Assembly: GCA_037446815.1 (NCBI GenBank)
Contig: JBBIHX010000017.1
Span: forward strand, 1-34,258
Direction of reading: 5' to 3'
Source of the DNA: Caldilineae bacterium
GTDB taxonomy: Bacteria > Chloroflexota > Anaerolineae > DTLA01
DNA: 34,258 nucleotides
In this document: piece after piece, positions 1 to 34,258 of the stretch
Numbering within the stretch: position 1 is the first letter of the stretch
Layout: each line of letters opens with the position of its first letter
Notes under the pieces: model-generated
The model's database searches: none
What the model was told of the DNA's origin: nothing
What the model saw: only the letters and a program-made list of their open reading frames with translations
Position numbers and translations under genes: made by a program

Positions 1-81
1 AGCAACCCCGCGCCTCGGAGATTGCTTCGGGCGCTCCGCGCCCTCGCAATGACAGCCACCAACAGACTTTGGAACCGACTC
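1..81 (-). mobile_element. Left part of inverted-end-bounded REP-like element (copy E4), truncated by the window start
   Basis: Reverse complement reads GAGTCGGTTCCAAAGTCTGTTGG-tggct-GTCATTGCGAGGGCGCGGAGCGCCCGAAGCAATCTCC, matching copies at 6922, 29827 and 34163. Confidence 0.7.
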
Positions 82-126
82 CTGTTGAGCGACGGGGCAT
101 GAGGATACCGGCATGCCCTTTGCGGT

Positions 127-1767
127 TTATCCTTCCGCTGGCGGCAGCAGATCTCCCCACCCCACGCTCTCATCCGCGTACACCAGCCGCCCGCCGAAGA
201 ACGTGCCCAGCACACGCACCGCCGGAATCGCCATCGGGTCTATCGCGAATATGTCATCGGACAGCACCACTAGGTCGGCCAGTTTGCCGGGCGTGATGGA
301 ACCCAACTGCCCCTCCAGCCCTGCCGCATAGGCATTGCCCATCGTAAACGCGCGCACTGCCTCCTCTACCGTCAGCCGCTCCTGCGGTTGCCAGCCGTCG
401 GGGCCCGGGCTGCCATCCGCGCGGCGACGGGTAACCGCAGCGTGAATCCCCAGCAGCGGGTCAAATCGCTCCACCGGACAGTCGGAGCCGAACGCCAGCC
501 GCGTGCCCCGCGCCAGCAGCGAGCGAAACGGGTACGCCCACCGCCCCCGCGCGCCCCAGTGGCAGTCCACCATCTCGTAGTCGGCGGTGGCGTGCATGGG
601 CTGCACCGACGCGATGGTGTCCAGCGCGGCGAAGCGGGGGATGTCCTCCTCGGTGAGGAGCTGCGCATGCTCAATGCGGTGGCGGAGCGGCGGGCGAAGG
701 GCATTCTCGCGCTGTCGGGCCTCCGCCAGCACGTCCAGCACCTCGCGGTTGGCGCGGTCGCCGATGGCGTGAATCGTGGCGCTGATGCCCGCGTCGCTCG
801 CGCGGAGCACCCATTCGCGCATCTCGGCCTTCGTCATGGTGCAGATGCCGCAGTCGTCCGTGCCCTCAAAAGGCGCGAGCATGTAGGCCGTGCGCGAGCC
901 GAGCGACCCATCGGCGAACAGTTTCAGCCCGCCGATGCGCAGCGTCGCGTCGCCCAGGCCGGAGAAGACGCCCGCGCGGATGGCGTCATCGGCGGTGTCC
1001 TTGTTCAGGTGCGCCAGCACGCGAAGGGCCAACTCGCCGCGCTGGTGCAGGACGCCGAACAGCGCCAGCGCCTCGGCCTTCTCGCAGTTGTGGATGCCGG
1101 TGATGCCGACGGCGTGGGCGCGGGCCATGGCCTCCCGCAGCGCGCGCACCGTCTCCTCGCGCCCGAGCACGGGGATGACGGGGCCGAGCAACTTGCAGGC
1201 GTTCTCCTTCAGGATGCCCGTCGGCTCGCCCTGTTCATCGCGCTCAATCGCGCCGCCCTCGGGGTCGGGCGTTTCGCGGGTGATGCCGGCCATCTCCAGC
1301 GCGCGGCTGTTGAGCCACACGCTGTGCAGGTCCTTGCTGTCCAGCGCGACGGGATTATCGGGGGCGATGCGATCCAAATGTCGGCGCGTGGGGAAACGCG
1401 GGTCGGGCCACAGGTTGCGGTCCCAGCCGCCGCCCAGAATCCACTCGTCAGGCGCGGCCTGGGATGCCCGCCGCGCGACCGCCTCCAGCACGGCGTCCAG
1501 CGATGTCAGCCCGTCCAGCGCCAGCCGCTGCAACTTCCGCGCGTATTCCAGGAAATGCACGTGCCCGTCGGTGAACCCGGGCAGGACCGTCGCGCCGCGC
1601 AGGTCAAGGGCCTGGCCCGCCGGCGACAGCAGCGGCAGCAGGTCATCCGGCCGCTCCGACACGGCCAGGATGCGGCTCGCGGAGATGGCCACAGACGCGC
1701 CCACGGGCAGGCGCTTGTCCATGGTGTAGATGCGGCCATTGTGCAGAACCCAGTCGGCAGTTCTCAT
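127..1767 (-). CDS. Metal-dependent amidohydrolase (YtcJ-like, amidohydrolase_3 family)
   Basis: Motifs PGFTDGHVH, KLFADGSLGSRTA, HAIGDRAN, RIEHAQ, FGSDCP, GSITPGKLADLVVL. Start moved to ATG 1767 (MRTADWVLHNG) because the upstream extension is repeat DNA. Confidence 0.9.
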   Translation of the reverse strand: MRTADWVLHNGRIYTMDKRLPVGASVAISASRILAVSERPDDLLPLLSPAGQALDLRGATVLPGFTDGHVHFLEYARKLQRLALDGLTSLDAVLEAVARRASQAAPDEWILGGGWDRNLWPDPRFPTRRHLDRIAPDNPVALDSKDLHSVWLNSRALEMAGITRETPDPEGGAIERDEQGEPTGILKENACKLLGPVIPVLGREETVRALREAMARAHAVGITGIHNCEKAEALALFGVLHQRGELALRVLAHLNKDTADDAIRAGVFSGLGDATLRIGGLKLFADGSLGSRTAYMLAPFEGTDDCGICTMTKAEMREWVLRASDAGISATIHAIGDRANREVLDVLAEARQRENALRPPLRHRIEHAQLLTEEDIPRFAALDTIASVQPMHATADYEMVDCHWGARGRWAYPFRSLLARGTRLAFGSDCPVERFDPLLGIHAAVTRRRADGSPGPDGWQPQERLTVEEAVRAFTMGNAYAAGLEGQLGSITPGKLADLVVLSDDIFAIDPMAIPAVRVLGTFFGGRLVYADESVGWGDLLPPAEG

Positions 1768-1790
1768 CGGGCAACGCTCCAGAAGGCCAA

Positions 1791-1849
1791 ATCCACGAAT
1801 AACACGAATGGGCACGAATGATTCGTGTGGATTTGTGTTATTCGCGGAT
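1791..1849. repeat. Palindromic element built of CACGAAT units (ATCCACGAATAACACGAAT...ATTTGTGTTATTCGCGGAT)
   Basis: 19-bp imperfect inverted arms with internal CACGAAT repeats; related to 18887-18915, 24194-24213 and 15704-15721. Confidence 0.75.
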
Positions 1850-2728
1850 CCCGCCTTCCTCCCGCAGCAGGATGTTGCAGATGGCCTCCAGTTCCTCTTC
1901 CGAGTAGAAATGAATCACCAGCCGGCCGCCCTTCTTCCCGCGTTCCAACTGCACCCGCGTGTTGAGCGCGGCCTCCAGGCGCGACTGGAGCGCCTTGACC
2001 TCTGGCGAGGGCGGCGGGGGCGGCTCCTTGGCGCGGGTGGGCGATTGCAGGCGGCGCACCAGGTCCTCGGCCTGGCGCACGTTCAACCCGTGGCGCATGA
2101 TGAGCCGCAGCGCCTGCGACTGCAAGTCCTCCGACTCCAGCGCCAGAATCGCGCGGGCGTGCCCCTCCGTGATCTCGCCCGACAGGAGGGCCGCCTTCGC
2201 CTCATCCGCCAGGCGCAGCAGGCGCAGCGTGTTGGTAACGGCCACGCGGCTCTTGCCCACGCGCGCCGCCACCTGCTCCTGGGTCAGGCCGAACTCGTCC
2301 ACCAGTTGCTGGTACGCCTGGGCCTCTTCCAGCGGATTCAGGTCGGCCCGCTGGATGTTCTCCACCAGGGCGAGTTCCAGCGATTGCTGCGGCGTGGCCT
2401 CCTTGACCACCACGGGCACGTGGGTCAGCCCCGCCATCTGGGCCGCGAGCCAGCGCCGCTCGCCCGCGATGAGTTGATAGCGCGGCGCGCCCGGCAGCGA
2501 ACCCTCGGCCTCGCTCACCACCAGCGGCTGGATGAGGCCATGCTCGCGGATGGAATCGGCCAACTCGCGCAGGGCGTCGGGGTCCTGCCGCTGCCGTGGC
2601 TGGCGCGGGTTGGGGGAGATGGCGGAGATGGGGACCTCGGACGGGCCGCCCGCGGGTCTCTCGCCTTCGGGCGCCGACGGAATCAGCGCATCCAGCCCTC
2701 TGCCCAAGCCTCGCTTCTCCTTCGCCAC
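1838..2728 (-). CDS. parB: ParB/Spo0J chromosome partitioning protein
   Basis: N-terminal GLGRGLDAL, NPRQPR, YQLIAGERRW (CTPase box), ENIQRADLNPLEEA, HTH; directly downstream of parA. Confidence 0.97.
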   Translation of the reverse strand: MAKEKRGLGRGLDALIPSAPEGERPAGGPSEVPISAISPNPRQPRQRQDPDALRELADSIREHGLIQPLVVSEAEGSLPGAPRYQLIAGERRWLAAQMAGLTHVPVVVKEATPQQSLELALVENIQRADLNPLEEAQAYQQLVDEFGLTQEQVAARVGKSRVAVTNTLRLLRLADEAKAALLSGEITEGHARAILALESEDLQSQALRLIMRHGLNVRQAEDLVRRLQSPTRAKEPPPPPSPEVKALQSRLEAALNTRVQLERGKKGGRLVIHFYSEEELEAICNILLREEGGIRE

Positions 2729-2758
2729 GGTCCACCTCCTGCACGCCGTCCCGACCCG

Positions 2759-3523
<765 letters not shown>

Positions 3524-3575
3524 GCCGTTCTCGCCAGGTGATCACATCCGGGTTGCGTAATCCAAGGCTCAGCCA

Positions 3576-4418
3576 TCAGGCGTCGCCAAATCGCGCCAGA
3601 TAGTCCAGCACCTGCTGTCGGGTGGGAATCCCGTCCACGCCCAGCGCCTCCACAGAGAACGAAGCCACCACGTTGGCGAAGCGCGCGGCCACGAAGGGAT
3701 CGCCCTGCTCGTGGAGCGAGACCAGATAGGCCGCCGCGTACACATCGCCCGCGCCCGTAGGGTCAACCTCGCGGGTGATCCTCGGCGGCAGTTGGCGACA
3801 TTCGCCGTCGGCGTACACGGTGGACCCCTTCCACCCGTTGGTTACGACGACGATTCGCGTCAGGCGGACGTAAAACTCCACCAGGCCCAGATTCCCGCCG
3901 ATGTCCTCCTCGCTGATGACCAGCACATCGGCGCGGGGCAGCAGGAACTCCGCCCGCTCCCACACCTTGGGCGACACCTTGCCCGTGCCATCCCATTGCC
4001 GCATCCACCCCTGCGGCGTTACGCCGATGAGGGCATGCGGGAACAGGTTCACGATGGCCTCGTCCATCTCCTGCGCCAGGGGGCCGAGATGCACAATGGG
4101 CGCGGAACGCCACGGAGCGGGCACATCCTCCGCCGTGATGGAGTCCGCGACGGCGCGCACGTACTGGGTGCGGCGATCCCCGACGTAGATGTTCTCAAAC
4201 GTGGTGGTCTGCGCCGACGGCCCCGAAGCGACCCAAATCCCCTTATCGGTCAGCAGGGAGAAGTCCATGGTCGGGTCGGCGCGGGTTACGACGCCTGCCT
4301 GAAGGCCCAGGCTCTGCACCGTAACGGCGGAATAGGTAACCGTCCCGCCTGGGCGATACCCCTGCGGGACGATGTCCTTCGTTACTGCGCCGATGACGAG
4401 GTAATCAGGCCTGTTCAT
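3576..4418 (-). CDS. PfkB/ribokinase-family carbohydrate kinase
   Basis: N-terminal GGTVTY and C-terminal VDPTGAGDVY signature; ATG 4418 overlaps the jag stop (ATGA). Confidence 0.88.
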   Translation of the reverse strand: MNRPDYLVIGAVTKDIVPQGYRPGGTVTYSAVTVQSLGLQAGVVTRADPTMDFSLLTDKGIWVASGPSAQTTTFENIYVGDRRTQYVRAVADSITAEDVPAPWRSAPIVHLGPLAQEMDEAIVNLFPHALIGVTPQGWMRQWDGTGKVSPKVWERAEFLLPRADVLVISEEDIGGNLGLVEFYVRLTRIVVVTNGWKGSTVYADGECRQLPPRITREVDPTGAGDVYAAAYLVSLHEQGDPFVAARFANVVASFSVEALGVDGIPTRQQVLDYLARFGDA

Positions 4419-5122
4419 TCTTTGGGCAGGATCATGACTTTGCGGTTTTCGCCTTCGCCGATGCTCTGCGTAACCACATGCGGGTGGTCCCGAAGGGCCA
4501 GGTGCACGATGCGGCGCTCGGCGGGGGGCATGGCTTCCAACGCCACCGCCCTGTGGGTCTCCTGCACCCGCTCGGCCATGCGGTGGGCCAGGTTCTGGAG
4601 CGCGTGGCCCCGCCGCACGCGGTACTGCTGCACGTCCACGGCGAAGTCGGACCACATCTTCGTCTTGTGGCCCACGATGAGGCGGGTGAGGTACTGGAGC
4701 GCCGACAGCGTCTCGGCCCGCCTGCCGATCAGGATGCCCAGATCATCATCCGATTGGATGTCCAACACAAAGGGCACGCGGTCCACGCCGGGCAACTCCA
4801 CGTCGCGCTTGACCTCCACGTGCGCCTTGATGCCCATCAGGCGGACGAGGGTCTCCAGCGTCTCTTTGGCTACGGCGACGAGTTTCTCATCGGCCTCGGC
4901 TTCGGCTTCGCCCGCTGGCGCGGCTTCCTGCGGCGCGGGGCTGGGGAGAACCCGCACGGCCACGCGGGCATTCTCGCCCCCGATGCCCAGCAGGCCCCGG
5001 CTTCCCTCGGATAGAACGGTTACCTCCACCTGGCCCCGGGTCTTCCCCAGGGCGGCGAGGGCTTTCTCTACAGCCTCCTCCACAGTCTTTCCCGTGAACT
5101 CAACGCTTTCGTTTCCTTGCAC
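4415..5122 (-). CDS. jag: Jag/EloR/KhpB RNA-binding protein (Jag_N, KH, R3H)
   Basis: GKTVEEAV Jag_N motif, GILIGRRAETL KH motif, ERRIVH R3H motif; canonical position after yidC. Confidence 0.95.
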   Translation of the reverse strand: MQGNESVEFTGKTVEEAVEKALAALGKTRGQVEVTVLSEGSRGLLGIGGENARVAVRVLPSPAPQEAAPAGEAEAEADEKLVAVAKETLETLVRLMGIKAHVEVKRDVELPGVDRVPFVLDIQSDDDLGILIGRRAETLSALQYLTRLIVGHKTKMWSDFAVDVQQYRVRRGHALQNLAHRMAERVQETHRAVALEAMPPAERRIVHLALRDHPHVVTQSIGEGENRKVMILPKE

Positions 5123-6032
5123 GAGTTACCTGTCCTTTCTTCGGTGATGCGGCCGACTGGGACGCGGCGGACGCAGGCTCTGTCTTGGCNNNNNNNNNNN
5201 NNNNNNNNNNNNNNNNNNNNNNNNNNNNNNNNNNNNNNNNNNNNNNNNNNNNNNNNNNNNNNNNNNNNNNNNNNNNNNNNNNNNNNNNNGCCTTCTCCTT
5301 CTTCGCCGGCGATTCCTGTTTCTTCTTCGGAGCCAGCCCGCCCCAGCCGGTCATCAGGTATTGTTGAACCATGCTGAAGATGTTCATCGTAACCCAGTAC
5401 AGGCTCAACCCCGAAGGCACCTGGATCGCGAAGAACCCGAACATCAGCGGCATGAACATCATGGCCTGGTTGATGGACGAGGTCTGCGGGTCCGCGTCCT
5501 TGGGCGTCATCATCTTCTGAAGCAGAATCTGCGTGATCACCGTGAGGATGGGGAGCACGATGTACGCCCCGACATAGGGCAGGTTCCATTGGGCGGGATT
5601 CTGGAGGAGCCAACTGCCGTTGGTCGGCTCGGCGAGGCTAGGAATCCACAGGAACCCCTCGGCCAGTTTTCCCGCCTGGGCCAGTCGGTACAGCGCCTGG
5701 TACAACCCGATCCAAATCGGGAACTGGATCAGCGTCGGGAGGCACCCGCCCAGGGGGTTGACGCCCGCCTCTTTGTACAACTCCATTTGGCGCTTGGCCA
5801 GTTCCTCCTTGTTGTCCTTGTACTTCTTCTGCAGTTCCTGGAGTTTCGGCTGGAGTTCCTGCACCGCCTTGGAGGACTTGATTTGCTTCGCGTTGAGCGG
5901 CGCGGTGAGCAACTTGATGAGCAGCGTGAAGATGATGATGGCGAACCCGAAACTGTACGGGATGCCCAGCCCTGACAAAACCGAACTGATGCCCTCTAGT
6001 GCCGCCATGATCGGCACAATGATAATATCCAT
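5100..6032 (-). CDS. yidC: Membrane protein insertase YidC (short form without large periplasmic domain); C-terminal tail interrupted by a gap
   Basis: NPLGGCLPTLIQFPI, GLSLYW motifs; rpmH-rnpA-yidD-yidC-jag synteny. The 3' end beyond the gap 5190-5289 is uncertain. Confidence 0.93.
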   Translation of the reverse strand: MDIIIVPIMAALEGISSVLSGLGIPYSFGFAIIIFTLLIKLLTAPLNAKQIKSSKAVQELQPKLQELQKKYKDNKEELAKRQMELYKEAGVNPLGGCLPTLIQFPIWIGLYQALYRLAQAGKLAEGFLWIPSLAEPTNGSWLLQNPAQWNLPYVGAYIVLPILTVITQILLQKMMTPKDADPQTSSINQAMMFMPLMFGFFAIQVPSGLSLYWVTMNIFSMVQQYLMTGWGGLAPKKKQESPAKKEKXXXXXXXXXXXXXXXXXXXXXXXXXXXXXXXXXXAKTEPASAASQSAASPKKGQVTRARKRKR

Positions 6033-6068
6033 CTAAAGCCCGTTCCTCTCCTTGTTCTAACCCATGCC

Positions 6069-6278
6069 TCAGGGCACGGGATCATATCCACCTGGGTTCC
6101 ACGGCTGGCACCGCACGATGCGCTTGATGCCCAGCCACCCGCCCTTGACGACGCCGTAGCGCTCTACGGCCTGGTACGTGTACTGCGAGCACGTTGGGTA
6201 GAAGCGGCAACTGGGCGGCAGGCCGGGCGAGATGTACCGCTGGTAGAAACGAATGAGCGCGAGCACCAACCGTTTCAT
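6069..6278 (-). CDS. yidD: Membrane protein insertion efficiency factor YidD
   Basis: YQRYISP...[10 protein letters not shown]...[14 protein letters not shown]. Confidence 0.97.
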
Positions 6279-6655
6279 GCGCTATCACTCCCTCGCGGCT
6301 CCGCGCCTGCGGGTTCCGGCTGAACCAGCAGCCCCGCCGAGGCGAGCACTTTCAGCAGCGAGGCGCTGATTTGCCAGAAGTCCGCTTCCGTCGCCTGGCC
6401 GCGGGCGATGATCACCACATCCCAGCCCGGCGCAATCCGCCCCAGCAACAGGCGGGTCGCCTCGCGCAACAGCCGCTTGACACGATTCCGCCGCACGGCT
6501 TTCCCGATGCGGCGGCTCACGACAAATCCAAATCTGGAATGGTTTAGGTCGTTCGGTGCGGCTCCCAGTGTCAGCAATGCATTTGACCAATAACGCCCGT
6601 GTGCGCGTACCCTCGCAAAATCCGTTCTCCGTACCAGCCGATACTTTCGCTTCAT
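6275..6655 (-). CDS. rnpA: Ribonuclease P protein component
   Basis: [25 protein letters not shown] (RNR motif). Confidence 0.97.
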
Positions 6656-6695
6656 CCCAATGCCGACCGCCCAGGGTCAGCCCCTACCGCTGCCG

Positions 6696-6833
6696 CTACA
6701 CCGTCAAGCGGTGGCGGCCCTTCAACTTGCGCGCTTTGAGCACGTTGCGGCCGGACAGGGTTCGCATCCGCACCCTGAATCCGTGTGTCTTTGCCCGTTT
6801 CCGCACCTTCGGCTGCCAAGTTCGTTTGGGCAT
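6696..6833 (-). CDS. rpmH: 50S ribosomal protein bL34 (45 aa, not in the ORF track)
   Basis: Manual translation [54 protein letters not shown] upstream. Confidence 0.97.
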
Positions 6834-6873
6834 GATGTACGACTCCTTCGCATAGGGTAATAATGGCCCGCTT

Positions 6874-6901
6874 ATTATACGGTTTTGACAGGGGGTGTCA
6901 A
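6874..6901 (-). promoter_or_regulatory. Sigma70-type promoter of the rpmH operon
   Basis: TTGACA-16 bp-TATAAT on the minus strand. Confidence 0.8.
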
Positions 6902-6921
6902 ATCAATTCGCGCCCGCTCAT

Positions 6922-7391
6922 TCGGTTCCAGGGTCTGTTGGTATTTGTCATTGCGAGGGCGCAGAGCGCCCGAAGCAATCTCCCTCACCCCAGCCCTCTC
7001 CCGAAGGGCGAGGGAGCCCTGGCCTTTCCCGTCATTGCGAGGGCGCAGAGCGCCCGANNNNNNNNNNNNNNNNNNNNNNNNNNNNNNNNNNNNNNNNNNN
7101 NNNNNNNNNNNNNNNNNNNNNNNNNNNNNNNNNNNNNNNNNNNNNNNNNNNNNNNNNGAAGGGCGAGGGAGCCCTGGCCTTTCCCGTCATTGCGAGGGCG
7201 CAGAGCGCCCGAAGCAATCTCCCTCACCCCAGCCCTCTCCCGAAGGGCGAGGGAGCCCTGGCCTTTCCCGTCATTGCGAGGGCGCAGAGCGCCCGAGGCA
7301 ATCTCCCGAGCGTGGGGTTGCTTCGCTTCGCTCGCAATGACACGCGGGGAGAGTGCGCCTGCGTTTCACCAACACAAGATGGAACCGAGTC
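6922..7391 (+). mobile_element. Inverted-end-bounded REP-like element (copy E1) containing an 84-bp tandem array
   Basis: Left end TCGGTTCCAGGGTCTGTTGG (6922-6941), right end CCAACACAAGATGGAACCGA (7369-7388); REP-like hairpin cargo between them. Confidence 0.7.
6947..7341 (+). repeat. 84-bp tandem repeat array (GTCATTGCGAG hairpin + CCCTCACCCCAGCCCTCTCCC hairpin); copy number unresolved
   Basis: Unit starts at 6947, 7031, 7186 and 7270 (84-bp period on each side of the gap 7058-7157). Confidence 0.92.
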
Positions 7392-7411
7392 TTCAAAAAG
7401 GCCACACTCCA

Positions 7412-7435
7412 GGGGGCAGGTCTGGACCTGCCCCC
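7412..7435. repeat. Perfect hairpin GGGGGCAGGTC-TG-GACCTGCCCCC (REP-like)
   Basis: 11-bp inverted repeat; similar to 11620-11646. Confidence 0.7.
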
Positions 7436-7455
7436 ACTTGCATGACAAGACAAGT

Positions 7456-7484
7456 TTGACGGGCGAACCCCTTTCGCTTACAAT
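7456..7484 (+). promoter_or_regulatory. Sigma70-type promoter upstream of the transglutaminase-like gene
   Basis: TTGACG-17 bp-TACAAT. Confidence 0.7.
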
Positions 7485-7659
7485 ACTTTTGCCAGCGGGC
7501 GTTTACACATCTTCGCCGACATGAACCCGCGGCGCGGCGCGCGTGTAATTCGGGTAGGCGCTGCGCGCCGGGGCGTGGCCCGTTCCCGTGCGCGGAACCG
7601 CGCGGCGGCGGGTGCCGTCTATCCGACGCGCGGCGCACATCGCCGCTCGGGGAGATACG

Positions 7660-9788
7660 GTGAAATCGCGATTTCGGCTCCAAGAAGGGTGGAGCACCTA
7701 TTTCTTGCTCCTCATCATCCACGTGCTGGCCGTCTGGGCGCTGAGCGCCGCAGAATGGGCGGATGGCCTCGGCCTGCTCATCTGGGTCGTGTTTCTCGCC
7801 GTAACCCTGGGCGTCATCCTGGCCAAGCAGCGGTGGCTCCCCGGCATCGTCTCGCATATCTTCGCCACGCTGGTCGGCCTGGCGTGGACGGTGTTCCTCG
7901 TCAGCCACGTGTTGCCCGGCGCGCTGTCGGTGAAGGAGCGGATGCTGGCGCTGGTGTATCGGTTCCTGGATTGGCTGGCGGTGGCGCTGGGGCAGGGCAT
8001 CAGCAGCGACGGGGCGATCTTCGTGCTCCAGTTGGGCGCCCTGCTGTGGCTGATCGCGTACCTGGGCACGTGGTTCACCTTCCGGCGGCAGCAGGCGTGG
8101 GCGGCCATCATCCCCGTGGGCCTCGTGATTCTCATTAACTCGCTGTACGCGCCCAGCGGCATCGGCATCTACTTCGTCCTCTATCTGTTCTGCGCGCTCC
8201 TGCTCATCGTGCGGGTGCACGTGTTGGCCGAGCAGGTGCGTTGGCATGAGCAGCGTATCGCTTTCGCGCCCGACGTGGCCTGGGATTTTCTGCGCGACGG
8301 CCTCATCTTGTCGCTGGTGATCGTGCTATCCGCGCTGTTCCTGCCGAATGCGCTGGCAAACCCCAGGTGGAGCGACATCTGGGATAACTTTTCGCGCCCC
8401 TGGCAGCGGGTGCAGGACGAGTGGGCGCGGCTGTACTCAAGCCTGCGTTCCCAGCGCGCCCAGGAGGGTGTGGATTTCGGCCGGGCGCTGGCGCTGGGCG
8501 GGCCGGTGCGATTGAGCGACACGCCGTTCATGGTGGTGCAATCGTCGCGGCCCCTGTACTGGCGCGCCACCGTGTACGACGAGTACACCGGGCGCGGCTG
8601 GGTCAACTCGGACCGCGCCTCGGCCACGTGGCCCGCGGGGGAGTATTGGCCCGTGCCGGTGTTTGACGTGGCGCAGGAAATTACCCAGACCATCAGGCCG
8701 CTGGAGTCGGGCGAGTTCCGCGTGTACGCGGCGGGCCAGCCCATCTGGACCGACATTCCGGTCGCCGCCGATGTTACGTACATCGGCATGAGCCGAGGCG
8801 GCGTGATGGTATCCGGCCTGGCGGAGCCTTCGGGCATCCGCGCGCTTCGCCCGATTTCGCCCGACGCCGGATACACCGTCGTGTCGTCGGTTCCCACGGT
8901 CAGCCCGGGCAGGCTCCGCGCCGCCGGCACGAACTACCCCGCGTGGGTGTTGGAGCGGTACCTGGCCCTGCCGCCGACGCTGCCTTCGCGGGTGGTGGAG
9001 TTGGCGCAGCAGGTCGCCGCGGGCGCGACGACGCCCTACGATGCAGCCGCGGCGCTAGAGTCGTACCTGCGGCGCGAGTACAAGTACAATCAGTCGGTGG
9101 AAGCCCCGCCGCCGGGGGTTGACGCGGTGGATTACTTCCTGTTCGTCAGCAAGACCGGCTACTGCGACTACTACGCCTCGGCCATGGTGGTGATGCTGCG
9201 GGCTATCGGCATCCCNNNNNNNNNNNNNNNNNNNNNNNNNNNNNNNNNNNNNNNNNNNNNNNNNNNNNNNNNNNNNNNNNNNNNNNNNNNNNNNNNNNNN
9301 NNNNNNNNNNNNNNNCCGGCCAGGGCGAAGCGGCGCCCGCCGCAGCGCAGGCGCCCTTCCTGAGCGGGTGGCGGGCGGTGGCGGTGATCGCAGGGGGACT
9401 CGCCGGCCTGCTGGGCCTCGCCGCCGCGGCATGGTGGGGCGTGCGCGTGCGGAGGATGAAGCCGGCCGAGCGGCTGTTCGCGCGCGTGGTGTGGGCAGCG
9501 CGGCTGGCGGGCATCCCGCGGGGCGACAGCGAGACGCCGCGCGAGTTCGCCATGCGCCTTGCGCGCACCGTGGGCGGGTGCGATGCCGAGACGCTCTTCT
9601 TCGCCGACCTGTACTACCGCGAGCGTTTCAGCGGGCGCGGCGACGCGGGCGCGGATAGGGAGGCCGTCCGCCGCGCGTGGGGGACGGTTGTGGGCTGCGT
9701 GGCGCGCTACCAGTGGAAGCGGCTGCGCGGCATCCTGACGCCGAAGTCCCGCCCGCGCGTAACCCGCATGCCCATCCAGCGTTTGTAG
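7660..9788 (+). CDS. Membrane-anchored transglutaminase-like protein (DUF3488-TGc-DUF4129 architecture), interrupted by a gap
   Basis: Multiple N-terminal TM helices, YWRATVYDEYTGRGW, GYCDYYASAMVVMLRAIGIP catalytic Cys motif; after the gap a TM helix and SETPREFA...YYRERFS. GTG 7660 follows GGAG. Confidence 0.85.
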
Positions 9789-9802
9789 AGTATTCGCTTT
9801 TT

Positions 9803-10594
9803 CTATTCATAAATCGCCTCGCGGATGGACTGGGCCAGCGCGCCGAACTGCGGCGTGCTCATCACCGACAAGTCGCGCGGGCGCGGCAGCGGGATGCGCG
9901 TCTCCGACGATATCTGCCCAGGCCGCGGCGTCATCACGAGCACGCGGTCGCCCAGGAACACCGCTTCCGGAATGTTGTGCGTTACCATGATAACGGTCTT
10001 TCGCCGCGCTTGCCATATGCGCTGCAACTCCAGGTTCATCCGCTCGCGGGTCAGGGCATCCAGCGCGCCAAACGGCTCGTCCAGCAGGAGGATCTTCGGG
10101 TCGTACACCAGCGCGCGGGCGATGGCCACCCGTTGCTGCATCCCGCCGGAGAGTTCGCGCGGGCGGGCGCCCTCAAACCCGCGCAGCCCCACCAACTCCA
10201 GGACCGCGCGCGCGGCATCTTCGGCCTCGCGTAGGGGCACGCCCTGAATCTCCAGCGGCAGGGTAACGTTGCGCAACACGCTGCGCCAGGGCATCAGGTT
10301 GCCGTTCTGGAACACAAGGCCGATTTCCCGCACGGGCCCGTGGATTTCTGTGCCGTTGGCGCGCACGAACCCCGCCGTCGGCTCCAGGAGCCCGGCGAAC
10401 AGGTGCAGGAGCGTCGTCTTGCCGCAGCCCGACGGCCCCACGATGCAGACGAACTCGCCCTCTGCAGCCTGCATGTTCACCGCCGCTACTGCGGTAACCT
10501 CGCCCTGCGACGTGCAGTAGGTCTTGGTGAGGTCCACCGCCTCCAGCGCGGGATGCCCCATCGCGTTGGCCGTTTGCGCGCGTCGGTCGTCCAT
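9803..10594 (-). CDS. ABC transporter ATP-binding protein (SsuB/TauB-like), probable partner of RibXY
   Basis: GPSGCGKT, LSGGMQQR, LLLDEPFGALD, VTH; 3 bp from the binding-protein gene. Confidence 0.92.
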   Translation of the reverse strand: MDDRRAQTANAMGHPALEAVDLTKTYCTSQGEVTAVAAVNMQAAEGEFVCIVGPSGCGKTTLLHLFAGLLEPTAGFVRANGTEIHGPVREIGLVFQNGNLMPWRSVLRNVTLPLEIQGVPLREAEDAARAVLELVGLRGFEGARPRELSGGMQQRVAIARALVYDPKILLLDEPFGALDALTRERMNLELQRIWQARRKTVIMVTHNIPEAVFLGDRVLVMTPRPGQISSETRIPLPRPRDLSVMSTPQFGALAQSIREAIYE

Positions 10595-10597
10595 CGG

Positions 10598-11584
10598 CTA
10601 CTTCTTGGCCCCCTCCACGAATCGGTTGGTGAACAGCGCGCTCACCGCCGGAGCCTCCTGAATCAGCCCCACGGCCTTCATGAAGTCCACCGATGCCTGC
10701 CATGCCGCCTGACTGCTTTCGCCCAGGCGGTCGCTCTGCCACACTTCCACGCTCTTGTACAGCACGGCCTTCTGGAGCGGGATGTCGGTGCTCTTCATCT
10801 CGGGGATGAACTCCAGCGAAATCTCAAACGCCTCGTCGGGGTGATCCAGCGTGTATTGCAGGCCCCGAAGCGCCGCCCTCACCATCCCCTGCACCAGGTT
10901 CGGCTCCTTCTGGATGGTCTGCTCGTTGGTGATAAAGCCGTTGGACACCAGGTCAATGTAGTCGCTCACGGGGATGTCCACGATGGCATACCCCGCCTGG
11001 GCCAGTTGGACCGGCTCGTTCATGACGTAGCAGACGGCCGCATCCACCTGCCGCTCCACCAGCGCGGGCACCTGGGCGTAGCCGATGACCTGCAGCGTAA
11101 CCGACTCGGGGCTGATGCCCGTGGCGTAGAGCAGCGCCCGCCAGCCGACGTAACTGGCCCCGTAGGTCGCGGGAATGCCCACCGTCTTCCCGACCAGGTC
11201 CTGGGGCGTGCGGATCCCGCTGTCGGCCAGGGCAGTTACCGAGATGGGGTAGCGGCGGTACCAGTTCATCACGTACACGACGGGCAGCCCCTGCGAGCGC
11301 GCCAGGATGACCTGATCCCCGCTGGCCACGGCGAATTTCAACTCGTTGGTGCCCACCAGTTTCAGGATGTCCGTCTCCCAGCCGTAGTCAAACTTCACCT
11401 GGATGCCCTCTTCGGCGAAGTACCCCTTCTTGACTGCCACATAGACGGGCGCGAACTGCACGTTGGGGATGTAGCCCATCGCCAGGGTGATCTCCTGGGT
11501 GGGCCGCGGCGTCGGCTTGCACCCCGACGCGGCGATGGCTGCCCACAACGCCACCAGAATCAACGCGAACCGCAACGTTTTCAT
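10598..11584 (-). CDS. ribY: NMT1/THI5-like substrate-binding lipoprotein, probable riboflavin-binding RibY
   Basis: Lipobox ASGC, GYIPNVQFAPVYVA motif, GAGGAG RBS before ATG 11584; lies in an FMN-riboswitch operon. Confidence 0.8.
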   Translation of the reverse strand: MKTLRFALILVALWAAIAASGCKPTPRPTQEITLAMGYIPNVQFAPVYVAVKKGYFAEEGIQVKFDYGWETDILKLVGTNELKFAVASGDQVILARSQGLPVVYVMNWYRRYPISVTALADSGIRTPQDLVGKTVGIPATYGASYVGWRALLYATGISPESVTLQVIGYAQVPALVERQVDAAVCYVMNEPVQLAQAGYAIVDIPVSDYIDLVSNGFITNEQTIQKEPNLVQGMVRAALRGLQYTLDHPDEAFEISLEFIPEMKSTDIPLQKAVLYKSVEVWQSDRLGESSQAAWQASVDFMKAVGLIQEAPAVSALFTNRFVEGAKK

Positions 11585-11614
11585 GTTGTCCTCCTCGCAA
11601 GATAGAATGACCCA

Positions 11615-11647
11615 CCTACGTAGGGGCACGTCTCAGACCTGCCCCAC
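11615..11647 (+). repeat. GTAG-type REP-like hairpin between ribX and ribY
   Basis: GTAGGGGCACGTCTCAGACCTGCCCCAC, with GGGGCAxGTC/GACCTGCCCC arms. Confidence 0.65.
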
Positions 11648-11659
11648 TGTGCCCTCGGC

Positions 11660-12460
11660 CTACCGATGTTGCAGCAGAAGCGCCTCAACAAGCGAGATGG
11701 CGCCGTAGAGCGCGAGCGCAATCGCCACCAGCGTGAACAGCGCCACGAACAGCAGGGGCGTGTCAAACAGCCCCCGCGCCAGGTTGATGAGGAAGCCAAG
11801 CCCTCGGTCCGCGCCCACGAATTCGCCCACCACCGCGCCGATGACCGACAGCGTGGCGCCGATTTTCAGCCCGCCCAGGAGCACGGGCAGCGCCGCGGGC
11901 ACCTCCAACATGCGGAAGGTCTGCCAGCGCGACGCGCCCAACGACCGCATGAGTTCGCGCAGGTTGCGGTCCACCGAACGGATGCCCACCGCCGTGTTGA
12001 TGAGCACGGGCAGGAACAGCGTGAGGGCGCAGACCAGGATTTTGGACACACTCCCGAAGCCGAACCAAATGACCAGCAGTGGCGCCAGCGCGACGATGGG
12101 CACGGCTTGCGCGGCGACGATGTACGGCGACAGAATCCGATCCAGCGTGGGCGACTTGGCGATGACGTATCCGAGCAGCGTGGCGGTGCTCACCCCCAGC
12201 AGCAGCCCCGCGAAAATCTCAAACAGCGTGAGCGACGTATGGTACCACAGCGAGCCATCGGCAACGGCGATGAGGAACCGCGCCCAGACGCGGCCCGGCC
12301 CAGGCAGGATAAACGGCGGGTACTTCAAGATCGCTACCAGCGCCTCCCACAGGGCAAGAAAGACCACCACGCCGGCCACTGCGCCGCCAGCGCGACCTGC
12401 GAGCCGCCCCAGGCGTTGTGCGAGGCTCGGCTTCGTCTGAGGTTGGCAGGTTTCGGCCAT
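11660..12460 (-). CDS. ribX: ABC permease, probable riboflavin permease RibX
   Basis: SsuC/TauC-type permease (VPIVALAPLLVIWFGFG, VVGEFVGADRGLG); first gene after the FMN riboswitch. Start codon uncertain. Confidence 0.8.
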   Translation of the reverse strand: MAETCQPQTKPSLAQRLGRLAGRAGGAVAGVVVFLALWEALVAILKYPPFILPGPGRVWARFLIAVADGSLWYHTSLTLFEIFAGLLLGVSTATLLGYVIAKSPTLDRILSPYIVAAQAVPIVALAPLLVIWFGFGSVSKILVCALTLFLPVLINTAVGIRSVDRNLRELMRSLGASRWQTFRMLEVPAALPVLLGGLKIGATLSVIGAVVGEFVGADRGLGFLINLARGLFDTPLLFVALFTLVAIALALYGAISLVEALLLQHR

Positions 12461-12462
12461 AC

Positions 12463-12485
12463 AAAAACCCCACGGGCTTGGGGCC
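12463..12485 (-). terminator. Probable intrinsic terminator of the FMN riboswitch expression platform
   Basis: Minus strand GGCCCCA-AGCCCG-TGGGGTT-TTT immediately before the ribX ATG. Confidence 0.6.
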
Positions 12486-12554
12486 AGCGGGGCAGGAATT
12501 CAACCGACATCGCGCACGCGAAATCGCGAGGCATGCGCGTTGCCAATCGCGGAA

Positions 12555-12692
12555 CCTTCTCCCTTCCGGACTGTACCGTCGGCCCCGGCTTTGCACCGGA
12601 TCTGCTTGCGCTCGCGGGCTTGGCCTCGGCAATGAGACCTTACCGCCGATCGGGAATTGGCCTGGCTTGCAGGCCGCACCCTGCCCCGAAGG
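12555..12692 (-). ncRNA. FMN riboswitch (RFN element)
   Basis: Minus strand CCTTCGGGGCAGGGTG...AATTCCCGATCGGCGGTAA...AGCCCGCGAGC...GCAGATCCGGTGCAAAGCCGGGGCCGACGGTACAGTCCGGAAGGGAGAAGG matches RFN consensus blocks. Confidence 0.93.
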
Positions 12693-12716
12693 CTCCTGGA
12701 TATTCAACTTGCGCCG

Positions 12717-12745
12717 ATTATACACGGGCCTGACGGCGCTGTCAA
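12717..12745 (-). promoter_or_regulatory. Sigma70-type promoter of the riboswitch-ribXY operon
   Basis: TTGACA-17 bp-TATAAT, perfect consensus. Confidence 0.88.
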
Positions 12746-12753
12746 ACTCAGTG

Positions 12754-12828
12754 CACCGCGGAGGCGCAGAGTGCGCAGAGAGACTTTGATTCTATTTGTT
12801 CCTCTACGCTCTCTCTGTCTCCGCGGTG
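12754..12828. repeat. CACCGCGGAGGCGCAGAG...CTCTGTCTCCGCGGTG palindromic element
   Basis: Imperfect inverted arms; relatives at 15745-15806 and 20077-20212. Confidence 0.75.
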
Positions 12829-12933
12829 AGGCTNNNNNNNNNNNNNNNNNNNNNNNNNNNNNNNNNNNNNNNNNNNNNNNNNNNNNNNNNNNNNNNNNNN
12901 NNNNNNNNNNNNNNNNNNNNNNNNNNNNNNNNN

Positions 12934-13769
12934 CCGCAGGCGTCGCAGCGCAGCCCCTCCGCATCCCGCGAGGGCTGAGCGCCGCAGGCCGGGCATCGGA
13001 ACGTCAGGCGCTGCGTCGGCGGCGTAGGCGACCCGGCGCCGCGCGCGCGGATGAACACGCTGGGCGTCAACTGGAAGTAGCGCCCCGTCCACTGGAGCGC
13101 GGCATCGGCGCGGGCCAGGACGGGCGCCGGCACCAGGCGCTTCGGCAGCGCGGCGCGGAAATGGGAGACCGTGAGCCGCCGCTCCACCGAGAACCCCTTG
13201 GCGTGGAGCAGGTCATGCATCCAGCGCGGGTGGAAGTCCCAGTGCAGCGGGTGGTACTCCACGGGCGCGGGGTCAAAGGGATTCCACGCCTGCCGCCGCA
13301 GCGCGTAGCGGGCGATGGCCTTGAGGTTGCGCTTGTTGGCGAACTCCAGGACGTAGATGCCGCCGGGGGCCAGGATGCGGGCGATCTCGCCCATGAGCGC
13401 GGGAAGGTCCTCGGCGTGGTGGAGCACGCGGACGGTGAGCACGGCATCAAATGAGGCGTCGGCAAAGGGCATGTGATACCAGTTGGCGGCGACGTAGTGT
13501 ATCCTGTCGTCCCCCCAGGTGCGGCGGGCGTCGCGCAGTTGATCGTCCGAGTAGTCCAGCAAGACCACCTCGCCGAAGTGGCGGTACAGGGAGACCAGCC
13601 TGCCGAACCCCGCGCCGATTTCCAGCACGCGCGCCCCTTGGGCCGGTATCAGCCGCCTTAGCGCAAACCGCTCGGCGCGGTCCTCGTATTCGCGCCCTTC
13701 GCCCCAGAAGTCTCGCTTGTAGGTGCTCTCGCCGTAGTCTATGATGCGCGGTTGGGTCTTGCTTTCCAC
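12934..13769 (-). CDS. Class I SAM-dependent methyltransferase with C-terminal Zn-ribbon; 3' end lost in a gap
   Basis: VLEIGAGFGR motif I, MPFADASFDAV, RILAPGG; CPACG...CDAC just before the gap. Confidence 0.85.
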
Positions 13770-13781
13770 AGTCCTCTCCGA

Positions 13782-13797
13782 TGTTTCACGTGAAACA
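13782..13797. promoter_or_regulatory. parS: parS centromere-like site
   Basis: Exact TGTTTCACGTGAAACA, extending to an 18-bp perfect palindrome (13781-13798); parAB about 10 kb away. Confidence 0.92.
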
Positions 13798-14697
13798 TTG
13801 ACGCGCAGCCAGGCAGACGGCCAGGCGCGCGCCCACCTCGGCGTTGTGCGCCAGCAGCGCCAGGTTCGCCGACAGGGAGCGCCCTTCGGTAATCCGCGCC
13901 ACGTGCGCCAGGAGGTATGGCGTGATGGCCTTGCCGCGCACGCCCTCCCGCTCCGCGTCGGCCAGCGCCCGCGCGATGGCCTCCTCCACGAGATCGGCGG
14001 GCAGCGCGTCCTCTTCCGGTATCGGAACCCCCACCAGCACCGCCGTGGATAGCCCGGCGTCCCAGTGCGCGCGCACGAAGTCGCCCAGCGCCTCGGGCGT
14101 GTCCACCCGGAGGTCTACCGGCAGGCCACTGTCGCGGCAGTAGAAGGCGGGGAATCGCTCCGTCCGGTATCCCACCACGGGAACCCCGTGCGTCTCCAGC
14201 CATTCCAGCGTCAGCGGCAGGTCCAGGATGCTCTTCGCGCCGGAACACACCACGACCATGGGCGTGCGCGCGAGCATGGGCAAGTCCGCCGAAATGTCAA
14301 AGGGTTGCCCTCGGTGCACCCCGCCGATGCCGCCCGTAGCGAACACGTGGATTCCCGCCCGGTGGGCCAGGTGCATGGTCGCGGCCACCGTCGTGCCGCC
14401 GTCTTCGCCCTGCACGGCGCAAGCGGCGATGTCCCGCAGGCTCACCTTGCGCGGGCGCGGGCTTTCCGCCAGGCGAATGAGATCATCGTCCCCCAGCCCG
14501 ACGCGCGCCTGGCCCTGGAGCACGGCCACCGTTGCCGGGACGGCCCCATGCTCGCGGACGATGCGTTCCAGGCGACGGGCGATGTCCAGGTTATGGGGGC
14601 GGGGTAGCCCGTGGGTGATGACGGCGGATTCCAGCGCCACGACCGGCTTCCCCGCGCGCAGGGCGGCTTCAACCTCGGCAGATATATGAAGGCTCAT
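13786..14697 (-). CDS. psuG: Pseudouridine-5'-phosphate glycosidase
   Basis: PVVALESAVITHGLP, GTTVAAT, FATGGIGGVHRG, DISADL, SGAKSILD. Confidence 0.95.
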   Translation of the reverse strand: MSLHISAEVEAALRAGKPVVALESAVITHGLPRPHNLDIARRLERIVREHGAVPATVAVLQGQARVGLGDDDLIRLAESPRPRKVSLRDIAACAVQGEDGGTTVAATMHLAHRAGIHVFATGGIGGVHRGQPFDISADLPMLARTPMVVVCSGAKSILDLPLTLEWLETHGVPVVGYRTERFPAFYCRDSGLPVDLRVDTPEALGDFVRAHWDAGLSTAVLVGVPIPEEDALPADLVEEAIARALADAEREGVRGKAITPYLLAHVARITEGRSLSANLALLAHNAEVGARLAVCLAARQCFT

Positions 14698-15623
14698 ACA
14701 ACTAGTTTCTCATATAGGATGTCTACGCTCAGGTCGGGGCAGACGGTCTCTTCGCACTGGATGGTGGCGGCGGCGGCGGCCAATCCCAGGCGCACCGCGT
14801 CGTCCACGTCCATCTCGTTCAGCAGGCCGAAGATGACCGCTGCCGTCAGAGCATCCCCCGCGCCGGTCAGGTCCACGATCTCGCACGGCACGGCGGGCAG
14901 CGTCCCGCTGGATTCGCTGGTGGCGTAGCACAGCCCCTTCTCGGCCAGCGTAACGATGGCCACGCGCACGCCCATGGACACCAGGGCCTTGGCCGCGCGC
15001 AGGGCCTTGCTCTTGTTGGTAACCGGCAGGCCGGTCAGCACCTCGGCCTCGGCGGCGTTGGGCGTGATCATGTACAGTTCGCCCAGGTAGGGCTTCAGGC
15101 GCGGCGCAAGCCCTGTGGTGGTCGGGTCGGCGCACACGCGAATCTTGTGCTTGCGGGCCAACGTGAAGAGGGAGCGGAGCGTCCGCGGCGACAGGTTGGC
15201 GTCCACGGCGATGAGGCCAGCCTCGGCAATCACGCGGCGGTTGTAGTACACGTACTGCGGCGTAATCAGCGACAAGATGTCCATGTCGTGGATGGAGTAG
15301 ACCGGTTCGCCCCGCTCGTCGTAGATGGTCATGTAGGCGGCGGTGTGGAACTCGTCGGTGATGATGACGCGGTCAACATTGATGCCGCTTTCCTGGGCCT
15401 GGCTCAAGATGCGCCTGCCGGACCCGTCCTTGCCCAGGGCGGTGAGGAGCGTCGTAGGGACGCCCAGCCGCGCCAGGTTTTCGGCGATGTTGCGCGCCGA
15501 CCCGCCGACGCTGATGCGGATGTCGCCTTCGCACGACGTGCCCGCCTTGAGGCCTTTGTCGGGCCTGCCCTTCGTATCCATTGCCGCCGCACCGACAACA
15601 ACTACCGGCGGGTATTCGTCCAT
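14694..15623 (-). CDS. psuK: PfkB-family kinase, probable pseudouridine kinase
   Basis: GGSARNIAENLARLG, DLTGAGDA; ATGA-coupled to psuG; GGGAGGGAG RBS before ATG 15623. Confidence 0.82.
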   Translation of the reverse strand: MDEYPPVVVVGAAAMDTKGRPDKGLKAGTSCEGDIRISVGGSARNIAENLARLGVPTTLLTALGKDGSGRRILSQAQESGINVDRVIITDEFHTAAYMTIYDERGEPVYSIHDMDILSLITPQYVYYNRRVIAEAGLIAVDANLSPRTLRSLFTLARKHKIRVCADPTTTGLAPRLKPYLGELYMITPNAAEAEVLTGLPVTNKSKALRAAKALVSMGVRVAIVTLAEKGLCYATSESSGTLPAVPCEIVDLTGAGDALTAAVIFGLLNEMDVDDAVRLGLAAAAATIQCEETVCPDLSVDILYEKLVV

Positions 15624-15662
15624 GTCGCTCCCTCCCGTTTGGCGCTGATTGGCCGCTGCCCA

Positions 15663-15691
15663 AGAATAGCCGAGTTCCGATTGCGCGTCAA
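15663..15691 (-). promoter_or_regulatory. Candidate sigma70 promoter of psuK-psuG
   Basis: TTGACG-17 bp-TATTCT. Confidence 0.6.
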
Positions 15692-15703
15692 ACGGGGGCG
15701 GTG

Positions 15704-15806
15704 TCCGCGGATAACAAGGATGGCGCGGTCTACGGGCTGGATTCCACCGCAAGAGCGGGGAGAAACACCAAAGAAACGCTGCGCTCCCTGGGCCCTCTCC
15801 GCGGTG
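15704..15806. repeat. Degenerate palindromic repeats (CCGCGGATAAC type and CACCGC...GCGGTG type) after cydB
   Basis: Similarity to 1791-1849 and 12754-12828. Confidence 0.5.
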
Positions 15807-15821
15807 CGGAGTGGTGCGCCG

Positions 15822-16850
15822 CTAGTAGTGCTCCTCGCGGGGCTGCACCTTGCCGCGGAAGACCCAGTACACGTAGGCCGTGTACGCCAGCACCAGTGGC
15901 ACCCCGATGAGCGCGATGATGAACATCGTTTGCAGGGTCTTCTGCGAGGCTGAGGCGTTGAAGATGGTCAGCCCGTATGCGGCCACGTTGCGCGCCGGCA
16001 GGAGATACGGGTGATTGGCCGCGCCCCAGATGCCCATGATGGCCGCGATGGACAGGCTGGACAGCAGGAACGTTCGTCTAGGCGTTCCCCGCTGCAGGCT
16101 CACGCGGGTCAAGATGAGGAGCGCGAGCGCCGCAAGCGGGACGGCGAACGCGATGGGGTTGCGCGTGTAGTTGTCCAGCCGCTCGGGCACGTCGGCGACG
16201 ACCATCGCCCCCGCCACGACGAGCAGCACCACAAGCGCGGCCCAGGCCCAGATGCCGGCCTTTCGCGCCCGCTGCGCCAGCGCGCCGTTCGTCTTCACGG
16301 TGAGATACGCGGCCCCTTGCATGATGAACATGGCGAGCCCTGCCAACCCCACGACCAGCGCGAAGGGGTTGACAAGCGAGAAGAAGTCGCCCGCGAACTC
16401 CATCTGGGCGTCCAGCGGCACGCCCCGCATCACGTTTCCCACGGCCACGCCGGTGAGCAGCGCCGGAATCAGGCTACCCGCGAAGAAGACCCACCCCCAG
16501 GCCCGCCGCCACTTGGCGCTCTCCACCCGATGCCCGAATTCAAACGACACGGCGCGCAGGATGAGGGCGTAGAGCACCAACATCAGCGCCAGGTAGAACC
16601 CGCTGAACACCGTGGCGTACACGTGGGGGAAGGCCGCGAACAGCGCCCCACCCGCCGTGAGCAGCCAGACCTCGTTGCCGTCCCAGAACGGCCCGATGGC
16701 GCGGATGAGCGACCGCCGCTCTTTCTCATTCTTGGCGATGAACGGCGACAGCACGCCCACCCCCAGGTCAAACCCGTCCAGGATGGCGTACCCGACCAGC
16801 AGAACCCCTATCAGCAAGTACCATGCGTTTTGCAGAAAAGCGTGGCTCAT
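15822..16850 (-). CDS. cydB: Cytochrome bd quinol oxidase subunit II
   Basis: YAILDGFDLGVG, IGPFWDGNEVWL, GGALFAAFP, YWVFRGKV. Confidence 0.97.
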   Translation of the reverse strand: MSHAFLQNAWYLLIGVLLVGYAILDGFDLGVGVLSPFIAKNEKERRSLIRAIGPFWDGNEVWLLTAGGALFAAFPHVYATVFSGFYLALMLVLYALILRAVSFEFGHRVESAKWRRAWGWVFFAGSLIPALLTGVAVGNVMRGVPLDAQMEFAGDFFSLVNPFALVVGLAGLAMFIMQGAAYLTVKTNGALAQRARKAGIWAWAALVVLLVVAGAMVVADVPERLDNYTRNPIAFAVPLAALALLILTRVSLQRGTPRRTFLLSSLSIAAIMGIWGAANHPYLLPARNVAAYGLTIFNASASQKTLQTMFIIALIGVPLVLAYTAYVYWVFRGKVQPREEHY

Positions 16851-16868
16851 TGCAATCCTCCCGATGGA

Positions 16869-18197
16869 TCATCCGTTGGCCGCGCCCGAAAGCGAGACCG
16901 GCCCGCGCTTCACTTCGCGCAGGATGAGGTACACCAGCAGCGCCAAGAGCAGGCTGTAGATGCCCACAAACATGATGATGGTGAACAGAATCTGGCCCGC
17001 GGGCACGACGACCGACGCCGCATCGGCCGTCTTGAGCAGGCCGTACACCACCCATGGCTGGCGGCCCATCTCGGCGGCAACCCACCCGAACTCCAGCGCC
17101 AGCAGGGGCAGCAGCATGGACGCCAGCATCACCTTGAGGTACGGCCGATTGTCGAAGAGCCGTTTGCGCCACAGCAGGTACACCCCGACCAACGAGATGG
17201 CGATGAAATAGAATCCCAGGAGCATCATCACGTGGTAGGCGTAGAACGTGATCTCCACGGGCGGCCACAGGTCGCGTGGAAACCGATCCAAGCCCGCGAC
17301 GGTGGCGTTGGGGTCAAAAGAGATGAGGAAACTCAACAACTTGGGCACGGCGATGCGGAGGCGGATGGCCTGGTTGCGCACGTCGGGGATGCCGAAGAAG
17401 ACCATCGCCGCGCCGCTCTCCGTCTTGAACACGCCCTCAAAAGCGGCCATCTTGGCGGGCTGAGTCTCGGCCACCTGCACGGCATGGAAGTGCCCCACGC
17501 CTAGCACGGCCAGCGAGAACACCGCCGCCGCCACCACGGCCACCGTTAGCGACCTCTGGGCGAATTCCACGTGCCGGCCCTTGAGCAGGTACCAGGCGCT
17601 GATGCCCGCCATGAAGAACGCGCCAGACAGAACGCTGGCGACGACCGTGTGGCCGTAGCGGGGCAACGTGGACGGATTGAACACCGCGGCCCAGAAGTCG
17701 GTGAGTTCTGCTCGCCCACCCACGATGGTGTACGCGGTCGGCGTCTGCTGCCACGAGTTGGCCACGATGATCCAGAACGCCGAGAGGGTGGAGCCGACGG
17801 CCACCATCAGCGCCGATAGCCAATAGACCCGCTTGGACACGCGGTTGCGCCCCAGGATGAGCACGCCCATGAAGGTGGACTCCAAGAAGAAAGCGAAGAC
17901 GCCCTCGGCGGCCAGCGGCGAGCCGAAGATATCGCCCACGAACCGCGAGTACGTGGACCAGTTGGTGCCGAACTGGAACTCCATGGCGATGCCGGTTGCC
18001 ACACCGACCGCGAAGATGAGCGCCAGGATGCGCACCCAGAAGCGGGTCATTTCGTCATAAACCGCCTGGCCTGTGCGCAGGTAGCGCCAACCGATGTAGA
18101 CGATAAGCCAAGCGAGGCCGATGGACACAGGGGGATACAGAAAGTGGAATGCGGCGGTAAGGCCAAACTGGATACGGGCAAGGACTACAGCATCCAT
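16869..18197 (-). CDS. cydA: Cytochrome bd quinol oxidase subunit I (short Q-loop)
   Basis: FHFLYP, GVATGIAMEFQFGTNW, FFLESTF, QPAKMAAFEG, EMGRQPWVV; 442 aa. Confidence 0.97.
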   Translation of the reverse strand: MDAVVLARIQFGLTAAFHFLYPPVSIGLAWLIVYIGWRYLRTGQAVYDEMTRFWVRILALIFAVGVATGIAMEFQFGTNWSTYSRFVGDIFGSPLAAEGVFAFFLESTFMGVLILGRNRVSKRVYWLSALMVAVGSTLSAFWIIVANSWQQTPTAYTIVGGRAELTDFWAAVFNPSTLPRYGHTVVASVLSGAFFMAGISAWYLLKGRHVEFAQRSLTVAVVAAAVFSLAVLGVGHFHAVQVAETQPAKMAAFEGVFKTESGAAMVFFGIPDVRNQAIRLRIAVPKLLSFLISFDPNATVAGLDRFPRDLWPPVEITFYAYHVMMLLGFYFIAISLVGVYLLWRKRLFDNRPYLKVMLASMLLPLLALEFGWVAAEMGRQPWVVYGLLKTADAASVVVPAGQILFTIIMFVGIYSLLLALLVYLILREVKRGPVSLSGAANG

Positions 18198-18248
18198 AAG
18201 CGAGCACCTCCCTTATGTGAGTATTCGCGCCAAGCGGCGGCCCCCGGG

Positions 18249-18671
18249 TTACGGCGAGCGCAGCGATCCGCCCTCGGCCAGGGTGGCGAACGTCGTGCTG
18301 CGCAGAAAATCCATCAACATGCCGCTTGCCTGAACCCAGGCAAGGTGCACGGTACATTGCTCCATGAGGGGGCAGATCTGCGGATCACGGACGCAGGTGT
18401 TGAGGATGGGCGGCCCCTCCATGCCGTCTACCACGTCCAGAAGCGAAATCTCCGCGGGCGGGCGGGCCAGGGAAATGCCCCCGCCGACCCCCCGGGCGCT
18501 GGTGAGGATGCCAGCGTTCCCCAGCCGGGTAACCACCCGCCGCACGATGGCGCGGGGCACGTGGCACTGCCGCGCCACCTCCTGGGCTGTGGTGCGCGCC
18601 CCGGGCGGCATCCGGGCCAGAAACAGCACGATGCGCGCTGCGTAGTCCGTCTCGCGGTTGATGACAAGCAT
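18249..18671 (-). CDS. Rrf2-family transcriptional regulator with three C-terminal Cys (probable Fe-S)
   Basis: TDYAAR, SARGVGGGISLARPPAEISLLDVV, C-x6-C-x5-C; AAGGGAGG RBS before ATG 18671. Confidence 0.93.
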   Translation of the reverse strand: MLVINRETDYAARIVLFLARMPPGARTTAQEVARQCHVPRAIVRRVVTRLGNAGILTSARGVGGGISLARPPAEISLLDVVDGMEGPPILNTCVRDPQICPLMEQCTVHLAWVQASGMLMDFLRSTTFATLAEGGSLRSP

Positions 18672-18698
18672 GGCGTGCCTCCCTTGCCGAGGGGCAAA

Positions 18699-18745
18699 TG
18701 ATACTTTTTCAGTATTATTATAACCCCAAAAGGCGCCTTTGTCAA
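18699..18745 (-). promoter_or_regulatory. rrf2-cydAB promoter with overlapping palindromic operator
   Basis: TTGACA-17 bp-TATAAT (18717-18745); inverted repeat TGATACT-N5-AGTATTA (18699-18717) over the predicted start site. Confidence 0.8.
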
Positions 18746-18782
18746 GGGTTTTGAATGGGGATAGCGCGCGATGCGCCTCCCA

Positions 18783-18915
18783 TCCCGGCGGGCGAGGGAG
18801 CGTTGCCCTCACCCCAGCCCTCTCCCGGCGGGCGAGGGGGCGCCTGCGGTCATTATGAGGCGCGAAGCGCCGAAGAATCTCTATCTATTCGTGTAGATTC
18901 GTATTATTCGTGGAT
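18783..18915. repeat. Mosaic of three repeat families (CCCTCACCCCAGCCCTCTCCC x1.5, GTCATTATGAG...GAAGAATCT, ATTCGTG units)
   Basis: Segments match 6982-7014, 29855-29887 and 1821-1849. Confidence 0.8.
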
Positions 18916-19779
18916 ATAACCCGTCAGGAATGCGCGCGCGGCCTCGGCCACCCGCTCCCACGGCATGCAGGCCACATCGCGGAGCGTCCGCCCGCGCTCC
19001 AGACCGGCGATGAACTCGCGGCCCAGGTAATAACCCGTTTGGCTGTGTCCCTGAATTTCATACCACGAGCCGAAGAAGTCGCGGACGTCCCCGCCGCAAT
19101 CGGCGCGGCGCAGGAACTTGGCGGCCAACACGGCGCGATGCGCGGAGCACCACGCCAGCCAGTCCGCATCCTGCGCCAGGCGCCCCGCGCCGCCGAGAAT
19201 CACCTCCTCGCACCGCAGGGCGAACCCCTCGCTGTACAACAGGCACAGCGGGTCGCGCTCGCGAGCCTCAAAGCCTTCCCACTCCCCGCGCCAGGCCATG
19301 TGCGCGAGGTGCCCCAGTTCGTGCGCCACAAGCCCTCGCAGCCGTTCGGGGGTGTGCCAGCGTTCTTCCGCGATGTTCTCCAGCCCCAGCAGGCAAGCGG
19401 GCGCGCCCTCGTATCGCGTCGCCCAGCCCGCGCCGCAGCCGATGCCCACGTAGATGACGAACGCCACGTCAAAATCCAGGCCCAGCGCCGCCACCGCGCG
19501 CCCGTGGATGGGGCCGCAGACCCGCAGCAGGTTGTCGCGGGCCTCCTGCATGAGGGGCAGGCGTTCGGGGAGGTAGGGGAGGATTCGTTCCGCCGCGATG
19601 GCCTTCCAATCCGCCCCCTGCGCCTCGTAATCCTCCACCTGCTTGCGCAGGAGTTCGGGGTAGCGCGCCATGTAGTCCGCGCGCCATCGCTCGGCCTGCT
19701 CCGCCACGGGCAGCGAACAGCATCGGGCCCAGAAGCGCAGGAAATCGTCCCATGTGTCCAGAATGCGGTACGCGGCCAT
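18904..19779 (-). CDS. Putative zinc-dependent protease (DUF2268-like)
   Basis: VAHELGH (HExxH), downstream LYSEG third-ligand motif, GYYLG; family assignment from motifs only. Confidence 0.6.
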   Translation of the reverse strand: MAAYRILDTWDDFLRFWARCCSLPVAEQAERWRADYMARYPELLRKQVEDYEAQGADWKAIAAERILPYLPERLPLMQEARDNLLRVCGPIHGRAVAALGLDFDVAFVIYVGIGCGAGWATRYEGAPACLLGLENIAEERWHTPERLRGLVAHELGHLAHMAWRGEWEGFEARERDPLCLLYSEGFALRCEEVILGGAGRLAQDADWLAWCSAHRAVLAAKFLRRADCGGDVRDFFGSWYEIQGHSQTGYYLGREFIAGLERGRTLRDVACMPWERVAEAARAFLTGYIHE

Positions 19780-19799
19780 CGCTCTTCCCAGGGCAGGCG

Positions 19800-20054
19800 C
19801 TACAAGCCCATGCGCCGCGCCTTCTCGGTGAGCGCCCACACGCGCTGCGCCGTGCCCACCGAGCACACGGCCGCGCTGGGGCACCCGGCGCACGCGGACT
19901 GGCACGCGCCCGCCACCGGCTCCAGATAGCCCAGGCGCGCCAGGTCGGCCAGCATCCGCTCCACCATGTCGCGGCTGGTGCCCAGTTCTCGCGCCAGCGA
20001 TTCGGGCGTGTGCGCGCCGCCATCCGCCAGGAGTTTCAGCAATTCCTCTAGCAC
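19800..20054 (-). CDS. feoC: FeoC-like winged-helix protein with Cys cluster
   Basis: LARELGTSRDMVERMLADLARLGYL helix-turn-helix plus C-x3-C-x2-C-x5-C; GTG start after GGGAGA; near feoAB. Confidence 0.75.
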   Translation of the reverse strand: MLEELLKLLADGGAHTPESLARELGTSRDMVERMLADLARLGYLEPVAGACQSACAGCPSAAVCSVGTAQRVWALTEKARRMGL

Positions 20055-20076
20055 GCAGTCTCTCCCAGAATTCCTT

Positions 20077-20212
20077 ACCGCAGAGGCCAGAGGGCGCAAA
20101 GTGTAGACAATTCCCAGCGTTCTCTGTGCCTCCGCGGTGTATTCCCGCTTACACGAAAACACAAACTGCAAAGAAAGTGTTCTTCCCTGCGCTCTCTGGG
20201 TTCTCGGCGGTG
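20077..20212. repeat. ACCGCAGAGG...CCTCCGCGGT palindrome plus an extra half copy
   Basis: Same family as 12754-12828. Confidence 0.65.
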
Positions 20213-20218
20213 AATGCC

Positions 20219-20995
20219 CTACACGTCAAACTCGGCGACGAGGACGGTGTGATCCGACGGCTTCTCGGCCTTGCGCGGCTCCAGGTCAATCCACGCGGCG
20301 GTGCAGCGGCGGGCGAGCGGCTCCGTCGCCCAGATGTGATCCACGCGCCAGCCCACGGCCCGCTCCAGCGAGCCGCGGATGCGGTAATCGTAGTACGTGT
20401 ACTGCCCCGCCTCGCCCGGGTGGTGCTTGCGGAACACGTCCACGAACCCCCATTGCCGGATGCGCTCCAGGGCGGCGCGGGCCTCCGGGTGGAAGTCCAC
20501 ATGGTCTTTCAGCCGCTTGGGGTCGTACACGTCTATGTCCTCCGGCGCCACGTTGAAGTCGCCGAGCCAGATGAGCGGCTTGTCCGGCGCGTAGTGGCGC
20601 GCGAAGAAGTCCCGCAGCCTTGCCAGCCAGTGGAGTTTGTACTGGAACTCCGGCGCGTCGGCCAACTTGCCCTGGGGCACGTAGGTGTTGACGATGGGGA
20701 TGCCGCCTACGACCGCGCGCAGAAGGCGATGCTCGTCGGGTTCCTCGCCGTCGTCCAGGCCGAAGGCAACCTGCTCTGGCTCAGCGCGGCTGAACAGCGC
20801 CACACCGCCGTAGGCCTTCTGGCCGCGGAACACGATGTGGTAGCCGCTGTCGGCGAAGGCGTCCAGCGGAAACTCGGAGTCCTGCACCTTGATTTCCTGG
20901 ACACCCAGCACGTCCGGGCGCTCCTTCGCCAGCCAGTCCAAAATGATCGGAATGCGGCTGCGAATGGAGTTCACATTGAACGTCGCAACTTTCAT
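20219..20995 (-). CDS. xth: Exodeoxyribonuclease III (AP endonuclease)
   Basis: MKVATFNVNSIRSR, QEIK, YVPQG, GDFNVAP, GWRVDHI, PSDH. Confidence 0.96.
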   Translation of the reverse strand: MKVATFNVNSIRSRIPIILDWLAKERPDVLGVQEIKVQDSEFPLDAFADSGYHIVFRGQKAYGGVALFSRAEPEQVAFGLDDGEEPDEHRLLRAVVGGIPIVNTYVPQGKLADAPEFQYKLHWLARLRDFFARHYAPDKPLIWLGDFNVAPEDIDVYDPKRLKDHVDFHPEARAALERIRQWGFVDVFRKHHPGEAGQYTYYDYRIRGSLERAVGWRVDHIWATEPLARRCTAAWIDLEPRKAEKPSDHTVLVAEFDV

Positions 20996-21026
20996 CCCAC
21001 TGCCCTCCGTCGCGTTCTCACGGGCA

Positions 21027-23108
21027 TTATACACCCCAGCCCGCGAGAAGGGCCAGTTGGTACACGCCGATGCCGACCGCGAAGGAGACGACGAACAGCA
21101 GAAGGACGCTGGCCGCCGTCCACTTCCACGAACCCGTCTCCTGCCGTATGGTGGCCACCGTCGCCGCACAGGGGATGAAGAGCACCTGCACGACGAGGAA
21201 CGCCAGGGCCGACGCGGGCGACAGGATCGTCGGCAGCACCTGGGCCAGGCCTGCCCCCTCACCGCCAACGCCCAGCAGGACGCCCAGGGTGGCGATGGTG
21301 TTCTCCTTGGCGACGAAACTGGTGAGGAGCGCCACCATCATCTGCCAGCCGACGCCGAACAGCGCGCCCAACGGGCTGAGGAAACGCCCGATGGCGGCCA
21401 GATAACTGGTCTCCACCTCCCCGTGGGGCAGCACCGACAGCGCCCATACGACCGCGGACACAAGGAGTATGATGGTCCCCGCCTTGCGCACGAACCCCAT
21501 GGTCCGCTGCCACACCGACAGCCCGATGGTGCGGGCGTTGGGCTTGTGGTACAGCGGCAGTTCCATGATGAACGCCACGTGCTCGCCGCCCAGCACCAGT
21601 TCGTGTAACGCGATGCCCACTACCCCCAGCACCACGAGGCTCAACGCGATCAGCCCCCACGAGACCCAGATGGCGGCCGAACCGAAGAAGATAGGCGCCA
21701 GGACCGCTACCACCGCCATCCTAGCCGTGCAGGGCACCAGCGGCGCGACGAGGATGGTGAGCAGGCGCGCCTTGGGCGAATCCACGATGCGCGCGCCCAT
21801 GACGGCGGGGACGTTGCATCCAAACCCCAGGAACAGCGGCAAGAAACTCTTGCCATGCAAGCCCATGAAGTGCATGAAGCGGTCCATGACGTAGGCGGCG
21901 CGAGCCATGTAGCCGATGTCCTCCAGCGCGCCCAGCACCGCGAAGAAGATGACGAGAATCGGCAGGAACGTGAGCACCATCCCCGCCCCGCCGATGACGC
22001 CATCGGCCAGCAGTCCGACAACCCACCACGGAGCCGCGGCGAGGTTCGTCCGCACCCACTCGGCGCCCGCCTGAATCACGTAGGTGTCCAGGAAGCCCTG
22101 AATGGGCGCGCCGATGGCGTAGGTGAGCCAGAAGATGACCCCCAGCACGCCCAGGAGAACAATCAGCCCCCAGATGGGGTGGGTCGCTACTTTATCTATG
22201 CGGTCGGTCAGGGTAATCTGCCCGGCCTTCGGCGCGGTGAGCGCGGCGCGGGTCATCCGCCGCACCCACTCGTAGCGCCCACCGGCGATGGCAAGGATGG
22301 CGTCCTCGTGCCGCATGAGCACGCGGTGCACCCGCTCCCATTGCTCAGGGGTAAGGCGCGCCCGCATCATCTCGGTGATCTCCTCGTCGCCTTCCAGCAT
22401 CTTCAGGGCCACCCAGTCCTCAGGATAGGGTTCGGGCACACTTCCGGCGATGAGGCTCGTGATTTCGGCCAGCACCTCGCGATGGTCCTCGCGGATGTCC
22501 GGACGGCAGGCACCGCGCGGCCCTTCCCGGTACACCCGCAGCACCGTGTCCACCAGTTCGCGCACGCCCTGGTTCTTGGACGCCACCATCGGGACAACGG
22601 GAATGCCCAGGGCCGCCTCCAGCACGTGCGGCTCAATGCCCAGGCCCTGCTGTTGGGCCACGTCCACCATGTTGAGCGCCAGAACGACGGGCGCGGGCAG
22701 GCAGAGAATCTCCGACAACAGGTACAGGTTCCGCTCCAGCGACGCGGCGTCGGCCACCATGACCACCACATCCGGCCGCTCGTGGATGATGTAGTCGCGG
22801 GTGATGCGCTCCTCCAGTGAGTTGGCCGTCAGGCTGTAGGTTCCGGGCAGGTCCACGATCTGCAGGTCCGTGCCGTCGCAACGATGGATGCCTTCCTTGC
22901 GCTCCACGGTCTTGCCCGGCCAGTTGCCCACGTGCTGATTCAGGCCCGTGAGCAGGTTGAACACGGTGGACTTGCCCACGTTGGGCTGGCCCACCAGCGC
23001 CACGCGGACCGCGCACGGCCCCGCGCTGACCGCAGAACCGCCATCGGCGCAGCACGCCCCCAGGAGGGGCACGGATGCGCTGCGTGTGGGTTCATCGGGA
23101 TTCTTCAT
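21027..23108 (-). CDS. feoB: Ferrous iron transporter FeoB
   Basis: GQPNVGKS, VGNWPGKTVE, DLPG, NMVD, GFGCNVP, PCTAR, FIMELP. Confidence 0.97.
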   Translation of the reverse strand: MKNPDEPTRSASVPLLGACCADGGSAVSAGPCAVRVALVGQPNVGKSTVFNLLTGLNQHVGNWPGKTVERKEGIHRCDGTDLQIVDLPGTYSLTANSLEERITRDYIIHERPDVVVMVADAASLERNLYLLSEILCLPAPVVLALNMVDVAQQQGLGIEPHVLEAALGIPVVPMVASKNQGVRELVDTVLRVYREGPRGACRPDIREDHREVLAEITSLIAGSVPEPYPEDWVALKMLEGDEEITEMMRARLTPEQWERVHRVLMRHEDAILAIAGGRYEWVRRMTRAALTAPKAGQITLTDRIDKVATHPIWGLIVLLGVLGVIFWLTYAIGAPIQGFLDTYVIQAGAEWVRTNLAAAPWWVVGLLADGVIGGAGMVLTFLPILVIFFAVLGALEDIGYMARAAYVMDRFMHFMGLHGKSFLPLFLGFGCNVPAVMGARIVDSPKARLLTILVAPLVPCTARMAVVAVLAPIFFGSAAIWVSWGLIALSLVVLGVVGIALHELVLGGEHVAFIMELPLYHKPNARTIGLSVWQRTMGFVRKAGTIILLVSAVVWALSVLPHGEVETSYLAAIGRFLSPLGALFGVGWQMMVALLTSFVAKENTIATLGVLLGVGGEGAGLAQVLPTILSPASALAFLVVQVLFIPCAATVATIRQETGSWKWTAASVLLLFVVSFAVGIGVYQLALLAGWGV

Positions 23109-23403
23109 GCGCCTCGCCTCCATTGGCCGTGATCCACACATGCTCTGCCTCGCCCCTGCCCAGGGCGATGCGAGTGCCGCGCACCAGCACAATGACAGGC
23201 CCGCGGCCGAAGTTCTGAATCATGGTAACCTGGGCGCCGGGCGTGAACCCCAGCGCGGCCATGCGCGTGGTGAAGCCGCGCCCGCCCTGAAGTTCGGCGA
23301 CGGTCCCGGTCTTGCCGGCGGGCAACGCGCCAAGCGTGATGCGGCCGCCTTCTGCCGCCGAAGTCGCGGTGTGTCGCACGTGGTGTCTACGCATTGCAAA
23401 CAT
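23092..23403 (-). CDS. feoA: FeoA
   Basis: RMAALGFTPG...GPVIVLVRGTRIALGR SH3-like motif; overlaps the feoB start. Confidence 0.92.
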   Translation of the reverse strand: MFAMRRHHVRHTATSAAEGGRITLGALPAGKTGTVAELQGGRGFTTRMAALGFTPGAQVTMIQNFGRGPVIVLVRGTRIALGRGEAEHVWITANGGEAHEESR

Positions 23404-23413
23404 GACGCCCTCC

Positions 23414-24064
23414 TCAATCCTTGCTCACCAGGATACGCATGGCAAGGTTCTGCCCAAGGGCAACTGCCGTCTCGCCCACCCGAATCATCATGGGGCCCTC
23501 AAACGGTGCGACGCTTTCCACCACCACCGATGTGCCCGGCCGCAGCCCCAGGTCGCTCAAGTACGTCAGCACGCCGGGTTCCTCCTCCGGCACCTCCAGA
23601 ATCGTTGCCAGGTCGCCGGCAGCCAGCGTGGACAGCGGATGTCCGCCTCGGTGCGCCATCTCGCCCGTGGCGCTTGGAACCAGATGGCCGTGGGGGCAGG
23701 TGTCGGGCTCGCCGAGAAACCGCTCCAGCCGGTCTATAAGGCTGGGGGACGAGACATGCTCCAGATCGCAGGCCGCCTCGTGGGCCTCCTCCCAGGGCAT
23801 GCCCAGCATGTCCACCAGGAAGCGCTCCCATAGGCGATGCCGCCGCAGGATGTTCAGGGCGCGCGCTTCGCCCTCGGCGGTGAGGGTTACGCCCTTGTAT
23901 GGGGCATAGGCCACGAGGCCGTCCCGTTCCAGGCGGCGCACCATCTCGTTGGCGGATACCGACGACACGCCCAGCCGCTCGGCGAGGGCTGGGATGCCGG
24001 CGGGCACGCCGCCTCGCGCCAACTTGTAGATGGCCTCCAGATATTCTTCCACGTTCTGGGACAT
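23414..24064 (-). CDS. DtxR/IdeR/MntR-family metal-dependent repressor with C-terminal FeoA-like domain
   Basis: EEYLEAIY, RRHRLWERFL, HEAACDLEH, CPHGH. Confidence 0.95.
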   Translation of the reverse strand: MSQNVEEYLEAIYKLARGGVPAGIPALAERLGVSSVSANEMVRRLERDGLVAYAPYKGVTLTAEGEARALNILRRHRLWERFLVDMLGMPWEEAHEAACDLEHVSSPSLIDRLERFLGEPDTCPHGHLVPSATGEMAHRGGHPLSTLAAGDLATILEVPEEEPGVLTYLSDLGLRPGTSVVVESVAPFEGPMMIRVGETAVALGQNLAMRILVSKD

Positions 24065-24087
24065 TGTGTCGCTGCTCCCGATGATGA

Positions 24088-24151
24088 TTAGGAATGCCTT
24101 ATTTCAAAGATTAGGATACCCTATTATATCGCGCCGTGCGCAGGCTGTCAA
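24088..24151 (-). promoter_or_regulatory. dtxR-feoAB promoter with tandem DtxR-type boxes
   Basis: TTGACA-17 bp-TATAAT (24123-24151); TTAGGAATGCCTTA (24088-24101) and TTAGGATACCCTAT (24111-24124). Confidence 0.8.
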
Positions 24152-24193
24152 ACCGTGCCGCTGGGCCGAAGGTGCCGCTCCCCTTCGGGCCGC

Positions 24194-24393
24194 ATCCACG
24201 GATAGCACGGATTGACGGGTGAGGCGCGAGATGCTTCGCCTTCGGCTCAGCATGACAGAGCGGGGAGGCTGTGCGCCGTACAGACCAACACAAGATGAAA
24301 CCGACTCCTATAGCCCGGCGGCTTTGGCCCCGCGCGGGAGAGGGCTGGGGTGAGGGGTAACGCGCGACGCACCTCCGAGGTGCGTCGCACGTT
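24194..24393 (+). repeat. Repeat mosaic including the right half of the inverted-end element (E3)
   Basis: AGATGCTTCGCCTTCGGCTCAGCATGAC (identical to 29896-29923), right end CCAACACAAGATGAAACCGA (24285-24304), GGCGGCTTTGGCCCCGCGC, GGGAGAGGGCTGGGGTGAGGG, GCGACGCACCT/AGGTGCGTCGC hairpin. Confidence 0.82.
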
Positions 24394-24475
24394 CTTCGCC
24401 CGCTCGCACAGCGGCGCGCTGCCATGGATCCGGCTCCGGCGGCGTGCGGCATTTTGGCGCGAAAGGGCCAGTCTG

Positions 24476-24484
24476 TGGTATAAT
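24476..24484 (+). promoter_or_regulatory. Extended -10 promoter of yebC-ruvCA
   Basis: TGGTATAAT about 70 bp before the ATG. Confidence 0.6.
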
Positions 24485-24552
24485 GTGCACAACGACTGTT
24501 CTTCCCGCCCTATGCTGTGCGGGAAGGCTTTTCTCTGAGGGGAGAGGAGTAT

Positions 24553-25311
24553 ATGTCAGGACACTCCAAGTGGTCAACGATCAAGCGCCAGAAAGGCGTT
24601 GCCGATGCCAGGCGCGGGGCTCTTTTCACCAAGTTGGGCCGCGAAATCGCCGTAGCGGCGCGCGAAGGGGGCGGCGACCCATCCGCCAATTTCAAGTTGC
24701 GCCTCATCATAGACAAGGCCAAGGCCGCCAACATGCCCAAGGAGAACATAGAGCGGGCCATCAAGCGCGGCACCGGCGAACTGAAAGGCGAGGCCGAGTT
24801 TGAGATCACCTACGAGGGGTACGGCCCCAACGGCGTGGCAGTGCTGGTCAAAGTCCTCACCGACAACCGCAACCGCGCTGCCGCCGAAGTCCGCCGCGTC
24901 TTCACGCGCCACGGCGGCAGCCTCGGCGAAACCGGGTGCGTCGCCTGGATGTTTGAGCCGAAGGGCTATCTCGCCGTCAAGGTGAACGACGGGCAGGACC
25001 CCGACGAAATCGCCATGATCGCCATTGACGCCGGTGCGGATGACGTTGTCCCCTCTGACGACACCGTTGAGGTCTACACCAAGGTGGAAGACTTCCAGTG
25101 GGTGCGCGAAGCCCTGGAGAAGCGCGGGTTTGAACTGGAAGAGCAGGAACCCATCTGGATGACCCCCAAGACCCTGATGCGGCTTGGAGAAAAAGAGACC
25201 TTGCAGGCCATGAGCCTCATTGACGCGCTGGAGGAACTGGAAGACGTTTCCAAAGTCTTCACCAACCTGGACATCCCCGATGAGGTCATGGAGAAGTATC
25301 AGGCTGCGTAG
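24553..25311 (+). CDS. yebC: YebC/PmpR (TACO1) family protein
   Basis: MSGHSKWSTIKRQKG, YEGYGPNG, TDNRNR; GAGGAG RBS. Confidence 0.97.
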   Translation: MSGHSKWSTIKRQKGVADARRGALFTKLGREIAVAAREGGGDPSANFKLRLIIDKAKAANMPKENIERAIKRGTGELKGEAEFEITYEGYGPNGVAVLVKVLTDNRNRAAAEVRRVFTRHGGSLGETGCVAWMFEPKGYLAVKVNDGQDPDEIAMIAIDAGADDVVPSDDTVEVYTKVEDFQWVREALEKRGFELEEQEPIWMTPKTLMRLGEKETLQAMSLIDALEELEDVSKVFTNLDIPDEVMEKYQAA

Positions 25312-25821
25312 ATGTTGGCGCTGGGGATAGACCCGGGGACGGCCACCACCGGCTTCGGCGTGGTGCGAGAGCAGGATGGCGCGTACCATCTGGTGGAGTG
25401 CGGCGTCATCCTTACGCCCGCGCATGAGGCCATGCCCCAGCGGCTGCTCCTGCTCCACGACCGCTTGCTGGCGATCCTTGCGGCGCATCGCCCCGACGCC
25501 GTCGCTGTGGAAGAACTCTTCTTCAACAAGAACGTTCGGACGGCCATCGCGGTCGGGCAGGCGCGCGGGGTCGTCCTTTTGGCTGCGGCGCAGGCGGGCA
25601 TCCCGCTCTACGAGTACACGCCGCTCCAGGTGAAGCAGGCGGTGGTGGGCTACGGACGCGCCGAGAAGCACCAGGTGCAGGAGATGGTGCGCATCCTGCT
25701 GGGGCTGGATGGCATCCCCCAACCGGACGACGCCGCCGACGCCGTGGCCGTGGCCCTGTGCCACCTGCAATCGTTCAACCTCTACCGGAAACTGGCGGAA
25801 GCCACTCAACAGGGAGGGTGA
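25312..25821 (+). CDS. ruvC: Holliday junction resolvase RuvC
   Basis: LGIDPG, VEELFF, VGYGRAEK, DDAADAVAVA. Confidence 0.97.
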   Translation: MLALGIDPGTATTGFGVVREQDGAYHLVECGVILTPAHEAMPQRLLLLHDRLLAILAAHRPDAVAVEELFFNKNVRTAIAVGQARGVVLLAAAQAGIPLYEYTPLQVKQAVVGYGRAEKHQVQEMVRILLGLDGIPQPDDAADAVAVALCHLQSFNLYRKLAEATQQGG

Positions 25822-25824
25822 ACC

Positions 25825-26403
25825 GTGATCGCCACCCTGCACGGGAGAATTGTCGGGCACGCCAAGCAGTCCATCATCCTGGACGTGAACGGCGTCGGGT
25901 TTCAGGTGATGTTGAGCGCGTCGGACCTGGACCGCTTCGGCGAAATCGGCCAAGAGGCCACGCTGTTCACCCACCTGCAGGTCCGCGAGGACGGGCTAAC
26001 CCTCTACGGTTTCTCCAGTGAGGAAGCGCGCGAACTGTTTGAACTCCTGCTCACGGTCAGCGGCATCGGCCCCAAAGTCGCCATGGCGCTGCTGTCCGCG
26101 TTCTCGCCCGAGGACCTGCAGAAGGCGCTGGTGCAAGAGGACATCGGCGCATTGAGCCGCGTGCCCGGCATCGGCCCCAAGACGGCCCGCAACCTGGTGT
26201 TTCACCTGCGCGACAAGATTCAGGCCGCGCCGGTCGGCCCATCGTTGGCGGCACTGGCCGAAGCCGACGCCGAGGTCATCAGCGCCCTCACCTCGCTGGG
26301 CTACAGCGTGATGGAGGCACAGCGCGCCGTGCAGTCGCTCCCCCGCGAGGAATTGCCGCTGGAGGAGCGGATACGGCTGGCGCTGGCGTATTTCGGGCGG
26401 TAG
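25825..26403 (+). CDS. ruvA: Holliday junction DNA-binding protein RuvA
   Basis: DVNGVGF, VREDGLTLYGF, two HhH motifs (VSGIGPK, VPGIGPK), ALTSLGY. Confidence 0.97.
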   Translation: MIATLHGRIVGHAKQSIILDVNGVGFQVMLSASDLDRFGEIGQEATLFTHLQVREDGLTLYGFSSEEARELFELLLTVSGIGPKVAMALLSAFSPEDLQKALVQEDIGALSRVPGIGPKTARNLVFHLRDKIQAAPVGPSLAALAEADAEVISALTSLGYSVMEAQRAVQSLPREELPLEERIRLALAYFGR

Positions 26404-26519
26404 CCGCGCCCGCCTTCAGNNNNNNNNNNNNNNNNNNNNNNNNNNNNNNNNNNNNNNNNNNNNNNNNNNNNNNNNNNNNNNNNNNNNNNNNNNNNNNNNN
26501 NNNNNNNNNNNNNNNNNNN

Positions 26520-27443
26520 CCGACTCGCCAGCAGGCACAGCACCTCGTACATGAGATTCGCCGCCAGGAGCGCGGTGATCTCCCCGCAGTCAAAGGCCGG
26601 GCATACCTCCACGATGTCAAACCCCACGATGGTCAGGTCGCGCAGGCCCCGCACCAGCCCCAGCATCTCCCGCGCCGAGAACCCGTCGACCTCCGGGGTG
26701 CCCGTGCCGGGCGCGAAGGCCGGGTCTGCCGCGTCTATGTCCAGCGTAACGTACACCGGGCCGCGCGCCGTCTCGCGCACGCGGGAGACGACGGCGGCAA
26801 TGCCCATCTCCGCCGCCTCGTCCATGGGAATCAGGCGCAGGCCCAACGCCCGCGCCTCGTCCAGGTCCCCTGGCGCGTCTACCGACCCGCGAATGCCCAC
26901 CTGCACCGACGCGGCGGGGTCAATCAGCCTCTCCTCAATCGCCCGCCGAATGGGCGTCCCGTGGCCGTAGGGCTGGCCGTGTTCCGTGTGCCAGGTGTCG
27001 GGGTGCGAATCAAACTGGACGAGGGACAGGGGCCCGTGCCGCGCCGACACCGCCCGCAGCAGCGGTAGCGTAACCGAGTGGTCGCCGCCCATGGCCATGG
27101 GGAACGCGCCCGCCTCCAGCACGGCCGCCGTCCAATCCCGCACCGCGCCCATGGTCTGCTCCACGTAGGCGGGCACCACCGGCACGTCGCCCAGGTCGCC
27201 GACGCGCAGCGCCTCAAAGGGGGCAACCCGCCACCACGGGTGATATTCGCGCAGCAGGCCCGAAACCTTGCGGATGGCCGCCGGGGCGTGGCGGGCGCCG
27301 CTTCGGCACGTGGTGGCGCCGTCGTAGGGGACGCCGAAGATCGCCACGTCCAGGCCCTCCGGGCTCGCGGCGGCCGGAACGCGGGCGAAGGTGTGAATCC
27401 CTGCATACCGGGGCGGGCGGCCCCATCGCGATAGCCAATCCAT
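26520..27443 (-). CDS. speB: Agmatinase-like ureohydrolase; last codons lost in a gap
   Basis: GGDHS, DSHPDT, HGT, TLDIDAADPAFAPGTGTP, DIVEV metal-binding motifs; exact substrate not determinable. Confidence 0.8.
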
Positions 27444-27446
27444 GCG

Positions 27447-28196
27447 TTACCTCCCCTGAAGGCTCTCGGCGATGACGGCGACGAGGAACTGCGGGAGCGC
27501 CAGCATGCGCCGCCAGCGCCAGGGCTGATGGACGAGGCGGTGAAGCCACTCCAGACCCGCCCGCTGCATCCACAGCGGCGCGCGCTTGGCCCGGCCCGCG
27601 ATGAAGTCAAAGGCGCCGCCCACACCCATGGCCACCGGCACCCCCAGCCGATGCAGGTTGCGCGCGATCCACAGGTCCTGCTTCGGCGCGCCGTAGGCTA
27701 CAAACAGCACGTCGGGCGCCGCCGCCGTGATGCGGGCGATGATGGCGTCTTCTTCCTCCGGCGCGGGCGAGCCGGCGTAGGTCCCGGCCACGCGCAGTCC
27801 CGGATTCGTCGCCTCCAGCCGCCGCGCCGCTTCTTCCGCGACGCCGGGGGCCGCGCCCAGCAGGTAGAGCCGATACCCCCGCGCGGCGGCCAGGGCGGCC
27901 ATCCGCATCACCGTGTCCACGCCGGTAACCCGCTCCTTGAGCGGCGTCCCCCGGATGCGCGCGCCGAGGAGCAGCCCCACGCCGTCGGGGAGCGACAGGT
28001 TGGCGCGGAGCAGCACCTCGCGGAACGCCGCGTCTCTCTGGGCCGCCATGACGAACTCGGGGTTCACCGTTACCACCTGGCGCGGCTTCCGCGCGAGGAT
28101 AAACGCCTCCAAAATCTGCAACGCCTCGCGGCTGTCCACGTTGTGGACGGGGATGCCCAAGAAGCGCACCGTCTGCACCGGGTCGGGCAAAGTCAT
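27447..28196 (-). CDS. WecB/TagA/CpsF glycosyltransferase (GT26)
   Basis: VVTVNPE, PDGVG, ERVTGVD, GAPKQD, GVGGAFD, GLEWLHRL; ATGA overlap with the upstream GT. Confidence 0.93.
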   Translation of the reverse strand: MTLPDPVQTVRFLGIPVHNVDSREALQILEAFILARKPRQVVTVNPEFVMAAQRDAAFREVLLRANLSLPDGVGLLLGARIRGTPLKERVTGVDTVMRMAALAAARGYRLYLLGAAPGVAEEAARRLEATNPGLRVAGTYAGSPAPEEEDAIIARITAAAPDVLFVAYGAPKQDLWIARNLHRLGVPVAMGVGGAFDFIAGRAKRAPLWMQRAGLEWLHRLVHQPWRWRRMLALPQFLVAVIAESLQGR

Positions 28197-29287
28197 GCGG
28201 CAGCCTCCTCCAGGGCCTTGAGGACCTGCTCCGCGCAGCGCCGCCAGGTGAACAGCCCCGCCCGCTCCGTGCCTCGGCGTATCAACTCGGCGCGCAGGTT
28301 GCCATCGGCGAGGACGCGATTCATGGCGGCGGCCAGGGCCTCGGTGTCCGTTGGGGGGACCAGCAGCGCCGCTTCCCCCGCCACTTCGGGCAGCGAACTG
28401 GTGTTGCTGCACACCACGGGCACGCCGCACGCCATGGCCTCCAGAATGGGCAGCCCGAACCCCTCGTACAGCGACGGGAAGGCGAACAGCGCCGCGCCGC
28501 TCATCAGTGCCGGCAGGTCCTCGTCGGGCACGTATCCGGGGAAGAGCACGCGCTCGCCAATGCCCAACTCGTGGGCGCGGCGCAGGATGGCGTCGTACAG
28601 CCAGCCCTTCCGGCCGGCCAGCACGAGGCGATAGGGCGGGGCAACATGGGCGAACGCTTCTATCAGGCGCGTCAGATTCTTGCGCGGCTGAAGGGTCCCC
28701 ACATACAGCACATACGGCGGCTCAATCCCGTAGCGCCGCAGCGTCGCCTCCAGCACGGCACGGTCGTGCACGGGCCTGATGTCGGGCCGCAAGCCCGGGT
28801 GCGCCACCCGAATCTTGTCGGCGGGGACACGGTAGAAGCGCACCAGGTCGTCGCGCGTGGCGCTAGAGTCGGCGATGACGACGCGGCTGGCGCGGGCGTT
28901 GTGGCGCGTGCCCCATTCCAGGTACAGCCGAGACGCCCACGGATGCGCCTGGGGGAAGTAGCGGTAGCCCAAGTCGTGCACCGTCGCCACGGCGCGCCCG
29001 GGTGCCAGTGGCAACACGTGCGCCGGGACGAACAGCACGTCGGGCGGCCTCGCTCGCACCTCGGCGGCCAGGCGTATGTGCGTCCACAGGCGGGGGAAGG
29101 GGATAATCCGCAGGCGCACGTTGGGCCGTGCCGGGAAGAGATTCGGCCCCGGCGGTTGGTTGAAGTACAGCGTAAAGGTATGCTCCGCGCCCAGGTCCAG
29201 CAGTGCACGGATGAGGTGCAGCGAATAGGTCTCGGTTCCCGTGCGTAAGGCGCGCGCGGCGCGGCTGGCGTCTATGCCGATGTTCAT
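28193..29287 (-). CDS. GT4-family glycosyltransferase
   Basis: TVHDL, VGTLQPRKN, PSLYEGFGLPILEAMACG. Confidence 0.93.
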   Translation of the reverse strand: MNIGIDASRAARALRTGTETYSLHLIRALLDLGAEHTFTLYFNQPPGPNLFPARPNVRLRIIPFPRLWTHIRLAAEVRARPPDVLFVPAHVLPLAPGRAVATVHDLGYRYFPQAHPWASRLYLEWGTRHNARASRVVIADSSATRDDLVRFYRVPADKIRVAHPGLRPDIRPVHDRAVLEATLRRYGIEPPYVLYVGTLQPRKNLTRLIEAFAHVAPPYRLVLAGRKGWLYDAILRRAHELGIGERVLFPGYVPDEDLPALMSGAALFAFPSLYEGFGLPILEAMACGVPVVCSNTSSLPEVAGEAALLVPPTDTEALAAAMNRVLADGNLRAELIRRGTERAGLFTWRRCAEQVLKALEEAAA

Positions 29288-29296
29288 GGCGAGGAC

Positions 29297-29749
29297 TCAC
29301 CGATGATGCTCGCGCTCCACCTCGGCGATCTTCTCCACGCGCCGATGATGCCGAGGCGAGTCGCTGAACTCGGTTCGCAGCCAGATGTCCACGATGTCCA
29401 GCGCAAGCCCTGGCCCCACCACGCGCCCGCCCAGGCACAGGACGTTGGCGTTGTTGTGCTCGCGGCTCATGCGGGCCGAGTAGGTGTCCAGGCACACCGC
29501 GGCGCGAATCCCGCGGACCTTGTTAGCGGTCATGGCCATCCCCTGGCCCGTGCCGCAGATGAGGATGCCGCGGTCAAACTGGCCGCCCGCCACCGCCTGG
29601 GCCACAGCGCGGGCATAGTCTGGGTAGTCGGTGGACTCGTGGGAATGGGCCCCGAAGTCCTGCACTTCGTGCCCTTGAGCCTCTAGGTGCTGGCGGATGG
29701 CGTCTTTCAGATCCACACCGCCGTGGTCGGCGCCGATTGCGATTTTCAT
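29297..29749 (-). CDS. rpiB: Ribose-5-phosphate isomerase B
   Basis: IGADHGG, DYPDYA, ICGTGQGM, REHNNANVL, RHHRR; start at ATG 29749. Confidence 0.96.
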   Translation of the reverse strand: MKIAIGADHGGVDLKDAIRQHLEAQGHEVQDFGAHSHESTDYPDYARAVAQAVAGGQFDRGILICGTGQGMAMTANKVRGIRAAVCLDTYSARMSREHNNANVLCLGGRVVGPGLALDIVDIWLRTEFSDSPRHHRRVEKIAEVEREHHR

Positions 29750-29779
29750 CGTTCCCCTCCGCGGGTGGGATGCGCCGCC

Positions 29780-29788
29780 ATTATACCA
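29780..29788 (-). promoter_or_regulatory. Extended -10 promoter of the rpiB operon
   Basis: TGGTATAAT on the minus strand about 30 bp before the ATG. Confidence 0.65.
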
Positions 29789-29826
29789 CAGGCGCGCCGC
29801 CCGCGCAGGTGTCGGCCTCCGCGGCT

Positions 29827-29974
29827 TCGGTTCCAAAGTCTGTTGGCATCTACTGTCATTCTGAGCGGCGAAGCCGCGAAGAATCTCGCTGACCGAGATG
29901 CTTCGCCTTCGGCTCAGCATGACAGGACCGGGAGGCAGTGCGCGGGACAGACCAACACAAGATGGAACCGAGTC
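29827..29974 (+). mobile_element. Complete minimal inverted-end-bounded REP-like element (copy E2, about 148 bp)
   Basis: Left end TCGGTTCCAAAGTCTGTTGG (29827-29846), cargo GTCATTCTGAGC...GCTCAGCATGAC (29855-29923), right end CCAACACAAGATGGAACCGA (29952-29971). Confidence 0.75.
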
Positions 29975-30021
29975 CGGGACAGGATTTGGCTTCGTCGTCC
30001 ATCTGGCATTGCTTTGCGCCC

Positions 30022-30106
30022 GTAGCGCGGCGGCTTTAGCCCCGCGCGGGTTTAGCCCCGCGCAAATGGCGAACGTGCGACGCACCTCGCAGGTGCTTCG
30101 CACGTT
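30022..30106 (+). repeat. GTAG-type REP-like repeat followed by the AACGTGCGACGCACCT...AGGTGCTTCGCACGTT hairpin
   Basis: Same modules and order as 24310-24393. Confidence 0.75.
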
Positions 30107-30107
30107 A

Positions 30108-30740
30108 TCAGAGGCCCAGCAGCGGAGCCAGGTCCTCCCAGCGGATGGGGCCCTGACGGACAATCCGAGGCGGGGTTACCGAGAGGTCAATGACCGTAGA
30201 CGCGACGCCACCCGGACACGGCCCGCCATCCAGGATGAGGTCTATCGCGTCCCCCAGCGAGGCTTCCACCTCGTCGGCGGTTACCGCGCTCGGCTGGCCC
30301 GACAGGTTCGCGCTGGTAGTAGCCAGCGGCGCGCCCACGCGCTCAATCAGCGCCAGCGCCACGGGGTGATCGGGGACGCGCACGGCGACGGTGGGCCCGC
30401 CAGCCGTTACGGCATCGGGCACAAGCGCGGACCGCTCCAGCACCATGCTCAAGGCGCCGGGCCAGAACGCGCCCGCCAGTTGCCACGCGGCGGGCGGGAC
30501 ATGCTTGGCAATACGGTTCAAGTCGCGCACGTTGGCGACGAGCACGGGGATAGCCTTCTCGCGGTCGCGGACTTTGGCAATGTACAGGCGATCCACGGCC
30601 TGCTGGTGGAAAACCAGCGCGCCGACGCCGTACACGGTGTCGGTAGGGAACGCCACCAACCCGCCCTCGCGGAGTATCCGCGCCGCCATGGCGAGCGCTT
30701 CATCCCAGTTGTCGGGAGTTATGCGAATCCGCACGCTCAC
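30108..30740 (-). CDS. tsaC: L-threonylcarbamoyladenylate synthase (TsaC/YrdC type)
   Basis: VAFPTDTVYG, K-x-R, FWPGAL, VAVRVPDH, TTSANLSG, STVID. Confidence 0.95.
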   Translation of the reverse strand: MSVRIRITPDNWDEALAMAARILREGGLVAFPTDTVYGVGALVFHQQAVDRLYIAKVRDREKAIPVLVANVRDLNRIAKHVPPAAWQLAGAFWPGALSMVLERSALVPDAVTAGGPTVAVRVPDHPVALALIERVGAPLATTSANLSGQPSAVTADEVEASLGDAIDLILDGGPCPGGVASTVIDLSVTPPRIVRQGPIRWEDLAPLLGL

Positions 30741-31930
30741 CTTCCGATCCGCGGGGCGCTACCCCCGATCGCAAGAATCGCCGCATTGGCGAAGTACTCA
30801 AAGTCAAACTCGGTCAGTTCGCCTGCGCGTTTCCCGGGAATGGGCATCAGTCGCGCCGTGAGGGGCTTGCTCAGCCGCGTGGACAGGGCCGCCAAATCCC
30901 AGAGGATGGCCGCGAGTTCGTCCTCCGTCGTGTCGCCGGGCAGCGGCACGGTGTCCAGCCCCGCCCCGCACACGGCGGAGAACAGCAGCAGATGATCCAG
31001 CGTATACGCCCCCTCTCGGCTCCGCCGGGCCAGCACGGCATCCTCCAGCACCGGCAGGAACAGCCCGCAGAAGCCGGTCTTGGGGAATTCGGCGGACTGC
31101 ACGGCGCGCGTGAGCAGGGCCGCGGCGAAGAGGGTCCCGCGCGCGCCGAATCGGTCGCCTGTCAGCGCCTCTATCGCCTGGGCGATGCTTCGTTCCGGCG
31201 TCGGATAGGGCGCGAGAGAGAAGTCTATGCCGGCAAACCCGACGGCCAACTCCTGGGCCAGCGCCCGCGCCACCTCCGTGATGCGCGTCGCGTGGGATTG
31301 GACAAGGGCGCGCAAGTCGGCCTCGGCCTGGGCCGGAGACTGCGCCCGGGAGCAGGCTTCCACGGCCAGGGTTGCGGCTTCGGTGGCCACGGCGAAGCGG
31401 GCCGCCCCGCCTCCGTGATAGGCCACGGGGAAGAACGGGGACCACGGCGCACAGTTGGCCAGGGCCGCCAGCCGCAGGTTGCCGAACCCGTTTGCCACGC
31501 CGCGACTGACGCGCGCGATGAGCCTCGCCGCCCTGCGCACGCCTTCGGAGTCCACGCCCGCCGTCGGCGACGCGATGGTCGCGCCGAAGAACACGCCCTG
31601 GGTCGCGGCGATGGCGTCGGGAATCTCCTCGGCGAGTTGCCAGCCGAAAGCGCCGCTTGCGCCTGGGGCCGGGCCGAGCGACACGTAGTCCACGCTCGCA
31701 TCGCGCGCGGCGGCCTCCACCTCCACCGCCGCCTCGGGAAGCGCAAAGGCTTCCGCGTCGGCGGCTATCTCGGGGAAGGGCTGCGTCGCCAGGCGTATGG
31801 ACTGCACGCGGTAGCCCGCTTCAGTGAAGGCCCGGCGCGCTGCCGACGCGAACCGCGCGATGCGTTCCCACTGCGACGCTTGGAGCGGATATGCCAGGTC
31901 CACAAAGCACGTGAGCGACCGAATCTCCAT
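30737..31930 (-). CDS. DUF711/UPF0210-like protein
   Basis: MEIRSLT start, PFFPVAYH, GIDFSLAP, GFCGLFLPVLED, SAVCGAGLDTVPLPGD, LTARLMPIPG. Confidence 0.8.
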   Translation of the reverse strand: MEIRSLTCFVDLAYPLQASQWERIARFASAARRAFTEAGYRVQSIRLATQPFPEIAADAEAFALPEAAVEVEAAARDASVDYVSLGPAPGASGAFGWQLAEEIPDAIAATQGVFFGATIASPTAGVDSEGVRRAARLIARVSRGVANGFGNLRLAALANCAPWSPFFPVAYHGGGAARFAVATEAATLAVEACSRAQSPAQAEADLRALVQSHATRITEVARALAQELAVGFAGIDFSLAPYPTPERSIAQAIEALTGDRFGARGTLFAAALLTRAVQSAEFPKTGFCGLFLPVLEDAVLARRSREGAYTLDHLLLFSAVCGAGLDTVPLPGDTTEDELAAILWDLAALSTRLSKPLTARLMPIPGKRAGELTEFDFEYFANAAILAIGGSAPRIGR

Positions 31931-31934
31931 TGTC

Positions 31935-32732
31935 CTATCTTCCCCTGTGCCGTCTCTGCCTCAAGGCTTCCATCAAAATCACGGCGGCAGCGACCGCCGC
32001 GTTCAGCGATTCGGTTTTCCCCATCATGGGGATGGCAATCGGCGTTGTCCTTACCGGAATGAGGGGGCGGTAAGGTGCTCCGCGAGTCTCGCTGCCGACC
32101 ATCAGCACCGCCGGACGTGTCCAATCCACCGCGTCGTAGGACAGTCTGGCGCGGGCATCGGCCAGGTACACCCGGGTGCTGCGCAGCACCTGATTCATCT
32201 CGCGCCAGTCGGGGTCCAGGAAGACGGGCAGGCGAAAGTGGGCCCCCATGCCCGCGCGGACGACCTTCGGCGAGAACGGGTCCACCGTGCCCGGCGTCAG
32301 GACGACCCAGTCGGCGCCGGCGGCCTCTGCCGTGCGCAGCGCCGTGCCCAGGTTGCCCGGATCGCGCCATTCGTCCAGCAGGAGGCCGATGCGCTTCGGC
32401 GGCTTGGGCATGGGCCAGGCGGGCATCTCCGCGACGATGAGAACGCCCTGCGGGGTTACGGTGTCGGCCATCGCCTTCATGACCTGCGGCGACACAGCGA
32501 AACAGGCATCCGTAGCCTGTTGGAGTTGCGGAATCAGGGGGCGGCCCAGCGGAGACGCGGCGAACTCTTCGGTGTAGAACGCCTCGCGAATGGTGGCCTG
32601 GGCCGCCAAGGCGTCGGCCACCAGCCGCGCCCCTTCCGCGATGAAACACCGCTCCCGCGCGCGGACGTTCTGCCGGTGCAGAGAGCGCACGTGCTTGACT
32701 CGCGGATTGTCCGTGCTGGTGATTGCAATCAT
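31935..32732 (-). CDS. TrmH/SpoU-family RNA 2'-O-methyltransferase
   Basis: DPGNLGTALRTA, KVVRAGMG, GSETRG, IPM...ESLNAAVA SPOUT motifs. Confidence 0.94.
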   Translation of the reverse strand: MIAITSTDNPRVKHVRSLHRQNVRARERCFIAEGARLVADALAAQATIREAFYTEEFAASPLGRPLIPQLQQATDACFAVSPQVMKAMADTVTPQGVLIVAEMPAWPMPKPPKRIGLLLDEWRDPGNLGTALRTAEAAGADWVVLTPGTVDPFSPKVVRAGMGAHFRLPVFLDPDWREMNQVLRSTRVYLADARARLSYDAVDWTRPAVLMVGSETRGAPYRPLIPVRTTPIAIPMMGKTESLNAAVAAAVILMEALRQRRHRGR

Positions 32733-32815
32733 CTCGGATACAACAAAACGAGGGAAGGTGCGGCAATCCTCACATTCCCTCAGGTTGTGCGAAGCGGTAT
32801 GCGCAGGCCGATGGT

Positions 32816-33172
32816 CTACGCCAAGGCGTTGCGGGCCACGTCAACCAGATTGGCGAAGGCCTTGGGGTCGGTTACCGCCATGTCGGCCAACACCTTGCGG
32901 TCCAGCCCCACGCCGGCAGCCTGCAAGCCCTGCATGAAGCGGCTGTAGGACAGGCCCTGCTCGCGCGCCGCCGCGTTGATGCGGAGAATCCACAGGCGGC
33001 GCATGTCCCGCTTGCGATTGCGACGGTCGCGGTAGGCGTAGGACAGCGACTTGAGCATCGCCTCGTTGGCGCGGCGGAACAGTTTGCTCCGAGTGCCGAA
33101 CTGCCCCTTGGTGAGTTTGAGAACTTTCTTATGCTTCTGATGGGCGGGAACGCCCCGTTTTACTCTTGGCAA
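32816..33172 (-). CDS. rplT: 50S ribosomal protein bL20
   Basis: [38 protein letters not shown] start. Confidence 0.98.
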
Positions 33173-33207
33173 GGATAGATACCCCCTTCCGTCAAAGTCT
33201 TACGATG

Positions 33208-33417
33208 CTACTGCTGCTTGAGGTAAGGGGCAAGCCGAGCCACTCGGCGCTTGAGCCCCCTGGACTCAACGACCAGCATCTCGTCAAATTGAGCCTTCAC
33301 GCGCGCGGACTTGTTCCGGCGCAGGTGGCTCTTCATCTGCTTGGTGCGCAGCAACTTGCCACTCCCGGAGTAGCGGAAGCGCTTGGCTGTGCTCTTGTGC
33401 GTCTTTATCTTCGGCAC
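33208..33417 (-). CDS. rpmI: 50S ribosomal protein bL35
   Basis: MPKIKTHKSTAKRF; between infC and rplT; GGGAGG RBS and GTG start. Confidence 0.97.
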   Translation of the reverse strand: MPKIKTHKSTAKRFRYSGSGKLLRTKQMKSHLRRNKSARVKAQFDEMLVVESRGLKRRVARLAPYLKQQ

Positions 33418-33523
33418 GTGAATCCTCCCACTCGTGTGATCCTGGTGTCCCTAATCAAGTGCGAACCGCCTGCCAGACGGGTGGCCGGCGGTTCTGCTCG
33501 CTCGTTCGCTACACAGTGTCCGC

Positions 33524-34042
33524 CTAGGACTTCTTGGCCGGACTCAACACCATCAGAAGACTTCTGCCGTCAACCTGGGGCGGCTGCTCCACGGTAGAGA
33601 TGTCCGCCAACATTTCCGAAACCTTCTGGAGCACTTCCATCCCCAACTCGGGGTGGCTGGCCTCGCGCCCCCGAAACCGTACCCGGACCTTGACCTTCGC
33701 GCCGCTTTCCAGGAAGCGCCGAGCATCGCGCACTTTGTAGGTAACGTCATGGTCGCCGATCTTGGGGCTCAGGCGGATTTCCTTGACATCCACCGTCTTC
33801 TGAGCCTTGCGTGCCTCGCGCTCTTTCTTCGTGCGTTCGTAGAAGAACTTGCCGGCGTTCAGGATGCGGCACACCGGCGGGTCAGCGTTCGGCGCTACTT
33901 CCACCAGGTCCAAATCGCGGTCGTAGGCCATTTGCAGGGCGTCCCGCAGGGACATGATGCCGACTTGCTCGCCGTTTTCGTCAATGACGCGCACCTGGCG
34001 GGCCTGAATCTCTTCGTTGACGCGCTGGGTCCTGCTGCTTAT
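33524..34042 (-). CDS. infC: Translation initiation factor IF3 (ATA start)
   Basis: Frame extends 16 codons beyond the ORF call to ATA (ISSRTQRVNEEIQARQVRVI) with GAGGAG 6 nt upstream; LDLVEVAP, PPVCRI, FRGRE. Confidence 0.95.
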   Translation of the reverse strand: MSSRTQRVNEEIQARQVRVIDENGEQVGIMSLRDALQMAYDRDLDLVEVAPNADPPVCRILNAGKFFYERTKKEREARKAQKTVDVKEIRLSPKIGDHDVTYKVRDARRFLESGAKVKVRVRFRGREASHPELGMEVLQKVSEMLADISTVEQPPQVDGRSLLMVLSPAKKS

Positions 34043-34115
34043 GTTGTGCTCCTCACTCGCTGCAAAATAAGAATACGGATGCCGGCCACATCGGGCAGGC
34101 TCTTACAACCGCGAG

Positions 34116-34144
34116 AGTATAACATGACTCGCAAAACCCGTCAA
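34116..34144 (-). promoter_or_regulatory. Sigma70-type promoter of infC-rpmI-rplT
   Basis: TTGACG-17 bp-TATACT with extended TG. Confidence 0.8.
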
Positions 34145-34162
34145 ATCTCCGCCCGCAGGGAC

Positions 34163-34258
34163 ACGGTTTCAAAGTCTGTTGGTATTTTGTCATTGCGAGG
34201 GCTCGGAGCGCCCGAAGCAATCTCCGAGGCGTGGGGTTGCTTCGCTTCGCTCGCAACG
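34163..34258 (+). mobile_element. Left part of inverted-end-bounded REP-like element (copy E5), truncated by the window end
   Basis: ACGGTTTCAAAGTCTGTTGG-tatttt-GTCATTGCGAGGGCTCGGAGCGCCCGAAGCAATCT...GTTGCTTCGCTTCGCTCGCAA. Confidence 0.72.

Follow-up and report, generated by a model that had tools for sequence, protein, structure and literature searches.

A hairpin-bearing MITE at a fixed distance from predicted sigma-A promoters in an Anaerolineae genome, and its probable Mutator-like mover

Using a genome-wide inventory of its ends together with metagenome alleles and autonomous relatives from other Anaerolineae, our work here identifies a small recurrent repeat of a Caldilineae bacterium as a MITE, many copies of which stand at one fixed distance upstream of predicted sigma-A promoters. 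The window that we analyzed, 34,258 nucleotides long, is the whole of contig C17 of the draft genome G000, which comprises 3.19 Mb in 265 contigs at 65.6% G+C. Taken as a whole, the explanation that we consider very probable is that a Mutator-like transposase moved this MITE and placed it at a constant spacing from sigma-A promoters. This would resolve a puzzling repeat into a known mechanism, that of a transposase seeking sigma-A promoters, and would mean that such promoter-seeking also works for a 150-bp non-autonomous derivative and can multiply it into the hundreds within a 3.2-Mb genome.

The end motif CGGTTYCA-N5-TGTTGG matches seven times in the window and not once in 100 shuffles, and all five copies that a sequence-only reading of the window had listed are present (Table 1). 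That reading had bounded the focal copy at 29827 to 29974; the element in fact ends 4 nt beyond the motif, which moves its left end to 29824. The internal hairpin that it had described is borne out by arms that are 93% complementary (29853-29866 with 29912-29925) and 92% complementary (29876-29888 with 29894-29906), and a DNA fold z of -5.25 indicates that the hairpin of the focal copy is real. In the expanded copy, the interior holds an array in which type-A hairpins alternate with a second repeat, with an assembly gap (a run of N at 7059-7157) inside it.

Table 1. Copies of the MITE, their parts and the predicted promoters beside them in the window
Feature	Positions	Strand	Details or basis
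End-motif matches	59-77(-), 6923-6941(+), 7369-7387(-), 24285-24303(-), 29828-29846(+), 29952-29970(-), 34164-34182(+)		Motif scan
Focal MITE copy, type B, 151 bp	29824..29974	+	Motif ends plus 4 nt outward
IRL of focal copy	29824-29846		GCTT-CGGTTCCAAAGTCTGTTGG
IRR of focal copy	29952-29974		Reverse complement GACT-CGGTTCCATCTTGTGTTGG
Internal hairpin of focal copy	29853-29925		
Partial type-A copy, cut by contig start	1..81	-	IRL (AAGTC type) motif 59-77, outer 4 nt 78-81
Expanded copy	6919..7391	+	IRL variant (GGGTC) 6919-6941, IRR 7369-7391
Type-B right half, left half absent	24229..24307	+	IRR motif 24285-24303, outer ACTC 24304-24307
Type-A copy, cut by contig end	34160..34258	+	IRL GACA-CGGTTTCAAAGTCTGTTGG 34160-34182
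Predicted rpiB promoter (gene 29297-29749, minus strand)	29780..29808	-	Consensus match; -10 TATAAT 29780-29785, weak -35 CTGCGC 29803-29808
Predicted promoter facing infC (33524-33994, minus strand)	34116..34144	-	Consensus match; -10 TATACT 34116-34121, -35 TTGACG 34139-34144

Across the 3.19-Mb genome the exact motif occurs 456 times, against 0 for a backward control, and with up to two mismatches allowed the counts become 749 ends and 94, respectively. The central pentamer proposed to be end-specific is so genome-wide, with AAGTC in 163 and TCTTG in 151 of the 456 matches, alongside a third type, AACTG (34), that the window reading had missed. Its asymmetric ends also occur as oriented pairs throughout: convergent motif pairs less than 3 kb apart number 122, of which 94 combine AAGTC with TCTTG, and in no pair are both ends of the AAGTC class or both of the TCTTG class. 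The distance from motif to motif has its mode at 142 nt, with 102 of the 122 pairs falling between 140 and 143 nt, and the MITE has a modal size of 150 bp and no ORF; the cargo described as variable does come in two interior types, but its variability had been overstated.

Alignment of the copies shows that the repeat runs 4 nt beyond the motif, as GA(T/C/G)T (GANT-CGGTT...), so that the terminal inverted repeats (TIRs) measure 23 bp (GANTCGGTTYCA-N5-TGTTGG). With the end set there, 51 of 119 complete copies are flanked by an exact 8-bp target-site duplication (TSD) and 75 by one with at most one mismatch, while 32 show three or more mismatches; at the other end offsets tested, with TSD lengths of 7-9 bp, only 0-2 exact matches were obtained. 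The earlier impression that there is no clear TSD is thereby overturned. It had arisen because the end was placed 3 nt too far in and because both full copies of the window happen to lack a duplication, the focal copy lying between CCTCCGCG and CGGGACAG and the expanded copy likewise being without one. We estimate the copy number at about 230-330, some 1.5% of the genome. A copy lies within 200 nt of 174 of the 530 contig ends, and the MITE accounts for much of the fragmentation of the assembly.

Mobility is recorded directly in a metagenome allele. Four public metagenome runs were compared with a 3.6-kb stretch of another contig that bears two copies, and in run X1 a contig of 1033 nt that is about 97% identical connects the two flanks of the copy at G000:C2:25698-25847. 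It skips exactly 158 bp, that is, the 150-bp element and one 8-bp duplicate, with 8 letters that fit both sides, and so represents a precise empty site; the same copy is absent also from runs X3 and X4, which stem from more distant strains. The empty sites that had been proposed for relatives are in this way found in the X1 contig, but not in exact form at rpiB, where the orthologous upstream site lacks the window copy in all four sister species and the intergenic DNA is too diverged for an exact empty site to be read. Together, the TIRs, the 8-bp TSD and the precise empty site establish that the repeat, which has no ORF and hundreds of copies, is a MITE. The conjecture of a non-autonomous MITE-like unit has therefore proved correct, down to an autonomous type that exists elsewhere (see below). 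The exact motif has 22, 18, 5 and 1 matches in four species of the same genus and 0 in 36 other genomes of the class, so that among the genomes searched the MITE is confined to its genus. A 101-bp version in three sister species is flanked by 8-bp duplications too.

The interior of the MITE comes in two types that share one hairpin architecture and differ in sequence. Most complete copies (95 of 116) carry type A (GTCATTGCGAG); 89 of these fall into the 150-bp class, where mean pairwise identity is 88%. Type B (GTCATTCTGAGC), to which the focal copy belongs, is carried by 19 of the 116, and 8 of these are about 170 bp long. Matches to the type-A core lie almost exclusively within MITEs (428 inside and 36 outside), whereas the type-B core, with 205 matches inside and 159 outside, is also free-standing, and more than 100 copies of the type-B hairpin without terminal repeats occur in the sister species G004, often in arrays. 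The suggestion that the unit carries REP hairpins is upheld by this independent existence of the type-B core. Judged from these parts, a copy consists of an IRL, a REP-like hairpin, about 28 nt adjacent to the IRR, and the IRR of an insertion sequence (IS) of the parent type described below.

An interior of this kind, found also alone and in arrays, could suggest that the whole repeat is of the REP/BIME type and spread by a RAYT (Y1 HUH) transposase, or that it is a structured small-RNA gene with a long closing stem, for stems of 9 bp and 6 bp around a 5x5 internal loop can form between the two ends. We regard both versions as extremely improbable. The ends equal the IRL and IRR of an IS with a DDE transposase, the copies lie in both orientations relative to the neighboring gene, and Y1_Tnp (PF01797) has 0 matches in the G000 draft, the control being positive in 6 of 14 genomes. 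At the gathering threshold, Rfam offers no family for the repeat, and its sole match in the window is an unrelated FMN riboswitch elsewhere. Nor is movement of the REP/RAYT kind known to leave 8-bp target duplications.

The MITE is better understood as a derivative of a larger IS, and the asymmetry of its ends is that between the IRL and IRR of this parent. A complete parent-type IS of 1520 bp is present on a 1674-bp contig of an Anaerolineales MAG (locus L017, the same DNA as L110), with the IRL GACTCGGTTCCAAAGTGTGTTGG, the IRR GACTCGGTTCTACCTTGTGTTGG and a single ORF of 428 aa. It was recovered in a collection scan with TCGGTTYCA-N5-TGTTGG, in which about 6 of the 106 loci listed are relevant (L010, L017, L034, L036, L070 and L077), the remaining loci listed being mostly chance matches in unrelated phyla. 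What had been offered as a pair of oriented protein-binding sites is no more than the parent IS's IRL and IRR. A copy enclosing a transposase, which the sequence-only reading had suggested looking for, is found in other Anaerolineae and in metagenomes, but not in G000 or its genus.

The 428-aa ORF passes the Pfam model Transposase_mut (PF00872) with 35.9 bits against a cut-off of 21, and its nearest NCBIfam models are IS256 (E 4e-11), ISH6 and IS1249; at the N terminus it bears a 4-Cys zinc domain (zinc ribbon). It falls below every curated NCBIfam family cut-off (42.5 bits against the 150 of transpos_IS256), the ISKra4 and ISLre2 models (NF033572 and NF033529) give no match at E <= 1, and a PDB sequence search returns nothing at E <= 1. 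Profile comparison with hhalign assigns a probability of 86% to the match with IS256, which spans the catalytic core, and of 18% (E 1.4e-3) to that with seven ISKra4 proteins from the same class, which covers the N-terminal zinc ribbon. These results point to a member of the Mutator/IS256-like superfamily, its place within the superfamily being suggested by weak profile matches, and a repeat that the window reading had not recognized as a described family can be assigned to that superfamily.

Homologues of this transposase, 59-69% identical to it and showing IRL/IRR asymmetry of the same kind, are present in 22 of the 401 class genomes sampled; a phylum-wide sample contributed only 2 of 401. 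In metagenomes we find more than 1755 protein clusters of the transposase, mostly on contigs of 1.4-1.8 kb, as is expected of a repeated IS. At the IS loci in genomes, an AAAGTG-like pentamer occupies the end before the transposase gene and an ATCTTG-like one the far end; in the metagenome copies, the end before the gene is more varied (for example GATTG). An exact 8-bp TSD flanks 7 of the 53 IS copies that could be scored, many of whose flanks come from short, possibly chimeric metagenome contigs.

A parent-type transposase was not found in the drafts of G000 or its four congeners, searched with the protein and with family models, nor did the models for IS256, NF048019 (an IS256 zinc variant), ISKra4 and ISLre2 yield a candidate in G000; true ISKra4 elements, although common in the class (31 of 151 genomes), are absent from this genus. 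The G000 assembly holds no contigs shorter than 2 kb, so that a collapsed IS contig could have been dropped. As the genus has yielded no parent-type transposase, the MITE may now be immobile in this genome. Within the assembly no transposase lies between any pair of ends. Three intervals that might have passed for autonomous copies, on C42 (2446 bp), C178 (1629 bp) and C205 (4.5 kb, with inward ends), prove to be neighboring MITEs around housekeeping genes, namely a kinase-like ORF, an MFS transporter and LigA. The only DDE_Tnp_1 transposase of G000 (C20:28131-28622) has no such ends nearby and was discarded as the mover, and canonical IS256 copies in G001 and G002 were discarded as the parent, being without these ends.

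Many of the copies keep a fixed position relative to what lies outside them. Promoters are here consensus matches, that is, predicted promoters and not mapped transcription starts. Reading outward from 436 ends, we find TTGACA in 34 and TTGAC in 48 at a motif offset of 19 (15 when counted from the true end), and TANNNT at motif offsets 41-44 in 166, while TGTCAA, which would mark an inward-pointing promoter, shows no peak outside these ends. Among 106 complete copies with clean flanks, 60 match TTGACA-N16-18-TATAAT at 8 or more of 12 positions, their -35 standing precisely 15 nt from the end; shifting the promoter frame by 1 nt leaves 24 and 28 copies, shifting it by 3 nt or more leaves 0-2, and random genome positions pass in 0.26% of cases. 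The offset of 15 equals the 8-bp duplication plus 7 bp, and the promoter points away from the element. The other 46 of the 106 copies have no promoter at the canonical offset. When the -10 alone is scored, so that the -35 cannot make the test circular, 63 of 212 flanks show at least 5 of 6 letters of TATAAT at offsets 37-40, whereas the 2152 such hexamers of the genome would lead one to expect about 0.3.

No consensus emerges in the 8-bp duplication or in the 7 bp that follow it. Either end of the element may face the promoter, the IRL doing so in 32 copies and the IRR in 23. An outward ORF start follows 53 of the 60 promoters, at a median of 42 nt past the -10, a count whose control is weak, as 49% of random positions pass as well. 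One MITE-adjacent promoter lies directly 5' of a tRNA gene. In the 101-bp version of the sister species the same offset recurs, by eye, at about 16 of 40 loci.

In the window, the predicted promoters of rpiB and of infC both have their -35 15 nt and their -10 38 nt from the nearest MITE end, and the -10 of rpiB is kept in four sister species, all of which are without a MITE at that site. The rnpA promoter (plus-strand letters TGTCAA at 6896-6901 and ATTATA at 6874-6879) is 17 nt outside the left end of the expanded copy, and a consensus promoter (TGTCAA..TATTATA, minus strand) of a gene for a DtxR-family repressor (23414-24064) is about 80 nt to the left of the type-B right half. The genes on the promoter side of the window copies are rpiB, infC, rnpA and that of the DtxR-family repressor. 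This fixed position upstream of promoters, the main biological feature of the element, had gone unnoticed in the sequence-only reading.

The autonomous relatives appear to share this promoter-side habit, as judged from their flanks: a -10-like hexamer occurs at offsets 25-40 in 44 of 96 flanks, compared with 10 across the other 48 offsets. Their -35 offset is broad (2-18, commonest 4-5) and not a sharp 15, and many of these flanks come from short metagenome contigs.

Could insertion have been near-random, with the association with promoters made later by selection, either because harmless intergenic copies survived or because the host came to use them? In a compact genome such intergenic survivorship bias must exist. 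In the host-use version, the element would supply a binding site at the position of a class-I activator, or a hairpin that insulates the promoter from read-through; an element end at about -51 does center the 23-bp repeat near -62, every copy has a stable hairpin (z = -5.25), and types A and B keep the fold despite their different interior sequence. Survivorship, however, cannot yield single-base precision of the kind seen here, where offset 15 holds 60 copies, the positions one base away 24 and 28, and those 3 or more away 0-2. The 1.5-kb autonomous relatives adjoin promoters in unrelated genera as well, which argues that the trait follows the transposase and not use by the host, and the repeated use of the same 8 bp in tandem copies (34 of 53 junctions, see below) is what targeting leads one to expect. 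Targeting at such a distance is, moreover, documented in sister families (PMC3942029). We consequently judge later selection to be a quite improbable source of the pattern, and favor placement by the transposase itself.

Tandem copies offer a second view of this placement. At 53 tandem junctions the spacer is exactly 8 bp in 34, and 7 and 9 bp in 6 each. Spacers are identical within one array, for example GGCGGCGG twice and TTTGGCGC twice, and where the outer flanks are seen the spacer equals the outer TSD, as with TGTAACGG at G000:C103:2978. Identical 8-bp spacers within an array are predicted by repeated insertion at one promoter-anchored target. For the arrays only, and leaving the nature of the element untouched, the spacers might instead come from the chemistry of transposition, through IR-IR junctions (IS256-type circles or tandem dimers) or insertion at a resident end: in circle junctions of the superfamily the ends are separated by 6-10 bp of flanking DNA (PMC3942029), and the 7- and 9-bp spacers occur as well. 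Since the spacers are identical within arrays and match the outer TSD where flanks are seen, we think this origin rather unlikely and read the arrays as re-use of a single 8-bp target.

These observations lead us to suggest how placement by a Mutator-like transposase would work. The MITE would represent the two 23-bp ends of a Mutator-like (IS256-related) IS of about 1.5 kb in which a REP-like hairpin has replaced the transposase gene, and we infer that a DDE transposase of the parent kind moves it in trans. By analogy with the family, movement would be of the copy-out/paste-in type via a circular intermediate, and every insertion would generate an 8-bp target duplication. The transposase would set the end of the element 15 bp upstream of the -35 of an outward sigma-A (sigma-70 type) promoter, in either orientation, recognizing the promoter presumably through contact with promoter-bound RNA polymerase, the route suggested for TnGBS, or from the DNA sequence at the -35. 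A position chosen in this manner would seldom break a gene, which could have permitted the rise to the present number of copies. Whatever the mode of recognition, the copies mark more than 100 likely promoters to the base in an uncultured, thermophile-type member of the Anaerolineae, a useful annotation where transcript data do not exist.

A broader proposal, possible but somewhat doubtful, is that the parent transposases form a further, unnamed Mutator-like lineage that joins an IS256-like core to an ISKra4-like N-terminal zinc ribbon, that acquired or kept an ability to target sigma-A promoters outside the two published lineages, and whose MITE tags a large share of the promoters of this organism at one copy per 10-14 kb. 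If this were true, the offsets of 15 in this genus and mostly 4-5 bp in the autonomous relatives, about one helical turn apart, would mean that, in reading the -35 region or RNA polymerase bound to the promoter, the transpososome works from a single face of the helix, and the hairpin copies and arrays at about -51 may be promoter insulators or upstream-element modifiers adopted by the host.

The fixed insertion upstream of promoters is in itself an already published habit of related Mutator-like families (PMC3942029). Guerillot et al. (2014) defined five families of prokaryotic Mutator-like transposases. In two of them, TnGBS/ISLre2 (p-MULT 3) and the ISKra4 group (p-MULT 4), insertion takes place 13-17 bp upstream of sigma-A -35 boxes and yields direct repeats of 8-9 bp, and the IRs measure 18-39 bp and have a terminal C (PMC3942029). 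In the ISKra4 group, which includes elements from Chloroflexi, the IRs are near-symmetric and promoters occur beside either end; targeting by contact with the RNA polymerase initiation complex has been proposed (PMC3942029). The MITE described here resembles both families in its offset (15 bp), its TSD (8 bp) and its IRs (23 bp, ...CCGANTC-3'), and the ISKra4 group also in having promoters on either side, so that the measured 15 bp, the 8-bp repeats, the ...GANTC-3' ends and the use of both orientations all fit the published picture. It differs in that the elements these families are reported to comprise are ISs, transposons and ICEs, with no mention of a MITE in that paper (PMC3942029), and in that its parent transposase, without a match to either family model, is nearer to IS256 by hhalign.

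With the IS256 family (p-MULT 1) the parent IS shares the DDE Mutator-type core, a single ORF, a length of about 1.3-1.5 kb and duplications of 8-9 bp, and differs from it by the N-terminal 4-Cys zinc ribbon and a score far short of the family cut-off. Insertion of IS256 proper appeared random (PMC3942029), in contrast to the promoter-anchored lineage here. Classical MITEs such as the Correia elements, MITEAba12 and MITEPsy (PMC10969869) are similarly short, non-coding, IS-derived and present in many copies with TIRs and a TSD; the present element adds to this a promoter target at a fixed distance and a hairpin core of REP-like type. Neither a Mutator/IS256-type nor a promoter-anchored MITE appears in the relevant passages of a 2024 review on prokaryotic MITEs (PMC10969869), and our literature search found no promoter-anchored bacterial MITE and no Mutator-type MITE. 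REP and BIME sequences have in common with it a GC-rich, imperfectly palindromic interior that also occurs alone or in tandem arrays, in G000 as in sister species, whereas the whole unit here has DDE-type TIRs and 8-bp TSDs and G000 yielded no RAYT.

A parallel reaches beyond the prokaryotes, for the eukaryotic Mutator elements and Pack-MULEs belong to the same superfamily, and their non-autonomous derivatives favor the 5' ends of genes (cited in PMC3942029). These elements differ in acting in chromatin, in their 9-bp TSDs and in keeping no fixed offset in base pairs from a promoter element. What is new here, modest but concrete, is the non-autonomous form, its hundreds of copies, and a transposase lineage outside both described families. 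In those families a conserved Asp-containing motif between domains N1 and N2 has been linked to promoter specificity (PMC3942029), and the lineage found here provides a third set of sequences in which to seek the determinant of that specificity.

The type-B hairpin that forms one of the two interior types of the MITE also occurs without MITE ends, with more than 100 such occurrences in the sister species G004, where they are arrayed in tandem at periods near 75 and 161 bp. This hairpin is a free-standing REP-like family; no RAYT was found in the genome under study.

Further short GC-rich repeats share intergenic regions with MITE copies in the window. One is a GTGCGACGCACCTC..GAGGTGCGTCGCAC-type palindrome, also present within MITE-like elements (L034, L036) that belong to a different Anaerolineae MAG; another consists of GGCTTTAGCCCCGCGCGG-like units. 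At the orthologue of window positions 29750-30110 in a second sister species (L144, on contig C63 of G001), the intergenic region is occupied by a different repeat family, in several copies with units around CACGTAGGGCGGCTTTCC(A/G)TAGCCGCC. In the expanded MITE copy of the window, the second unit of the array is roughly 45 nt long (CTCACCCCAGCCCTCTCCCGAAGGGCGAGGGAGCC...), and the array as assembled includes a 99-N gap at 7059-7157, so its true length may differ. The FMN riboswitch of the window has no connection with the MITE.

Feature coordinates in the window, the genome under study (G000) and sister species G004
Feature	Location	Strand	Detail
FMN riboswitch (RF00050)	window:12550-12697	(-)	92.8 bits; gathering score 66.2
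Short GC-rich repeats	window:30020-30100; 24330-24395		intergenic regions shared with MITE
Array interior, expanded MITE copy	window:6942-7368		type-A hairpins alternating with second unit
Type-B hairpin arrays without MITE ends (examples)	G004 C110:7820-8214; C80:50146-50629
DDE_Tnp_1 (IS4/IS701-like) transposase ORF	G000 C20:27450-28780		444 codons open

Contigs C72 and C73 of G000 are each about 12.9 kb long, and their MITE ends fall at matching coordinates apart from a shift of 1. The flanks are identical and include a promoter immediately upstream of a tRNA gene. Probably the two contigs represent a region that was duplicated or assembled twice. The sole DDE_Tnp_1 transposase ORF found in G000 is unrelated to the MITE ends.

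Among full-length autonomous relatives in other genera (L110-L139, L191-L270), the -35 of the adjacent promoter lies most commonly 4-5 nt from the IS end, where it overlaps the duplication (e.g. L117, L218, L238, L267). By contrast, the corresponding distance in the MITE's genus is 15 nt, a difference of approximately one helical turn.
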